This document shows, in pieces, positions 1 to 64,000 of a stretch of DNA of 64,000 bases (position 1 is the first letter of the stretch; the number at the start of each line of letters is the position of its first letter). The stretch is from a virus. The stretch covers positions 96,001 to 160,000 of IMG/VR virus record IMGVR_UViG_3300021197_001787; one strand, given 5' to 3'. The notes beneath the pieces are model-generated. The model had not been told where the DNA came from and searched no databases. It was given only the letters and a program-made list of their open reading frames with translations. The position numbers and the translations under genes are program-made.

Positions 1-64
1 AGTTGGGGGTTTTCATTTTCTTTACTTTACCTCTCGCGCTTTGCGCTTTACGGGTTAGGTGTGA

Positions 65-154
65 TTATAGGATAGCTTCGCCGATTGCGATACCAAGCCC
101 AAAGGCAAGGAGCAAGAGCGGACTAAAAAAGAGGATTCCAAGAAAGTCGTTCAT
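65..154 (-). CDS. Small hydrophobic peptide (29 aa, MNDFLGILFFSPLLLLAFGLGIAIGEAIL)
   Basis: Manually translated ORF starting directly after the stop of 155..556; one TM-like stretch. Confidence 0.4.
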   Translation of the reverse strand: MNDFLGILFFSPLLLLAFGLGIAIGEAIL

Positions 155-556
155 TTAGATGCCCTCACCAGCAGCTAGCGCAGCAAGATCGGCCTTCTCT
201 TCATCGCTAAGGTGTTCCTTGGCTTTGTTGCGGAGGCTGGCTGCGCTCATCTTGGTGGGGTTCTTATGCTCACCGTTGCAGCCATCAGCAAAAGACTGCG
301 CGCCTTCTGGTGTGTTGTAGTCAATGACGGCTTGCTTGCCCTGCGTTGTGGAGTTGCGGAATACGCGCCACATCTGAGGACCAACTTGCTCAACAGTCCA
401 GCCGGTGAGTTGGCGACGAGTTGGCGGTGCGGGCAGTGGCTTGTATGCTTTCTTACGGCTTGACGTGACTTCGATGTTGTTAATCATCGGGTCAGGGCGA
501 TACCGAAAGTTGTCGTTAGAGTCAGTGAGTTGGTCGAGGCTGAATGATGTTGGCAT
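155..556 (-). CDS. Hypothetical early protein
   Basis: 133-aa ORF with AAGGAGA SD and promoter cassette at 585..639. Confidence 0.75.
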   Translation of the reverse strand: MPTSFSLDQLTDSNDNFRYRPDPMINNIEVTSSRKKAYKPLPAPPTRRQLTGWTVEQVGPQMWRVFRNSTTQGKQAVIDYNTPEGAQSFADGCNGEHKNPTKMSAASLRNKAKEHLSDEEKADLAALAAGEGI

Positions 557-584
557 TGATATATCTCCTTACTTGATATACTAT

Positions 585-639
585 ATTATACACTAAAAAT
601 GGGGGAAAGTCAACAACTAAGTTGTCAAGAGAATGTCAG
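585..639 (-). promoter_or_regulatory. Early promoter cassette P1 (CTGACA-N5-TTGACA-N9-TTGACT-N17-TATAAT)
   Basis: Hexamers at 634-639, 623-628, 608-613; -10 at 585-590; 31-bp block identical to P2/P3. Confidence 0.85.
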
Positions 640-767
640 GTAGTTTGTGACAAGAGGATAAGAGAGAAAAGCATCAGAGCATTGACCCTGATCATTGTCT
701 GGCAAAACTCGCGCGATACCAAGTGAAGGGCGATAGGGTGAAGGTTGGATTGTCCGCGAAGTTTCAT
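636..767 (-). CDS. Small hypothetical protein (43 aa)
   Basis: Manually translated; follows P2; stop TGA lies inside CTGACA of P1. Confidence 0.45.
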   Translation of the reverse strand: MKLRGQSNLHPIALHLVSREFCQTMIRVNALMLFSLILLSQTT

Positions 768-794
768 AATGTTCTTTCCTTGTTTGGTATAACC

Positions 795-850
795 ATTATA
801 CCATTAAAAGCAGGTGATTGTCAACAACTAAGTTGTCAAGAGAATGTCAG
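795..850 (-). promoter_or_regulatory. Early promoter cassette P2
   Basis: Same 31-bp block as P1 (820..850); TTGACA-N18-TATAAT. Confidence 0.85.
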
Positions 851-853
851 GGA

Positions 854-1036
854 CTAGTCAATAGACTCAACACTACAAGTATCTTCATCACCCACATTCT
901 CAATGATATTGCCGTTCCAATCCTCATCTTCTTCGATCTCGTCTACAAGCTCTTGCTGGAACTCAATCAGGCGATCGAGCAGTTCCGAAGCATCGGCGTT
1001 GCGGGCGGTAATGTCAAATGTCAGTCGGTATGTCAT
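854..1036 (-). CDS. Small acidic hypothetical protein
   Basis: 60-aa D/E-rich ORF between P3 and P2. Confidence 0.7.
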   Translation of the reverse strand: MTYRLTFDITARNADASELLDRLIEFQQELVDEIEEDEDWNGNIIENVGDEDTCSVESID

Positions 1037-1063
1037 AGTCTTTTTTCCTTGTTTGGTATAACC

Positions 1064-1118
1064 ATTATACCAGAAATGTGGGGGTAAGTCAACAACTAAG
1101 TTGTCAAGAGAATGTCAG
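1064..1118 (-). promoter_or_regulatory. Early promoter cassette P3
   Basis: Same 31-bp block (1088..1118); TTGACT-N17-TATAAT; -10 flank identical to P2. Confidence 0.85.
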
Positions 1119-1339
1119 TCGTTGCAGCAATCGGGGTGTTCCCAGTTGCTCACTTGCCAGTCGCTAATACTACCGGAGTAATGGAGCGCATCAACGAAGT
1201 TGCTCCAAGCCTCGGAGCGCGCTGGAATATCAACGTGTCCAAGGTTCTGCTCATCCTCTTGAATCATCGGAAGGATAAGATCAATAAACTGCTCGCGGGC
1301 AGTCTCCCAAAGAGTAACGGTGTCGAGTTGTGAAGCCAT
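1115..1339 (-). CDS. Hypothetical protein (MASQLD..., 74 aa)
   Basis: Start reassigned to ATG after AAAGGAGA SD; stop inside CTGACA of P3. Confidence 0.7.
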   Translation of the reverse strand: MASQLDTVTLWETAREQFIDLILPMIQEDEQNLGHVDIPARSEAWSNFVDALHYSGSISDWQVSNWEHPDCCND

Positions 1340-1368
1340 AGAATAATCTCCTTTCTTTCTATACATAT

Positions 1369-1422
1369 AATATAACCCGTTGAGAGGTAAAAGCAAGCAA
1401 GATCGTGTCAGGGAAATGTCAA
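1369..1422 (-). promoter_or_regulatory. Early promoter cassette P4
   Basis: TTGACA-N5-CTGACA-N9-TTGCTT-N16-TATATT. Confidence 0.75.
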
Positions 1423-1595
1423 GAGATTACCATCAAGTTTCGCTCACTAATAACTTCAGTTTTACTATTCGACCACAGGATCATCCACCATACGGTTGAC
1501 CATTGGTGGCTCTCGGCATTTTTGACAACGACGCCCACAGGCGCTGATTTGCGGAACTGATCGCGCCGCCACTTAACAAGATCACCTACTCTCAT
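1419..1595 (-). CDS. KOW/SH3-like mini-protein (MRVGDLVKW..., 58 aa)
   Basis: Manually translated, below ORF-track cutoff; ATGA overlap with 1592..2083; stop within TTGACA of P4. Confidence 0.75.
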   Translation of the reverse strand: MRVGDLVKWRRDQFRKSAPVGVVVKNAESHQWSTVWWMILWSNSKTEVISERNLMVIS

Positions 1596-2083
1596 CCTGC
1601 CACCTCAAGATCGCGTTCTGGGAATGTCGGCCATCCGAATCTTTTACTATCTGACATGTCACCAATCCAAGCGATGCGAGCGAAGCCACAGCCGCCTTCT
1701 GCCATCACAAGCCCAACCTTGCCGGCGTAGCCTTGACGGGTTGCGCGCTTGTTGGTTTTACCTCTCACCAGTTGGCCAACCTTAAACTTTGGTGGCTTCG
1801 GAAGTAGGGACTCGATCATCTGAGTCGCGTTGTCACGGAATGAGCCGGCAAAATAGTCAGACTGCATATCTGAGTAGTCATCACAGCGGCGAACGTGGAA
1901 GTTGCAGGCGTCGGCCTCAAGTTGAGCAGCCGTATCGCTTGCCATCGCTCCGTTAGCCAGGAATGAACCAACATAGCCGTTATGCTGGAAACTCCAGCGC
2001 GTTCCGTTATACTCTACATCAATATCAATACCTTGCTTCTTGAAGTGAGTTTTGATTTTCTTGATTACTGCTTTTACTTTCAT
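1592..2083 (-). CDS. Hypothetical protein with C-terminal KOW/SH3-like domain
   Basis: C-terminal FKVGQLVRGK...GKVGLVM...ERDLEVA matches the family pattern. Confidence 0.75.
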   Translation of the reverse strand: MKVKAVIKKIKTHFKKQGIDIDVEYNGTRWSFQHNGYVGSFLANGAMASDTAAQLEADACNFHVRRCDDYSDMQSDYFAGSFRDNATQMIESLLPKPPKFKVGQLVRGKTNKRATRQGYAGKVGLVMAEGGCGFARIAWIGDMSDSKRFGWPTFPERDLEVAG

Positions 2084-2256
2084 GCTACCACCTTCATGTC
2101 TTCATCTTTAACCCAGCCGCTTGTGCGCGTCTTCGGATAGAATACCTGCATCAACGTGGGAACCGCATCATGGAACCGTAGCACCACACCAAGATTTCCC
2201 TCTTTACCGCTACTCAGCCTGTATTTGCTTTGAACCATGCTTCCGACTTTGATCAT
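2080..2256 (-). CDS. KOW/SH3-like mini-protein (MIKVGSMVQS..., 58 aa)
   Basis: Manually translated; AGGAGAG SD after P5; ATGA overlap with next gene. Confidence 0.75.
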   Translation of the reverse strand: MIKVGSMVQSKYRLSSGKEGNLGVVLRFHDAVPTLMQVFYPKTRTSGWVKDEDMKVVA

Positions 2257-2281
2257 AGATTTCTCTCCTTTCTATACATAT

Positions 2282-2335
2282 AATATAACCCACTGAGAGT
2301 GAAACGCAAGGCTATTTGTGTCAAGGAAATGTCAG
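2282..2335 (-). promoter_or_regulatory. Early promoter cassette P5
   Basis: CTGACA-N5-TTGACA-N9-TTGCGT-N16-TATATT. Confidence 0.75.
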
Positions 2336-2511
2336 TAAACGAGTTGGATGTGTTCTTTTCTCACCGTCTCGCGCTTTCCGTCAGCAGCCCACTCGACGAT
2401 CCACCAGTCGCTCGGCAGCGACAGCGCAGGCCCGACAATGATCCCAACCGGACCCCAACCTTTGCTTGATGCACCATAGTGATTTCTTCGCACCAAGTTG
2501 CCGACTTTCAC
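2332..2511 (-). CDS. KOW/SH3-like mini-protein (VKVGNLVRR...ETVRKEHIQLVY, 59 aa)
   Basis: Manually translated; GTGA overlap with upstream gene; stop inside CTGACA of P5. Confidence 0.7.
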   Translation of the reverse strand: MKVGNLVRRNHYGASSKGWGPVGIIVGPALSLPSDWWIVEWAADGKRETVRKEHIQLVY

Positions 2512-2669
2512 GCACTTACCAATACGGTTACGTCAGCAGCGCCGGCAATAATGTTGCGCGGGTGCTTTTGAGGTTTGATGTGAACACCATCCTCATCAAT
2601 CTCAATAACTACACCCAACTTTGATCCATAGTGTTTTGTTCTTACTCTTACCAAATCGCCTACTTTCAT
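2508..2669 (-). CDS. KOW/SH3-like mini-protein (MKVGDLVRVR...)
   Basis: Family head motif plus G-V-V strand; start trimmed to MKVGD. Confidence 0.75.
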   Translation of the reverse strand: MKVGDLVRVRTKHYGSKLGVVIEIDEDGVHIKPQKHPRNIIAGAADVTVLVSA

Positions 2670-2673
2670 AATC

Positions 2674-3024
2674 TTACCAGTTCCTTGGATCGTTAGCATC
2701 CCACACATCATGTGTTTGTGCTTTTGAAAGTCGTTTATCCTTGACCTTCAGGTTAAAGTTTCGCCGGCTTGCTGCTCGGCTATGCATTTTCGCTTCTTCA
2801 CGTGCATCCATACCGCGCTGGATCATATCATCCTCTGCGAGTGTAAATGTGCGGCCTTCCAAGCTATCGTCAGCTACGCGACCAGATTGCTCCATCAGAT
2901 CGTGACAGAGTTCAAAAGCAGGTTGGCCGTTGCTATCAACGCGGCTGCCGGCTTCATGAAGCAAATCCATAATCAGTTCAAGCTCTCGCTCGGTCACTCG
3001 GATATTCAAAATCTCGTCAGACAT
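2674..3024 (-). CDS. Hypothetical protein
   Basis: 116-aa ORF co-oriented in dense array. Confidence 0.65.
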   Translation of the reverse strand: MSDEILNIRVTERELELIMDLLHEAGSRVDSNGQPAFELCHDLMEQSGRVADDSLEGRTFTLAEDDMIQRGMDAREEAKMHSRAASRRNFNLKVKDKRLSKAQTHDVWDANDPRNW

Positions 3025-3162
3025 TTACGCTCCACACGTGCAGTTAGCCCATTGAAAGGCGAGGAAGATAAGACCAGACCAACAGGTCAGATCAGCGATA
3101 ATAAGAGCGGCCATCATGCCGTTGCGGTTTTGAAGCATTTGCTTTCTCCTTTCTATACATAT

Positions 3163-3217
3163 AATATAACACCGGAAGGGGCGATCGTCAAGGTTTAAGT
3201 TGTCAGGGGCTTGTCAA
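3163..3217 (-). promoter_or_regulatory. Early promoter cassette P6
   Basis: TTGACA-N5-CTGACA-N9-TTGACG-N17-TATATT. Confidence 0.85.
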
Positions 3218-3401
3218 CAAGTGAAAGATGTTGACTACATTCGGTTAGTGGCTCTGGTTCGTTGGTCCACAAAACTTTAACGTCACGGTTGCCACTAAAC
3301 TTTCCTGTCTCGATAATCAAGCCAACATGGACAGATTGACCTTTACGCCAGCGTGGGCGCTGATACCAATACGTCACCAGATCACCGACTTTCATATTCA
3401 A
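3195..3401 (-). CDS. KOW/SH3-like mini-protein (MKVGDLVTYW...)
   Basis: Family motif; C-terminus VDKPLTT is read through P6 repeats. Confidence 0.75.
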   Translation of the reverse strand: MNMKVGDLVTYWYQRPRWRKGQSVHVGLIIETGKFSGNRDVKVLWTNEPEPLTECSQHLSLVDKPLTT

Positions 3402-3615
3402 CCTTGGTTGTCTTCACATAGAAAATAACCTTATCGCCCGGTTTAACGTGCTTAAGCTGTCTTTTATTGAGCTTTACCCACATTGCGGAGTCTGGTGCAT
3501 TTACAATCTCAACAGGAACCATCCGATCAAAGTACATTTGATCATCCAGCACGGTGCCGTTCATCTTGGCGCGTGTTGCGCAGCCAACTAAAAGCAGTGG
3601 AACTATAAATCTCAT
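3382..3615 (-). CDS. Putative small lipoprotein
   Basis: MRFIVPLLLVGC lipobox-like N-terminus; ends YESR* overlapping MKVGD of next gene. Confidence 0.6.
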   Translation of the reverse strand: MRFIVPLLLVGCATRAKMNGTVLDDQMYFDRMVPVEIVNAPDSAMWVKLNKRQLKHVKPGDKVIFYVKTTKVEYESR

Positions 3616-3954
3616 TTATGCAACCTTGGCCCTTTGAGCATCGACATGCTTACACTTACGCCGCCAGCCAAAACCGGGACACGTACACGTCCACGTGCCG
3701 CCGTTGTCGGTCACGGTATAAGTGTTGCCAGTGCTGCCTTGGACCTCGTATGAGGTAACGTCAGCCGGTTGTGCCGGTGCTTCTCGTTCCTCAACGATCA
3801 TATACTCACCAACCCGGTCAAGTGTTAGGGTTTCTGGCACTTCAACCCAATGTTGACCAGACACAGCCCACTTCTGGCCGGCCCTATCGGTGTAAAGCAT
3901 TGGGTTCATACTGACCACAATAGGCAGCGTTTTATTCTTCGTTGTCATCTTCAT
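3616..3954 (-). CDS. SWIM zinc-finger protein
   Basis: YEVQGSTGNTYTV...WTCTCPGF...CKH (CxC...CxH) motif. Confidence 0.8.
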   Translation of the reverse strand: MKMTTKNKTLPIVVSMNPMLYTDRAGQKWAVSGQHWVEVPETLTLDRVGEYMIVEEREAPAQPADVTSYEVQGSTGNTYTVTDNGGTWTCTCPGFGWRRKCKHVDAQRAKVA

Positions 3955-4195
3955 TCTCCGTGGAAGGTCTATGGTTGAGGTAAATATCGGTCATGTCTTT
4001 TGACCAGAAGTCGTCGTACCCTGATACATAATAAGGGCTGATCTCAACTGGATTGCGCTCAAAAAAGTCCTCCAGCATTGAAACGATTTCTTCCATACGA
4101 AGTTCACGAGCAGACTTGTTTTCGTCGGCTTTGGCTTCAGCCATGGCCTTCTTCTTCTCGCGGTATTCGTCAAGGTTTACTATCTCTCCCATCAA
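3932..4195 (-). CDS. Hypothetical protein
   Basis: 87-aa ORF beginning GEIVNLDEYR; coupled to neighbours. Confidence 0.65.
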   Translation of the reverse strand: MMGEIVNLDEYREKKKAMAEAKADENKSARELRMEEIVSMLEDFFERNPVEISPYYVSGYDDFWSKDMTDIYLNHRPSTENEDDNEE

Positions 4196-4527
4196 AACGG
4201 CCTGCTATCGCTCATTGGTGAACACTCCCAAACCTTCGGGTGCATGATCACCGGGCCACCAGTTGTGTACTTGGCGAGATTCACGTGACAGGAAGTTGTC
4301 ATAGAATGAAAGCCGTTGGCTGGTGCAGTGAAGTCGGCGATGATGCAGACACCAGCCGGAGTACGTTCGCCGATCTTTAAGTCATAGCTGAATAGCTCCG
4401 CGCTTCCATTTGGATATGATATGCTTGTTAAAGAACACCTGTGATTACGCGCACTTACGCCGTTCCTCCAAGCATCAAGCACGCCGTCATTTGTGCGAGA
4501 CTTACCATAGATCCCCAGCGCGTTCAT
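4192..4527 (-). CDS. Hypothetical phage protein
   Basis: 111-aa ORF with 4-nt overlaps on both sides. Confidence 0.7.
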   Translation of the reverse strand: MNALGIYGKSRTNDGVLDAWRNGVSARNHRCSLTSISYPNGSAELFSYDLKIGERTPAGVCIIADFTAPANGFHSMTTSCHVNLAKYTTGGPVIMHPKVWECSPMSDSRPF

Positions 4528-4712
4528 GCTTCACCTGCTATACGCGGTAGTGCTGAGAGCGTTGTCAGGAAAATATCCCGCATAACTTCGTTTTCCTCTT
4601 CAGCCAGTTGCGAGGCTACCATCAGGCAAGTGATGACATTCTCACATGTTTCGCGACTCTCATCCATTGGTGTTAGTGACCCTGTGACGTTGGGAACATT
4701 ACTTTCAAACAT
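4524..4712 (-). CDS. Hypothetical protein
   Basis: AAAGGAGA SD downstream of P7. Confidence 0.65.
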   Translation of the reverse strand: MFESNVPNVTGSLTPMDESRETCENVITCLMVASQLAEEENEVMRDIFLTTLSALPRIAGEA

Positions 4713-4734
4713 TTTATCTCCTTTCTATACTATA

Positions 4735-4778
4735 AATATAGCATTAAATAGTTTAATCGTCAAGCATTAAGTTGTCAA
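4735..4778 (-). promoter_or_regulatory. Early promoter cassette P7 (one upstream repeat)
   Basis: TTGACA-N9-TTGACG-N17-TATATT; distal repeat absent. Confidence 0.75.
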
Positions 4779-4966
4779 GACTCGCTGACAACTTCTAGCC
4801 ATGGTTCAGGCTCCCAGTCTACTTTACCTGAACCACCTATCCACATTATACCTATTTGTGGCCGTGTGGTAGAAATGGCTTTAGGGTGCCTGTCCACTAC
4901 AATGCCGACAAGCCCCGTGTCATGCGTGTGCATCTTCACCAGATCGCCTTTTTTAATGCGCTTCAT
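4775..4966 (-). CDS. KOW/SH3-like mini-protein (IKKGDLVKMH...WEPEPWLEVVSES)
   Basis: Family motif; stop inside TTGACA of P7. Confidence 0.75.
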   Translation of the reverse strand: MKRIKKGDLVKMHTHDTGLVGIVVDRHPKAISTTRPQIGIMWIGGSGKVDWEPEPWLEVVSES

Positions 4967-5241
4967 CGCTCACCTCTAAAGATACGGTCAGCGAAACGCT
5001 TTGCGTTGCGAAGGTTATACATGTCGCCAATATCTTTGACTTGATTAGATTCCTCATCATTCAGATGATTAACAGATTCCTTCATAAACTTGCGGAGCAT
5101 CTTGATAAACTCAATCTTCCCGAACGATTCTTTGTGATATGAGCCGGTACTCACATACTTTTCATGCATGATACGCACCATCTTTAGTGCGTCGTTGATG
5201 CCTTCTCGGTCGTCGGAGTCTATTACGATTGTCATTTTCAT
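4963..5241 (-). CDS. Hypothetical protein
   Basis: 92-aa ORF coupled to next gene. Confidence 0.65.
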   Translation of the reverse strand: MKMTIVIDSDDREGINDALKMVRIMHEKYVSTGSYHKESFGKIEFIKMLRKFMKESVNHLNDEESNQVKDIGDMYNLRNAKRFADRIFRGER

Positions 5242-5252
5242 TGTTTAGCCTT

Positions 5253-6500
5253 CTATTCATCAATGGCGATGATGCGTTCATTAGTCGAGAAGTAAGGGCG
5301 CGCTGCATATTGCTTCGTGGTCATCCACATACGCTGACACTTGGAGGCAACAGGCTTCGGTGCCATCAGATCAGTCAGAACGATGTGGCCGTCAAAGCCG
5401 CGCTCATTGACATACTTTGTTGGAGCGTTGAAACATGTGCCACCAGTTAGAACGCGCTCGGTCTTCTTACTCTGCCCCTTCTTCCAAGTGTAAACCTTAT
5501 CCTCGGCAACGCGGGTATCGAAGGGGATCACAGTGAACTCCGCGACCTCTGCCAGCTTGTTAAGCTCGGAGAAGAATGCGGCAAGCATGCCATCGTCAAC
5601 AGAGCCGGACTGATCGATACTGATCGCAATCTTAGCGTGACGACGGACACGTTTGCCGGGGTGAACCTTTGGGAATCGCTTGTTAAGTCGGCGCGGCGTG
5701 CTACGCTTGTCAGCGCGCTGGCTTGTTTTGACGAAGTAACGAAGAACTTTGCGCCAGTCAACCTTTGATGAGATCCGATCCATAATATCGCGCCGCACAC
5801 CAGACGAGACTGAACCCCAGTTGCGGGACTTTTCAGCCTCTTCGGCTGCCTTCTTGACTGCTTCTTTAAGACGCTCCTTGGCAATCTCATTGACAGTTGC
5901 ATCACCAGAATCGCCAAAAGCATCGTGGTCGTCAAGTGAGTCAGCATCACCAAACGCATCTCCAGGCTCACCCTCGCCTTCACCTTGCTTCTCCTCGTTT
6001 TCCTTCTGCATCTTTTCAAGCTGAACCAGATACCACTCGTAGGTCTGACATGCTGGCAGATCCTTAAATGGGCCTTCACCCGGCATAACGCCCTTCATCG
6101 GCTCGGTAGCACCCTCAAGGATGGGGCCGGGATCAGCTTCACAGGGAAGTTTGCCCTTCATCTCTGGCAGGCCATTGATAGACAAGTCCATGGCGATATT
6201 ATCAATACGCCTGATACCATCAGCCGGCAGGCGCTTGGTCACATGCTCAAAGATAATATGGTAAAACTCATGCATGAGGATACCGAGCTTGTGGTCATCA
6301 GACAGAGCAGCAAAGAATACCGGGTTATAGAAAAGCTCAAACTGGGCGCGCTCCTTGTTGACACGCACGCCAGCAGTTGGAATAGAAGTGGTGGCCACCT
6401 TATCAATCCGACGCGAGAGCGCGGCAAAGAACGGTTCGCGCATAAGCAGGCGAGCGGTGTGCATGTTGAGATTGAAGGGCTTTTTGGTATCGTCAGTCAT
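5253..6500 (-). CDS. vWA-domain protein with N-terminal putative metallopeptidase (DUF2201-like)
   Basis: HEFYH (HExxH) motif, acidic linker, C-terminal MIDAS DQSGS...GGT...VLTD; partner of nearby MoxR ATPase. Confidence 0.85.
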   Translation of the reverse strand: MTDDTKKPFNLNMHTARLLMREPFFAALSRRIDKVATTSIPTAGVRVNKERAQFELFYNPVFFAALSDDHKLGILMHEFYHIIFEHVTKRLPADGIRRIDNIAMDLSINGLPEMKGKLPCEADPGPILEGATEPMKGVMPGEGPFKDLPACQTYEWYLVQLEKMQKENEEKQGEGEGEPGDAFGDADSLDDHDAFGDSGDATVNEIAKERLKEAVKKAAEEAEKSRNWGSVSSGVRRDIMDRISSKVDWRKVLRYFVKTSQRADKRSTPRRLNKRFPKVHPGKRVRRHAKIAISIDQSGSVDDGMLAAFFSELNKLAEVAEFTVIPFDTRVAEDKVYTWKKGQSKKTERVLTGGTCFNAPTKYVNERGFDGHIVLTDLMAPKPVASKCQRMWMTTKQYAARPYFSTNERIIAIDE

Positions 6501-6521
6501 TGTTCTTTTCCTTACTCTTAT

Positions 6522-6575
6522 AATATAACGTGTTGGCAGTGCTTTGCAAGCGATATTGTGTCAAGCAAATGTCAA
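6522..6575 (-). promoter_or_regulatory. Early promoter cassette P8
   Basis: TTGACA-N5-TTGACA-N9-TTGCAA-N16-TATATT; 31 bp identical to P11. Confidence 0.8.
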
Positions 6576-6775
6576 GGAAGTTTATACAAGGCTCTAAGTT
6601 TAACCTCATCCAGCCATCCCTGTTGGCCGTCAATGTGTAACTTGAACTCCATGCGCTTGTTGGCCAGATCGCCATACTTGGCGCGCGCAGTTTCTGCGGT
6701 GTCAAGGATGATAGCAGGCTTATTGTCGCTGCGCGAACATACAAGATCACCTATTTTAAGTTTATCAGTCCACAT
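6572..6775 (-). CDS. KOW/SH3-like mini-protein (KLKIGDLVCS...)
   Basis: Family motif; stop inside TTGACA of P8. Confidence 0.7.
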   Translation of the reverse strand: MWTDKLKIGDLVCSRSDNKPAIILDTAETARAKYGDLANKRMEFKLHIDGQQGWLDEVKLRALYKLP

Positions 6776-7001
6776 CAGAAATAATCAATAAGTCCTCTTC
6801 ATGAAAAATCATAAGTTCATCGCTCTTTAACCACTTAACTTCGTATTGTATACGATGAGGAGCCTGAACAATGTCGTTGACAACACCGATGCCGTGATGG
6901 CCCTTGAAGGGCCGGCCTAGGCTGCCCAGACCGGTTAGCTTAACCAAGTCGCCAAGCCTAGGCGGCCTTAAGAGCGGCCTGAAGGCGCTACTGTGAGCCA
7001 C
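6765..7001 (-). CDS. KOW/SH3-like mini-protein (PRLGDLVKLT...GIGVV...YEVKW)
   Basis: Family motif; probable GTG start overlapping MoxR 3' end by 14 nt. Confidence 0.65.
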   Translation of the reverse strand: MAHSSAFRPLLRPPRLGDLVKLTGLGSLGRPFKGHHGIGVVNDIVQAPHRIQYEVKWLKSDELMIFHEEDLLIISDVD

Positions 7002-8067
7002 CAAGAATCTCCACCAAGTGGTCGCTAACGCGCTTGCCTTCTGATGTCTCTGCCTTGTGCAGTGCAATAACATTCGTAGTGTTGTCAGCTTCGCCGAGTA
7101 CAGTCCACAACTTCATAGCTACTTCTGAAGGAAGTGACACAAAGTAATCAGCAAGGTTCTGGATCTGCGCTTCTTGCAAGTCTTCTACCAGCACATCGGC
7201 CGCAGAAATCTTCTCAATCATCGCAGAGTGATCATTGATACCCCATTCAGAAGTCTTGCTGATCTCACCATTGTCAAGCAGGTCTTCAATAGTTACTTGC
7301 CAAGCGTAGTTCTCTGTGAAGTCACGCAAAGACACGGCAGCCTCAAACCCTACAAAAGCAGTGGCCAGATTGAACAGAAGATCGCGGTCGCCACCTTCAC
7401 CCATTGCACCCGTGGGTGCAGCGGTATCGTTGAATCGCTTCCAGCTACGACGTGACGGGTAAACCTTGTTAGGCTCAAAGTCATCACCATGCTCAAGGTG
7501 GCTGCGGTTCTGGTTAATGAAGTCCCACAGAACAGAGTGAACATTGTCCTGCGCCCATGCAAGCCAGTCCTCAGTGGTTGGCTCCACATCGAAAACAGTC
7601 CAGCGGTCAAGCTCTGCCGGGTCCATCTCGCCAACTTGGTATTGAGCGCCATGCTCACCACCATTGACGGCAGCGACGATCAGAGTCTCAGGGTGAAGAT
7701 TCCACCCATTGATCTTGCGGCTATCAGTCAACTCAAAGAGTCCTTGGCGAACCTCCATAGTTGCGCGGTCAACCTCATCAAGAAAGAGCATGACAGGCTG
7801 TGTACAAGCAGTGACAAGCCAGTCAGGAGCGTTCCAAGTGGTAGCCTTGCGGCCATCAGATAGGTCAGCCGTGTCAGGCAGACCTAGAAGATCGCCCTCA
7901 GTCATCTGTGAAGCACGGCGCTCCACCACAGGCAGGTTGCGCTGCTCTGCAATCTGGTATACCACTTGGGATTTACCGATGCCGTGTGGGCCGCGGACAA
8001 GTACGGGAAGGCGCGCATCAAGAATATGAGTAACGGTGCCGAGGAATGTTGTGAAGTCTACTGCCAT
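6988..8067 (-). CDS. MoxR-family AAA+ ATPase
   Basis: Walker A GPHGIGKS, Walker B LFLDEVDRA, MDPAELDRW. Confidence 0.9.
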   Translation of the reverse strand: MAVDFTTFLGTVTHILDARLPVLVRGPHGIGKSQVVYQIAEQRNLPVVERRASQMTEGDLLGLPDTADLSDGRKATTWNAPDWLVTACTQPVMLFLDEVDRATMEVRQGLFELTDSRKINGWNLHPETLIVAAVNGGEHGAQYQVGEMDPAELDRWTVFDVEPTTEDWLAWAQDNVHSVLWDFINQNRSHLEHGDDFEPNKVYPSRRSWKRFNDTAAPTGAMGEGGDRDLLFNLATAFVGFEAAVSLRDFTENYAWQVTIEDLLDNGEISKTSEWGINDHSAMIEKISAADVLVEDLQEAQIQNLADYFVSLPSEVAMKLWTVLGEADNTTNVIALHKAETSEGKRVSDHLVEILGGSQ

Positions 8068-8117
8068 GGTGTTTTTCTCCGAGAGAGATGAATGTTGTTT
8101 CTTTGCCTTACTCTATA

Positions 8118-8171
8118 AATATAACACGGTAAGGCTTTTCGTCAAGTATTTTCGTGTCAGGGAAATGTCAA
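8118..8171 (-). promoter_or_regulatory. Early promoter cassette P9
   Basis: TTGACA-N5-CTGACA-N9-TTGACG-N16-TATATT. Confidence 0.8.
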
Positions 8172-8175
8172 GAGA

Positions 8176-8307
8176 CTACAAAAAAGTTTGCACTAAACTG
8201 TTGACTTGATTGCGAATGTTGTTGACCCTCTTGGGGTTGTCGGCAAGCCAGTTGATACCGAAGTAAAAAACCCCAGCAAAAATAGCATATCTAAATATAT
8301 TGTTCAT
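8176..8307 (-). CDS. Small membrane protein (MNNIFRYAIFAGVFYFGINWL..., 43 aa)
   Basis: Start trimmed to exclude the tRNA; one TM-like segment. Confidence 0.55.
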   Translation of the reverse strand: MNNIFRYAIFAGVFYFGINWLADNPKRVNNIRNQVNSLVQTFL

Positions 8308-8327
8308 TTTTGTTCCTATCCAAAAGA

Positions 8328-8413
8328 TGGTAGCTGATGCGGGATTCGAACCCGCAAGCCCAAACGGGCGGGAGATTTTAAGTCTCCTGTGTATACCGTT
8401 CCACCAATCAGCC
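8328..8413 (-). tRNA. trnL: tRNA-Leu(UAA)
   Basis: GGCTGAT/ATCAGCT acceptor stem, GGAGA-CTTAAAA-TCTCC anticodon arm, long variable arm, GTTCGAATCC, encoded CCA. Confidence 0.95.
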
Positions 8414-8421
8414 ATGTTTAT

Positions 8422-15369: not shown

Positions 15370-15552
15370 CTACACACTTTCACTTAGTACCTCCAGAGTC
15401 CATACCGTATTCCAATCAATCGGTTCTTCTTCCCACTCATCAAACCAGCGTACTTGTACAGTCTTTTTATCTTCAGCCATGGCCAAGACAACACCGTGTC
15501 CTAGCCATGAGTCAGGATCATTCTTCACTCTTACCAGATCGCCCACTTTCAT
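15370..15552 (-). CDS. KOW/SH3-like mini-protein (MKVGDLVRVK...LEVLSESV)
   Basis: Family motif; closest by eye to the NusG-CTD pattern. Confidence 0.75.
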   Translation of the reverse strand: MKVGDLVRVKNDPDSWLGHGVVLAMAEDKKTVQVRWFDEWEEEPIDWNTVWTLEVLSESV

Positions 15553-15700
15553 TTATAATCTCAAAATCAAAACATTCTATGCATCTTTCGTCTATTGACT
15601 TACGGCGACACAGCTCAATGATTGCGCGCCTGTGATGCTTAATCATATTATAATGCGATTCGATGCACCTGTCAATCAGTTGTTTCTCGTATTCCTTCAT
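15518..15700 (-). CDS. Hypothetical protein
   Basis: Tail INESGRSGKSEE read through head of next KOW gene. Confidence 0.55.
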   Translation of the reverse strand: MKEYEKQLIDRCIESHYNMIKHHRRAIIELCRRKSIDERCIECFDFEIINESGRSGKSEE

Positions 15701-15926
15701 CTTTTACATCCCTCTGACATACAATCGTGGCTTCCATATCCTCGTGCAACTTGACCACGTAGAAAACTTTACCTTCGTAAATGTCACATGGGAAAGCAGC
15801 AATGGGCATCACAGCAGTCGCGGGACCGCCGTTAGATGCAGGTGTAGTATTTAGTTCCACCGTAGCAAAATGCGTGTCGTATGAATCAATCATTCCAACT
15901 AAAATAAATGTAGTTAGCATATTCAT
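15672..15926 (-). CDS. Hypothetical protein, hydrophobic N-terminus
   Basis: 84-aa ORF in coupled run. Confidence 0.6.
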   Translation of the reverse strand: MNMLTTFILVGMIDSYDTHFATVELNTTPASNGGPATAVMPIAAFPCDIYEGKVFYVVKLHEDMEATIVCQRDVKDEGIRETTD

Positions 15927-16294
15927 TTTGATTCTCCGGGTAAATCACTAAACATTTTTAGAATCAAAAACAACTCGGCAGAACATATGCCGGCAGCTTC
16001 GTACCGCGGTCCACTTTCTGAAACATCAAAATCTTCTTGTAACCACACCATCAACGTTTCAGCGGCATATGCCAACTTTTCATCAGGAACCGTCTGGGTA
16101 ATCAAGAATGTCATGTTAGCATAACGATTGTGGATCCTGCCAAACTCTTTTCTAAAGTTGTCTTGACTATCACGACAAGAATCTACGATATTTAGCAGAC
16201 GTTCGGTACCCCAAAGCCCTAAACATTCTCTCAACTCTGCGCTGTTGCGTACAGAACGCGGCAACGCTGCTTTATTTAGATAGTATTCGTTCAT
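15923..16294 (-). CDS. Hypothetical protein
   Basis: GAGGA SD; 123 aa. Confidence 0.65.
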   Translation of the reverse strand: MNEYYLNKAALPRSVRNSAELRECLGLWGTERLLNIVDSCRDSQDNFRKEFGRIHNRYANMTFLITQTVPDEKLAYAAETLMVWLQEDFDVSESGPRYEAAGICSAELFLILKMFSDLPGESK

Positions 16295-16549
16295 TTCAAT
16301 CCTCTAACAACGCTTTTTCAATCTTTATTTTTAGATCGTTCGCTGTTAAAATGGACGCATCGCTGATATTATCCAAGACATCTTGAACTTTTTTGAGCTT
16401 CCTTTCCACTTTGAGCAACGGACTAACGACAACAATGCCGCGGCTATTATCCCGCGGGTAATCATGATAAGACATTTGATTCCTTTTTATTAAAAATATA
16501 GTACCATATTTGTTTGAACATTTTAATTTTTTCTTTTCTTTTCTTTGAA

Positions 16550-16625
16550 TGGCTGCCCCTCACGGACTTGAACCGTGGACCCAGCGATTAACAGTCGCTT
16601 GCTCTGCCAACTGAGCTAAGGGGCA
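16550..16625 (-). tRNA. trnN: tRNA-Asn(GUU)
   Basis: TGCCCCT/AGGGGCA stem, AGCGA-CTGTTAA-TCGCT anticodon arm, encoded CCA. Confidence 0.95.
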
Positions 16626-16629
16626 ATGA

Positions 16630-16705
16630 TGGTACGGGAGGCAGGACTTGAACCTGCGACAAATCGCATATAAGACGACTGCTCTTACCACTGAGCTACA
16701 CCCGT
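16630..16705 (-). tRNA. trnI: tRNA-Ile(UAU)
   Basis: Cloverleaf with GTCGT-CTTATAT-GCGAT anticodon arm, GGTTCAAGTCC T-arm, CCA; one U-U mismatch in acceptor stem. Confidence 0.85.
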
Positions 16706-16706
16706 A

Positions 16707-16783
16707 TGGTACACCCTGTTGGACTTGAACCAACGGCCCTCGGCTTAGAAGGCCGATGCTCTATCCAACTGAGCTAAGGATGC
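16707..16783 (-). tRNA. trnR: tRNA-Arg(UCU)
   Basis: GCATCCT/AGGGTGT stem, TCGGC-CTTCTAA-GCCGA anticodon arm, CCA. Confidence 0.95.
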
Positions 16784-16791
16784 ATACTACT

Positions 16792-16820
16792 ATTATAATC
16801 TCTTTCGATTACTTTGTCAA
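16792..16820 (-). promoter_or_regulatory. sigma70-type promoter for tRNA Arg-Ile-Asn cluster
   Basis: TTGACA-N17-TATAAT ending 9 nt before tRNA-Arg. Confidence 0.85.
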
Positions 16821-17198
16821 TGGCTTTTCTGCTAAAATAGAATACTTTAACGTAGGTGAAACATTGGAGTACTCAAACTTGTCGAAATCATATTCTTTAC
16901 GATCCTTGAAGGTGTGACCAATAACAAACACTTTGCCAACCAGATCACTCTCGGGATCGGTCACAGTCCAAAAAGTATGTTTCATACCTCGCTCACGGTG
17001 AGTGCAAGAAACCCCAGTCCCTTTGGGAATCACACCAGCATGCCAAAACTGTGACACATTACCATCCCCATCACGCCAATAGTGGGGAATGCTGGTTGCG
17101 GCTGTGATAGTCTCAAACATTTCAAGGTTGATAAACGGAACTTCCGCATCGTTGCGAAAGAAACCGACAGTGTGTCTTTTAACTTTTTCTTGTTTCAT
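16809..17198 (-). CDS. Hypothetical protein
   Basis: Probable start MKQEKV; C-terminus overlaps tRNA promoter. Confidence 0.6.
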   Translation of the reverse strand: MKQEKVKRHTVGFFRNDAEVPFINLEMFETITAATSIPHYWRDGDGNVSQFWHAGVIPKGTGVSCTHRERGMKHTFWTVTDPESDLVGKVFVIGHTFKDRKEYDFDKFEYSNVSPTLKYSILAEKPLTK

Positions 17199-17373
17199 CA
17201 ATGTCGCTCTTGAAGTAGATGATGTTGCTACCCGGATACATTGCCAGTGGCTCGGCTCCCGGCTTTGCGTAGTTCTCCACGAAGTCAGCCCAAGCATGGT
17301 TTTTGTCATGCTTAGAGGCGAAGGTGAAGGTTGAAAGTCGTTCGTTTATTTTATAGATGATGGTGTAAACCAT
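17179..17373 (-). CDS. Hypothetical protein
   Basis: AGGAGA SD directly after tRNA-CAU. Confidence 0.65.
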   Translation of the reverse strand: MVYTIIYKINERLSTFTFASKHDKNHAWADFVENYAKPGAEPLAMYPGSNIIYFKSDIDETRKS

Positions 17374-17389
17374 TGTTTTCTCCTGTGAA

Positions 17390-17466
17390 TGGTAGGCTCT
17401 CTCGGGCTTGAACCGAGGACCACCCCGTTATGAGCGGGACGCTCTGACCAACTGAGCTAAGAGCCT
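17390..17466 (-). tRNA. tRNA-CAU (Ile2/lysidine-type or elongator Met)
   Basis: AGGCTCT/AGAGCCT stem, TCCCG-CTCATAA-CGGGG arm, CCA; no initiator hallmarks; GCTCATAAC context resembles Ile2. Confidence 0.9.
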
Positions 17467-17474
17467 ATGTGAAA

Positions 17475-17551
17475 TGGTGGGTGATCTGGGACTCGAACCC
17501 AGGGCCTGCGGATTAAAAGTCCGATGCTCTAACCAACTGAGCTAATCACCC
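17475..17551 (-). tRNA. trnK: tRNA-Lys(UUU)
   Basis: GGGTGAT/ATCACCC stem, CTTTTAA loop, GTTCGAGTCC, CCA. Confidence 0.95.
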
Positions 17552-17811
17552 TCTTGCTTTATTTTCCTACCATATGTATCGTAACCCTTGAGTTCCATCT
17601 CAAGCTTTTTTAGTTCTGCTAGACGTAAGCTATTCTTCCAAACCAGCATTGCGTATTGATAGCAGTCATGGTTTTGACTATGATTATGTTCCAATCCGCG
17701 ATCCCTAATGCGGTTCTGGGTTTCTTTAGTTACCTTTGCTAGAGAAACAAGATTAACTTCAATCTCCTTCAGTGCCGCTAACTGTGCATGCCAGATTTTA
17801 TCCTTATCCAT
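17542..17811 (-). CDS. Hypothetical coiled-coil protein
   Basis: 89 aa; last 10 nt overlap the 5' end of tRNA-Lys. Confidence 0.6.
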   Translation of the reverse strand: MDKDKIWHAQLAALKEIEVNLVSLAKVTKETQNRIRDRGLEHNHSQNHDCYQYAMLVWKNSLRLAELKKLEMELKGYDTYGRKIKQEGD

Positions 17812-17817
17812 GGTTGT

Positions 17818-17846
17818 ATCATAACTGAATTTGGAACGACTGTCAA
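17818..17846 (-). promoter_or_regulatory. sigma70-type promoter
   Basis: TTGACA-N17-TATGAT upstream of 17542..17811 and tRNA-Lys/CAU. Confidence 0.75.
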
Positions 17847-17848
17847 GT

Positions 17849-18112
17849 TTATTCTCTAAGTTTAGTTTTTAAGATTTTTGATCCCGACGTACCACTGCGG
17901 AATTTAACAATGACATCAACAGACCCCTTGAGAGTGTTTCGTAGGTCTTTTAATGACGGGGCGCGCCAACCGTCCGCTGTTAGCATATAAACATCCCTGT
18001 GGCCATTGTTGGATAGTTTAAGGGCATCGCGATAAACCGCCTTTAAGGATGAATATACTCCCTCAAAATTATCATTGTTGTCAAATAAGCAATATGTGTA
18101 GATATTAGTCAT
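17849..18112 (-). CDS. Hypothetical protein
   Basis: 87-aa ORF. Confidence 0.65.
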   Translation of the reverse strand: MTNIYTYCLFDNNDNFEGVYSSLKAVYRDALKLSNNGHRDVYMLTADGWRAPSLKDLRNTLKGSVDVIVKFRSGTSGSKILKTKLRE

Positions 18113-18262
18113 TTTTTTCTGTGCTTAAATCTTTCAGTACAGAGGTTAGGAACTCTTCTTGTATCTTGCAGTCTAAAAGTTCTTTTCTAATTTTTGCTTC
18201 TCTGTCTTTGAGTATTTCCAACTGTATGAAGCAGAACTGTTTTACTTTCTCAATTTTTTGAT

Positions 18263-18502
18263 TCACTTTTTACCGCCGCCACAACCTTTGCACTTTGACT
18301 TAACTTGTTTCTTAAATTCTTTTTTAGTAATAATAATTTTTTTGAAATTGGAGAGTATGTCTTCAAGGAACCTACCATTTTCAAAGGCGCGGACGTTATC
18401 ATCTACTACAGCAGCACACACAACTATTGAATTGCGCGGAGAATATAAAAGCATCTCGCCCGGTCTTATGTTGCTTTTTTCTGATATTTCTTCAAATTCC
18501 AT
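18263..18502 (-). CDS. Hypothetical protein, C-terminal CxxC
   Basis: 79-aa ORF ending KCKGCGGGKK. Confidence 0.6.
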   Translation of the reverse strand: MEFEEISEKSNIRPGEMLLYSPRNSIVVCAAVVDDNVRAFENGRFLEDILSNFKKIIITKKEFKKQVKSKCKGCGGGKK

Positions 18503-19401
18503 CAGTCATCCAACGTATTCATTTGGTCATATGAATTATACTTCAATTTAGTCAGTTTGTTAAGCACCTTGGCGCGCCGAAGCATCTTAAAAGCAATGTT
18601 TTCTGGTGAGAACTCCATCAGCTCACTTTCAAGGCCGGCCGATCTCATGTTGCGTATTTTTGTTTTAAGTCGCTCCACGTTTCGCATGACTTTCTCATAC
18701 TCTGACTCATCATATAGTTTCTCAATGGCTGTCGCCTGATCATTAACATCATTTGCTTTTTTGCGCGCTGTCTCAACATCAATGTTTTGTTCAACATACT
18801 CGGGGTGTCTAATCCACTCATCTCTCATTAACGAGTAAACGCCGGTAGAGCGATGGTCTTCGCCGCTATTTTCAACATAAATTTCAACGTCGTAGTCCTT
18901 GATGGTTATATCATGCACATCATTCCACCTCATTCTTTGGGCGTCAAAAAAACCTTTAACTAATTCTTCGTTCTCATCAATCATTTCAAAATTAACAATT
19001 ACGTGAAGGTCCACATCAGAAAACTTTGACCAGTTATAATTTGCCAAAGAGCCGGTAAGGGTAATATCGTCTACTTTAACTTTGATAGGAAGACCTTCTA
19101 TGAAGTCATTGGCTATTTTCAAAAGTTTCTTTTTTATCTCTGGTTCCATCTTTTCACCATTCCAGATTTGTGGATCCAGTTCTTCGTGAATCTTGAACGC
19201 ATCAACATCAACTTCAAGCTCTTCCTCAAGTTGTTTGTCAAAAGTTACATGAGTACCCATCTTTTTGGTGTACGGCGGTGAATTTTTGTTGCCGCCCTTA
19301 CCAAGCATCTTGTTTCTGTCAGCCAGATAGGTTCTAATCCGATTTTTAAAGCTGTTGGCTTCATCAATAGAGGCCAAGTAATCATTCCATTCTTTCATCA
19401 T
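18502..19401 (-). CDS. Pol-beta superfamily nucleotidyltransferase
   Basis: LTGSLANYNWSKFSDVDLH (GS...DxD) plus third carboxylate region DVEIYVE. Confidence 0.8.
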   Translation of the reverse strand: MMKEWNDYLASIDEANSFKNRIRTYLADRNKMLGKGGNKNSPPYTKKMGTHVTFDKQLEEELEVDVDAFKIHEELDPQIWNGEKMEPEIKKKLLKIANDFIEGLPIKVKVDDITLTGSLANYNWSKFSDVDLHVIVNFEMIDENEELVKGFFDAQRMRWNDVHDITIKDYDVEIYVENSGEDHRSTGVYSLMRDEWIRHPEYVEQNIDVETARKKANDVNDQATAIEKLYDESEYEKVMRNVERLKTKIRNMRSAGLESELMEFSPENIAFKMLRRAKVLNKLTKLKYNSYDQMNTLDD

Positions 19402-19432
19402 ACTATAAATAGTTCTTAATCACCCATATGCA

Positions 19433-20260
19433 TCACGGAGGGTTAATATACTCTGCTATTTTCCACCAACCAGAGTTATCTGATTGTAGTGTAAGGGAGC
19501 CGCCGGCGGCAACACCCACTAAACTTGTTGAGCCTTCAATTTGCTCTGATCCGTGAGCATCAATATTGACTGAGTTGACGGACGAATCAACTCGCTTGAC
19601 TACATAGAGGCGACCAGCACAACCAACTGCTGTCGGGAGCGTAATCGTCACATTACCACCAGAACAATTCACTAAAACAGTGTGATCACTATCTGTCAGT
19701 GTATAATCCTGCTGTTTGAATACGATTGCTGTGGCGAATGATGAGTTTACATGAAGGCCGCTGCCGGGAGTGGAGTTATTAACCCCGATCTTGTCAGCAC
19801 TTCCATCGACAAATAACATATGAGTCTTGTTGTCAGATTCCACTCGGAAGTCCACAAGCGAGTCAGAAGTTTGATTCACGACAACCTCGGGAACAGCCCC
19901 GTCTAAACGGAATCCTTCTTTTACAGTCCCCTGATCGTTAACTTTGAAAACAATGTGCTTGTTTATTGTCTTGTTTTCAATCACGATATTGTCAGAATTG
20001 TTGATCCCGATTGTAGCCATGTCAGTACCATTCTCTTCAAAAAGAATAGTGGCCTCAGTAGCATTTAATGTTAAGATTTCAGCGGGAGATATTGTACCAA
20101 CACCAATGGCGGTCGCCGTAGCGTGTAATATCTGTGAGCCGCTGGGACGCAGGGTTATGGTGTCTTGCCCAAAGTCAATATATGTGGGTTCACCCTCACG
20201 ATCATCTTCATAATAAATATCGCCCTTGCGAATGCTACCTGATGAATACTTATAAGACAT
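19433..20260 (-). CDS. Putative virion fibre/structural beta-rich protein
   Basis: IGVGTISP and IGVNNSTP repeats; C-terminal TVLVNCSGGNVTITLP...YVVKRVD module typical of fibre proteins. Confidence 0.6.
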   Translation of the reverse strand: MSYKYSSGSIRKGDIYYEDDREGEPTYIDFGQDTITLRPSGSQILHATATAIGVGTISPAEILTLNATEATILFEENGTDMATIGINNSDNIVIENKTINKHIVFKVNDQGTVKEGFRLDGAVPEVVVNQTSDSLVDFRVESDNKTHMLFVDGSADKIGVNNSTPGSGLHVNSSFATAIVFKQQDYTLTDSDHTVLVNCSGGNVTITLPTAVGCAGRLYVVKRVDSSVNSVNIDAHGSEQIEGSTSLVGVAAGGSLTLQSDNSGWWKIAEYINPP

Positions 20261-20262
20261 GT

Positions 20263-20607
20263 CTATCCTCCATCATAAATAGTCTGCTCGCCATCTTCAA
20301 ACGTAAGAATTGTTTTATTAGAAGGGTGAGGTTTTATATGTACTTTCTCAAAATCCTGAAGGGAATCGAAGATTGCTAGCCCGCCGCGCGGGGGAGGATA
20401 AAGCCAGTGAATGATACAATGGCCTGACGCCAGCAAGACACCTTCAATGACAACACCCTCGCCAGAAACACCGGTTTCATCTTTTTGGCGGCATACAGTA
20501 AATGTTCTAATGCCGCGGGGCGCCAATCTTGGTGGTGGTTTCGGCTTTAAATCTGGTGGCGGTGATGATTCTTCATCAAGGCTTTCTGTTTTTTCTTTCT
20601 TCGTCAC
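20263..20607 (-). CDS. Hypothetical phage protein
   Basis: 114-aa ORF with DETGVSGEGVVIEG motif. Confidence 0.65.
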   Translation of the reverse strand: MTKKEKTESLDEESSPPPDLKPKPPPRLAPRGIRTFTVCRQKDETGVSGEGVVIEGVLLASGHCIIHWLYPPPRGGLAIFDSLQDFEKVHIKPHPSNKTILTFEDGEQTIYDGG

Positions 20608-20670
20608 TCTTTATTTCTCCTAAAGTATTAACATCATTGATTTTATCATATAAAAGTTATATTAAAAATC

Positions 20671-21441
20671 TTATTTATGTAACGCGGTAGACCAGTCAAC
20701 ATTGTAAACTGGTATTACAATAAGTAGGTTTTCTAGAACGTCAACGCCATATTGTGTTGTACCCACGTCTAAAGCCATAATAATACCAATGAGTTTACCC
20801 TTGCTATTAAAGACACCAGAGCCAGATGATCCAGTCCATGCATAAGAATTTAAAAATATATAACCGTTATCGGTAAAGCCAGAGATCGTACCCGCAAATG
20901 AAAGAGGGCCAATGTTATTAGGATAACCGGTATAAAACATTTTGTCAAGTAATTTTGGAAATTTATTACGCCGGAACTCAACTGAATTTAATACCGATAA
21001 TGGCTTTCTGTCTTCTAAGCGCTCAACTTCAATAATAGCATAATCAATTTGCCGATCAATTAAGATATATTCTAAACAATTAGATGTATTATTAAAGTAA
21101 GTTACGATTAAATCTTCGCATGAGCCAACAATGGCGTGCGAAACTGTTAAAACGTAATAGCGCCCAAGATAAACAAAATATGTACCCGTAGCAAGGGAGA
21201 TTCCTTCCCCTGTCTCATCAACAGACATGACCCGAACAGCCGAATCAACTGAGCTTTTTAATGACTTTTTCTCACTAATTGAATACAGTTTTGATATATT
21301 ATTTGATTCTGATAAACTTTTTTTAATCTGACGATTATTAATATTTATTTTCTGCATATTCGCAGAGAATGACGCGATGAAACCAAGAGCAAATAATGCT
21401 AATGACGCGATCATAACTCTTATTATTCTTGGTTTTAGCAT
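20671..21441 (-). CDS. Trypsin-like (S1) serine protease with N-terminal membrane anchor/signal
   Basis: LTVSHAI (His), IDYAII (Asp), TGSSGSGVFN (Ser). Confidence 0.85.
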   Translation of the reverse strand: MLKPRIIRVMIASLALFALGFIASFSANMQKININNRQIKKSLSESNNISKLYSISEKKSLKSSVDSAVRVMSVDETGEGISLATGTYFVYLGRYYVLTVSHAIVGSCEDLIVTYFNNTSNCLEYILIDRQIDYAIIEVERLEDRKPLSVLNSVEFRRNKFPKLLDKMFYTGYPNNIGPLSFAGTISGFTDNGYIFLNSYAWTGSSGSGVFNSKGKLIGIIMALDVGTTQYGVDVLENLLIVIPVYNVDWSTALHK

Positions 21442-21466
21442 GAACTGCCCCTATAGTATATATTTG

Positions 21467-24400
21467 CTAAACTTGTTTTTGGTAACTAAAGAATACCGGT
21501 AGTTCCTCTAATCCGGATTTCATAGCATACCAAACATCATCCTCGTTGCCAGTAATCTTAATTCTTCCGTTCTGTCCTACAGCAACGTATACAGGGGTTT
21601 GGGGGCCATTTTTAATAAAATTCTTGTATCCACCATCGAAAGCATCACCGGGCGCCCGGAATACTCTTGAGCAATACGGTTTTAGCTCACTTACTGGCAC
21701 CATAACATGGTAACCCATATTTTGTGTATTCATGGGCATATCATATGCCATTACTCCTCCGTCCATCCAATCTTGTGCTACTTTCTGTACCGACATGCGA
21801 GGGGTAGGTTGGGGTCTTCCGTTTCTAGCATTGAGAGCGTTGTTCAAGCCAGCATTAGCTTCCCTGATTTTTTTCACTTCTTCTGGGAAGCTGTAACCAG
21901 CAGGGCCTATATTTAAACCAGCGATTCCCCTTATATATGGCAAAAATAACTGTTCTATGTAAATCTTACGAGCTTCTTGTGCCTTGAGAACAAACTTAAG
22001 ACTAAGAAGGGCCATGGTTTTACCAGCCACCTTGCGGGTGCTAATTGTTTGAACAGTTGTCACGCCCTTGCACCCACGAATTACATCTTTGTAATCCTCA
22101 ATTGATGATTTTTGAGTTGTCTCTAACGATAGTTCAATATGCATCTTATAACGTCTAACCTCAATTAATTCATTTAATAAATTATCAATCCTGTCAATCT
22201 GCTGCTCTACACTTTCGTTCTGAACGCCACCATAGCTCTGTACAACAGAGGCCGGCGCCCTCATTCGTCTCAACTGCTCCTGAACATATGCGTCCCAACT
22301 ATATGGCTTGCCGGCATCATCTCCCTCGGGTTCAATGTCTCCATTGCGAGCCATATTAAATCGCTGGTTTCTTATCGGCGAGATATATTGATACCAAGCT
22401 ACATGCTTCTCTGCTTCGCTCATCTGCTCAAAGTTTTGATTGATCCATGTAGCGATCATTATGGCGCGCCGAGCCAAGTCATTGCCCTCCGCACGGCCGG
22501 TGTACATACTATCAATGTTTCTGATGGCTGCAAGCACCGCCTTTCCTGACATCACATCGGCCTTGGTTGCTTCTGCCAGAGAGACAGAGCCTTCAAGTGC
22601 TGTGTTAATAGTCTCTTTGGCGGCATCCATAACCAACTGAGGGTTCGCGTTAAAGTATCTTACGATGTCTTTGACTGTCTGGACCTCTTCTGGTGATGCG
22701 CTGCTGTCTACACCGATGGTATAGCGCCAGCCAATAGGCATCACGGGATATGCACCAGAACCTTGACCTCTGTTATTGTAGCTTGCGGCGCCTACGACAA
22801 CAAAGCGCGAGTCTTTTGCTAAGACAATCGGTACATGTTTGGCTGCATACTTGTCACCGAAGGGCAATTGCTTTTGTCCTGCGGCATTAGCTTGCTTGGT
22901 TTTCTTATACATCCTCTCCAGTGATCTCGCCATATTGCGGTCTAGGTCGGGGCTTCCGTAGCGGGCCACAGAGCGCGCGAATCCGGGGGCCGCGGCTCCG
23001 AAGGCGCGGGAATACAAGTGATCTATGTGGCCAGAGTCCGGGTTTTGCCCCCACATCTTCAATATCATCGGCATATCGCCGTATTCGACAAGCGTGTCGG
23101 CGCTGCTTTCAGGACGGAACCAAAACTCTAGCCCTGACTTGTCAGTGTAGATGTTCCAGTGATCTAATTCATACTCACTCATCTCACCGCGATCACGATC
23201 ATAAGCTGTCTTAACTGAGTAGCCTTCTTGTGCAAGTTTGGTTCTTATCTCTTCTTTGATCTCGCTGTACTTCTCTTCAAATCCCGTTTGTACTTCTGAG
23301 GCAAAGTTCTCTGCTATGCGTCGAGCATCATCTTCGTCTTCCACGGCATCGTATTCGTAACAGCGGAAGCTAACTATAAGGTGTGCGGTTGCTGGATAGT
23401 CTGGGTCTATGTCTTCATCGTCTGGCTGGGCGCCTGTGAGCATTTTAACTTCCCACTCAACCTCGGTTTCTCCGGGGAGATGGTAACCAATCTCATCTAG
23501 ATCTAGTTCGCTCGTAAAGTCTCTTGCTTCGCCTCCCCAAGTGTTCTCGGGTATCGTTTCGTATCTGTCGTCCTGCGTGGTGTCATCAGCTGCTATCGTG
23601 GGCGTGTACTCATTGTTTCTAAGCTCAAATCCTGGCCAACCCAAGTTAATCTCCAAGCTACCATCGCCGTTCATTTGTACGGAATAGTAATCGCCACCGT
23701 GGTCTTCTGGTCCCGACAGTTCTCCGTAGATGCTTGAGTTCTCGCCGTCGTAGTCGTTGACAACCTCGTCTATCGCCTCTTGGATTGCGTCTTCGTCAAC
23801 TGCGCCTGTGAAGTTCACATCGCGGTTGCGTGTTTGCAGATACTCTATCATCTCTCGGAAGCCTTCTTCATCGTTAGAGTGTTCGCCTGTTTCTTGAACG
23901 CTGCTGATGTCGAAATTTCTGATGAACCATTCAATGTGATCCCACATTTCGTAAGGAGGTGCGTCATTAGAGCGTCCTTTGATCTGGTAAAGCGTATCGC
24001 TATCCCAAGTCATCGTGACATAGGACGAGGATGCCTTGCGCTTGCCTTGGCGCTTGCGGAGGGACACTAATACGCCGCGAGAGTCAGAGCCGCAGTGTCC
24101 CATTCGCTCGCCCTCTACGGAGCAGTTAGACACCTGTAAGTTGTACCAGTACGAGCCGTCATCAAAAGTGTGGAGGATGTTGTCTGGATCTTCTTGGTTT
24201 TCCAAGTCTTGCATGGCGGTATTGTAGGCGTTGTCAATATCATCGCCCTTGATCAACTCATAGTTCGCTGGCTCGTCGTTGAGCCAAGAGAACAACTCGT
24301 TATACCTGCCCCAGTATACTCTCCACTGAGCCAACATGTTACGCTGTAACTCATCTTTTACAACCTCAACCTTCTCGGAAGGCAAGCCTGCTTTACTTAG

Positions 24401-24865
24401 TGCCTTGACTGCTTTCATAAATGTCTTGCGCCAAGTGCCGGCGGGCTTTGCCCACGCTTGCTTTATATTATCTGCAACAAATGCGATCTTCTTGTTTTGC
24501 TCGATGGTTTCGTCGTCGTATTGCACGCGAGTTGATGGTTCGCGTACCATTCCATCAACAGTATAGGGAGTGATGGTGCGTGCTTGGACTGGGCTATGTG
24601 TGGCGCGTGGAAGCTGTATCTGGTCTTCAAAGTTACGCTCCATGAAGCTCAGCCAGTTCTGTTGAGTGCTGTCAATGTAGCCGGGGTTGCCCAGCTTGTG
24701 TTCTTTCCAGTTATTGCCTGCGTACATCTTTGACTTCTCGGGAGCATTCGGCATGCCTTCCTCAATAAAGTCAATGATGACCTCGGGCAAGCCGATGTCT
24801 CGTAGCCCCTCCGTTAAAACTTCTTCCTGTAAATACTTAAACCAATTGCCTGTAGAAATGTCCAT
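21467..24865 (-). CDS. Large multidomain protein (PcfJ-like N-terminal part, acidic core, ParB/Srx-like C-terminus)
   Basis: EGERMGHC...VSLR...YQIKGRSN resembles PcfJ-like domains; C-terminal GPQTPVYV...KITGN...YAMKSGLEELPV resembles ParB/Srx without the HR motif. Confidence 0.6.
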   Translation of the reverse strand: MDISTGNWFKYLQEEVLTEGLRDIGLPEVIIDFIEEGMPNAPEKSKMYAGNNWKEHKLGNPGYIDSTQQNWLSFMERNFEDQIQLPRATHSPVQARTITPYTVDGMVREPSTRVQYDDETIEQNKKIAFVADNIKQAWAKPAGTWRKTFMKAVKALSKAGLPSEKVEVVKDELQRNMLAQWRVYWGRYNELFSWLNDEPANYELIKGDDIDNAYNTAMQDLENQEDPDNILHTFDDGSYWYNLQVSNCSVEGERMGHCGSDSRGVLVSLRKRQGKRKASSSYVTMTWDSDTLYQIKGRSNDAPPYEMWDHIEWFIRNFDISSVQETGEHSNDEEGFREMIEYLQTRNRDVNFTGAVDEDAIQEAIDEVVNDYDGENSSIYGELSGPEDHGGDYYSVQMNGDGSLEINLGWPGFELRNNEYTPTIAADDTTQDDRYETIPENTWGGEARDFTSELDLDEIGYHLPGETEVEWEVKMLTGAQPDDEDIDPDYPATAHLIVSFRCYEYDAVEDEDDARRIAENFASEVQTGFEEKYSEIKEEIRTKLAQEGYSVKTAYDRDRGEMSEYELDHWNIYTDKSGLEFWFRPESSADTLVEYGDMPMILKMWGQNPDSGHIDHLYSRAFGAAAPGFARSVARYGSPDLDRNMARSLERMYKKTKQANAAGQKQLPFGDKYAAKHVPIVLAKDSRFVVVGAASYNNRGQGSGAYPVMPIGWRYTIGVDSSASPEEVQTVKDIVRYFNANPQLVMDAAKETINTALEGSVSLAEATKADVMSGKAVLAAIRNIDSMYTGRAEGNDLARRAIMIATWINQNFEQMSEAEKHVAWYQYISPIRNQRFNMARNGDIEPEGDDAGKPYSWDAYVQEQLRRMRAPASVVQSYGGVQNESVEQQIDRIDNLLNELIEVRRYKMHIELSLETTQKSSIEDYKDVIRGCKGVTTVQTISTRKVAGKTMALLSLKFVLKAQEARKIYIEQLFLPYIRGIAGLNIGPAGYSFPEEVKKIREANAGLNNALNARNGRPQPTPRMSVQKVAQDWMDGGVMAYDMPMNTQNMGYHVMVPVSELKPYCSRVFRAPGDAFDGGYKNFIKNGPQTPVYVAVGQNGRIKITGNEDDVWYAMKSGLEELPVFFSYQKQV

Positions 24866-24906
24866 GCTTAAACTCCGTCACTATAAATAGTTGTTTTTGT
24901 GGGTAT

Positions 24907-25665
24907 CTACACAAATGGTGAGGTCTTTAATAATTCTGCTGTATCTTTCCAGCTTTCAACCTCGTAAGCTGCTCCATTTGGGTGTTCCTTGAGCTTTTCC
25001 GCTAAAGGGTAATCATTACCGGGGAAAGGGATCCTGTCACCCACAAAGTGAATCTGATTGTGTTCAAGGGATTCTTTGAAGTACCTATTAATTATTTGAG
25101 ATTTATCATTGCCTTTGTTAAAAATATCAATACTCACTGCGCCGCCAATAACAAAGTCTAAAGTTTTGTATTTTTCTTTTAGTTTGCTTACAATTTCTTT
25201 CCGTTCTTCCTTCTCAGCATCCCACAATTCATATTCTTTGCGCTGGTCCTGGTTGGCGTTGCGACCAACAATAGAAAAGTTAATCATGCCGACGCGCTCT
25301 TCGTGATGGCGGCCAGTTTTGGTGGGAAAATCTGATTTAGTCACGATTGAGTCCAGTCTTCTTGTGAGGTTTTTTGGGGAAACAAATTTATTCTCATAAA
25401 TTAATTCCCACTCGTTAAAACCAGTACTGTTAACGGGTTCAGGTTTTTGTAAAAATGCATTTCCCATGCATGCAAAAACACCAGACGTTCCATCAATAAC
25501 ATCCATGCCAACTTGGCCTAGTATTCTCTCAAAAGTGCCACCCGAAACAATATAAACCTCTTTACCTATCATCCATTTGAGGAATTGCCCCTGGAACACA
25601 GGATCAATTTTTTGTTTGGCTACGGTCAAAGTACCGTCAACGTCAAAGAGGTAAATATCACTCAT
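24907..25665 (-). CDS. Phosphomannomutase, eukaryote-type (HAD-IIB)
   Basis: LFDVDGTLT, ERVGMINFSIVGRNA, GGAVSIDIF.KG.DK, IHFVGD...GNDY match the PMM1/2-Sec53 pattern. Confidence 0.85.
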   Translation of the reverse strand: MSDIYLFDVDGTLTVAKQKIDPVFQGQFLKWMIGKEVYIVSGGTFERILGQVGMDVIDGTSGVFACMGNAFLQKPEPVNSTGFNEWELIYENKFVSPKNLTRRLDSIVTKSDFPTKTGRHHEERVGMINFSIVGRNANQDQRKEYELWDAEKEERKEIVSKLKEKYKTLDFVIGGAVSIDIFNKGNDKSQIINRYFKESLEHNQIHFVGDRIPFPGNDYPLAEKLKEHPNGAAYEVESWKDTAELLKTSPFV

Positions 25666-26000
25666 CGCTCGTAGTCATCCGCGAGCCTAACAACATCACT
25701 GAGGTGTGGTGTCGATACCTCCATTAACCTAACGTATTCTTTGCCAGCACCAAAACGGTGTACTTGGTTGGGCTTAACGTGGTATGTTGCGCCAGTGGGG
25801 TACTTTTCAGGGGGGCCATCTTCATCGGTCCAATTCAGCAGAGTCCCCTCAAGCACATATACTGTTTCTTCTTTTGTTACATGGTACTGAAGCGATAATC
25901 GCTGTTTTGGATTAATATGCAGCATTTTAGCAACATAGTCTTCCGTTTCGGCCCATATGTGTTCAAAACCCCAAGGCTTTTCTACAACTCTTTTTTTCAT
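25662..26000 (-). CDS. Cupin, mannose-6-phosphate isomerase type II C-terminal-like
   Basis: EKPWG...LSLQYH..KEE...H...MEVSTP..DVVRL.DDY.R. Confidence 0.8.
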   Translation of the reverse strand: MKKRVVEKPWGFEHIWAETEDYVAKMLHINPKQRLSLQYHVTKEETVYVLEGTLLNWTDEDGPPEKYPTGATYHVKPNQVHRFGAGKEYVRLMEVSTPHLSDVVRLADDYER

Positions 26001-26001
26001 A

Positions 26002-26379
26002 TTATCTCCAAAATAATTGTATCCCTACGATCAAAAACGACAATAAAATGCATAACATTGTTTTTGTTGTAAACATAGTTTCGTTCAACAGCCACCATGT
26101 CAGCACAGGGAAAGTAAAGTAAGAGGCGCCAAAGCCAAGCATTCTGGCTGTCCAAGCTGCGTTCGTTGCATCAACCGCAATCTTCGTTCCATACCAGAAC
26201 ATAACACTGGCGGGGATTCCAAAGATTATAGCAGCATGGAATGGCTTACCTTCCCACCAAGTCCAGATGTAATGCGAGTAACACTGGAACCAAACGCAGG
26301 CCTGTGCTGTCGCAAAAAGTGCAAAAGTTTTAGCTAATTCAATAGTTGGCAAGTATAACCTCCTTCGCTGAATCTTCAC
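26002..26379 (-). CDS. Small multi-pass membrane protein
   Basis: About four hydrophobic segments. Confidence 0.65.
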   Translation of the reverse strand: MKIQRRRLYLPTIELAKTFALFATAQACVWFQCYSHYIWTWWEGKPFHAAIIFGIPASVMFWYGTKIAVDATNAAWTARMLGFGASYFTFPVLTWWLLNETMFTTKTMLCILLSFLIVGIQLFWR

Positions 26380-27103
26380 GACTTGTGATTCTGCCGTATT
26401 GGTCTAATAAAATTGTTGTTGGAAAGTGTTGATACATTTTAATGATTCGTGGGTGGTAAACATAATCTAAAATTACTTTTTTGTCAAATGTTTTTAACTT
26501 CTCGCATAAATTAGCGTGGTGAACACGTGTTTCTTCAAAGCCTTTATTGATGCCATCATCTAAAAAGTTATAGCTAAAACGACCTGCTGGGATGTAAATG
26601 TAATCAGCATCAGTATCTTGAGTCACCGTATCAACAAAATCAATATCACCGTTCCAAGCAACGTCAAAATTAGTTTTTTTAAATCTCTTGATGTAGTTTA
26701 TAGCTAATGGGTTAAAGTTTTTACTGTCAAGTATTCCAGATTGAATCATGCCCTCCGAAGAGCATCTGTTTAAAATAAAAAACATCGCGGCTCTAACTAA
26801 GTGATCAGAAAACGAACGAAACCTAGTTTGATACACATCAAAAAGTTTTTCATCCTCAATAGGCCAAAAATGGTTAACAGCGTTAACAATAGTTTCAGGC
26901 GAATCAAACATACTTCTCCAAAAATCGTAAATAACATAGCTAGTAGTATGACTGAGGACATGCCGTCCAGATACACCTAGATTTATCTCGGTATTTCCGC
27001 CATATAAAAGATAAGTATCGACTTTTGAATCAATAGGAATTATCTCTTTTAGCAAAGACAGAGATTTAGGAGAAAATCTTAAATCTTTAATCGGCGAATT
27101 CAT
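26339..27103 (-). CDS. Dam/D12-class adenine methyltransferase homolog, degenerate catalytic motif
   Basis: RAAMFFILNRCSSEG and KEVILANY are Dam-like, but DPPY is replaced by YIPAGRF. Confidence 0.65.
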   Translation of the reverse strand: MNSPIKDLRFSPKSLSLLKEIIPIDSKVDTYLLYGGNTEINLGVSGRHVLSHTTSYVIYDFWRSMFDSPETIVNAVNHFWPIEDEKLFDVYQTRFRSFSDHLVRAAMFFILNRCSSEGMIQSGILDSKNFNPLAINYIKRFKKTNFDVAWNGDIDFVDTVTQDTDADYIYIPAGRFSYNFLDDGINKGFEETRVHHANLCEKLKTFDKKVILDYVYHPRIIKMYQHFPTTILLDQYGRITSREDSAKEVILANY

Positions 27104-27779
27104 TTTCTTGAAGTTTGTTCTTTAAGTTTTCAAGCTTTGTGCCAAGATTATGGACATCTGTAAGATCAATATCATTAATTTCGGAAAGCATCCGGTGCGC
27201 GTACTCCGGGGTCATTTTAGCTGGATCTTGCTGTGAAGTCAGCTCCTGGATCTGTTGACTTACAGCCTTAATCCTGTCAACATCAATTTCTGTACCTTCG
27301 GTGTCTCGATCCTGTTGCAATTTTTCTGCTAGTAGCTGTTTCTGTGTTTTTAAAGGCGGCATGATACTTTGCATTTCTGGTTCGTTCGCAACGTCTCCTT
27401 CAAGATTTGCGAAGCGTGCAAGTAAATCTTGTGCCTGCTCGGGCGTCAATGTGGAAGGATCAAAGCTAGAAATATCTGGCACGAGCTGCGCAGCTAGTTC
27501 TTCTGGTGTAGCAGATTGCCTCAGTTGATGCTCCTCTTGTTGATACTGAACGTATCCATCAATTATTGCATGAACATCATCTAACATCACATCAATACTC
27601 GCTAGTTCTTGCCTTAAGCCACTAATCTCATTGATTGTGTTAACTGTCATCAACGAGGCCATGTCTGGCACGCTAGCGACAATGGAAGTGAGTCTAGATA
27701 TAGACTTACCAAGAATTCGCGCGGTTTCCGGTGCAAGCTCATTTTCATCAATTGTATATTGAAGTTTTATCTTTTTCAT
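27087..27779 (-). CDS. Hypothetical coiled-coil protein
   Basis: 230-aa ORF. Confidence 0.7.
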   Translation of the reverse strand: MKKIKLQYTIDENELAPETARILGKSISRLTSIVASVPDMASLMTVNTINEISGLRQELASIDVMLDDVHAIIDGYVQYQQEEHQLRQSATPEELAAQLVPDISSFDPSTLTPEQAQDLLARFANLEGDVANEPEMQSIMPPLKTQKQLLAEKLQQDRDTEGTEIDVDRIKAVSQQIQELTSQQDPAKMTPEYAHRMLSEINDIDLTDVHNLGTKLENLKNKLQENEFAD

Positions 27780-27780
27780 T

Positions 27781-28071
27781 TTATCCTCTTAAAATTTGTT
27801 TTTTAGTGTGTAGTGTTTTTTCAATAAGTTCAGGCGAACCAATAACTACAATCTCGGTGCCTGTGTTTCCTTTATCAATAATCAGTTTGGAGAATCTGTG
27901 ATTAATGTCTAATTCCTCACTGATTAATCCTTGTTCATTTATTGTCCGAAAGCGATGTTCCTCCCTGACCATGACCACATGTTCGGGGTTAATAAAGACT
28001 TCGCGTAATGAATATTTCGCGTTGTTCGTAACAGCGCCAGTGCCGCAAACTTCTGTTAATCTAACTAGCAT
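27781..28071 (-). CDS. Hypothetical protein
   Basis: 96 aa; FINPEHVVMVRE resembles FlbD-like small beta proteins (weak). Confidence 0.6.
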   Translation of the reverse strand: MLVRLTEVCGTGAVTNNAKYSLREVFINPEHVVMVREEHRFRTINEQGLISEELDINHRFSKLIIDKGNTGTEIVVIGSPELIEKTLHTKKQILRG

Positions 28072-28270
28072 CTGTCACCATTGGGTATACATCTCTTCTC
28101 TTTACGTTCCATTTGGCATTATTAGCATAAACACGATAAATATATTGACTCAACGTGCTTAAATAAACGCCAGTAATTGGCCTCTCCGTCATTCGTAATC
28201 TCATTCCTCTCTCTGTCTCAATCCACAGTTCAACGTCCTGTGGGATGTGTACTAGATCCCCTTGATTCAT
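28061..28270 (-). CDS. KOW/SH3-like mini-protein (MNQGDLVHIP...)
   Basis: GDLV head; ATGA overlap with groEL stop. Confidence 0.55.
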   Translation of the reverse strand: MNQGDLVHIPQDVELWIETERGMRLRMTERPITGVYLSTLSQYIYRVYANNAKWNVKRRDVYPMVTDAS

Positions 28271-29847
28271 TGCTTGTCCTCCGTCTGTATGATCGCATAA
28301 CCAGTTGTAATCAGTGTGCCGGCACAACTAGCAGCGTTTTGAAGCGCCGTGGTTGTAACTTTAACAGGGTCAATGATACCATTTTCAAACATATTTGTTA
28401 ATTTGTTATTTCTAAAATCCCAACCCATACCATCTTCAGCATTAGTCACTGTGTTGATTAAAACATCAGGCGATTCTCCTGCATTCACGGCCATTTGCCT
28501 AAAGGGAGCCTTGCATGCTTCTGTAATTATAAGCATACCCAAATTTTGATCATCGTGGTTTGTTACAATCTCAACATTTTTGCAAGCCAGAAGTAAAGCT
28601 GTACCACCACCGCCAACAATTCCGCTCTCCTGTGCAGATCTGACTGCCTCTAGGGCATCTTCAATTCTGTGTTTCCGCTCAATCATCTCAACTTCAGTAG
28701 AGCCACCTACAGAAATGATAGCGACTCCCGATGATAGTCTAACTACGCGGCCTTGTAAAACTTCTGCGTCTCCCAGCGAACTGGTATCTTTTATCTGTTG
28801 CTTGATAGACTCAATGCGCTTATCAATCTCATTAAAATCACATTTTCCTCCCACAATCGTTGTGGAATATTTGTTACTTTCTATGGCTCGGGCAGAACCC
28901 AGATCTGAAAGTTTTACGTCGGATAATTTTGTGCCACTCTCTCTTGTAATAAATGTAGCACCCACAGATAAAGCCAGATCATCCAGTAAGTGCCGGCGCT
29001 CTTCTCCGTAGAATGGAGCTTTAATAGCAGCAATCTTTAAGGTGCCGCGCATCGCATTCATGATCATAGCAGCCAGAGCTTGACCCTCGATGTCTTCGGC
29101 TACGATGATGAGAGGGCGACCCTCGCGAGCAATCATTTCCAGTAGTGGCAGGATTGGTTCAACTTGTGAAACCTTATAATCAGTAACCAAAATCAAAGGT
29201 TCTTCATATCCCATTGTGCTTCGTCGATCATCAGTGATAAAGGCAGAAGCACAATATCCAGATTGAAACTTAAACCCTTCCGTAACGTCGATTGATGTCT
29301 GCATCGAACGGGACTCTTCAATAGTTATAGAGCCATCTTCGCCCACCCTATCAATAGCAATAGTAACAATACTTCCAATACTGGGGTCGTTATTGGCAGA
29401 AATCGTAGCAATGTGAGCGATGTCCTCTGCACTCGTAACCGGAGCGGCCATAGACTCCAAATTTTGGCTAATCTCTTGAACTGTAGCATCAATACCTCTC
29501 TTTAATTCAATTGGGGATACACCTGAAGCAATATACTTCTGCGACTCATTAAGGATCGCGCGCGCTAATACGGTAGCTGTGGTGGTGCCATCGCCTGCTG
29601 TGTTGTTCGTCTCAATGGCAGCTTGTTTGATAATCTGACAGCCCGCATTTTCAAAGGGGTCCTCAAACGTCACAAAGTGTGCAACTGTTACTCCATCTTT
29701 AGTGATAAAGGGCGCTTTGCCCTGTTCTTGCAAGATTACATTGCGGCCGCGCGGGCCGAGAGTCGACGCTACATTATCAGCCAGCGTGTTAACTCCATTA
29801 AGAATCTTTTGTTGCAAAGAAGTTTTGTTGTCATATGCTCTACTCAT
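28267..29847 (-). CDS. groEL: Chaperonin GroEL
   Basis: STLGPRGRNV, TKDGVTVA, AGDGTTTAT, GIVGGGG, GIIDPVKV. Confidence 0.97.
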   Translation of the reverse strand: MSRAYDNKTSLQQKILNGVNTLADNVASTLGPRGRNVILQEQGKAPFITKDGVTVAHFVTFEDPFENAGCQIIKQAAIETNNTAGDGTTTATVLARAILNESQKYIASGVSPIELKRGIDATVQEISQNLESMAAPVTSAEDIAHIATISANNDPSIGSIVTIAIDRVGEDGSITIEESRSMQTSIDVTEGFKFQSGYCASAFITDDRRSTMGYEEPLILVTDYKVSQVEPILPLLEMIAREGRPLIIVAEDIEGQALAAMIMNAMRGTLKIAAIKAPFYGEERRHLLDDLALSVGATFITRESGTKLSDVKLSDLGSARAIESNKYSTTIVGGKCDFNEIDKRIESIKQQIKDTSSLGDAEVLQGRVVRLSSGVAIISVGGSTEVEMIERKHRIEDALEAVRSAQESGIVGGGGTALLLACKNVEIVTNHDDQNLGMLIITEACKAPFRQMAVNAGESPDVLINTVTNAEDGMGWDFRNNKLTNMFENGIIDPVKVTTTALQNAASCAGTLITTGYAIIQTEDKQ

Positions 29848-29869
29848 TAATACCTCAAGTTATACCATA

Positions 29870-29898
29870 ATTATATCTCAATACTTAAAATTTGTCAA
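29870..29898 (-). promoter_or_regulatory. sigma70-type promoter of groEL
   Basis: TTGACA-N17-TATAAT, GAGG SD. Confidence 0.85.
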
Positions 29899-29903
29899 GT
29901 ATT

Positions 29904-30566
29904 TTATATAATAATATCTGCAATTCCGTGTTCAACTGCCTCTTCAGCCGAAAGATAGATGTTAACTTTTTCATTTAACATCTTAGTTAATCTTTTTCTA
30001 GACAGCTTGGTGTTTTCAACAAGAGCTGACACGTAGTCATCTTGCAGTTGCTGGATTGCCTCTAATTCATTTGTTAAATTTGGCAAAGAGCCAGCAGTAC
30101 CGCCCATCACATTGTGAATCATAACTCTGCAGTTCTTGCCAATCCTGCGTTTGCCCTTGGAGCCAGCAGCTAAAAGTAATACTCCGGCCGACATAACTTT
30201 GCCTAAACCTATTGTATGTATTTCTGTGTCTTCTTTGACCACATTCATCAAGTCATAGAGGGCGAACATATCGTCTGCGGAACCGCCATACGTAGATATA
30301 TAAAACTCAATAGATTTTTTATCTTCTTCTTCCTTTTGAATTTTGTTAGACTCATTCATGTAAATTAGTGACTGGCATATTTCTGCAATCTTTTCTTGCT
30401 CAACATCGGAAAAGAGGCCAATAACCCTTAAATCTAATTCCATTGGCGATGTCGAGGCGCCAGCTAAAGCATCAGGATCTAGTAAAATTATTCTATCTCC
30501 CATATTTTCTGACTCGGCGCCTTCACTTATTTTTTCTTGAATTTTCTTTATTATCTTGTTTAACAT
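29904..30566 (-). CDS. clpP: ClpP-like protease (paralog 1)
   Basis: FYISTYGG, GKVMSAG (Ser), RVMIHN (His), YLSAEEAVEHGIAD. Confidence 0.9.
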   Translation of the reverse strand: MLNKIIKKIQEKISEGAESENMGDRIILLDPDALAGASTSPMELDLRVIGLFSDVEQEKIAEICQSLIYMNESNKIQKEEEDKKSIEFYISTYGGSADDMFALYDLMNVVKEDTEIHTIGLGKVMSAGVLLLAAGSKGKRRIGKNCRVMIHNVMGGTAGSLPNLTNELEAIQQLQDDYVSALVENTKLSRKRLTKMLNEKVNIYLSAEEAVEHGIADIII

Positions 30567-30577
30567 TTAAGTACCCC

Positions 30578-30985
30578 CTATGATAAAAATGTTTGGGCAA
30601 TTTTTTTATTTGAATTTAAAAAAGCCATTGCTGTTTCCCAATCTTCAAACTCAAGCACTGGTTTGAAGTAATCAGGATGCATTGCAATTATTACTGCAAT
30701 GCTCCTATTCTTAAATAGTTGCATCTCTTCTTCATGAAGCTTCTCGATCTTTTTATAAACATCATCTTCAGGGGTAACGCCACATTTGAGCAACGCGCCA
30801 AGTTTCTGGGTGCCGGCATAGCTATGCTCTTCAACGCATTTTATGAGTATTGATAGACCTACAATGTGTAAAACTTTTAATAATCTTACAGAAATTCTAG
30901 TAGATTTAACAAAATAAAAAGTTTGGCAGGTAACATATCCAAAGATAAATGTTAAAAAATAAAGCGCATACTGCTCAAAGCTCAT
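30578..30985 (-). CDS. Membrane-anchored hypothetical protein
   Basis: N-terminal TM segment; 135 aa. Confidence 0.7.
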   Translation of the reverse strand: MSFEQYALYFLTFIFGYVTCQTFYFVKSTRISVRLLKVLHIVGLSILIKCVEEHSYAGTQKLGALLKCGVTPEDDVYKKIEKLHEEEMQLFKNRSIAVIIAMHPDYFKPVLEFEDWETAMAFLNSNKKIAQTFLS

Positions 30986-30994
30986 AAAAATCCC

Positions 30995-31025
30995 AAAAAA
31001 ATAACCACCGGGTTACGATGGTTAT
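30995..31025 (-). terminator. Intrinsic terminator overlapping a -10 box
   Basis: ATAACCATCG-TAACC-CGGTGGTTAT hairpin followed by T7 on minus strand. Confidence 0.7.
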
Positions 31026-31052
31026 TATAGCAAACAAACAATTGTTTGTCAA
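31024..31052 (-). promoter_or_regulatory. sigma70-type promoter
   Basis: TTGACA-N17-TATAAT immediately after stop of 31056..31724. Confidence 0.8.
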
Positions 31053-31055
31053 GCT

Positions 31056-31724
31056 TTACTTGTTAGTAAGGCGAGTAAAAATACGTTCAGCAAGTTGGTC
31101 AACCATTTCTTGCTTCTTGTTTTCACCTTGCAAGCGTGCTGCTACACGACGAGATACTTCATTAACAATATCGTCTGTGTTGTTTTCCATGTATCTCATT
31201 CCAGGCTCATCCTCGCCTTCGTCATCCATGGTCATATCATCAGCAGCATCTGGTGCGGCTTCATCTCCCAAGTCATCACCTCCTGCCGGGGAATCCACAT
31301 CGTCATCCATCTCCATATCATCCATGCCGGCTTCAGGCTCCGCGGGGCCATCGTCCATCTCAACATCAATGCCTACTAGGTCAGCAAGCTTTTGTACAAG
31401 ATCCATGAATTGATCTTCTTTATCTCCACCCATCTCAGCACCCATGTCGCCCATGTCAGCGTCCATGTCACCCATGTCAGCGTCCATATCGCCCATATCG
31501 GCGCCCATGTCACCCATATCGGCGGCCATGTCGTCCATATCAGCACCTCCGACCTCAAGGTCGTCGGGGCCGGCGGCGTCTTCCTCTTCTTCAGGTGGAA
31601 GTTCTTCTTCCTCCTCGATGGTGGGAGCCCATTCGTTTAATCTCGCGGACCCGATTGGGCCTAAATCAGCGAGCTTCATGAAGCTGCGAATTTCAGCCTC
31701 GGTTAAAAGTGTCTTGCGAGCCAT
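31056..31724 (-). CDS. Highly acidic low-complexity protein (scaffold-like)
   Basis: D/E/M/G-rich core with (ADMGDM[G/D]) repeats flanked by basic helical ends. Confidence 0.7.
   Translation of the reverse strand: MARKTLLTEAEIRSFMKLADLGPIGSARLNEWAPTIEEEEELPPEEEEDAAGPDDLEVGGADMDDMAADMGDMGADMGDMDADMGDMDADMGDMGAEMGGDKEDQFMDLVQKLADLVGIDVEMDDGPAEPEAGMDDMEMDDDVDSPAGGDDLGDEAAPDAADDMTMDDEGEDEPGMRYMENNTDDIVNEVSRRVAARLQGENKKQEMVDQLAERIFTRLTNK
31436..31545 (-). repeat. 21-bp tandem repeat encoding ADMGDM[G/D/A]
   Basis: About five copies of the 7-aa unit; boundaries approximate. Confidence 0.75.
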
Positions 31725-31794
31725 TGTAAATTCTCCTTAAATTAAACTCATTGTTAAATAGTAGTCATCATTGATAAAAGACACAAAATGTTCG

Positions 31795-32043
31795 TCAATC
31801 AGCAAGATCACTTTTCTTTAACTTGTAAAGTGCTTTCTTTTCTATTTGCTTAACGCGAGCAAAAGAAATGCCCAAACGTGCAGCAGTCTCCCGAAGGGTT
31901 AAGTTGCCGTTTTTAAACACGGTTATCAGAACACAATTAAATTCTTCGGGGTAGTCAATAAAATGACGGCAATCTTGTTTCTTGCACATCGACTTTTTCT
32001 TCATGCACACTCTGGAGCACAATTTTAAACCATCGGTTCTCAT
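31795..32043 (-). CDS. Stand-alone sigma70 region-4 HTH protein with Cys-rich N-terminus
   Basis: LTLRETAARLGISFARVKQIEKKALYKLK parallels sigma70 region 4.2 (TLEEVG..F.VTRERIRQIEAKALRKL). Confidence 0.8.
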   Translation of the reverse strand: MRTDGLKLCSRVCMKKKSMCKKQDCRHFIDYPEEFNCVLITVFKNGNLTLRETAARLGISFARVKQIEKKALYKLKKSDLAD

Positions 32044-32387
32044 AGTTCAGGGAACTCCTCGGCGATTAAATCAAATACATCTTCCACTTCATCATCTGAA
32101 AGAGAAAAGTCTTTAATGGTTTGCTTGCCTTTGTCTATCATTTTGGTTGTTTTGGCAATTCTTTCTTTATTCATTTTTTTCTTCTCTGATATGTGTTGCT
32201 GTATAAATGAGAGGATTAATTCGTCGTCATGGTTTACAGCATCAATGACAGCTTTAAAAAATTCTGACTGCGTGAGAGCATTGTGCCTCAATCTTACAAT
32301 TAACTTTGCGTGTTCATGATCAGTGACCTTGAAGACTATTCTCTTTACGTCATTGCCATAGTCAGTAAAATTTTTGCTCATCACCAC
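32040..32387 (-). CDS. Putative ribbon-helix-helix DNA-binding protein
   Basis: KRIVFKVTD strand followed by two helices (...LTQSEFFKAVIDAV). Confidence 0.5.
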   Translation of the reverse strand: MVMSKNFTDYGNDVKRIVFKVTDHEHAKLIVRLRHNALTQSEFFKAVIDAVNHDDELILSFIQQHISEKKKMNKERIAKTTKMIDKGKQTIKDFSLSDDEVEDVFDLIAEEFPEL

Positions 32388-33427
32388 TTCCTAGTATTGA
32401 TATGCGTTCTGCTTTCTCCTAGACCGGCAGCAGTCTGTCTAACAAAAACTGCCTTAGACTGCAACTCTTTTAGGCTATAAGCACCCGAGTATGAAAAACC
32501 GCTTCGCAGACCGCGTTCAACATCTTGCAGAATACTGGCGACTTTACCACGATAAGGCACTTGGCTCGACACTCCTTCAAACGACGAGTACTTCCCTCTC
32601 CAACTCATTTGAGCTTCTTTAGAAGCCATGCCGCGATAAGACTTAAACTTAATTCCGTTCTCGCCCTCAAACACACTTCCTGGTGTCTCAGTGGTTCCTG
32701 CTAGCAGGCTCCCACACATAACAGCGTCTGCGCCGGCAGCAAGCGCCTTTACAATGTCTCCAGAGTTGCGGATGCCACCGTCAGCAATGATTGCAACATC
32801 GCGATCAGTCTTAGAACACTCAAAAATAGTCTGCAAACCTGGGAGGCCATGGCCTGTTTGGACTCTTGTTGAGCAGATAGAGCCACCGCCAATATTGCAT
32901 CGAACAGAATTGGCGCCCCAGTCAGACAGGTCATTGACCCCATCCAAGGTTGCAACATTTCCAGCCATAATATGAAAATCACTAGTTAAGTTGCGGACGC
33001 TCTCAAGGGCCTCTTTCATCAAAATATGATGGCCGTGGGCCACATCAATACATAGAAAGTCAACGCCGGCACTAATCAAAGCGGTCGCTCGCTCAAGAAA
33101 GTCGCCTGAAATACCTATCGCTGCACCGATACAAGGCACCTTGTCGCCGGCGAATTCATACGCATTTATAACTTCCAAAACTTGTTCTTCAATGGTATTA
33201 TAACGGTGGACGATGCCGGCGCCACCGTGTATACTAATTGCAGCTGCCATGCGGCCGCCGGTAATTGTGTCCATCGGCGAGGAAAAGATTGGCAAGGTCA
33301 GCGAAACGCCGTTTCCTAAATTGCTACCTATGTCAATATCCTTTCGCGAACGAATTTCTGAATATTGTGGCTGCAATAACACATCGTCGTAAGTCAATGC
33401 TGCCCTGCTCTGTTCACTATTTCTCAT
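32381..33427 (-). CDS. guaB: IMP dehydrogenase/GMP reductase family, no CBS domains
   Basis: LTYDDVLL, SSPMDT, IDVAHGH, GGGSICSTR (catalytic Cys), IADGGI, YRGMAS; IMPDH versus GMPR not resolved. Confidence 0.9.
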   Translation of the reverse strand: MRNSEQSRAALTYDDVLLQPQYSEIRSRKDIDIGSNLGNGVSLTLPIFSSPMDTITGGRMAAAISIHGGAGIVHRYNTIEEQVLEVINAYEFAGDKVPCIGAAIGISGDFLERATALISAGVDFLCIDVAHGHHILMKEALESVRNLTSDFHIMAGNVATLDGVNDLSDWGANSVRCNIGGGSICSTRVQTGHGLPGLQTIFECSKTDRDVAIIADGGIRNSGDIVKALAAGADAVMCGSLLAGTTETPGSVFEGENGIKFKSYRGMASKEAQMSWRGKYSSFEGVSSQVPYRGKVASILQDVERGLRSGFSYSGAYSLKELQSKAVFVRQTAAGLGESRTHINTRKW

Positions 33428-33782
33428 CTTTCTTCGCCTCTCTCTTTTTACGCGATGTTGTACGCTTAAGCGCGCGCTTCATAGTAGGCGAGCTGTCAGC
33501 TGTGACAGTGGTGAACTCAGCTTCACTGTCTGGGCGGCTCTCGCTTGGTGCCGGTTCGTGTGTCGGTGCAGGCGCTGGCCGCGGAACAAAGTGCGTCTGT
33601 AGCGAGCCATATGCCTCTTCGCATTCTGAAAGGCCTTTGGCATGCCTAATAATCTCTGCCACATATTCAGTATGATCTGAAATTGCTGTGGGGTTGTTTA
33701 TCAAAATTTCAATTGCTCCGAAATGCTCGGTAGCTTTACCTTTTAACTGAAGCAAGGCGGCTTCTAAATTCTTTAGCGACAT
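33417..33782 (-). CDS. Hypothetical protein
   Basis: GGAGA SD; start trimmed to MSLKN. Confidence 0.65.
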   Translation of the reverse strand: MSLKNLEAALLQLKGKATEHFGAIEILINNPTAISDHTEYVAEIIRHAKGLSECEEAYGSLQTHFVPRPAPAPTHEPAPSESRPDSEAEFTTVTADSSPTMKRALKRTTSRKKREAKKDEK

Positions 33783-33790
33783 ATTTTCTC

Positions 33791-34156
33791 CTATTTGTAT
33801 TGCTCGATAAATTTTCTTAATTGTGGTTCGTGATACCACATGTCCTCATTTGGTGGTTTTGGATCGGGAACAAACTTTATACGTGTATTCACGCCACCAG
33901 TTCTAACATGGCAGATAGTTGGCACACCATCGAATCCATATTTTGCCTCAAGTTCATCGCCGCCATGCTCCATGTTATATGCATAGAACAGGACATTTTC
34001 ATGTTCTTCAGATATATCCCGGTAGACTGGTGCTAACGAGTGGCACAAATGGCAGTGGGTACCATAAAACTTAATGACTACCGAATGTTCCTTTAAGATT
34101 TCACCATCCATTATCATTTCTAAACTTTTTCTATCAATCCTCTTTATGTTTGACAT
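33791..34156 (-). CDS. Thioredoxin-fold protein
   Basis: KFYGTHCHLC (CxxC), GVPT cis-Pro loop. Confidence 0.8.
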   Translation of the reverse strand: MSNIKRIDRKSLEMIMDGEILKEHSVVIKFYGTHCHLCHSLAPVYRDISEEHENVLFYAYNMEHGGDELEAKYGFDGVPTICHVRTGGVNTRIKFVPDPKPPNEDMWYHEPQLRKFIEQYK

Positions 34157-34391
34157 TGCTCAAAGCCTCCTTTGTCTTCTTAATGCAGTCAGGGCAAAAT
34201 AGTCTTACGACTTCTTGCTTAACAACGACAGACCATGATTGTACCATATCTTTATCTTTCTTGTCAAATTGTTTTTGACAAGCGCCACACTGTCGCGGTA
34301 GCTTTCCAAACTGGGAAATTTTTTGCGCGAGGTTTTCGGTGGCCTCTTGTCCCATATGTTTGTTCATGGCGCGCCGCTGTTTGCGATTCAT
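34134..34391 (-). CDS. Zinc-ribbon protein
   Basis: CGAC...FCPDC. Confidence 0.65.
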   Translation of the reverse strand: MNRKQRRAMNKHMGQEATENLAQKISQFGKLPRQCGACQKQFDKKDKDMVQSWSVVVKQEVVRLFCPDCIKKTKEALSNVKHKED

Positions 34392-34876
34392 CGGTTCATA
34401 GCTCCAAATATCTGTTGCCTGTAAGCGCCGTCAAATACAACTACTGCTGACGGGAATGGTGCTGAGTTTTCGGAATCTCCAAACTTAAGTCGGCCTTTGA
34501 CAAAGTATACTTCGTCGGCTTTCATGACGTATTGGTGCCAATACTTTGTATCGGTGCGGGCTGGAATTAACATAACCACGCGGGTGCCCTCACTGCGAGC
34601 CTCGTCATAAGCCTTCTTGATCCAGTTCTCAATCCCACGGCCATAGGGCGGGTTAATAAAGCAAGTAAACCCTTCCCAGCTTTTTGAAAGACCATCCTCG
34701 GCCTCTGTAAAAAAGTTTGCGCATTTAGTGTTACTAGGATCTGCGCAGGGATCTAAATCAAATGGGCCGAAACGCCAATCTAGCTTTTTAAAAAATTCTA
34801 CTGGGGTTGCCCAGTTTCCCGTCTTAGACGAGAACATTGTTAGCTGCGTATTCTTATTCATTTTCCTCACCGCCAC
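34388..34876 (-). CDS. Phage DNA N6-adenine methyltransferase
   Basis: WATP, FDLDPCA, INPPYG catalytic motif, LIPARTDT..WH, SAPFPS. Confidence 0.9.
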   Translation of the reverse strand: MAVRKMNKNTQLTMFSSKTGNWATPVEFFKKLDWRFGPFDLDPCADPSNTKCANFFTEAEDGLSKSWEGFTCFINPPYGRGIENWIKKAYDEARSEGTRVVMLIPARTDTKYWHQYVMKADEVYFVKGRLKFGDSENSAPFPSAVVVFDGAYRQQIFGAMNR

Positions 34877-35108
34877 TAATCATTTCAAAGTTTTCAACTA
34901 CTTCTTCAATGTTGTACTTTTGCTTGAAAAGGCGATATGCCTTTACTGCTGCACGAATCTCATCCGTATTGAGCCAGTTGTTTTCTCGGAACTCAGTGCG
35001 CAGTTCGCGCTTTTGTTCCTGATAGGGTTCGATGCATTCTTCAATAGCCGCCAGTGAGCGAATGTACTCCTTGACGTATTGTTTCTTTTGGTCTTGTGTT
35101 GTAGCCAT
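34854..35108 (-). CDS. Small helical protein (possible nucleoid/DNA-binding)
   Basis: GGAGG SD after promoter; EQKRELRTEF pattern resembles GapR/DUF2312-like proteins (weak). Confidence 0.6.
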   Translation of the reverse strand: MATTQDQKKQYVKEYIRSLAAIEECIEPYQEQKRELRTEFRENNWLNTDEIRAAVKAYRLFKQKYNIEEVVENFEMISGGEENE

Positions 35109-35131
35109 TATAGCCTCCTTGTTTCTCTATT

Positions 35132-35160
35132 AATATAGCAAGGAAGGGCTTGACTGTCAA
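35132..35160 (-). promoter_or_regulatory. sigma70-type promoter
   Basis: TTGACA-N17-TATATT. Confidence 0.8.
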
Positions 35161-35164
35161 GTAC

Positions 35165-35863
35165 TTATTCGACGTGAACTTTAAAAACTTGGTATATAAA
35201 ATTTTTCATCAGTTTTTGCTTTTCATCTTCAGTTTCACATTCCGCGTATTTGTAATTGTAGGTCATCTTTTCCTGTTGTATGCTAGAATCCAATTCTTGA
35301 ATTTTAATCTTCATCCATCTGTTTTGTTGTTTGTAATTCTTCGGTGTTCTCACACCAAACCTGTCAGAAAGTTCAAGAAGAAAATAGTAACGTTCTTCTT
35401 TTAATGCCGCTTGGGCTTCTTTAAACAACTCAAGCCGATCGGCTTTTTCGTCGTCAGTCAATCCTTGTGACCGGTCAGGGTGTAAATACAGGGCAATCTT
35501 TTTAAACAATTTTGCAAAAGACTCATATAATTCACGGCCGTCTTTCTCTATCACTTCGTCTGCGTATGCAGGCTCTGGTGTATTGTGATATAAAACCAAG
35601 GCGCCGTCGTCGTCAATCTCGCTTTCAGGTAGTTGCAGAACCTCAGCGTTTTCGTGCTCTTCTATCTTGATTGTTTGCGCTGCCAATAAGTTTCTATTTA
35701 AATCAGCAAGATCAACCTGCTTTTGTTCACAAAAATCTTCAAGGTACATTTGAAATTCTTGAGCATGTGAAGAATTTATATCTTCAATAAACTCAAGTTC
35801 GCTATGTTTAAACTTTAACTCATTTAAAGTTCTTTTCCATCTTAATAGATTCGATGCGCGCAC
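35165..35863 (-). CDS. J-domain (DnaJ-like) protein
   Basis: LFKKIALYLHPDR...LFKEAQAAL (HPD motif). Confidence 0.7.
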   Translation of the reverse strand: MRASNLLRWKRTLNELKFKHSELEFIEDINSSHAQEFQMYLEDFCEQKQVDLADLNRNLLAAQTIKIEEHENAEVLQLPESEIDDDGALVLYHNTPEPAYADEVIEKDGRELYESFAKLFKKIALYLHPDRSQGLTDDEKADRLELFKEAQAALKEERYYFLLELSDRFGVRTPKNYKQQNRWMKIKIQELDSSIQQEKMTYNYKYAECETEDEKQKLMKNFIYQVFKVHVE

Positions 35864-35903
35864 GCTATATCCCCCGATAACTTAATTAGTCAGGGGCGAC
35901 GAC

Positions 35904-36509
35904 CTATTTGAAATTAAATTTTATTTCTGTGGTTATTCTCATTTCTGGTACGTGCAATTTATTGGCTAGTTTGTGCTTCTTGCACTCGTCTGCTTCTAAA
36001 AACCAATCGGCATGACCCTTATCGTGAACGATATCAAGAAAATAGTCTTTGTGGTGGCCACAATTTTCTGCCATCATGGTGTATATTTTTTGATTTAAGC
36101 GATCAGTTTCTTCGGCAGATGCTTTGATCTCTTCAACCTTGCCCCAGCCCATTGAACTTACATCATGAATCATCACAGTAGCATCAGGATCCATATATCT
36201 ATGTCCCTCGGCGCCGAAACTGAAGAGTATCGCACCGCAAGACATAGCCTTGCCTTGTACTATCGTAGCTACAGGGATTTTTGAATGCTTGATATCGGAA
36301 ATCATGGACATTAGGCTGTAAACCTGACCCCCATAACTGTCAATGATAACTGGCACGATGGGTTGCCCAGTATTCTGTGCTTTTCTTATCAGTGCAGAAA
36401 AACTCTTCGCGGATGACTCATCAAATTTGCTAACCCTTATAATGATCGGCAGATCATCAATTAGTTTGGGTTCCTTTAGCATTGGGCTGAATGTTTTTAT
36501 AAGGTTCAT
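35904..36509 (-). CDS. clpP: ClpP-like protease (paralog 2)
   Basis: IIDSYGG, GKAMSCG (Ser), VMIHD (His), WFLEADEC. Confidence 0.85.
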   Translation of the reverse strand: MNLIKTFSPMLKEPKLIDDLPIIIRVSKFDESSAKSFSALIRKAQNTGQPIVPVIIDSYGGQVYSLMSMISDIKHSKIPVATIVQGKAMSCGAILFSFGAEGHRYMDPDATVMIHDVSSMGWGKVEEIKASAEETDRLNQKIYTMMAENCGHHKDYFLDIVHDKGHADWFLEADECKKHKLANKLHVPEMRITTEIKFNFK

Positions 36510-36516
36510 AACATAA

Positions 36517-39500
36517 TTATCCTAATAGTTTAAATGTCTTCCAAAGAGCGTAGGTGGAGAACCCCCATTGCTCATCGTATTTAAGCTTGGCCATGTACGG
36601 CCTATTGATAAATATCTTGTCTTTCTCCGGACGCACTCCCCAGCATCTAATTTTTTCAGTTTCGTTGTTAGAATCAATAACTTCAACAATCCAATAGTTC
36701 TTGCCATTCTTGGTTTTCTTGGCGACGATCTTACGAGGAATAAACCAGCAAACACACAAGTCGGGATCAAATTCTGATATTGGCGGAATGTACTTCTCAC
36801 GGAGTCTGTTGATAGTATCGGTACTAATGACTAGGTTCATTGGAAACACGCCAGTCAACTCTGTTTTAAAATGAATAATCTCCTCCTCTGTAAAGTCGCC
36901 TTCCTTGCGGTAAGCGTCAATGTTTTCATTAAACTTCTTCTTGTTCTTCGGCCGGTCAACGACCGCTGCAGACCAAAAGTGTTTACGACCTGTAAAGCGG
37001 TCATCAACCAACCCGTCCATAGCGCCGGCGCGGCACAAAGCATCTAATGCTTTCTTGTTAAGTTTGGAATATGTTATTTCTTCGCGGAATAATAGATCTT
37101 CAATATCATAGAAAGGTCGATGGTCCAATATCTGTTCAAGAGCAGAATCACCGAAGCCTTTAATAGAGGTGAGCGGCTGGATGAGGGTCTTGTTGTCCTC
37201 TGCTATCTCCCAAACACGGCCCGATTTGTTAAGGTCAACCGGTGCGATATTATAGCCAAGTGACTTGGCAATGTTAATTGCTTTTTCTTTTCGTGTTTCT
37301 GGTTCCTTGTCCAAGAAGGCGGCTGTCCACTCGGCTTCGTAGTAGTTCAAAAGCCATGCACACTGATAAGAGATTACACTGTAAGACACAGCATGGGACT
37401 TGTTGAAGCCGTATCCGGAGAAGTACTCAAACTTGTCCCAAAGCGCTTGGGCCTCGTCTCGATCAATATCTTTAGCTACACATCCCTTAATAAACTTATC
37501 ATGCAACTTACCTTTAACAGAACCTTTTCCTGTTCCCTTCTTTGTTAGCACCTTGCGAAGCATGTTGCCCTCATCGAGCGTCAAGCCACCAAGCTTGTGG
37601 GCAAGCAGGGCGATTTGCTCTTGAAAGATCAGGAACCCAAAGGTCTCTTCAGTGATCTCGCGAGCTTCGTCAGAAAGGTACTTGATATAGTGCGGGTGAC
37701 TCTTGGCCTCCACATAGTCAGCGTCAACGCCAGCGGACAATGGGCCAGGACGGAAGATAGAAGTAACCGCTGACACATCAATAATATTGCGAGGCTTAAC
37801 CCTCGTACAGAATCCTTGAGCACCGCTTTCAGTGAACTGGAAGACTCCAGCCCACTTGCCGGCATGAAAAATATTCTCGTACACATTCTGGTCTTCAAGA
37901 TCGATGATGTCAGGATGCAAATATTTATTATAGTAATCTCGTACCTGCGTGAAGGTAGGTTCTTCTACTCCATAATGACGACGAAGAATATGTTGAATAC
38001 AAACCTCCATCATCTTAAGAGTCGCCAAGCCTAATAAATCAAACTTAATGAACCCCATCGGCTCCAAGTGTCGCACGTTTTGACCTTCTGACCATGGTGT
38101 TTGCCTCACTCCACCTGAATTAATAAGGGGCATGCTCTTGTCTAAGTCTTCTGCAATCACAACACCGCCGGCGTGGCGCGAGCACGACCGAACTTGTCCG
38201 ACAAGACCCTGAACGTGGGATCTTACCGCCGGATATGTATTTAAAAAGTTTTGCAGTGAAGGAGAAAACTCCATCACTTCCTGCCAAGTTGGGGCGTAGA
38301 TACCAGCTTTAATACCATGCTTTTGCTTTGCAAGAGGTGTGGCCTCTTTAATCATGATATTCGTAACGTTGTTTACCTCTGTAAAAGGGATGTCATACAA
38401 TTTTGAAATATCCTTAACGAGAGAACGAAGTTGCAAAGTATTCCAATTGGAGATAGGCGCGACCACATTCTCTCCCCACATCTCTACCAAACGCTCCTTC
38501 AGAATCATCGGGTCTGATACATCATAGTCAATATCAGGATAATCGGTGGCGTCAGAACGCAAGAAGCGAGAGAACAGAAGACCGTGCTTAATTGGATCAA
38601 TCTGTGTGATGCCAAGCGCATAGGCCACCAAGGAGCCTGCAGCAGAGCCGCGGCCCGGGCCGGCCAACATCATGTCATTCGTGACATCCACAATAGCTTT
38701 CATCGTGAGAAAGTACTTGGAAAAACCACGGTCATCGATAACGTTCAACTCTGCGCGTAGTCGATCAGTATATTCCTTGTTGGTGTGCAAGCCGTAAGTC
38801 TTAAGACCTTCTAATGCGTAGTTAACCAAGGCTTGCGTGGCAGTAAAGCCGGCCGGCACAACGAATTCGGGAAGGCGCACTGTATTGTCAGGAAGAAACG
38901 ACTCAATTCTTTCATGGGCAATTCTGTGTGTTTCTTCAATACTTTTCAAGACTACATCATCATCATATTCAAACCCCGTGGATTCTGAATACTCTTTGTA
39001 GCTTTCCCAGATTTGATCACCGTTCTTGGGATACAGCTCATAACCTATTTCCGTGACGTCATCGGGAAGAAACGAATCTGAATCTTCAGCCCACTTCGGC
39101 TTCCCTTTGCCAAGCCAACCCAAACGCTTGTAGAGTTCCCTATCTTTCCAAGCATCAGGGCCGGGGTAGTGGCTGTCTGCGGTGGTGATCAACCCAACGC
39201 CATTCTCTTGTGCCGTCTGAATAACGTACTGATTCAATTCATGTTGCTCTTTAATATTGTTCCATTGAATCTCAGCGTACCAGCGGTCACCAAAAATATC
39301 TAACATGTTTTCAGTAGTCTCTCTCATCGCCTCTAGGACGGCTTCTTCACCCTCGTCCCGGTTCTCCCAGTAGTTACCAGCATAAACGCCGCCTAAGCAT
39401 GCTGACGCGGCGATAATACCCTCATTATACTTCTTTAAGAGAGCATAGTCAATGCGCGGGTATCGGTAAAAGTTTTCAGGCTGATAAGACTCTGAGATGA

Positions 39501-39951
39501 GCTTGAAGAGGTTGTTGAGTCCCGTCTGGTTTTGTACCAACAGAACCAGATGACGGCGCCGGCGTAGAATATCTTGAGTCTTCTTGCTATTGCCTTCGTC
39601 CTCAACTGTCGCACCCGATTGGGCATCTTTCTTAATACTCTTGGCGCGTTTCTTATCGGCCATGCCTTGGTCATAGGCTTCTCGCCACTCAGCAATAGAC
39701 GGTGTGAAGTAAGCCTCGCACCCAAAGATAGGCTTGAACTCTTTGCCTTCTGCTTGCATCTTCTTGGCATGCAAAACCTGATACGCTAGGCCATTCATAT
39801 TACCATGGTCGGTGAGAGCTAAAGCATCTGAACCGTTTTGATAAGCAAAATCCATATGATCTTGTGGAAAGCCGATAGCATCAAAAATTGAGCCGGCTAC
39901 TGAGTGGGCATGGAGCCCTACGAATTTAATGTTGGAATCTTTTCGATTCAT
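36517..39951 (-). CDS. dnaE: DNA polymerase III alpha subunit (family C) with PHP domain
   Basis: LHAHS, LTDHGNM, GPGRGSAAGS, YPDIDYD, RHAGG, KFDLLGL, FNKSH. Confidence 0.97.
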   Translation of the reverse strand: MNRKDSNIKFVGLHAHSVAGSIFDAIGFPQDHMDFAYQNGSDALALTDHGNMNGLAYQVLHAKKMQAEGKEFKPIFGCEAYFTPSIAEWREAYDQGMADKKRAKSIKKDAQSGATVEDEGNSKKTQDILRRRRHLVLLVQNQTGLNNLFKLISESYQPENFYRYPRIDYALLKKYNEGIIAASACLGGVYAGNYWENRDEGEEAVLEAMRETTENMLDIFGDRWYAEIQWNNIKEQHELNQYVIQTAQENGVGLITTADSHYPGPDAWKDRELYKRLGWLGKGKPKWAEDSDSFLPDDVTEIGYELYPKNGDQIWESYKEYSESTGFEYDDDVVLKSIEETHRIAHERIESFLPDNTVRLPEFVVPAGFTATQALVNYALEGLKTYGLHTNKEYTDRLRAELNVIDDRGFSKYFLTMKAIVDVTNDMMLAGPGRGSAAGSLVAYALGITQIDPIKHGLLFSRFLRSDATDYPDIDYDVSDPMILKERLVEMWGENVVAPISNWNTLQLRSLVKDISKLYDIPFTEVNNVTNIMIKEATPLAKQKHGIKAGIYAPTWQEVMEFSPSLQNFLNTYPAVRSHVQGLVGQVRSCSRHAGGVVIAEDLDKSMPLINSGGVRQTPWSEGQNVRHLEPMGFIKFDLLGLATLKMMEVCIQHILRRHYGVEEPTFTQVRDYYNKYLHPDIIDLEDQNVYENIFHAGKWAGVFQFTESGAQGFCTRVKPRNIIDVSAVTSIFRPGPLSAGVDADYVEAKSHPHYIKYLSDEAREITEETFGFLIFQEQIALLAHKLGGLTLDEGNMLRKVLTKKGTGKGSVKGKLHDKFIKGCVAKDIDRDEAQALWDKFEYFSGYGFNKSHAVSYSVISYQCAWLLNYYEAEWTAAFLDKEPETRKEKAINIAKSLGYNIAPVDLNKSGRVWEIAEDNKTLIQPLTSIKGFGDSALEQILDHRPFYDIEDLLFREEITYSKLNKKALDALCRAGAMDGLVDDRFTGRKHFWSAAVVDRPKNKKKFNENIDAYRKEGDFTEEEIIHFKTELTGVFPMNLVISTDTINRLREKYIPPISEFDPDLCVCWFIPRKIVAKKTKNGKNYWIVEVIDSNNETEKIRCWGVRPEKDKIFINRPYMAKLKYDEQWGFSTYALWKTFKLLG

Positions 39952-40835
39952 TTTAATACCTCCTGAGTATTACATAGTATAGTGTGTTTGTGTGGTGCTG
40001 TCAAGTTATCTGAAGGTCTTTGTATAAAATTGTCACTCGCCATAAATTGCCTGTATCCGTCCCAATCACCAGCATCCCAAAACCAGTCTAATTCATGAAC
40101 TTTTGAGTTGGCTTCCTCAACTTGTGAAAAGACAGTCTTTATATCAAAACTTCTTGCTGACCACCTTTCATTAATTGGCAATTTTTTGGATGGATATTTT
40201 TCGTGATCTTTGGTATTATAATAAGTTTTTGTTGTCTCAGAATTCACATGCCTTCTGCATTGTTTAAAGTCCTCACCAAACATGGTGAATGGTAAGTATT
40301 TGTTATCCTTCACTGTCTGCCCCTCATGGGACAAAAAGAAGTTGTTCTCATGATGCATTATATCGGACCTCATTGAACGCAATGAGTATATATTAAAAGC
40401 AGAATGGGGGAAGGAGACATAGTATTTTTCTGGCACTATCCACTTTGACAATCTTGATGCGACATACCATGCAGAGTGCATACCATAGAGGGCTGACCAG
40501 CCATATGAATCGCGGCGATCTCTATCTTTCGGGTGGACAGGGACATAGTAAATTGGAATCTCTTTTCTTTTATCTTTATAGAATTTTTCTTTGCGATAAT
40601 AATACACCGGATCATAAGTCCATTCTCCAATCGTCTTCCTGATGATTGGTGCCATGTCATCGTTAGCCACAATCCATATAGTCTGGCAGCCAGCGATGGC
40701 GCACTCAAATACCGACTTTTGTATCATAGAGAACCCTTGATCTAACGGTAATAGGCACCACGGATACTTGACATCAAACGTGTCCTCAAAATTCGCGAGA
40801 GGAATAATCCCTGCCATGTGTATGTGTTTGCTCAT
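39948..40835 (-). CDS. Sugar-nucleotidyltransferase-like protein (degenerate)
   Basis: AGIIPLA...PWCLLPL and WDAGDWDGY resemble the NTP_transferase fold; GxGTR absent. Confidence 0.55.
   Translation of the reverse strand: MSKHIHMAGIIPLANFEDTFDVKYPWCLLPLDQGFSMIQKSVFECAIAGCQTIWIVANDDMAPIIRKTIGEWTYDPVYYYRKEKFYKDKRKEIPIYYVPVHPKDRDRRDSYGWSALYGMHSAWYVASRLSKWIVPEKYYVSFPHSAFNIYSLRSMRSDIMHHENNFFLSHEGQTVKDNKYLPFTMFGEDFKQCRRHVNSETTKTYYNTKDHEKYPSKKLPINERWSARSFDIKTVFSQVEEANSKVHELDWFWDAGDWDGYRQFMASDNFIQRPSDNLTAPHKHTILCNTQEVLK
39976..40004 (-). promoter_or_regulatory. sigma70-type promoter of dnaE (inside upstream CDS)
   Basis: TTGACA-N17-TATACT. Confidence 0.7.
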
Positions 40836-41683
40836 AGGTGTTTTAAATATTTCTTATATAATCTTGATTTTTCAGAAATTTGAGAAATCATCTCTTTTTG
40901 ACTCGGAATCTCAAGTTCTATATTGTGTTGGTCCACACAAAAGGTCAGTGCAAAGAGTTCTTTAGTTCGGTTGATTGTTGAAGTTTTAAACTTGTAATGC
41001 TTTGGACGACCTTTGTGATCGTAACCATTAAGCAGGCCTCGCATTCCCCTGCCTTCCATTTCTTTAATAACTTTAAAGCGCGCCATTGTTTCAGAAAGGT
41101 CAAACTCTTCAAGCTTGTCGCCATCGATGAAGGAGACTGCGCATGCATCCTTTACTTTGGTGTTGCCACATATCCTATCGGAAGAATAAAACCATATTTC
41201 TTTAACAAACTTATCTTCTGTTTCAATAAAATCAATTTCATGCTTGCCGCCACTATTAAAAGCTATCCAATCATAACAAACGTATTTTTTGTTCTTTGGC
41301 TTTTGTGTGAAGTCATACAATTTATCAAAATAAACATCACAAATTTTAGAATATTCGTTAAAACAGTGAAAAGAGTTAACATAATGTCGTATGCTGGTGC
41401 AAAGACCCGCTAGCGGAGCCAAACCATCTAATGAAAGCAGAAAAAGCATTCTCTCCCAGACTAAATCTTTTGGCATGCCAGTAATTTGATCCCCTTCAAA
41501 AGTACTTAAGACATTTTTTTGTCTGGGTAGTTTTAGACTATCCAACTCCGCTTCTGGTGCCATGTAATCAAATCTAAACGGCCGTTGAGGCTGGTCAAAA
41601 AAAATAGGGTAATGGTTGATAAAAGCAAATAGAACTGCGTCAAAACTGCTACCCAAGACAACATCGCGATAACTTGTTATCAA
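40832..41683 (-). CDS. Hypothetical protein, degenerate Rossmann-like N-terminus
   Basis: YRDVVLGSSFDAVLFA resembles the beta-alpha start of FAD-binding folds. Confidence 0.55.
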   Translation of the reverse strand: MITSYRDVVLGSSFDAVLFAFINHYPIFFDQPQRPFRFDYMAPEAELDSLKLPRQKNVLSTFEGDQITGMPKDLVWERMLFLLSLDGLAPLAGLCTSIRHYVNSFHCFNEYSKICDVYFDKLYDFTQKPKNKKYVCYDWIAFNSGGKHEIDFIETEDKFVKEIWFYSSDRICGNTKVKDACAVSFIDGDKLEEFDLSETMARFKVIKEMEGRGMRGLLNGYDHKGRPKHYKFKTSTINRTKELFALTFCVDQHNIELEIPSQKEMISQISEKSRLYKKYLKHL

Positions 41684-42873
41684 TCTTCCCTTCTAAGTCC
41701 AAGTGTCATTAGTGCAGCCATAAAGACAACATACAAGCTGCCGCGGCTCCTTAGCACGCTGTTGCACCCCGCGGGTTCCTTCGGACTCGGACTTCCTGTG
41801 TTTTCAGCAAACTCAAATGAGTCTCCGGTATCTGTATTTTCTTCGTGTTCCAAGCCCGTGTCTTCCACTTCTGGAGGTTCTCCGGAGTCTGTGATAACTT
41901 GCTCTTCTTCGTCATCAGGCTCATCAGCAGGGATGAAGAATGGCTGCGAGATCACCAAATCGCTCAAAGTCACGCCTAGCTCATGGTGGAAGGGGTCATA
42001 CCACCCGGTATCAAAGTTGCCCACAAAGTTTAACTCATCGATCCTGAAGGGCATTCCTTCCTCAACTTGAACACTCAAAAAGTATTCGTGATAGGCTGAT
42101 TGTGTTTCTCTGGCGCCAAGGTTTAAGTACATATCCCACGCCATTAGATCAGCGCGGCCGTCAACAAACACATCCCACTCGTAAAGTGTGACTTCATATT
42201 GCGTCTGTACAGAATATTCTGACGAATGGTAACCCTTTACTTGGAGGTTACCGGCAGCTTGCATCTCAGTGCCTTCTTCCTCGATCTTATATTCTCCGTG
42301 AGCCATCACAGCGCCCTCAGAATCAGAGCCAATGCCATATGCGTTCTGAAATGTTACTTGTCCATAAGCATCAATGCCATATGATTCAAACGGAACAGAC
42401 CAATCCCAGCGGAAAGCACCTTGTTCGCGCTCCACATCGGTCATAGCCTCCACACTTAGAACGGGATGTTCACCCCAATCACTCCACTCGTCTGCCCATA
42501 GCTTACACTGCGCTCCTCTTGCCCAATCCCAGGGTGCGTAGTAGCAGTCATGTCCCGGTGTAACCCGTGTTTTGATGACGGCAACATAAAAATCTGTACC
42601 CCTATCAATCGACGATTGGAACCAGAAAAATTCCACAATGGCATCAATGGTGTTATCATAAACATCCGAGTTCCCAACGTAAAGCGTATTCCCTTCAAAA
42701 AAGGCGTACGGAAATCGGCCCTCACTGCCAGCGATGTCAGTAGCGGTTTCAAACGATACGTCCCAGTCTCCTTCTAAAATAGATGCGCCTGAATAAGACG
42801 TCTCGCTAGCGCTCAAGTCACTAGCATTTGCTGGGCCCATGAGGCACAGCGATAGCAATAAGTTTGTAAACAT
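41680..42873 (-). CDS. Secreted protein with MYXO-CTERM-like C-terminal sorting signal
   Basis: Signal peptide; acidic DTG/DSG linker; AGC...hydrophobic helix...LRR C-terminus. Confidence 0.7.
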   Translation of the reverse strand: MFTNLLLSLCLMGPANASDLSASETSYSGASILEGDWDVSFETATDIAGSEGRFPYAFFEGNTLYVGNSDVYDNTIDAIVEFFWFQSSIDRGTDFYVAVIKTRVTPGHDCYYAPWDWARGAQCKLWADEWSDWGEHPVLSVEAMTDVEREQGAFRWDWSVPFESYGIDAYGQVTFQNAYGIGSDSEGAVMAHGEYKIEEEGTEMQAAGNLQVKGYHSSEYSVQTQYEVTLYEWDVFVDGRADLMAWDMYLNLGARETQSAYHEYFLSVQVEEGMPFRIDELNFVGNFDTGWYDPFHHELGVTLSDLVISQPFFIPADEPDDEEEQVITDSGEPPEVEDTGLEHEENTDTGDSFEFAENTGSPSPKEPAGCNSVLRSRGSLYVVFMAALMTLGLRRED

Positions 42874-42898
42874 GTTTCTCCTAGATTATGTTTAAAGT

Positions 42899-42927
42899 AT
42901 TATAACTTAGATAGCACAAGTTGTCAA
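42899..42927 (-). promoter_or_regulatory. sigma70-type promoter
   Basis: TTGACA-N17-TATAAT, AGGAGA SD upstream of 41680..42873. Confidence 0.85.
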
Positions 42928-43835
42928 CTACCTTGTTCTTCCTTTATTTCATCAAGCAGTGTTTTAAGATCTAACCCGGCGCAGTCGATCTTCCTCTTGC
43001 TAACATGATAATGACTAACAAAACCTTTAAACTTGCCGTATGCCACCCGTTGCTCATAGTAATTTGATGTCTTACCGAACTGATTAAGGGGAGTCTCGTA
43101 GGGTATACCTGTAGACTCGTGGACCGCTTTCCAAAGAGCCTTGAGTGCTTCTAACTGTTTGGGATAAAACCCCATAAATGGGCCTAGCTCGTTACCATTG
43201 ATATATGCCTTTTCAATTATTGGCCGTTCTCCAAAGCCATTCTTAATATACCAGTCTTGGTATTTTGGATAATAAGCGTTTGAGATCTCAACACCGATGG
43301 AGGGTCTGTTGGTTCTTTCAGAGCCGGCATGCCAGCCAGCATGTTGCATGTCCATAGTTTGATATATGGTCCCGTCATTATCAATAAGGAAATGCACAGA
43401 AATTCCTCTTTTGTCTAAAATCCTCTGACAAGATTTAGAGCTGAGGCATACATCCCAGTGGTTAACAAAATATCTAATTTTGCGCTTTGGGCGGCCGGTA
43501 TAATCGTAGTAAGTCCCGCGTTTTGATTTTAAACCATTAGGCTCTGACCACAGCACAACTTTTTCCCAATCAATGTGTGTAAAGTTGCCATTAAAAACAA
43601 TGTAATTTGAATACTGGCATTTATCCGGAATATGATCATCGATATTTTCTTGCCTATTTGTCCATAGGCGCCTGAAGGTGGCCGGGCCGCATAGCCCATC
43701 GGGCGATAATCCAAGTTTACGCTGAAATAGCTTTATTGCGCGAGTTAACTTGTCATCAAAAAACTTTTCCCCGAACCACGACGGCTCCCAACCCAACTTG
43801 GCCGCCGAGGCCTCATTGTAAAAATTCTTATCCAT
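42924..43835 (-). CDS. N-acetylmuramoyl-L-alanine amidase (Amidase_2) with peptidoglycan-binding domain; probable endolysin
   Basis: AIKLFQRKLGLSPDGLCGPAT; HW...SVHFLID.DG.IYQ...WHAG...SIGVEI. Confidence 0.9.
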   Translation of the reverse strand: MDKNFYNEASAAKLGWEPSWFGEKFFDDKLTRAIKLFQRKLGLSPDGLCGPATFRRLWTNRQENIDDHIPDKCQYSNYIVFNGNFTHIDWEKVVLWSEPNGLKSKRGTYYDYTGRPKRKIRYFVNHWDVCLSSKSCQRILDKRGISVHFLIDNDGTIYQTMDMQHAGWHAGSERTNRPSIGVEISNAYYPKYQDWYIKNGFGERPIIEKAYINGNELGPFMGFYPKQLEALKALWKAVHESTGIPYETPLNQFGKTSNYYEQRVAYGKFKGFVSHYHVSKRKIDCAGLDLKTLLDEIKEEQGS

Positions 43836-43847
43836 GTATATAATTTC

Positions 43848-44126
43848 CTATTTTCGTACAATACCGACAATATAATTATCTTGTACAACAGAATAAGTCA
43901 AGTTATTCACAGTTATTTCTTCAATCATAGAATTATCAACAATAATAGAATCTGTTTGTTTTAAATCAAACCTTACATCTTCGGCCCATGAGATCACAGC
44001 AGTTTCTACATATCTTTCTTCAATAGCTTTATAGTCATCGGGCAATAGGATGCCCATGGGCGTCTCGGTATCTGATTTTTGTGCTCTGTTCTCTACAAGA
44101 ACATATCTGTTGACGGGTTTAAACAT
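43848..44126 (-). CDS. groES: Co-chaperonin GroES-like
   Basis: FKPVNRYVLVE...TPMGILLPD...QDNYIVGIV. Confidence 0.75.
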   Translation of the reverse strand: MFKPVNRYVLVENRAQKSDTETPMGILLPDDYKAIEERYVETAVISWAEDVRFDLKQTDSIIVDNSMIEEITVNNLTYSVVQDNYIVGIVRK

Positions 44127-44373
44127 GACTAATCTCCTTTAGTAATAACTTTTCATGAATTTGATATTGGGCCTGCTCAAGAAAAAGGTTCGTTCTTGCC
44201 GAACAATTCTCACAAACCATTGATACGCAGACGTTGCTACCGGCGGTGGCTTTGATATTTCCAGTCGGCTTCCACAGGCATTTGCTAGTATCTCTTAGTT
44301 TACAATTAATAAGTAGTTCGCGCTTTTCCAGTAAGTGATTAAAATTCTTCAATTTTCCCCCTAAACCACACAC
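44119..44373 (-). CDS. Cys-rich hypothetical protein
   Basis: Multiple Cys including CENC. Confidence 0.5.
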   Translation of the reverse strand: MCGLGGKLKNFNHLLEKRELLINCKLRDTSKCLWKPTGNIKATAGSNVCVSMVCENCSARTNLFLEQAQYQIHEKLLLKEISHV

Positions 44374-46325
44374 GATTCGCCGTCACAAAACTTGGTACCG
44401 CTACCACTTTCTGTATCTAGCTTTATAATCGGGGTTATATTTGCGGAAAGCTGCTCATACGTTTCTTTACTGATTGGTTCGTATGGGGCTTGCTCATAGC
44501 CGGTTTCTTCGTATTTCAAAAACGATACCGCTTTTAATCTTGTCTCGTACATCTCTAGTGCACTCTTAATTTGTGCGGCCTCATCGGGCTTGAACGTTAC
44601 CGTGATTGAAACTGAGTTGTCTGCCCAGTAATGCTGATACTGTGCTGCGATTTCCAATTGTTCCCACATACTAACGTCCTTCTTTCCTTTAACAAAATAC
44701 GGTTCCTTGACTGGGAACTCAACACATATTGTATTAGGCGTATACTTGTCTTCTTCAGTCTTATAACCTGCTTTACGCAAGGCGTCAACCATAGAGCTGT
44801 CTTTTGAAAATCTAATACGCCGGATGTAATACTCATCTTCAGGAAAATGAACGCCGGGGGTACTACCGTTTAGTAGAGACACTGTTCCAGATGGTTTGAT
44901 GCTCGTCATTCGCACAGACTTGGGGATGCAGAGCCAATTTGAGTACTCTTCGTCTAACTGTTTCACATGCTCATATGCATTGTCACACCAATTCAACATT
45001 TCGCGACGGCCGTGTTTATTGAATGCCTGTACGACCCCAGACTGTGATAACCCAATGCGGCGGTTTTTCAACATTTTTGCATTGGTTTCGGGCCAGTGAG
45101 TATTTGACAGTGTTACAGTCTTACCATAAAGATAAGCTATTTTAAGAGTTTTTAAATAGTCTTCATAAGTGTCGTGCTTGGCTGGAAAAGTCTCCACTAG
45201 GCAACACAGTTCAGCATCTTCAAGCTGCTGTTCGACACAAGGATTAAACCCCATAACATTCTTATCATCGTCTCTGGGCAAATCAGCCATACGGCCGCGG
45301 GTGCGAGCGTTATCTAACCAAATGTAGCCCGGTTCGCCGTTAATTTGACTCTGCTTGGCATGCCATGTGTAATCCATGCCTACAAGTGCATGAAATGAGT
45401 TATTAGAACCCCAACGGTGGTGATAAAGCTTTTCTTGATCATTTTTCATTTCAAGGTAATGCTTATCATCGTGGGCGCCCATGGCTAGTGCAGCGGATCG
45501 ACGAACATTGCCCGATACCACGCAGCGACCAATCAAGTTTTCCGTATCAACAATGTCTACAGAGGTAATCAATTGTCCAATTCTGGAATCATACAGCTCT
45601 TTTAAATTTTCATGCAACTCAATCAAAGGTTGCGGGCCAGATGAGGTGCCACCAAAACCCTTGATTGCTGCACCGAATGGACGCACTTGAGAATAATCAA
45701 ATTTAGGTATTTGGTTTCCAAAAAAGTAACCATTCAATAATACTCTTACCGATTCAACCCATCCTTCCCGAGAATCTTCAACAAAGTGGGTCTCGCCGCT
45801 GTATTGAGGTTCAGCGATCTTTACAGTGCCGGCTCCCAAAGTATCAAAACCAACGCCGATACCAACCATCAGCGCGTCCATGATCCATGCGAAAAGATAG
45901 CCCCCCTTTGTAGAGATCTCTTTAGTCGAACGGAACGCACAATTAAACAAACCGGCAGCGGTTCTCTCTTCAATAAATTTAGTACCCATCATCCACAAAC
46001 CACGGCCGGGTGGAGTCCATTTCAAATTGAATAGGCGATCATATGCATCTTTTGCAGTTCGCTGGGCCTTGGCGTCATTCCATTCAAGGCCTAACATAAA
46101 AACATGCTGCTTTTGCATATTAAACATGCCCTCAATAACACGCCTGCAAGTGTGGTGCCACTCTTCTGTGCCAGTGGCAGCTGGGTCGAATTCATTGAGT
46201 CTTCTGGAATATGTTCTCTTAAAAGTAATATACCCAAGAGGGCCCCATGGGACTTGCTGCTCTTTGTATTGGTCAATAAATGTATCTGATAATTTGAATT
46301 TTCTAATGCTGTCGATAGTTCTCAT
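44361..46325 (-). CDS. nrdJ: Class II (adenosylcobalamin) ribonucleotide reductase, monomeric RTPR-like
   Basis: PPGRGLW, FNCAF, GNVRRSA, FNPCVEQ.LE..ELCCLVE, TSIKPSGTVSLL. Confidence 0.93.
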   Translation of the reverse strand: MRTIDSIRKFKLSDTFIDQYKEQQVPWGPLGYITFKRTYSRRLNEFDPAATGTEEWHHTCRRVIEGMFNMQKQHVFMLGLEWNDAKAQRTAKDAYDRLFNLKWTPPGRGLWMMGTKFIEERTAAGLFNCAFRSTKEISTKGGYLFAWIMDALMVGIGVGFDTLGAGTVKIAEPQYSGETHFVEDSREGWVESVRVLLNGYFFGNQIPKFDYSQVRPFGAAIKGFGGTSSGPQPLIELHENLKELYDSRIGQLITSVDIVDTENLIGRCVVSGNVRRSAALAMGAHDDKHYLEMKNDQEKLYHHRWGSNNSFHALVGMDYTWHAKQSQINGEPGYIWLDNARTRGRMADLPRDDDKNVMGFNPCVEQQLEDAELCCLVETFPAKHDTYEDYLKTLKIAYLYGKTVTLSNTHWPETNAKMLKNRRIGLSQSGVVQAFNKHGRREMLNWCDNAYEHVKQLDEEYSNWLCIPKSVRMTSIKPSGTVSLLNGSTPGVHFPEDEYYIRRIRFSKDSSMVDALRKAGYKTEEDKYTPNTICVEFPVKEPYFVKGKKDVSMWEQLEIAAQYQHYWADNSVSITVTFKPDEAAQIKSALEMYETRLKAVSFLKYEETGYEQAPYEPISKETYEQLSANITPIIKLDTESGSGTKFCDGESCVV

Positions 46326-46332
46326 GTTTTAG

Positions 46333-47715
46333 TTATTTCCTTTTTGTTTTAAACTTCTCATATCTATTTTGAAGGATTCCCCTCTGCTCTTTTGCTGTAA
46401 CTGGCACTGGGTTCATCGGCAGTGTAGCGTTAGCGGTATTTACGGAAACCTTGGGTAGCATCTTAATGCATACATTTGAAGTATCCATGAATATATCATA
46501 AATAATACCGTCAGGTCCGTTTCTATTCTTTGCGATAAACATTTTTCCTTGATTTTTTTGTTTATCCTCAATGGTACGCGATATAGTGCAAATAAAATCT
46601 GCAACAAAACATTTATTAAATGCTTCTGAAATCTGTTCCATTGTGATCACTTCCGCATTCAAACCAGAGCGATTAGTTTGTGAGGCGGTCCAGACTGGAC
46701 ATTCAAATTCTTGAGATATCGCTCTGAGTTCTTCATAAATAGATTCTAGCTCATTGCGCTTTTCTTTGCGAATAATCACAGGCTTAAGTAGATCGGCGTA
46801 GTCAACCACAATTAGCCCGGGCTTAATGCCTCTTTTAATTAATTTTGATAAATGGGTTTTAATGGTGTTCGTGGAGGCTGATTTTGTTGGGTATTCTTTG
46901 ACGATTAACTTGCCTTCAATATCTTTTACCACATCATAAATTTCATCTTTAAAATTCTTGAGGTCGGATAAGGGATAGCTGGTAATACAGCTATCATATC
47001 GTGATGCCACAACGGTGTCTTGAAGCTCTAATGTGTAGTGTACCACCGTTTTTTTCTCTTTCAATGCTTGAGCGCCAAGATGAACAAGAATCATTGATTT
47101 GCCGGCGCCCGTGGGAGCGATAACAACACCAAGTTCACTTTTACCAAGACCACCACTACTAATATTGTCGATCTCTTTCCAACCTGTGGTTACCGGATTT
47201 CTGAACTTAGGCCTGAAGCGTTCTTCAAAGTCTGCTAAGTAATCATAACCAAAATTATTATCAGAACCCAACTTTAAGGCATCGTTGATTACCTTGGATA
47301 TTTCGTCAAAAGAGCAGGCCTGCAGCAGGTTAACTGACTCAATCATAGCCTCTTTCAGCTTTTGCTTACGGCAAAATTCTAATGAAATTTCTTTGATATA
47401 TTCTACATCAGTTACCTCATGTATATCAATCTTTTTGCAATAATCCATTAATTGATTATAAGCAACTTCATCATCATTAACGTATTCTGTTCTTAATATG
47501 GTTACCAACGCTTCGCGCGACGGGTGCTTAGAATACTTGTTTCTATACTTCAGTAATTTACTTACAAACATCTTGAGATATTCTAATTCAAGAAAATTAA
47601 TGTCCAGTACTTCACTAATCTGATCAGCAAACTCACGTTCTTCTAATATTAACTGAACGAGGCCTTCTTGGAAAGATTTACCATATCTACTAAAGTCTAT
47701 TTTTTCTGCCTGCAT
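46333..47715 (-). CDS. dnaB: DnaB-family replicative helicase
   Basis: APTGAGKS, YTLEL, VVDYADLL, WTASQTNR, AKNRNG. Confidence 0.93.
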   Translation of the reverse strand: MQAEKIDFSRYGKSFQEGLVQLILEEREFADQISEVLDINFLELEYLKMFVSKLLKYRNKYSKHPSREALVTILRTEYVNDDEVAYNQLMDYCKKIDIHEVTDVEYIKEISLEFCRKQKLKEAMIESVNLLQACSFDEISKVINDALKLGSDNNFGYDYLADFEERFRPKFRNPVTTGWKEIDNISSGGLGKSELGVVIAPTGAGKSMILVHLGAQALKEKKTVVHYTLELQDTVVASRYDSCITSYPLSDLKNFKDEIYDVVKDIEGKLIVKEYPTKSASTNTIKTHLSKLIKRGIKPGLIVVDYADLLKPVIIRKEKRNELESIYEELRAISQEFECPVWTASQTNRSGLNAEVITMEQISEAFNKCFVADFICTISRTIEDKQKNQGKMFIAKNRNGPDGIIYDIFMDTSNVCIKMLPKVSVNTANATLPMNPVPVTAKEQRGILQNRYEKFKTKRK

Positions 47716-47781
47716 GCGCCTCTCGTTCAGTGAAATAACTATAACATCTACAAGCGTAAAGTCAAGTTAAAAGTTAGTTTA

Positions 47782-48780
47782 TTAGACTGCGACGTCAATA
47801 CCTTCGTTCGCAATCTTGTTTAAGTGAGTCTTAAGTTCTTCCCAATTTAACTCACCAAATCCATCATCGATCATCATGCCCAATATTGAAGTTTTGTTAA
47901 AATTAAAATCAAAATTTTCTACTGATTCTTTGACAACGATCTTGGATTGAATTGACATCTGTGGCGAATATAACTGCATCATTTTGTAGTTGTGTTCAAT
48001 TAGCTCTTTATTTTCTACAATATTGTTATAAACTTTCAATTTGCTTTCTTCAAGTTGCTGTTCACAGTGGCCGATCACATCATCAATTGTGAATGTCTTT
48101 TCATCCGACAAGAAATTCAAACGCTTGGCAACGGTACCAAAGCCAACACCCTTAACACCGGGCAAGTTATCAGAGGTGTCCCCGATGATAGCCCTCGCTA
48201 GAGCCATATTGGTAGGGTGTACTCCTGTTTGTTCAATGATCCTATTAGTGTTTAGAAATTCATCTTTTATAGGTCGCCAGAGGACTGTTTCTTCGTCACA
48301 AAGTTGCATGAAATCTTTATCATTGGAGACTATAATTTTTTGCCAGCCGTCGTAATGCTTGAGACCACACACATGGGAGATCACATCATCTGCCTCTACC
48401 TGTTCTATCATTGTTTGGACAATCGGCATCTGGTTTAGATATTCAATCAAGCGGCTTTGCTGCCAAATCTTGTTTTGAATCTCTTCATCGGCCGTAAGAT
48501 TGTGAAACGCTCTGTTGAGACGGATCGGCTTGCGGCCCGACTTATAGTTTTTGTCCATAGTCTTGCGCTTCCGCGAACCATCCGGGCCGTCCCACGCAAT
48601 TATAATGTTGTCAGGCTTTGTAGTCCTAACCAATTTCTGCAGGATCTTGAGGGAGCCCTTAAGACCGCCTATTGGTTGGCCGTGGTGTGACAAACTTGGG
48701 TCTACAATATATGCTCTGATATACATGTTCAAGGCGTCAATAATCAACACTCTTTTATTTTCTTTATTCTTCATATTCAT
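47782..48780 (-). CDS. 5'-3' exonuclease/flap endonuclease (Pol I N-terminal / T4 RNase H-like)
   Basis: LIIDALN, AWDG, EADDVI, SNDKDF, GDTSDNLPGVKGVG. Confidence 0.92.
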   Translation of the reverse strand: MNMKNKENKRVLIIDALNMYIRAYIVDPSLSHHGQPIGGLKGSLKILQKLVRTTKPDNIIIAWDGPDGSRKRKTMDKNYKSGRKPIRLNRAFHNLTADEEIQNKIWQQSRLIEYLNQMPIVQTMIEQVEADDVISHVCGLKHYDGWQKIIVSNDKDFMQLCDEETVLWRPIKDEFLNTNRIIEQTGVHPTNMALARAIIGDTSDNLPGVKGVGFGTVAKRLNFLSDEKTFTIDDVIGHCEQQLEESKLKVYNNIVENKELIEHNYKMMQLYSPQMSIQSKIVVKESVENFDFNFNKTSILGMMIDDGFGELNWEELKTHLNKIANEGIDVAV

Positions 48781-49069
48781 AATTAATTAACTCGTAAATG
48801 TTGCCCCAGGGATCTTTTTTATACACAGAGTGGGAGCCATCTCTATGTAGCTTAATGCTGCCTTCGACATTTTCAAAATTGTCAACCTCAAAAGCAAAAT
48901 GTGCTGGATGCATTCCTTTTTTAACAAATGCCATTTTAATGTTCTCAAATTCTACAAAAGCCCATGTCTCATCTGCATACAACAACTCAGCGTCAAAATT
49001 AAATTCATACCATTTGGCTGCCAATGTGGGGTCATCCACAACTAGGGCTAAGTGGTCAATTCTAGTCAT
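48764..49069 (-). CDS. VOC/glyoxalase family protein
   Basis: IDHLALVV, HFAFEV, YKKDPWGNIYEL. Confidence 0.8.
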   Translation of the reverse strand: MTRIDHLALVVDDPTLAAKWYEFNFDAELLYADETWAFVEFENIKMAFVKKGMHPAHFAFEVDNFENVEGSIKLHRDGSHSVYKKDPWGNIYELINYEYEE

Positions 49070-49232
49070 CTTGTTGAACCAAGAGCTTTTCTAGTTCACT
49101 AATCTCTTTGTTAATTGAAGCATATTGCCGCAAGTTACCATTACGTTGACATAGCATGGCCTCTTTTTGCAGTTTACTGATTTTCTTTCTAATTTTGTTA
49201 AGTTTTATTTTGTTGATAAAATCTCTAATCAT
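49062..49232 (-). CDS. Small helical protein (56 aa)
   Basis: Manually translated; LQKEAMLCQRNGNLRQYA; ATGA overlap with uvsE stop. Confidence 0.55.
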   Translation of the reverse strand: MIRDFINKIKLNKIRKKISKLQKEAMLCQRNGNLRQYASINKEISELEKLLVQQDD

Positions 49233-50164
49233 GCCACACTCCTCTTGTTTAGTATATCACGATACTGCAATAAAGCAAGCTCTTTATGCTTGGCTTCGAT
49301 CATAATGTCGAAAGTATTGCCGTAATCTTCAAGCGTGTTGTATACAAGATCAGAGTGTGCTTGTGGTTTAATCTTCGGATTGTTGTGCTCAAGCGAACGA
49401 GATTCGGCATAATGCACAACCGGCTTGATATCACCCCATGTGGACAGAGCAAGTTCAAGTGCCTCTTGTTCGGTCTGACCACCGGGATGTAACATGTGGT
49501 GGTGATAATCAAACACAATAGGGATGCCAATGCGTTTGTACACACCTTCATACAGTTCTAGCGTAGAATACAGCGACTCTTTGTCATCATTCTCAACAGT
49601 CAAACGAGAGCGAACATTGTCCGGCAAGCGTTCAAAGTTGCGACAGAAGTTGTCAAGAGCGAACGGCTTGTCACCGTAGGCAGCACCGACATGAATATTG
49701 AGCTTGGCATACGGAGTGCGAGGCAACCCGATAAGATCGAACAAGTCACCGTGAACCGACAAATCAGTCTTGGTGAGTTCGAACACACGCTCTTTAGGTG
49801 AGGCTAGCTTGTTAAACGGCCCAGGATGCGATGTGAGCCGCATTCCATGCTTACGGGCAAAGTTACCCGCCTTGAGTGCCGCGGCGTGTATAGCGCCGAA
49901 ATTAGGCATGTCTACGAGGTCATACTCGGATGCCCATGGAATAATATCGGAAGAAAGCCGATAAAAGTAAATATCATTGGCGAGATTCCACTCAAGAATA
50001 GTGTGTAAATCGCGTAGATTTTGCAGAGCTAGCTCGGAAGCATACTCAATACCACGATCATGGAATGTTCGCTTGATCATAGTACGGTTGGTTGTGATAC
50101 GCTGCGACTTTGGCAGCGAAGAAAAGCCTTGATTGATACAGGCATAGCCTAGATAGTTTGACAC
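49229..50164 (-). CDS. uvsE: UV damage endonuclease UvsE/UvdE
   Basis: LGYAC, FYRLSS, RLTSHPG, NIHVG, RLTVENDD, VFDYHH, HYAE, PQAHSD, MIEAKHKE. Confidence 0.95.
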   Translation of the reverse strand: MSNYLGYACINQGFSSLPKSQRITTNRTMIKRTFHDRGIEYASELALQNLRDLHTILEWNLANDIYFYRLSSDIIPWASEYDLVDMPNFGAIHAAALKAGNFARKHGMRLTSHPGPFNKLASPKERVFELTKTDLSVHGDLFDLIGLPRTPYAKLNIHVGAAYGDKPFALDNFCRNFERLPDNVRSRLTVENDDKESLYSTLELYEGVYKRIGIPIVFDYHHHMLHPGGQTEQEALELALSTWGDIKPVVHYAESRSLEHNNPKIKPQAHSDLVYNTLEDYGNTFDIMIEAKHKELALLQYRDILNKRSVA

Positions 50165-50187
50165 ATAACCCCCTTAGTTACATTAAT

Positions 50188-50216
50188 ATTATATCCCGCC
50201 GGGGGCCATGTGTCAA
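50188..50216 (-). promoter_or_regulatory. sigma70-type promoter of uvsE
   Basis: TTGACA-N17-TATAAT. Confidence 0.85.
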
Positions 50217-50219
50217 GTA

Positions 50220-51347
50220 TTATTTAGTAGTTTCTTCTTCATCATAGAAGTCAGCAGCGGTACCTTGCCGCTTGTCAAACTTCTGAATCACTTCGCTCTC
50301 CATAAGCTCAAGTACCTTGGCTCTGAACTCATCATCGGTCTTAACAAGCTCAGTCCACTTTGATGGCTGGAACTTCTTAGAATAATCTCCAGATGTCAAC
50401 GTGTACCATGAACCTGCCGATTGCATGTAATTTGAGCTTTTAATTGCGTCAAACCACGATTCTTCATCTTGGATTCCAATGTCTTGAGTTCCCCACAAGA
50501 TCCTGAATGTGCAGTTCCTGCCTTCAGTCCCAAAACGAGACTTTTCAAGCTTCACCTTGACCTCGGAACCAATCTTGAACCCCTTATCGTCCAATACTGC
50601 TGCTGCCTTAGACTTACGACCGGTTAGCCAAATCCTTAACGAGTACGAGTAGTGCATCGCCTTACCGCCGGGAGTGATATACGGGGTTGTCATTGCTATC
50701 TGCCGGGCCATGGGGCCATGGGGGATATTTGTCTTTAATTGATTAAGTACAATGAAAGTCGCCCTCTGATCGGCAATAGGAATGACCAGCTTAGACATAC
50801 CTTTGGCCAAGATTCGCGCTTTAGTGGCCACAGTAGACTGTGGATTAAAGTCACCCTCAACGTCAGAGACCGAAGGCGTAAACGCCAACGAATCCCAAAT
50901 AAACACCAATTGGTCGTCTGCTGCACCAAGGAGTTCTTCAATGGTTTCCAAAACAAATTCAACTGAAGATGCTTGAATGTACATTAAGTTTTCCAAGTCA
51001 CATCCTGCACGATTTAGAAAGTCGGGGTCAATTGCTGACTCCGAGTCAAAATAAACCACAAGCTTGCCTTGTTTCTGGGCATTCGCTGCAATTTGAGCAG
51101 CCATATAAGATTTGCCAGTTGATTGAAGACCAGCAATCTCGGTAATTTTTCCAACGGGAACACCAGCTAGCTGACCCTTACAAATGATAGAGTCAAGCCA
51201 TCTAGAGCCTGTTGGAATCCACTCCTTGACAGAAGTGGGATTGTCGGTGGTAAGATCGTGTGCCACCTCACGGCCGGCTTTTTTATTTACCAGCTTCATA
51301 AGATCATGCATAGATACACGACCTGCTTTAGTTTTGGCTTTTGCCAT
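50220..51347 (-). CDS. recA: RecA/UvsX recombinase
   Basis: IPTGS..LD, EIAGLQSTGKS, DSESAID, WDSLA, LNQLK, TPGGKAM. Confidence 0.95.
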   Translation of the reverse strand: MAKAKTKAGRVSMHDLMKLVNKKAGREVAHDLTTDNPTSVKEWIPTGSRWLDSIICKGQLAGVPVGKITEIAGLQSTGKSYMAAQIAANAQKQGKLVVYFDSESAIDPDFLNRAGCDLENLMYIQASSVEFVLETIEELLGAADDQLVFIWDSLAFTPSVSDVEGDFNPQSTVATKARILAKGMSKLVIPIADQRATFIVLNQLKTNIPHGPMARQIAMTTPYITPGGKAMHYSYSLRIWLTGRKSKAAAVLDDKGFKIGSEVKVKLEKSRFGTEGRNCTFRILWGTQDIGIQDEESWFDAIKSSNYMQSAGSWYTLTSGDYSKKFQPSKWTELVKTDDEFRAKVLELMESEVIQKFDKRQGTAADFYDEEETTK

Positions 51348-52588
51348 TATTCCTCCTTGAGTTGTTTGCTCTGTTTGAAAAACTTATTTTTTTGGTCATT
51401 CCACGAATACGCATGATCAGAGTCGCCGCAGTCTCTAAGTGCCATTGGTAGCACAACTTTGTCGATAATCGGAAGGTCCCAATCAATAGTTTTTTCGTTT
51501 AGGTTCCACTTTGTAAATTTTTGAAGCATAGTCTTGATCTCTTCATTACGCGATTCAATCTTTCTTAGACTGGAGCTTCCCTCTACGATGAGGTGAACTT
51601 TCACGTTATCAACCTTAGAAGCGCCGGTGTGAAATGGCTCAGCCAACTCACGGAATATGTTTCTTTCAAAAGTCTTCCATCGTGTTTGAAGTTGGTGGAT
51701 TTTCTTGTTGTTTGGATCTCTCATAGACCAGACCTCGGGGTCCCAATCGTATTGAATAAAGTGCTTCTTAAAACATTTTTTCAAATCCGCATCGCTGTAT
51801 TCTTTAATTGGTTGGCCATGTTCTTGAGAAAAAGCACTGTTATAGATGAGTGTTTGTTTAGATGCATCCCTAAAACTAAGAGGTTTGTTGGACAACATCC
51901 ACTTGTCAAACCACGTACGTCTAAAACCCTCTTTATCATCTTCTTCGCGCTTAATATAAGCAGAGCGGATCTCGCGCTCATACTTAGTAACCGATGAGGT
52001 GCCCTTTAAGTCAACATTGGTAATCTCTTCCCAAGCATCGTGGACTTGTTTAGCAAGGTCTTCCATTGAGTCTGTATCTTTGTCTTGTTTTGTCTCTGTG
52101 TTGCCCATAGAGGCGATTTTCAAAAGAATGTTTTGTTGTATATCTTCTGAGGTGTTGCCTTGGCGAATTATTAGAGCCTTGCCAAAATAATTATTTTCAC
52201 ATTCTCTTTTTCCATAGCCGCGGTGATTACCGACGCCTATATAGAGGAATTGCCCTATCTCAACCATTACGCAAGCGTAGTCAAGCGTCTCACCGTCATC
52301 AAATCTTGTAGTATAATTTTCACGCTTCTCTTTATTAAGGCCGTTTCTGCGTGATTGGGCCTTTTTCTGAAGATTTGAACTAGGAGGTGCGAAGGGTGCA
52401 TCCTTATAGTTAAACCGATTGTAAAACTCTGCTTCTAGATTGTGTTCGTCGACGAAGTCGGAGATTTCACGATAGCACGGATCTACTGAGTTAATCCCAG
52501 CAAAAGTTGTTTCAAATATGTCTTTTCCGACATGTGCGGTACCGAATTGAGTTTCAGTTGTTTCAAATAGTGTTCTTACACTTCCCAT
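51347..52588 (-). CDS. Hypothetical protein, possible ParB/Srx-like N-terminal motif
   Basis: 413-aa ORF; YIGVGNHR resembles the ParB (D/G)GxHR motif (weak). Confidence 0.65.
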   Translation of the reverse strand: MGSVRTLFETTETQFGTAHVGKDIFETTFAGINSVDPCYREISDFVDEHNLEAEFYNRFNYKDAPFAPPSSNLQKKAQSRRNGLNKEKRENYTTRFDDGETLDYACVMVEIGQFLYIGVGNHRGYGKRECENNYFGKALIIRQGNTSEDIQQNILLKIASMGNTETKQDKDTDSMEDLAKQVHDAWEEITNVDLKGTSSVTKYEREIRSAYIKREEDDKEGFRRTWFDKWMLSNKPLSFRDASKQTLIYNSAFSQEHGQPIKEYSDADLKKCFKKHFIQYDWDPEVWSMRDPNNKKIHQLQTRWKTFERNIFRELAEPFHTGASKVDNVKVHLIVEGSSSLRKIESRNEEIKTMLQKFTKWNLNEKTIDWDLPIIDKVVLPMALRDCGDSDHAYSWNDQKNKFFKQSKQLKEE

Positions 52589-52614
52589 AGTTTCCTCTTA
52601 TATAGTTTAAAAAT

Positions 52615-52643
52615 GGCACCCATTAACCGGGGTGCCAGCGGCT
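52615..52643 (-). ncRNA. Putative H-type RNA pseudoknot PK3
   Basis: AGCCG-CT-GGCACCC-CGGTT-AAT-GGGTGCC. Confidence 0.65.
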
Positions 52644-52648
52644 TTTTG

Positions 52649-52759
52649 TTACTCTGCTGCTGTATCTGCAGAGCTGGCGGTATCAGCCGCTGTGTCTTCA
52701 TCCTTATCCCCACAACCCATGAATAGGGTCGCAGCAAGGACTGGTAGAACGAGTCTCAT
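52649..52759 (-). CDS. Small acidic lipoprotein (36 aa, MRLVLPVLAATLFMGCGDKDEDTAADTASSADTAAE)
   Basis: Manually translated; AAGGAGA SD; lipobox FMGC; DTA repeats. Confidence 0.75.
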   Translation of the reverse strand: MRLVLPVLAATLFMGCGDKDEDTAADTASSADTAAE

Positions 52760-52778
52760 TTTCTCTCCTTAAAATAGC

Positions 52779-52807
52779 GGCAGACTTTTTACCGGTCTGC
52801 CAGCGGC
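52779..52807 (-). ncRNA. Putative H-type RNA pseudoknot PK2
   Basis: GCCG-CT-GGCAGAC-CGGT-AAAAA-GTCTGCC. Confidence 0.65.
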
Positions 52808-52816
52808 TGTTTGTCA

Positions 52817-53089
52817 CTACTCAGTTGTAGTTGTTTCGGTGGTAGTTGTTGTATCACCTGTCGTTTCAGTGGTTGTTCCACCTTCAGTAGTATCACCACT
52901 CGTTGTTTCGGTCGTGGTGGTGGAGGAAACTTCAATAGAATTTACAGTCTCCTCCATGGTGGTGTTGTCCGACACCGTTGTTGGCTCAAGAGTACATGTT
53001 CCGTATGCTGTGGCTACCACAAGGGCGCCTCCAACAAAACTAACTTGTACCTTCCATTTAGCCCATGCGGACTTCATCCAATCTAACAT
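52817..53089 (-). CDS. Membrane-anchored Thr/Glu-rich protein
   Basis: AAGGAGA SD; N-terminal TM segment, then T-rich low-complexity tail. Confidence 0.75.
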   Translation of the reverse strand: MLDWMKSAWAKWKVQVSFVGGALVVATAYGTCTLEPTTVSDNTTMEETVNSIEVSSTTTTETTSGDTTEGGTTTETTGDTTTTTETTTTE

Positions 53090-53120
53090 AATATATCTCC
53101 TTGTATGTTATTGAAAAGGG

Positions 53121-53151
53121 GCGCCCTATTATAACCGGGGCGCTAACGGTT
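53121..53151 (-). ncRNA. Putative H-type RNA pseudoknot PK1
   Basis: AACCG-TTA-GCGCCC-CGGTT-ATAATA-GGGCGC. Confidence 0.65.
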
Positions 53152-53154
53152 GAG

Positions 53155-53928
53155 TTAACCGGCCATTAGCTCATCAAAGGCCTTGTCAACATCGTTGGCT
53201 TCACTCTTTTTACCATATGATTCAGTTTGACGTGAGCGGCCCTCAGCGGACTTATCACTAGACAACTGCTCATCTAAAATGGCATCAACTTGCTCAGGCG
53301 TTAAACGCTCAAATAAGCTGTCAAAATCGGGCATATTTTCTAGAAGCCCAGGGATTGCTTCAGCGTCACTCAAAAGGGGACTTGTGTTACGACGCATCTT
53401 CAAATTAGTTTGTGGATACGCGCCGGGACGAGTTGGCTTCGTATAAGTAAGAGTGATATCGGTTCCCTCAACAGAATCGGTGATATCACCATATTCTGGA
53501 TCAAGAATATAACCCAAAAGCAACTCGTACGCAGTCTTGCCATAGCCATAGACCTTGACGCCTTCCTCTTCACGACCGCGAACCACAACCGGTGAGAAAT
53601 AACGTTGACGCACAAAAAGTGATTTAGCCAACTTCTTGCTCTCCTCATCGTTCTTCTCGGTGCCCTCACGCCACAAAGATGACGCGAAATCGCATACTGG
53701 GCAGCGTTCACCGAAGTTGCGCTTCGGACAAAGCACACCGCCCTTATGATCTCCCACATTATAGTGGAAGTACATTTCCTTCAACGGATCACCATCTGAT
53801 GTTGGTACGATCCGAATATCTTGGTCACCTTCATCTGGCTTAAACCAGTGTGAAGTACCATTATCTCTAGTTCCCTCACCACGCAATGTGGCAAGCTTTT
53901 GTTTCATTAGTTCCATGTTAATAGACAT
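53155..53928 (-). CDS. T4 gp32-like single-stranded DNA-binding protein
   Basis: WFKP..G...IRIVP, HY...CPK..FGERCPVC, VVVRG, YGYGK, acidic tail ending FDELMAG. Confidence 0.85.
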   Translation of the reverse strand: MSINMELMKQKLATLRGEGTRDNGTSHWFKPDEGDQDIRIVPTSDGDPLKEMYFHYNVGDHKGGVLCPKRNFGERCPVCDFASSLWREGTEKNDEESKKLAKSLFVRQRYFSPVVVRGREEEGVKVYGYGKTAYELLLGYILDPEYGDITDSVEGTDITLTYTKPTRPGAYPQTNLKMRRNTSPLLSDAEAIPGLLENMPDFDSLFERLTPEQVDAILDEQLSSDKSAEGRSRQTESYGKKSEANDVDKAFDELMAG

Positions 53929-53981
53929 TACTTTTTTCTCCTTTTGTTTTGATAAAGTATACTGAGCTTTCCTCAGCATCT

Positions 53982-54010
53982 AATGTATTACTCTTGAGCT
54001 AGCTTGTCAA
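53982..54010 (-). promoter_or_regulatory. sigma70-type promoter of SSB
   Basis: TTGACA-N17-TACATT overlapping end of tubulin-like gene. Confidence 0.7.
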
Positions 54011-54851
54011 GAGTTTTTTGTTGTATTACGTTGGTATGGGCAACGCAAAACCCAAAGTCTGTTTCAAAGGGTGACTCATAGATTGCATAGGATACATTTT
54101 TAAATGCATTCCTAGGCTTATCTTTAAGATGCCCAATGATCTTTTTATGTAAATCTCCGTCCTTTTCCAGTTTTTCAGTTGATATGCAGATATAATAACA
54201 TACATCGCGAGAGTTGTCAAGTTCATAATACCAATTTTCTTTAAGATTGTATGGATCAATACGACCAAGCGCACGGATCCGCTGTATATCCGAAGTTGAT
54301 TCTAAATTGCCGATAATCGGATTTGTATGATCAAACAAATTCTTATAATGCACACAATAATAGATAGTTTTGTTAATTGTATCAAAATACTTTTTGATTG
54401 GCACAGAGCCAATAGATTGCTCTAATGTTGGATTGCTAAATACAGTAAATGAATTAAACAGGCCTGAACGAGTGTACTCTTGTAAAATGCCAAAAATTGC
54501 TCTTTCTTGAAGCTTAGTGGTTCCGAGTAATAAGTCAGTATCTGGCTCAATGTAATAAATATCCATTTTTTTGTTTCTCAAATACTGTAGGATCGCGAGT
54601 GTTGCATTCGCCGTGCGGCCAGAGCCACACACAAATACTTGAACGTGATCGTTTATTGAAGAAAAGAATTTTGTAAGGTCAGGAATACTGCTTTCATAGT
54701 CTTCCAATTTTTCTTGATACTTAATTTTACGCTTGTATTTCGTATTACGAGTTACGTTATCAGAGAGAATATACGTATCGTATTCTTTATTATCTGTAAA
54801 GCAGTTGACCACGTTTTCGCCGGCTGTACCAATACCAACCAAAGAAATCAT
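53988..54851 (-). CDS. Divergent tubulin/FtsZ-like (PhuZ-like) protein
   Basis: LVGIGTAGENVV matches the T1 loop; VCGSGRTANA occupies the GGGTG signature position. Confidence 0.6.
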   Translation of the reverse strand: MISLVGIGTAGENVVNCFTDNKEYDTYILSDNVTRNTKYKRKIKYQEKLEDYESSIPDLTKFFSSINDHVQVFVCGSGRTANATLAILQYLRNKKMDIYYIEPDTDLLLGTTKLQERAIFGILQEYTRSGLFNSFTVFSNPTLEQSIGSVPIKKYFDTINKTIYYCVHYKNLFDHTNPIIGNLESTSDIQRIRALGRIDPYNLKENWYYELDNSRDVCYYICISTEKLEKDGDLHKKIIGHLKDKPRNAFKNVSYAIYESPFETDFGFCVAHTNVIQQKTLDKLAQE

Positions 54852-56032
54852 AACTGTAACTCCTTAAGTTCAAAATAGTTCTTGCCGGCGTTGATATTGC
54901 CGCGGAAGTGTCCAAGAACATTATTTTCAAATATATTTTTAATTAATGGCACCAAATCACGCTCCTGATCATGTAAATCAATAACTATCTCGTCGTGGAC
55001 AATGTGTGAAATAAACGACTTCTTATCATTTAAAAAATTGTCTATTTTAGTAGCGCGTTCCATGACCAAATCTGCAGTTGTACTCTGGATAAGATAATTG
55101 AAAGCTCTGCGTTCGTCAACCTTTATTTTTCGACCCATCGGGGTTGACACATAACCCTCGTTGTAATATTGTAACAAAATCTTATCTCTATTGTAGAGAT
55201 CGCTCTTGATTGTTTCGGATTCCGGATTGTACAACCAAGCAAAAAACTTTTCTTTTGATTCTTCGCGCGATACCACACCGCCAAATACATTTTTAGCGTT
55301 CCACTGGTGGATGTCCCAGTCAGGCTGCGGCTCATCCCCCAGCGCCAGTACTGTTCTCAATTCGGCGCCGTTATAGTCAAGGCTCAAGAACCAATCATTC
55401 TTTGGCTTAATTGTCTTACGATAAATCTTTTTCATAGTCAGTATTGGCAGCGAATTACTAAAAGTAGTAAGGCGACCAGTGACAGTGCCAAAAAGATTAT
55501 AATCAACATGCTGTGGGCCGTTGATGAGGCGATTAATCTGTGTTCTATCCCTTGTATTCGTCATCAATTCCCTGCAATCTTTGTTGTTAATTTCAAAATT
55601 ATGATATTTAATTTTGTGAAGCAGTCTGTGTACTTTGGCTAAATGTTCGTAATTACTAGGCTTTTCGTAATTTTCAAAAACAAATTTAGTTATTTGATTT
55701 TTTGTTTCGCAAAATTCAAGCAGAAAATCTTCTGGTACCAGATCATAGAAGCAAAGCTCTCTTAAGTCGATTCTAGCAATCCTAAAAGATTGTAAGTAAG
55801 CCTTAAACTTTGATTGGTTTGCTGAGAGCTGTGTTGATAATTCTTCCGGACAGACTTCTGCTAGATTTTGGCCGCCGGATCGTAACCAAGCGTATTCAAC
55901 GTCATTGTTTGAAATCGCGCCAGAATGACGCCATGTTTTAGTCAGATCTGTCGGTAATGCATCAAAATGTAGCTTACCGTTTACGTAGATACCAACACAT
56001 TCGGATTTATCGTCTAGGCTTTGAAAGTACAA
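54848..56032 (-). CDS. Family A DNA polymerase-like protein (compact polymerase domain)
   Basis: Motif A LDYNGAELR, motif B SKEKFFAWLY, FNYLIQSTTAD, motif C IVHDEIV. Confidence 0.85.
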   Translation of the reverse strand: MYFQSLDDKSECVGIYVNGKLHFDALPTDLTKTWRHSGAISNNDVEYAWLRSGGQNLAEVCPEELSTQLSANQSKFKAYLQSFRIARIDLRELCFYDLVPEDFLLEFCETKNQITKFVFENYEKPSNYEHLAKVHRLLHKIKYHNFEINNKDCRELMTNTRDRTQINRLINGPQHVDYNLFGTVTGRLTTFSNSLPILTMKKIYRKTIKPKNDWFLSLDYNGAELRTVLALGDEPQPDWDIHQWNAKNVFGGVVSREESKEKFFAWLYNPESETIKSDLYNRDKILLQYYNEGYVSTPMGRKIKVDERRAFNYLIQSTTADLVMERATKIDNFLNDKKSFISHIVHDEIVIDLHDQERDLVPLIKNIFENNVLGHFRGNINAGKNYFELKELQL

Positions 56033-57266
56033 CAGGTTCTCCAGTCTCTTTACGTCTTTTCATAATATAACTTAAAGAACCATTATAGTCAAATGGATGA
56101 TTGATAATTCTTTCAAAAACGATAGACGCACGAGAAGGTCCAATTGAATCATAGATTGAAAGGCAGTCTCTCATTATTCTTTTTTGTTCACTTTCGCTAA
56201 ACTTTTTCGGCTCTTCATTCATTCTTATTTCAAATAAAAATTTTAATACTTTTTTGTCGTCAAATATGTTTGAAAGCTTCTCTTCGCTATAACTGTCTGG
56301 GATAACATAGGTTGTTTTTAAGCGACCATTGCATTTCTCAACGACCGGTATCTTGTCAAGTTTAACCAATTTATACAACCGATGCAAGTACATTCTAAAT
56401 TTTTGATAGTAAATATAGTCGGCGCGCGTGTACCCTATATTCAAAATACGGTCAGTAGTTGATAGTTTGTACGCGGCGCCATATTCTAACATTTCGGGAG
56501 ACCCAATATCTGCCACAATCCGCCATGGTATATTCTTATCCACCATGAAGCCATAGCTTCTGCATGCATTTAAAAAGTACTTCCAATGCGGAGATGCAAC
56601 AAAGTTTTCAATTTTTTGTTGATCGTTAAAATAATCTAAGTCTGCTATTTCTATAGCCAAGCCGCTAGCATTAATGGGGCAATATTTACTTTTAACATAA
56701 GCCGAAAAGGTAAAAGGATACGAGGGTACTGTTTTCTGTAGTAAAAGCTTTAAATGGTGCATAAATTCTTGAAAGTTTCTAACGTGTATTTTGTTTTTAG
56801 AGAAGTGATTTTCTATTGCAGAGGTATATGTGTCTTGGTGTTCATTAAAAAGATCAATGGGGTTAACAAAAGATTTAAATACATTTAAAACACTCAAATA
56901 AGGGTGGCCAGGGTCTAATTTACCATCAGCAACTGCTTTTTGAAATTGTTGTTTTAAATCTTGAAAGGCATCAACAACAAAGTTTACAGCACTTTGGGCA
57001 GGACCATCGATGCTGGTAGAATCTAATGGCACTAGAGCCGCAGACGATGGGTTATCTAGAAAAATTGGAATAAAATTTCTAGTTACGCGTCCATATAAAA
57101 ATTTCTCACCAAAATTAAAATCAACTAGGTTTTTATATTCAGGATCGGAGAAATCAACATTCTCAAAAGCTGTCGTGGAAGCAAAAATATCATAATTATA
57201 TACCACTCTTTTGTTGAAAGTTAAAAAGGAGCCGTCGTCGTTATCAGTTATGTATAAATCTGCCAT
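56007..57266 (-). CDS. Hypothetical protein (possibly virion-associated)
   Basis: 419-aa ORF directly after hub-like gene. Confidence 0.7.
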   Translation of the reverse strand: MADLYITDNDDGSFLTFNKRVVYNYDIFASTTAFENVDFSDPEYKNLVDFNFGEKFLYGRVTRNFIPIFLDNPSSAALVPLDSTSIDGPAQSAVNFVVDAFQDLKQQFQKAVADGKLDPGHPYLSVLNVFKSFVNPIDLFNEHQDTYTSAIENHFSKNKIHVRNFQEFMHHLKLLLQKTVPSYPFTFSAYVKSKYCPINASGLAIEIADLDYFNDQQKIENFVASPHWKYFLNACRSYGFMVDKNIPWRIVADIGSPEMLEYGAAYKLSTTDRILNIGYTRADYIYYQKFRMYLHRLYKLVKLDKIPVVEKCNGRLKTTYVIPDSYSEEKLSNIFDDKKVLKFLFEIRMNEEPKKFSESEQKRIMRDCLSIYDSIGPSRASIVFERIINHPFDYNGSLSYIMKRRKETGEPVVLSKPRR

Positions 57267-57275
57267 TTTATTTTC

Positions 57276-60200
57276 CTATGTTGGTATATCGTCAGGTGAA
57301 GGACCAGTAGCCTCAAAAGAAGCCCCTTCGTCTTTTAATTGCCCTGTAAGCGTATCAAAGTGATCTGAAATGTACACTTTACATTTTGCATTTGATTTTT
57401 GATTCGCCCCTTTGGAGGCTTGAGCCGACTTTTTAGTTTTACCTTTTTGGTCAATAGACGATACCCAGACTGCTGTAAGTCTCGTTTCTCCTACTCCCGG
57501 GGCAAAATCATGTTCTGCTTTAGTAATCATGTAGTAACCACCCACACCCAAATCAGTTAAATCAAATCTGTCTATGTCATAAGCGCCCATGCTCGGAGCA
57601 AAACCTTTAGGATCAACAAAGATATAGGCGCCTGGAAACGCTGTTATATTTGCATATGACGTGATATTGACATCATAAATTTCTCTCAACTGATGTAACC
57701 CATCGTAACCTTCTTGCTCAAAGCGCACCTCTTTTAGGCCCGGACTATCAGTTTTTTGCAACGAGATGTTTTTAACTATTCCTCTATCTTTACCCAACAC
57801 ATAATGAAATATTCCTCTGCTCTCGTCCTGTGACTGGATTCCTCTCATATATTCTAAAGGCTGAGTTCTTCCAGCATGGAAAATAAAATAATTCATTTCT
57901 TTGTTAGCGCCGGGGTTTGGTTTATCATAATAAGCTTGCCCTTTAATATTCAAAATGGGCAGGCCCTTTACCGAGTTTAGGTTTAATCTGTTGAACTTAT
58001 TCTTGCTGTTTTCTATTTTTCTTGTAATCTCGTCTCGTCTAGGCTGTTTCGGATATGAAGTTATTACCGATTCATAAAGTCTAACTTTTTGTTTAATTGA
58101 AAAAGGATAACATGAATCTTCATTAAGATAATTTTTTACTAAATCGTTAAATAAGTCTTTTAAGAATTGTGTCAATGGGTAAATCGCCTGATTCTTTTTA
58201 AGTAATTTACTTGTTAACCACTCGGAGAAATATTTTACAGATACTGGAATATCTGCAAAATTCACGTAATAGGGCTTACTAGTTCCATGGTCAACGATTT
58301 CAAGAGGACCAAGAACTACTCTAAACTTTTTATATTCACGTGCAGCTTTTTTTAAACTATCTATTTCTATTTTCTTTAAAGCTGGATCAATCCCAAGACT
58401 TTTATAGCTGTTTCCAGAAGCGCCGGCCAAACCCTCGGCTGTTTTTGTTAGGCTATCGTCTAGGCTACCCAGAATAACATTGAGCATATCGCCAATAAAA
58501 AAGAAAGGAAGCTGAATACTATCCATATTGGCTAAAGTCATAGCTGCTGCTAATCCATCTTTTTTTTCTTTTGCTGCTTCCATCTGTGACTCCATAGAGG
58601 CTTGGAGATCTGCGTCTAAAGTGAGACTAAGCGCTTCACTGCCCTTTGTAACCTTGCCAGCCAAAGCGTAAGACGGTCCTTGGGCCAAGACTGCTTTCAA
58701 ATCCTCGCGAGTGAAATTTAAAACGTGTATATAGCCGGCTTTGAACATCTGTTTAAACAAAAAGGCATGCATTGCTTGCTTGTCTTTGTCTACTTCTGCA
58801 GCATCTTCAGTTTTAACATTATTAAGCATTTTTTTTGCTTCGGCTGACTCTGTGCAATTAACAGTTTCTTCTATTGTTTCAAATGCCAACTTTCTTGTTA
58901 ACATTTTTATATTTGTAGGCACATGAGTAAAAATATTCATTTTTGATTTAGAATAATACTCTTCCACATAAGCAAAATACTCAATTGAAAAAGTCACGCG
59001 ACCAAGATCGTCAAAGCCAAACTCATGAGTAACAGGAGTCAAATTAACACTAACAAAGCTGTCATCTAAGGCTTTTTTCATGTTGCCCTTGATTGGCGAA
59101 TTGTTGGCACCGTGGCTAGCCCAGCCAAAAACTGCTTTTAATCTAAAATTTAAATCGTCATCTTCTTTAAAATTTTTAGCTTTAACACTTTTGCCAGTTT
59201 TTAATGCCAAGTCAATGTATCTAAATGTTGTATCTTCTTTCGGGGTCTTGCCTTTGATTATTCTAGGCTTTAGCAATTCGTCAAAATCGGCTGCATGCAA
59301 TTTTAAGACTGCTTTTATGCAGCGTTTCTGTGCAAACAAATCTTGGCCATCAAAAACGAGATTAAAAGAACTAATTCCAATTCCAAAGCCGCGTTTGTCT
59401 TTGTTCTTCAGCAAATCGGTAATGTCACCCCTATTCGCGTTTGAGTCAAATGGAATCTCAACCTCTTTAGTTGATCTTGTGCTGTTTGCATTCTGGATTC
59501 GATATAGACGAATTAAAGGTTGGAGCGACGAAATTTCTGCATTAGTTGCATTGAAAAAATCTTTTTGGTTGCTATATTGTGTTAATTTATTAATAAAGCC
59601 GAAAGATTGACCTTCTGCAATCAACGGAGCATTTGCGACAAGACCTCCACCAGTGCCGCTCCTATACGGTAAGCGGCGCCTGATTTTAGGTTCGCCGTCA
59701 TCGGTTGTATCTTTTGCAGTTGTATCATCTAAAGTTCTGCTATAATTTGCTAACGTTGCTATCTGTCCTAATAAAATACATTGTTCTTTGTATTCGATAA
59801 CGGGTATTGCCATAACTTCGGCGCCAGTCATCGCTATAATTCCTTCGCTGGCCGCGGCACGTTGTGCATCAGTGCCACCGTTGTGGCCGGCCATTGAGGC
59901 ACCGGATAGATACCCACGTTTGGTATCTAAATCCTGATTAAACTTCTCATCAAGCTTTGCTGCGCATTTATCAAGCTGGCTGCCTGGGGCGCCCATGGAT
60001 TTTAACTTAGTGAGTTTACCAACCAGAATGCGGAGAGGTTCAACATTACCGCCGGCTTCCTTGATGTTTCTGCCGGCATTTTCTGCGGCCCTGCGCATAG
60101 CATCGGCATCTTCAATAGATCCTTTGTCTAGGCGTTTCCCGCCACCAGTTTCAACTACGGCGGCGCCGGTTGCGGCGCCTCTATAGCCCGAACGGTTACC

Positions 60201-60701
60201 ACTTTGTGATCCGCGTTTCCAAGTCTGAGCCGCGTCAGCAAGAGTGGGAAGATTTCCCGGGTAGCCCGGGTTGTTTGCTATGTCCATTGTTATTGGAGCA
60301 TTGCCGTTACCGGTTATGGGCTTGATGGCCTTAGTACCAATACGGGCGACCTCACGAGCAGGTCGGCGCGCCTCGTAGTCGGCGTCGGCTTCACCAGATA
60401 GAATACTTTGAAGAGATTTTTGTTCTTTATCGGTTATACTAACACTACCGAATATCTCAAAAGCATCATTGACCGTCAGACCCCCGCCTACGTCTTGTTC
60501 TCCAATGGCGTGTATCTCAGCAACCAAAGAATTATACTTTCTAGCTTCTTTAGCAAAACACTCCGCTGATTCATAAATTGCATTGCAATTCTTGTTTAAT
60601 AAAGCTGTATACTCTTTTTCAGAAGCTTCTAGGGCAGGGTTCCCACCCGAAGCACCTTCAGCTAAGGCGCCCCCTGAAGCACATTTTACTGCATCTGGCA
60701 T
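57276..60701 (-). CDS. Large baseplate hub/tail-associated protein
   Basis: C-terminal DVNITSYANITAFPGAYIFV...GGYYMITKAEHDF...ETRL resembles gp27/GpD/VgrG-type hub ends; baseplate gene context. Confidence 0.6.
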   Translation of the reverse strand: MPDAVKCASGGALAEGASGGNPALEASEKEYTALLNKNCNAIYESAECFAKEARKYNSLVAEIHAIGEQDVGGGLTVNDAFEIFGSVSITDKEQKSLQSILSGEADADYEARRPAREVARIGTKAIKPITGNGNAPITMDIANNPGYPGNLPTLADAAQTWKRGSQSGNRSGYRGAATGAAVVETGGGKRLDKGSIEDADAMRRAAENAGRNIKEAGGNVEPLRILVGKLTKLKSMGAPGSQLDKCAAKLDEKFNQDLDTKRGYLSGASMAGHNGGTDAQRAAASEGIIAMTGAEVMAIPVIEYKEQCILLGQIATLANYSRTLDDTTAKDTTDDGEPKIRRRLPYRSGTGGGLVANAPLIAEGQSFGFINKLTQYSNQKDFFNATNAEISSLQPLIRLYRIQNANSTRSTKEVEIPFDSNANRGDITDLLKNKDKRGFGIGISSFNLVFDGQDLFAQKRCIKAVLKLHAADFDELLKPRIIKGKTPKEDTTFRYIDLALKTGKSVKAKNFKEDDDLNFRLKAVFGWASHGANNSPIKGNMKKALDDSFVSVNLTPVTHEFGFDDLGRVTFSIEYFAYVEEYYSKSKMNIFTHVPTNIKMLTRKLAFETIEETVNCTESAEAKKMLNNVKTEDAAEVDKDKQAMHAFLFKQMFKAGYIHVLNFTREDLKAVLAQGPSYALAGKVTKGSEALSLTLDADLQASMESQMEAAKEKKDGLAAAMTLANMDSIQLPFFFIGDMLNVILGSLDDSLTKTAEGLAGASGNSYKSLGIDPALKKIEIDSLKKAAREYKKFRVVLGPLEIVDHGTSKPYYVNFADIPVSVKYFSEWLTSKLLKKNQAIYPLTQFLKDLFNDLVKNYLNEDSCYPFSIKQKVRLYESVITSYPKQPRRDEITRKIENSKNKFNRLNLNSVKGLPILNIKGQAYYDKPNPGANKEMNYFIFHAGRTQPLEYMRGIQSQDESRGIFHYVLGKDRGIVKNISLQKTDSPGLKEVRFEQEGYDGLHQLREIYDVNITSYANITAFPGAYIFVDPKGFAPSMGAYDIDRFDLTDLGVGGYYMITKAEHDFAPGVGETRLTAVWVSSIDQKGKTKKSAQASKGANQKSNAKCKVYISDHFDTLTGQLKDEGASFEATGPSPDDIPT

Positions 60702-60704
60702 ATC

Positions 60705-61037
60705 TTATAACCCCAACGCTGTCGACACTTGTTCCAAATCAATGGGAATGTCAAGCACATCTCCCTTGCGAATATGGGCTTCTGTCGGATATCCATTATA
60801 CCATGCGATGATCCACCATAATTCAGGATTTCCATAGTACTTGTTGGCGAGATTATAGAATCTATCGCCATATTTCCATATATGGGTGTCTATCGCTAAA
60901 GAAGAGCGCTCCATCACACCCGGATGGTTTAAGACAGCGGTGGCGAAATGTTCAATAAATTTATCGCCGCGGGTGTGCTTGCCAGTTAAGTATTTCTTTC
61001 TATTAATGAAAGTTTGGTCTCTATCGTATCTTGACAT
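60705..61037 (-). CDS. LysM-domain baseplate/tail protein
   Basis: WKYGDRFYNLANKYYGNPELWWIIAWYNG...GDVLDIP. Confidence 0.85.
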   Translation of the reverse strand: MSRYDRDQTFINRKKYLTGKHTRGDKFIEHFATAVLNHPGVMERSSLAIDTHIWKYGDRFYNLANKYYGNPELWWIIAWYNGYPTEAHIRKGDVLDIPIDLEQVSTALGL

Positions 61038-61039
61038 TA

Positions 61040-62212
61040 CTAATCATTCTCTCCAATATCTGATAATTGATCAGCTAGGCCTGCGAGCGCCGAATCGCCG
61101 GCGGCGGTGCCATCCTGATCAGTATATCCTACATCATTAATTGCCTGCCCCATTATAGCCGAAGCAACATAGTCTGCGTTTTCGCCTTTATACTTACCCG
61201 CCTCTAAACGCTTCATGTCTCTTCCCAAGCGGCCGTTGCCAATTCCAAACAAGCCTTTTGTGCCGAACATGCCACCGTATCTTGCTTCAGCATTAAGTCT
61301 TGCTTGTTCGACTTTTGCTCTGTCTTCTTCAGCTTGGGCTGCTTGGTTCCATGTTTTGCCATCAAATTCAGATTTCATGTTTCTTACATCAAACGTGCTG
61401 ACGCCATATGGAAATGCTTCGCCCTCTCCCGGACTGAATTTCTGATTTTTATCCCAACCAAGGTGATGTTCGTGGATGGGCGTGAATCCAACGACGACTT
61501 CAATAACTTTTGGAAGAATAGTGTTCTGCACAGTCTCGTTGGTGGACGCATCTAATTTTTCAAAGACACCGGCTTCGCGGTTTTCCAAATTGTGGTTAAT
61601 TGTAAGGTTTGATATGAAGCCCAATTGGCCGTGCTGTGGTTCAGGGCCTACGGAGCTATATGACTGATAATATGTAGACTTTTCTTGCAAATTTCGGAAA
61701 TTAGCTTGATCAGAAGTTCTTTTTATATTTCTGGTGTTCTGTAAAAGGTTCATGACTTTAAGCCTTACAAGCGGGCTTTGGGATATCGTCTGGGCTTCTT
61801 GAACCTTTGCGTAATTTGGATACAAGAATTGAACTAAACTTTGAACTTTACCAAGATTCTCAAATGCTTCGCTTTCACTTGCCGCCGGCACAACAAAACT
61901 TAAATTTATTACTCTTTCTGTTTGCACAAAATTGTGAATTTTGTCAGCGCGACCAAAAACAGCTTCAGACTGCCAATTTGAGGTATATGATTCGTTATAT
62001 GCGGTTATGAATGCTTTAAAGAAAACGCTTGTTTGTGAAGCCTCATGCATAAAGGAGAGATATAGTTTTTTATTATTTGCAAGGCCATCAGAGCCGTCTG
62101 CATACCATACATTATCTTTCCTGCCAACTCTATTCTTTTTATATTTATGAGAATCAAAAATCTGATTGAAAAAATCAGCTGCTGAAGGTCCGGTTTTAGT
62201 TTCGTCTGCCAT
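61040..62212 (-). CDS. Tail tube-initiator/baseplate protein (contractile-tail type)
   Basis: FKAFITAYNESYTSNW...FGRAD.I..F..TER.I.LSF, typical of myovirus proteins between tape measure and LysM genes. Confidence 0.65.
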   Translation of the reverse strand: MADETKTGPSAADFFNQIFDSHKYKKNRVGRKDNVWYADGSDGLANNKKLYLSFMHEASQTSVFFKAFITAYNESYTSNWQSEAVFGRADKIHNFVQTERVINLSFVVPAASESEAFENLGKVQSLVQFLYPNYAKVQEAQTISQSPLVRLKVMNLLQNTRNIKRTSDQANFRNLQEKSTYYQSYSSVGPEPQHGQLGFISNLTINHNLENREAGVFEKLDASTNETVQNTILPKVIEVVVGFTPIHEHHLGWDKNQKFSPGEGEAFPYGVSTFDVRNMKSEFDGKTWNQAAQAEEDRAKVEQARLNAEARYGGMFGTKGLFGIGNGRLGRDMKRLEAGKYKGENADYVASAIMGQAINDVGYTDQDGTAAGDSALAGLADQLSDIGEND

Positions 62213-62217
62213 TTAAT

Positions 62218-64000
62218 CTATGATCTCCCTGCGATTGCTTTAGTGGTGCGTTTATCTGAAAATTTCTTCACGTACCTTTCAAGATGCTCGCCTCCGATGC
62301 TGACGTTGATTTCAGCGGATTCAGGCCCACTACTAACATAGGTGTTGTTTGAAGAATTGCTAGCAATATTTGTGTTTGCGGCTGTCGGGGCTGCTGTTCT
62401 ATTAAAGGTAGCCTCGCTTAAACCAGCGGCTGTTTCCATAGACTTATTCATCACGTCGTTATTGCCGACTGATGCCTGTATTTGTAGCGCTTCGCCGGTA
62501 TTAGCCATAGCACTCCCAAGAGCAAGCGCTTTTGTTCTAGAAACTCCGTCAATGGCTTCAGCAATTTTTTCAATATTGGCTGCAGCGCTGGGATCTGTTA
62601 AAGCGTTAAAAAAGGCAACGGCAGCCTCTACGATGGTCTTAAATATGTCGCCTATATATGTAATTACGGCTTCAAACTTTTTAAACGGGATCATCAGTGC
62701 ATCAAAGGCCTGCTCCAACATGCCACCAGTAAACATATCAAAGAAGCTTGGAGAATTCTTTTTGCTAAAAGCTTTCATGAGAGCGGCGACACCGGCGACA
62801 AGACCCACGATTGCAGCTGCGGTGCCAGAAATAGGCAATGTAACCGCTATAAGCCCTACAGCGAGGCCGCCAAGAACGCCTTTTAAAACATTGATGATGT
62901 CTTCGCTTGCTTCCATAGACCCAGTTAATTCCCCCAGCATGCTTACGAATTCGTCAATTCTGAAAGCTTCATACAAGTATACAAACATATCCGCTAAGCC
63001 TTCAATGGCGAAACTAAGGCCTTCAAAAACTATTGAAAGCAATGACGTATCGTCTTTACCAAGCTTAATCATATCGAAAAGGCTAATCAAAGCAATAACC
63101 ATCCCTGGAATTCCACCGAATGCCACCAGCATAACTCCACCCAATATTTTGAATGCAGTTGCATTTTTAGTAACAACATCCATCATGCTTCGGAGCATAT
63201 CTATTAGTGGAGTAACAATTGGTATCATCTGTGCAAACAAAGAATTTAGCTGTTCTTGGAATGAAGCAAGGGTTTTAGCTCTGGCTGCTTGTTTTTCAAA
63301 ATCTGCGGTCGTCTTTTTTGTTTCTTCCGAAACAGAATCCATATTTCCGCTTAATACTAATGCTAAATCACCAACACTCTCAAGACCCATTGCATCTTTG
63401 TAGAAATTTTTCTGATAGTAGGACATTTCATCAAATGATAGTCCTGTATCCAGAATAGAATCTCGGATCATCTCAAATCTAGCTGTTGGATCAGTTTCCA
63501 TCATAAGATCCATAGCATTTACAAAGTTGCCGCCAAGTGCTGCGTTTAGTTTACCAGCTTGGCGGGCGGCGCCCTCAAACGTGTCGAATTGATTGACGAT
63601 GTTTAACAACTTGCTTACTTCAAGACCAGTAACCTTGGAGGCCGCGGCTAGATCTCTAAACGCTTCGTCGCCGGCTTCACCTAATTTGGCCATTGCATCG
63701 CCGGCTTCTAGAAACTGCGCAGACAACTTCTCAGGCGACACTCCAAGTTCCTCGGCAAATCCAGATAAATCCAACATAGCCTGTCCGGCTTCATCGGCAC
63801 TCATGCCCAAGGCTTTAGTTGAAAGCTGAACACCTTGAGCAAAAGTTTCATTTGATATACCAAGTTTATCCAGTACTGCGCCGGTTTCTATCAAACTTTC
63901 TCTAGTCAACCGGTCTTGATATGAAAAATCAGTAAAATTGTTAAACAATGACGTAGCAGAAGCGCCCATATCTTCCGCTGTGGCCGTGAATATACGGCCT
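62218..64000 (-). CDS. Tape measure protein (5' part beyond window)
   Basis: Ala/Gly/Leu-rich helical protein with hydrophobic mid-section; frame stays open to the window edge; precedes baseplate genes. Confidence 0.75.
   Translation of the reverse strand, partial: GRIFTATAEDMGASATSLFNNFTDFSYQDRLTRESLIETGAVLDKLGISNETFAQGVQLSTKALGMSADEAGQAMLDLSGFAEELGVSPEKLSAQFLEAGDAMAKLGEAGDEAFRDLAAASKVTGLEVSKLLNIVNQFDTFEGAARQAGKLNAALGGNFVNAMDLMMETDPTARFEMIRDSILDTGLSFDEMSYYQKNFYKDAMGLESVGDLALVLSGNMDSVSEETKKTTADFEKQAARAKTLASFQEQLNSLFAQMIPIVTPLIDMLRSMMDVVTKNATAFKILGGVMLVAFGGIPGMVIALISLFDMIKLGKDDTSLLSIVFEGLSFAIEGLADMFVYLYEAFRIDEFVSMLGELTGSMEASEDIINVLKGVLGGLAVGLIAVTLPISGTAAAIVGLVAGVAALMKAFSKKNSPSFFDMFTGGMLEQAFDALMIPFKKFEAVITYIGDIFKTIVEAAVAFFNALTDPSAAANIEKIAEAIDGVSRTKALALGSAMANTGEALQIQASVGNNDVMNKSMETAAGLSEATFNRTAAPTAANTNIASNSSNNTYVSSGPESAEINVSIGGEHLERYVKKFSDKRTTKAIAGRS

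What the first reader, a model, noticed from the sequence alone, without database searches (positions are those of the whole stretch)
52615..53151. Three co-varying H-type RNA pseudoknots in consecutive intergenic spacers downstream of the SSB gene
Seen in sequence (minus strand): PK1 AACCG-TTA-GCGCCC-CGGTT-ATAATA-GGGCGC; PK2 GCCG-CT-GGCAGAC-CGGT-AAAAA-GTCTGCC; PK3 AGCCG-CT-GGCACCC-CGGTT-AAT-GGGTGCC. Stem 2 (6-7 bp) differs in sequence but pairs fully in all three. Stem 1 (RCCG:CGGT) swaps A-U for G-U. L1 is 2-3 nt, L2 is 0 and L3 is A-rich. Each starts a few nt after a stop codon and is followed by a U-rich stretch and the next gene's ribosome-binding region. Established: this is classic H-type geometry, and T4 gene 32 (SSB) mRNA uses a pseudoknot as a gp32 translational operator. 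Inference: a repeated cis-regulatory RNA acting as SSB-sensing operator, nuclease roadblock or terminator for the SSB-to-recA transcript; possibly an undescribed motif.
Basis: partly seen in the sequence, partly recalled or inferred. Interest (0 to 1): 0.82.

Follow-up and report, generated by a model that had tools for sequence, protein, structure and literature searches.

The report
Portable RNA pseudoknot behind phage SSB gene
Three copies of a small, previously uncatalogued RNA pseudoknot sit after the single-strand-DNA-binding protein gene and two inserted mini-genes of a 194-kb marine phage; the same knot occurs in many unrelated phages and some bacteria, and it most likely acts as a leaky stop signal and end-protector for messages of abundant proteins and as a splice point for swapping genes.

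Summary
The three elements are real. Each is a ~31-nt sense-strand element (53151-53121, 52807-52778, 52643-52614). A 6-8-bp G+C-rich hairpin has a loop that starts with CGGU(U). That loop pairs with (A)RCCG placed 1-3 nt upstream, giving an H-type pseudoknot with no loop 2 and an A-rich loop 3.

- **Copy number:** a covariance model finds only these three in the 194-kb genome.
- **Distribution:** the motif follows the gp32-like gene in all 54 distinct relatives examined and is single-copy in complete relatives. It recurs in T7-like and other phage contigs, prophages and bacterial 3' UTRs of several phyla.
- **Covariation:** stem 2 shows full compensatory changes, and so does stem 1 (ten alternative stem-1 sequences; 10 of 55 against 1.3 expected).
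- **Prior description:** no Rfam family or paper matched.
- **Context:** it lies mostly 5-14 nt after stop codons of abundant-protein genes (several unrelated SSB families, capsid, tail tube). A U-tract follows in about 65%.

Best reading: a leaky pseudoknotted terminator or 3'-end protector that also serves as the recombination junction for gene cassettes between gp32 and recA. An SSB-specific operator is unlikely. Its stem 1/loop 3 module matches SELEX pseudoknot aptamers to HIV-1 RT. The scan had noted this stretch only on this same DNA.

The parts
53121..53151 (-). PK1, the gp32-proximal pseudoknot. S1 is 5 bp (AACCG with CGGUU), L1 is 3 nt, S2 is 6 bp (GCGCCC with GGGCGC), there is no L2, and L3 is AUAAUA. 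It starts 3 nt after the gp32 stop.
   Evidence: Sequence. Model R1 scores it 33.5 bits, E 3e-7. An identical copy is present in L001-L004. An orthologous copy with varied S2 occurs in all 54 distinct gp32-downstream sequences.
53111..53120 (-). C/U-rich tail after PK1 (CCCUUUUCAA).
   Evidence: TTTT occurs within 12 nt after the motif in about 65% of family members, against a background of 4-8%.
52778..52807 (-). PK2, the canonical family sequence. S1 is GCCG with CGGU (outer pair G-U), L1 is C(U), S2 is (U)GGCAGAC with GUCUGCC(G), and L3 is AAAAA. It starts 9 nt after the ORF90 stop.
   Evidence: R1 scores it 56.4 bits, E 1e-13. The same 15-nt core occurs in 119 or more IMG/VR stretches and 55 bacterial contigs.
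52614..52643 (-). PK3. S1 is AGCCG with CGGUU, L1 is C, S2 is UGGCACCC with GGGUGCCA, and L3 is AAU. It starts 5-6 nt after the ORF36 stop and is followed by UUUUU.
   Evidence: R1 scores it 48.5 bits. The terminator scan lists it. Homology with the 98%-identical relative L003 ends at 52623, inside this element.
53155..53928 (-). gp32-like single-strand DNA-binding protein gene (257 aa); its 3' end carries PK1.
   Evidence: Pfam PF08804, E 1.4e-16. There are 567 relatives in IMG/VR.
52817..53089 (-). ORF90, an accessory cassette between PK1 and PK2: hydrophobic N-terminus and Thr-rich tail.
   Evidence: It is absent from relatives such as L042, L026 and L065. No Pfam or PHROG match.
52649..52759 (-). 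ORF36, an accessory cassette between PK2 and PK3: a lipoprotein-like signal ending in Cys.
   Evidence: It is present in L042 without ORF90 and absent from L031, L026 and L065.
51347..52588 (-). ORF413, an accessory cassette between PK3 and recA.
   Evidence: No family match. In L001/L147, whose flanks are 98% identical, an unrelated 415-aa protein fills the same slot.
50220..51347 (-). RecA-type recombinase gene, the conserved right-hand neighbour of the cassette slot.
   Evidence: Pfam PF00154, E 2.6e-35. Homology with all relatives resumes at about 51340-51376.

Best explanation
**What is shown.** The three elements belong to a widespread, uncatalogued family of 30-40-nt H-type RNA pseudoknots that form on the sense transcript between genes.
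- Stem 1 is 4 bp, usually NCCG with CGGN'. Other complementary sequences occur in other phages.
- Loop 1 is C(U).
- Stem 2 is 6-8 G+C-rich bp, most often GGCAGAC with GUCUGCC.
- There is no loop 2.
- Loop 3 is A-rich and ends A-N-A/U.
- A U-tract usually follows.

**What is inferred about function.**
- The knot acts as a leaky intrinsic terminator and 3'-end protector placed right behind a gene whose product is needed in excess. Here that gene is the SSB; elsewhere it is capsid, tail tube or a binding protein.
- Most transcripts would end there or be trimmed back to it, while some read through into recA and the repair genes.
- Stem 1, with the A-rich loop lying in its minor groove, braces the terminator hairpin, whose 8-11-nt loop would otherwise be floppy.

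**What is shown at the DNA level.** One copy is fixed behind gp32 in this phage lineage. The two further copies arose because accessory genes (ORF90, ORF36, ORF413) were inserted or exchanged by recombination inside the roughly 30-nt conserved knot sequence, so each cassette is bounded by a copy.
For: **Structure**
- Stem 2 takes eight or more different sequences at the orthologous gp32 site and always pairs.
- On 144 sequences, six stem-2 pairs show changes on both sides, and the outer stem-1 pair reads G-U 56, C-G 28, G-C 17, A-U 7, U-A 5, U-G 3.
- GGCAGAC hairpins whose loop does not start with CGG were retrieved without regard to stem 1. Ten of 55 have 4-5 Watson-Crick stem-1 pairs of other sequences in the same register. 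The flank-swap control gave 1.31 +/- 1.10, with a maximum of 5 in 300 trials.
- Xanthomonas phage XAJ2 carries AGCG with CGCU.
- L070 and L073 have a 7-bp stem 1.

**RNA on the sense strand**
- G-U pairs are frequent. On the other strand they would be A-C mismatches.
- In the gp32 loci there are 101 motif hairpins on the coding strand and 0 on the other.
- In the broad set, 100 of 139 have a same-strand ORF ending just upstream, against 28 for the antisense strand.

**Terminator or 3'-end role**
- The median distance from stop codon to knot is 12 nt, and 59% lie at 5-14 nt.
- TTTT within 12 nt downstream occurs in 65% of copies (background 4-8%). In G+C-rich loci the figure is 34% (background 2%).
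- The stem-2 hairpins are worth -11 to -15 kcal/mol.
- Upstream genes are enriched for abundant proteins: SSBs of gp32, gp2.5/Enc34, phrog_9002 and bacterial SSB types, major capsid, tail tube, Hc1 and periplasmic binding proteins.

**Copy number and cassette borders**
- There is one copy per complete relative genome, directly behind gp32.
- Homology with relatives breaks at PK3 (52623), at PK2 (52772-52776) or at the gp32 stop, and resumes at recA.
- Relatives carry 0-3 cassettes in different combinations.
- Unrelated proteins fill the same slot.
Against: - No transcript ends or probing data exist. Termination and protection are inferred.
- About a third of copies lack a U-tract. Some sit directly on the next gene's ribosome-binding site (helicase class), and some lie upstream of a separate ordinary terminator (Bradyrhizobium). 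Termination therefore cannot be the only role.
- The near-identity of stem 2 across phyla is more than a terminator needs and hints at a sequence-specific partner or tertiary contacts.
- Stem 1 adds only about -4 kcal/mol of pairing energy. No pseudoknot-aware folding program was available.
- One subclass (S2 GGCAGAG, long loop 3) has an A/G mismatch at the outer stem-1 pair.
- The downstream genes have no evident promoters of their own in the 19-31-nt spacers, so any termination must be partial.
Confidence: 0.5

Rival explanations
1. Protein-responsive operator of the replication module. The knot nucleates binding of free SSB (or another replisome protein), which then spreads over the A/U-rich spacer and represses translation of the next gene (recA, exonuclease, primase, helicase). 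This would work like the T4 gene 32 operator, but would be placed 3' of the SSB gene.
For: - The knot lies directly after SSB genes of at least four unrelated families: PF08804, PF00436, gp2.5/Enc34-like and phrog_9002.
- Downstream genes are often RecA, RecE-like exonuclease, primase-polymerase, helicase or PolA.
- The spacers between knot and start codon are short, A/U-rich and hold the ribosome-binding site.
- In the helicase class the knot abuts the ribosome-binding site with no U-tract.
Against: - The same knot follows capsid, tail-tube, minor-tail, binding-protein and aldehyde-dehydrogenase genes.
- Unrelated SSB folds are unlikely to share one RNA specificity.
- The gp32 gene here has its own conserved 5' hairpin and A/U-rich leader, which is the expected place for autoregulation.
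- The distance to the upstream stop is tighter than the distance to the next start.
Confidence: 0.13
2. The element is essentially a DNA-level recombination handle (like PeSL repeats) or a mobile junction sequence. The RNA fold would be incidental.
For: - Homology breakpoints between close relatives fall in or at the knots, and cassettes come and go between them.
- The nearly identical 30-nt sequence occurs in unrelated phages and bacteria.
- Other repeat-bounded cassette regions were reported in this same genome.
Against: - Compensatory changes occur in both stems, G-U pairs are strand-specific, and orientation is strictly on the sense strand.
- The single copy behind gp32 is conserved in complete genomes that hold no cassettes.
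- Interleaved inverted repeats have no meaning for double-stranded DNA.
- There is no associated recombinase and no target duplication.
Confidence: 0.1
3. These are ordinary hairpin terminators. The stem-1 complementarity does not form in vivo or does not matter.
For: - Nested folding gives only the stem-2 hairpin as the minimum-energy structure, with modest z-scores of -1.3 to -2.0.
- Stem 1 is only 4 bp (there is no fifth pair).
- A U-tract is common.
Against: - Stem 1 co-varies over ten different sequences in a fixed register with no loop 2.
- Loop size (8-11 nt), the constant loop 1 and the A-rich loop 3 are conserved, which a plain terminator does not need.
- All 54 distinct gp32-downstream sequences keep CCG...CGG while stem 2 changes freely.
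Confidence: 0.07
4. The knot is a natural ligand of a polymerase nucleic-acid cleft (phage or host family-A DNA polymerase, or a defence reverse transcriptase). It would act as a regulator or decoy, as the look-alike SELEX aptamers do for HIV-1 RT.
For: - Its architecture is the same as the family-1 pseudoknot aptamers: a conserved UCCG:CGGG stem, an ANAA loop in its minor groove, and a generic second stem (PMC3561961; aptamer sequence in PMC1635251, fig. 1).
- Some copies lie just upstream of PolA genes.
- This operon begins with PolA.
Against: - The resemblance may only reflect a generally stable minimal fold.
- No RT and no T7-like RNA polymerase are encoded in this genome.
- Stem 1 can be replaced by other sequences, whereas the aptamers need UCCG:CGGG.
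- Contexts after capsid and metabolic genes do not fit.
Confidence: 0.06
5. The knot is a terminator-embedded sensor: it binds a small molecule or ion and tunes read-through.
For: - It is a compact pseudoknot of riboswitch size with highly conserved nucleotides, joined to a U-tract.
- Some bacterial copies precede EAL-domain genes.
Against: - The downstream genes share no metabolic theme.
- The element tracks the upstream stop codon.
- There are few unpaired conserved nucleotides to form a pocket.
Confidence: 0.04

Closest known systems
Family-1 pseudoknot (F1Pk) SELEX aptamers to HIV-1 reverse transcriptase
   Same: - Same H-type topology.
- A 4-bp first stem with the CCG:CGG core (UCCG:CGGG in the aptamers).
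- No loop 2.
- An A-rich loop (ANAA) that lies in the minor groove of that stem.
- A second stem of free sequence (PMC3561961 discussion; PMC1635251 fig. 1; compare).
   Different: - The aptamers are synthetic and were selected for binding a retroviral enzyme.
- The natural motif has a longer stem 2 (7-8 bp against 3-6 bp) and a conserved loop 1 (CU).
- It tolerates other stem-1 sequences.
- It sits in phage and bacterial operons that hold no RT.
- Binding to any polymerase is untested.
Intrinsic terminators and intercistronic stabiliser hairpins (for example T7 T-phi after the capsid gene, and REP sequences after malE; own knowledge)
   Same: - A G+C-rich hairpin close behind the stop codon of the most highly expressed gene of an operon.
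- Usually followed by a U-tract.
- Leaves downstream genes expressed at a lower level.
   Different: - The loop is large and pairs with the 5' flank to make a pseudoknot.
- The sequence is conserved across phyla.
- There are only 1-4 copies per genome, unlike REP.
- A third of copies lack the U-tract.
PeSL (promoter-early stem-loop) cassettes of T4-type phages (Arbiol et al. 2010, PMC2839356)
   Same: Repeated terminator-like stem-loops bound small non-essential genes, and recombination between the repeats inserts, deletes and replaces those genes.
   Different: - PeSLs include a strong early promoter. The spacers here (19-31 nt) hold only a ribosome-binding site.
- PeSLs are plain hairpins, number in the dozens per genome, and are lineage-specific.
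T4 gene 32 translational operator
   Same: An RNA pseudoknot linked to a gp32-type SSB gene and next to an A/U-rich unstructured stretch.
   Different: - The T4 operator lies 5' of gene 32 and overlaps its own start (PMC10690425, section 2.6). These knots lie 3' of the gene.
- These knots also occur after non-SSB genes.
- There is no sequence likeness that I could test.
Compact triplex pseudoknots of luteoviruses (BWYV type) and preQ1-I or guanidine-III riboswitches (own knowledge)
   Same: Size of about 30-40 nt, G+C-rich stems, a very short loop 1, and an A-rich loop in the minor groove.
   Different: - Those act in frameshifting or ligand sensing.
- There is no slippery site or open downstream frame here.
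- No Rfam model of these classes matched, even at E up to 10.

Membership tests
Classical H-type RNA pseudoknot | Two stems with interleaved arms: the 5' flank pairs with the hairpin loop. | tested here: met
   All three copies have this arrangement, and 95.9% of cells are paired on 144 sequences.
Classical H-type RNA pseudoknot | Both stems supported by compensatory change. | tested here: met
   - Stem 2: six pairs have changes on both sides, and eight or more stem sequences occur at one orthologous site.
- Stem 1: ten alternative sequences, 10 of 55 against 1.31 +/- 1.10 expected.
- All four stem-1 pairs vary on both sides in alignment A4, although its rows were chosen for pairing.
Classical H-type RNA pseudoknot | Loop lengths that can span the grooves: short L1 over a 6-8-bp stem 2, and L3 of 3 nt or more over a 4-bp stem 1. 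| tested here: met
   L1 is 1-3 nt, L2 is 0, and L3 is 3-14 nt, mostly 5-6 counted from the CGG. The stereochemical rule itself comes from own knowledge.
Classical H-type RNA pseudoknot | The fold forms in solution. | not testable with these tools
   No pseudoknot-aware folding or probing was available. Nested folding gives the stem-2 hairpin only.
T4 gene 32-type translational operator | Lies in the 5' leader of the SSB gene and overlaps its ribosome-binding site. | tested here: not met
   The knots lie 3' of gp32 and of two other ORFs. The location of the T4 operator is taken from PMC10690425.
T4 gene 32-type translational operator | Specific to SSB genes. | tested here: not met
   The knot also follows capsid, tail-tube, binding-protein and aldehyde-dehydrogenase genes.
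T4 gene 32-type translational operator | Bound by the SSB protein. | not testable with these tools
   This needs a binding assay.
Intrinsic (Rho-independent) terminator | A stable G+C-rich hairpin. | tested here: met
   The stem-2 hairpins are worth -11.2 to -15.3 kcal/mol.
Intrinsic (Rho-independent) terminator | A U-tract directly after the hairpin. | tested here: inconclusive
   TTTT occurs within 12 nt in 65% of copies (34% in G+C-rich loci), strongly above background, but it is absent in many copies and often starts 2-3 nt after the stem. The consensus scan lists PK3 fully and PK2 only as a shifted hairpin.
Intrinsic (Rho-independent) terminator | Small loop (3-5 nt is typical; own knowledge). 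| tested here: not met
   The loops are 8-11 nt in the window copies and up to 17 nt or more elsewhere.
F1Pk aptamer motif | Conserved UCCG:CGGG stem. | tested here: inconclusive
   The CCG:CGG core is present in nearly all copies, and the outer pair is C-G, G-U, G-C and others. Other stems occur as well.
F1Pk aptamer motif | ANAA loop following that stem. | tested here: met
   Loop 3 ends AAA (108), AUA (48) or AAU (23) in 227 copies, and its mean A content is 0.66-0.74.
F1Pk aptamer motif | High-affinity binding to HIV-1 RT. | not testable with these tools
   This needs a biochemical assay.
PeSL cassettes | A stem-loop repeat at the borders of exchangeable small genes. | tested here: met
   Breakpoints and cassette combinations are shown, and the unrelated occupants of one slot.
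PeSL cassettes | A strong early sigma-70 promoter inside each repeat. | tested here: not met
   No strong promoter lies in the 19-31-nt spacers. The only weak match overlaps PK1's tail.
Any Rfam 15 family | Score at or above the gathering threshold. | tested here: not met
   Only tRNAs were found in the window. Nothing relevant appeared at E up to 10 over 52400-53300, and nothing lay over the motif in 18 bacterial loci.
REP/BIME-type repeats | Tens to hundreds of copies per genome. | tested here: not met
   There are 3 copies in this genome, 1 in each complete relative, and 1-2 true copies in the bacterial genomes checked.

The most novel reading that the evidence does not exclude
The knot is nature's own version of the SELEX pseudoknot that plugs the primer-template cleft of a reverse transcriptase. 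It would be a portable RNA that binds a polymerase (the phage's family-A DNA polymerase, host Pol I, or a defence-associated reverse transcriptase). In doing so it would couple replication-gene expression to free polymerase, or blunt an RT-based defence. This would explain why its sequence is kept across phages of unrelated hosts.
Probability: 0.06. Interest if true: 0.9.

Novelty: new variant of a known kind. Interest (0 to 1): 0.72.

Why it matters
**If the reading holds**
- Phages of many hosts, and some bacteria, share one tiny portable RNA device that sets how much of an abundant protein's message survives and how much transcription runs on.
- The same 30 bases double as a docking point for swapping accessory genes.
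- It would be a pseudoknot-braced form of bacterial terminator or mRNA end-protector. I found no description of one in the papers searched.
- It would be a compact part for synthetic operons.
- It would be a natural test case for why SELEX against a polymerase converged on the same fold.

**Even without a settled function**
- It is a well-supported new RNA family for Rfam.
- Its link to SSB and capsid genes makes function directly testable in a cultured phage, Xanthomonas phage XAJ2.

Tried and rejected
- **Rfam:** both the gathering and the permissive thresholds gave no family.
- **Literature:** searches by motif sequence and by topic found no description. A catalogue of about 10,000 unnamed phage RNA candidates exists (PMC10690425), but its tables are not held, so I cannot exclude that the motif is listed there without a name.
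- **DNA search of cultured phages with the whole locus:** no match.
- **Short-motif blastn:** found only XAJ2 and faecal contigs.
- **A fifth stem-1 pair:** no covariation.
- **Generic H-type scan:** far too permissive to be informative.
- **T7-like RNA polymerase or RT as a partner encoded in this genome:** none found. The control genomes did not ring for the RNAP family, so that negative is weak.
- **Distant gp32 phages (Mel-JY01, immuto):** gp32 abuts recA there and no motif is present.
- **Chance 15-mers:** some exact 15-mer matches in bacteria are chance hits inside genes.
- **Ideas rejected by inspection of the sequence:**
  - a sigma-54 promoter (the spacing does not fit);
  - a Neisseria uptake sequence (one mismatch, wrong organisms);
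  - an integron attC site (no core sites, no integrase);
  - a tRNA-like acceptor mimic (no consistent RCCA after the helix);
  - stop-codon read-through or frameshift stimulation (no open downstream frame).
- **An alternative nested extension of PK2 (G12-C, C13-G):** it is not conserved when the closing base is A.
- **Not used:** no complex or structure prediction was run, because the object is RNA.
Full report
**1. The observation**

The window is bases 96001-160000 of a single 194,231-bp phage contig with 40.5% G+C. Genes in the region run on the minus strand:
- a family-A DNA polymerase piece;
- a 287-aa ORF;
- a gp32-like SSB (PF08804);
- a 90-aa ORF and a 36-aa ORF;
- a 413-aa ORF with no family match;
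- RecA and UvdE.

Coordinates are listed under 'parts'. A strict pattern scan and a covariance model (R1, which encodes only stem 2) find these three and nothing else in the whole genome: 56.4, 48.5 and 33.5 bits, with the next hit in the window at 11 bits. A loose scan for any H-type arrangement returns hundreds of chance candidates. The case therefore rests on the conserved family, not on geometry.

**2. The family is large**

- The gp32-like protein has 567 relatives in IMG/VR, and I held 80 loci at 78-100% identity.
- I took the DNA after the gp32 stop with no condition on stem 1. All 54 distinct sequences carry the element.
  - 45 were found by a blind hairpin search.
  - The other nine have a G-U pair, one mismatch or another register.
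- Stem 2 takes at least eight sequences across these sites, while CCG...CGG stays.
- Complete relatives of 203 kb and 187 kb hold exactly one copy, directly behind gp32.
- Distant phages with a gp32-like gene (Mel-JY01, immuto) have recA abutting gp32 and no element.
- A 22-base pattern, expected by chance less than once, hit 55 contigs of Bradyrhizobium, sphingomonads, Verrucomicrobiota, Lentisphaerota, Methylocaldum, Bacteroidia, an actinomycete and others.
- No Rfam family covers it, and I found no paper that describes it.

**3. Is stem 1 real?**

- On 144 sequences the outer stem-1 pair reads G-U 56, C-G 28, G-C 17, A-U 7, U-A 5, U-G 3, and unpaired 28. A fifth pair shows nothing.
- Those sequences had been picked with CCG and CGG fixed. 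I therefore fetched GGCAGAC hairpins whose loop does not begin with CGG.
- Ten of 55 have 4-5 Watson-Crick pairs between the 5' flank and the start of the loop. They keep the same register (L1 of 2-3 nt, no L2) but use ten different sequences.
- Swapping flanks among hairpins gives 1.31 +/- 1.10 such cases.
- Xanthomonas phage XAJ2 has AGCG with CGCU.
- L070 and L073 have a 7-bp stem 1.
- Added to canonical copies, all four stem-1 pairs show changes on both sides and no unpaired cell in the three inner pairs. The variant rows were chosen for pairing, so one search is the fair test.
- G-U pairs, the strict coding-strand orientation (101 against 0 in the gp32 loci) and the ORF-flank asymmetry point to RNA of sense polarity.
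- Some copies carry an extra small hairpin inside loop 3, as variable-length sites of structured RNAs do.
- Nested folding gives only the stem-2 hairpin (-11 to -15 kcal/mol). Stem 1 contributes about -4 kcal/mol as a duplex. Its stability in isolation is therefore marginal and probably depends on stacking and loop contacts; this last point is inference.

**4. Context**

- In 125 copies with a clear upstream ORF, the knot starts a median of 12 nt after the stop, with 5-14 nt in 59%.
- The next start follows a median of 29 nt later.
- TTTT lies within 12 nt downstream in 65% of copies from loci below 55% G+C (background 4-8%). In G+C-rich loci the figure is 34% (background 2%).
- I grouped the upstream proteins into 50 non-redundant clusters. 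The recurrent families are:
  - SSBs of several unrelated kinds (gp32-like, gp2.5/Enc34-like in three clusters, phrog_9002, bacterial-type SSB);
  - major capsid proteins;
  - tail tube and minor tail proteins;
  - a histone-like protein and periplasmic binding proteins.
- In Bradyrhizobium the knot lies in the 3' UTR of an aldehyde dehydrogenase gene, followed by a normal terminator.
- What these genes share is that their products are needed in larger amounts than those of the genes that follow.

**5. Cassettes**

- Alignment of the window against relatives shows homology running from gp32 to a knot and resuming at recA.
- In L003 (98% identical) homology stops at 52623, inside PK3. In L013 and L014 it stops at the end of PK2. 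In L018 it stops at the gp32 stop.
- Relatives carry different combinations of cassettes:
  - none (L026, L065);
  - ORF90 only (L031);
  - ORF36 only (L042);
  - other genes, plus a fourth knot (L001-L004).
- The 413-aa protein here and the 415-aa protein at the same place in L001/L147 are unrelated.
- One knot is therefore ancestral to the gp32 3' end. The others mark insertion or exchange points. This resembles PeSL-mediated shuffling (PMC2839356), but without a promoter in the repeat.

**6. Mechanism**

Shown:
- a conserved sense-strand pseudoknot;
- its position behind stop codons of abundant-protein genes;
- the U-tract enrichment;
- the cassette borders.

Inferred:
- It works as a leaky terminator and 3'-end protector whose hairpin is braced by stem 1 and the A-rich loop.
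- It thereby sets the ratio of SSB to downstream recombination and repair proteins.

Because the spacers leave no room for promoters, read-through must occur.

The T4-style SSB operator reading is unlikely. The knot is on the wrong side of the gene and is not SSB-specific. The gp32 leader also has its own conserved promoter palindrome, a covarying hairpin and a UAUACUUUA box.

What stays unexplained is the near-identity of stem 2 across phyla. It could reflect tertiary contacts, recent spread by recombination, or a conserved partner.

**7. Comparison with what is known**

The closest form is synthetic: the family-1 pseudoknot aptamers to HIV-1 RT. They have a conserved UCCG:CGGG stem, an ANAA loop in its minor groove and a generic second stem (PMC3561961; aptamer sequence in PMC1635251). 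That likeness is a lead for a polymerase-binding role (about 6%), or simply shows that this is a very economical stable fold.

I file the element as a new variant of a known kind (intercistronic terminator or stabiliser structures) and as a new RNA family. Earlier notes of this scan on the same genome describe other repeat-bounded cassette regions. This motif itself had been noted only on this same stretch.

Noticed in passing
window 53929-54016 (minus strand), and the same region of L001-L080: The gp32 leader is highly conserved. A sigma-70-like promoter has its -35 hexamer inside a palindrome (CTCTTG...CAAGAG). It is followed by a 5-bp hairpin with a GAAMG loop that co-varies among relatives (CUGAG, CCAAG, UCAAG, CUGUG, CUAAG, UCGAG), a constant UAUACUUUA box, and an A-rich run up to the ribosome-binding site. 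This is the likelier place for SSB autoregulation or 5'-end protection.
   Followed up: partly
window 52649-52759 and 52817-53089 (minus strand): ORF36 has a lipoprotein-like signal ending in ...LFMGC. ORF90 has a hydrophobic N-terminus and a Thr/Glu-rich tail. Neither matches any family, and each is present or absent independently among close relatives.
   Followed up: partly
window 51347-52588 versus L147:2904-4148: Two unrelated proteins of about 414 aa occupy the same slot between the last knot and recA in phages whose flanking DNA is 98% identical. This is a clean cassette replacement.
   Followed up: yes
L206:1900-2000 and L259 (Bradyrhizobium), and about ten further Bradyrhizobium species: A composite conserved 3'-UTR element: the knot (short loop 3, outer stem-1 pair mismatched), a CU-rich spacer, then an ordinary terminator hairpin. 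One copy lies downstream of an aldehyde dehydrogenase gene, and a second copy lies elsewhere in the same genome.
   Followed up: partly
L168, L179 and L099/L129: Some copies carry an extra small hairpin inserted in loop 3, for example a CCGG-GAAA-CCGG insert. Loop 3 therefore tolerates a nested helix.
   Followed up: no
window 50188-50216 (minus strand): A perfect TTGACA-17-TATAAT promoter lies just downstream of the recA stop (in the recA-UvdE spacer), upstream of the UvdE gene. The repair gene may therefore not depend on read-through from gp32.
   Followed up: no
window 54848-57266 (minus strand): The family-A DNA polymerase seems to be split over two ORFs (419 and 394 aa). Only the second was scanned, and it matches just the C-terminal part of the Pfam model.
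   Followed up: no
L254:2501-2535 (Xanthomonas phage XAJ2, KU197014.1, around 32484-32511): This is the only cultured phage in which I found the knot. Its stem 1 is AGCG with CGCU, and a U-tract follows. It lies in an unannotated 190-nt gap in the replication and recombination module.
   Followed up: partly
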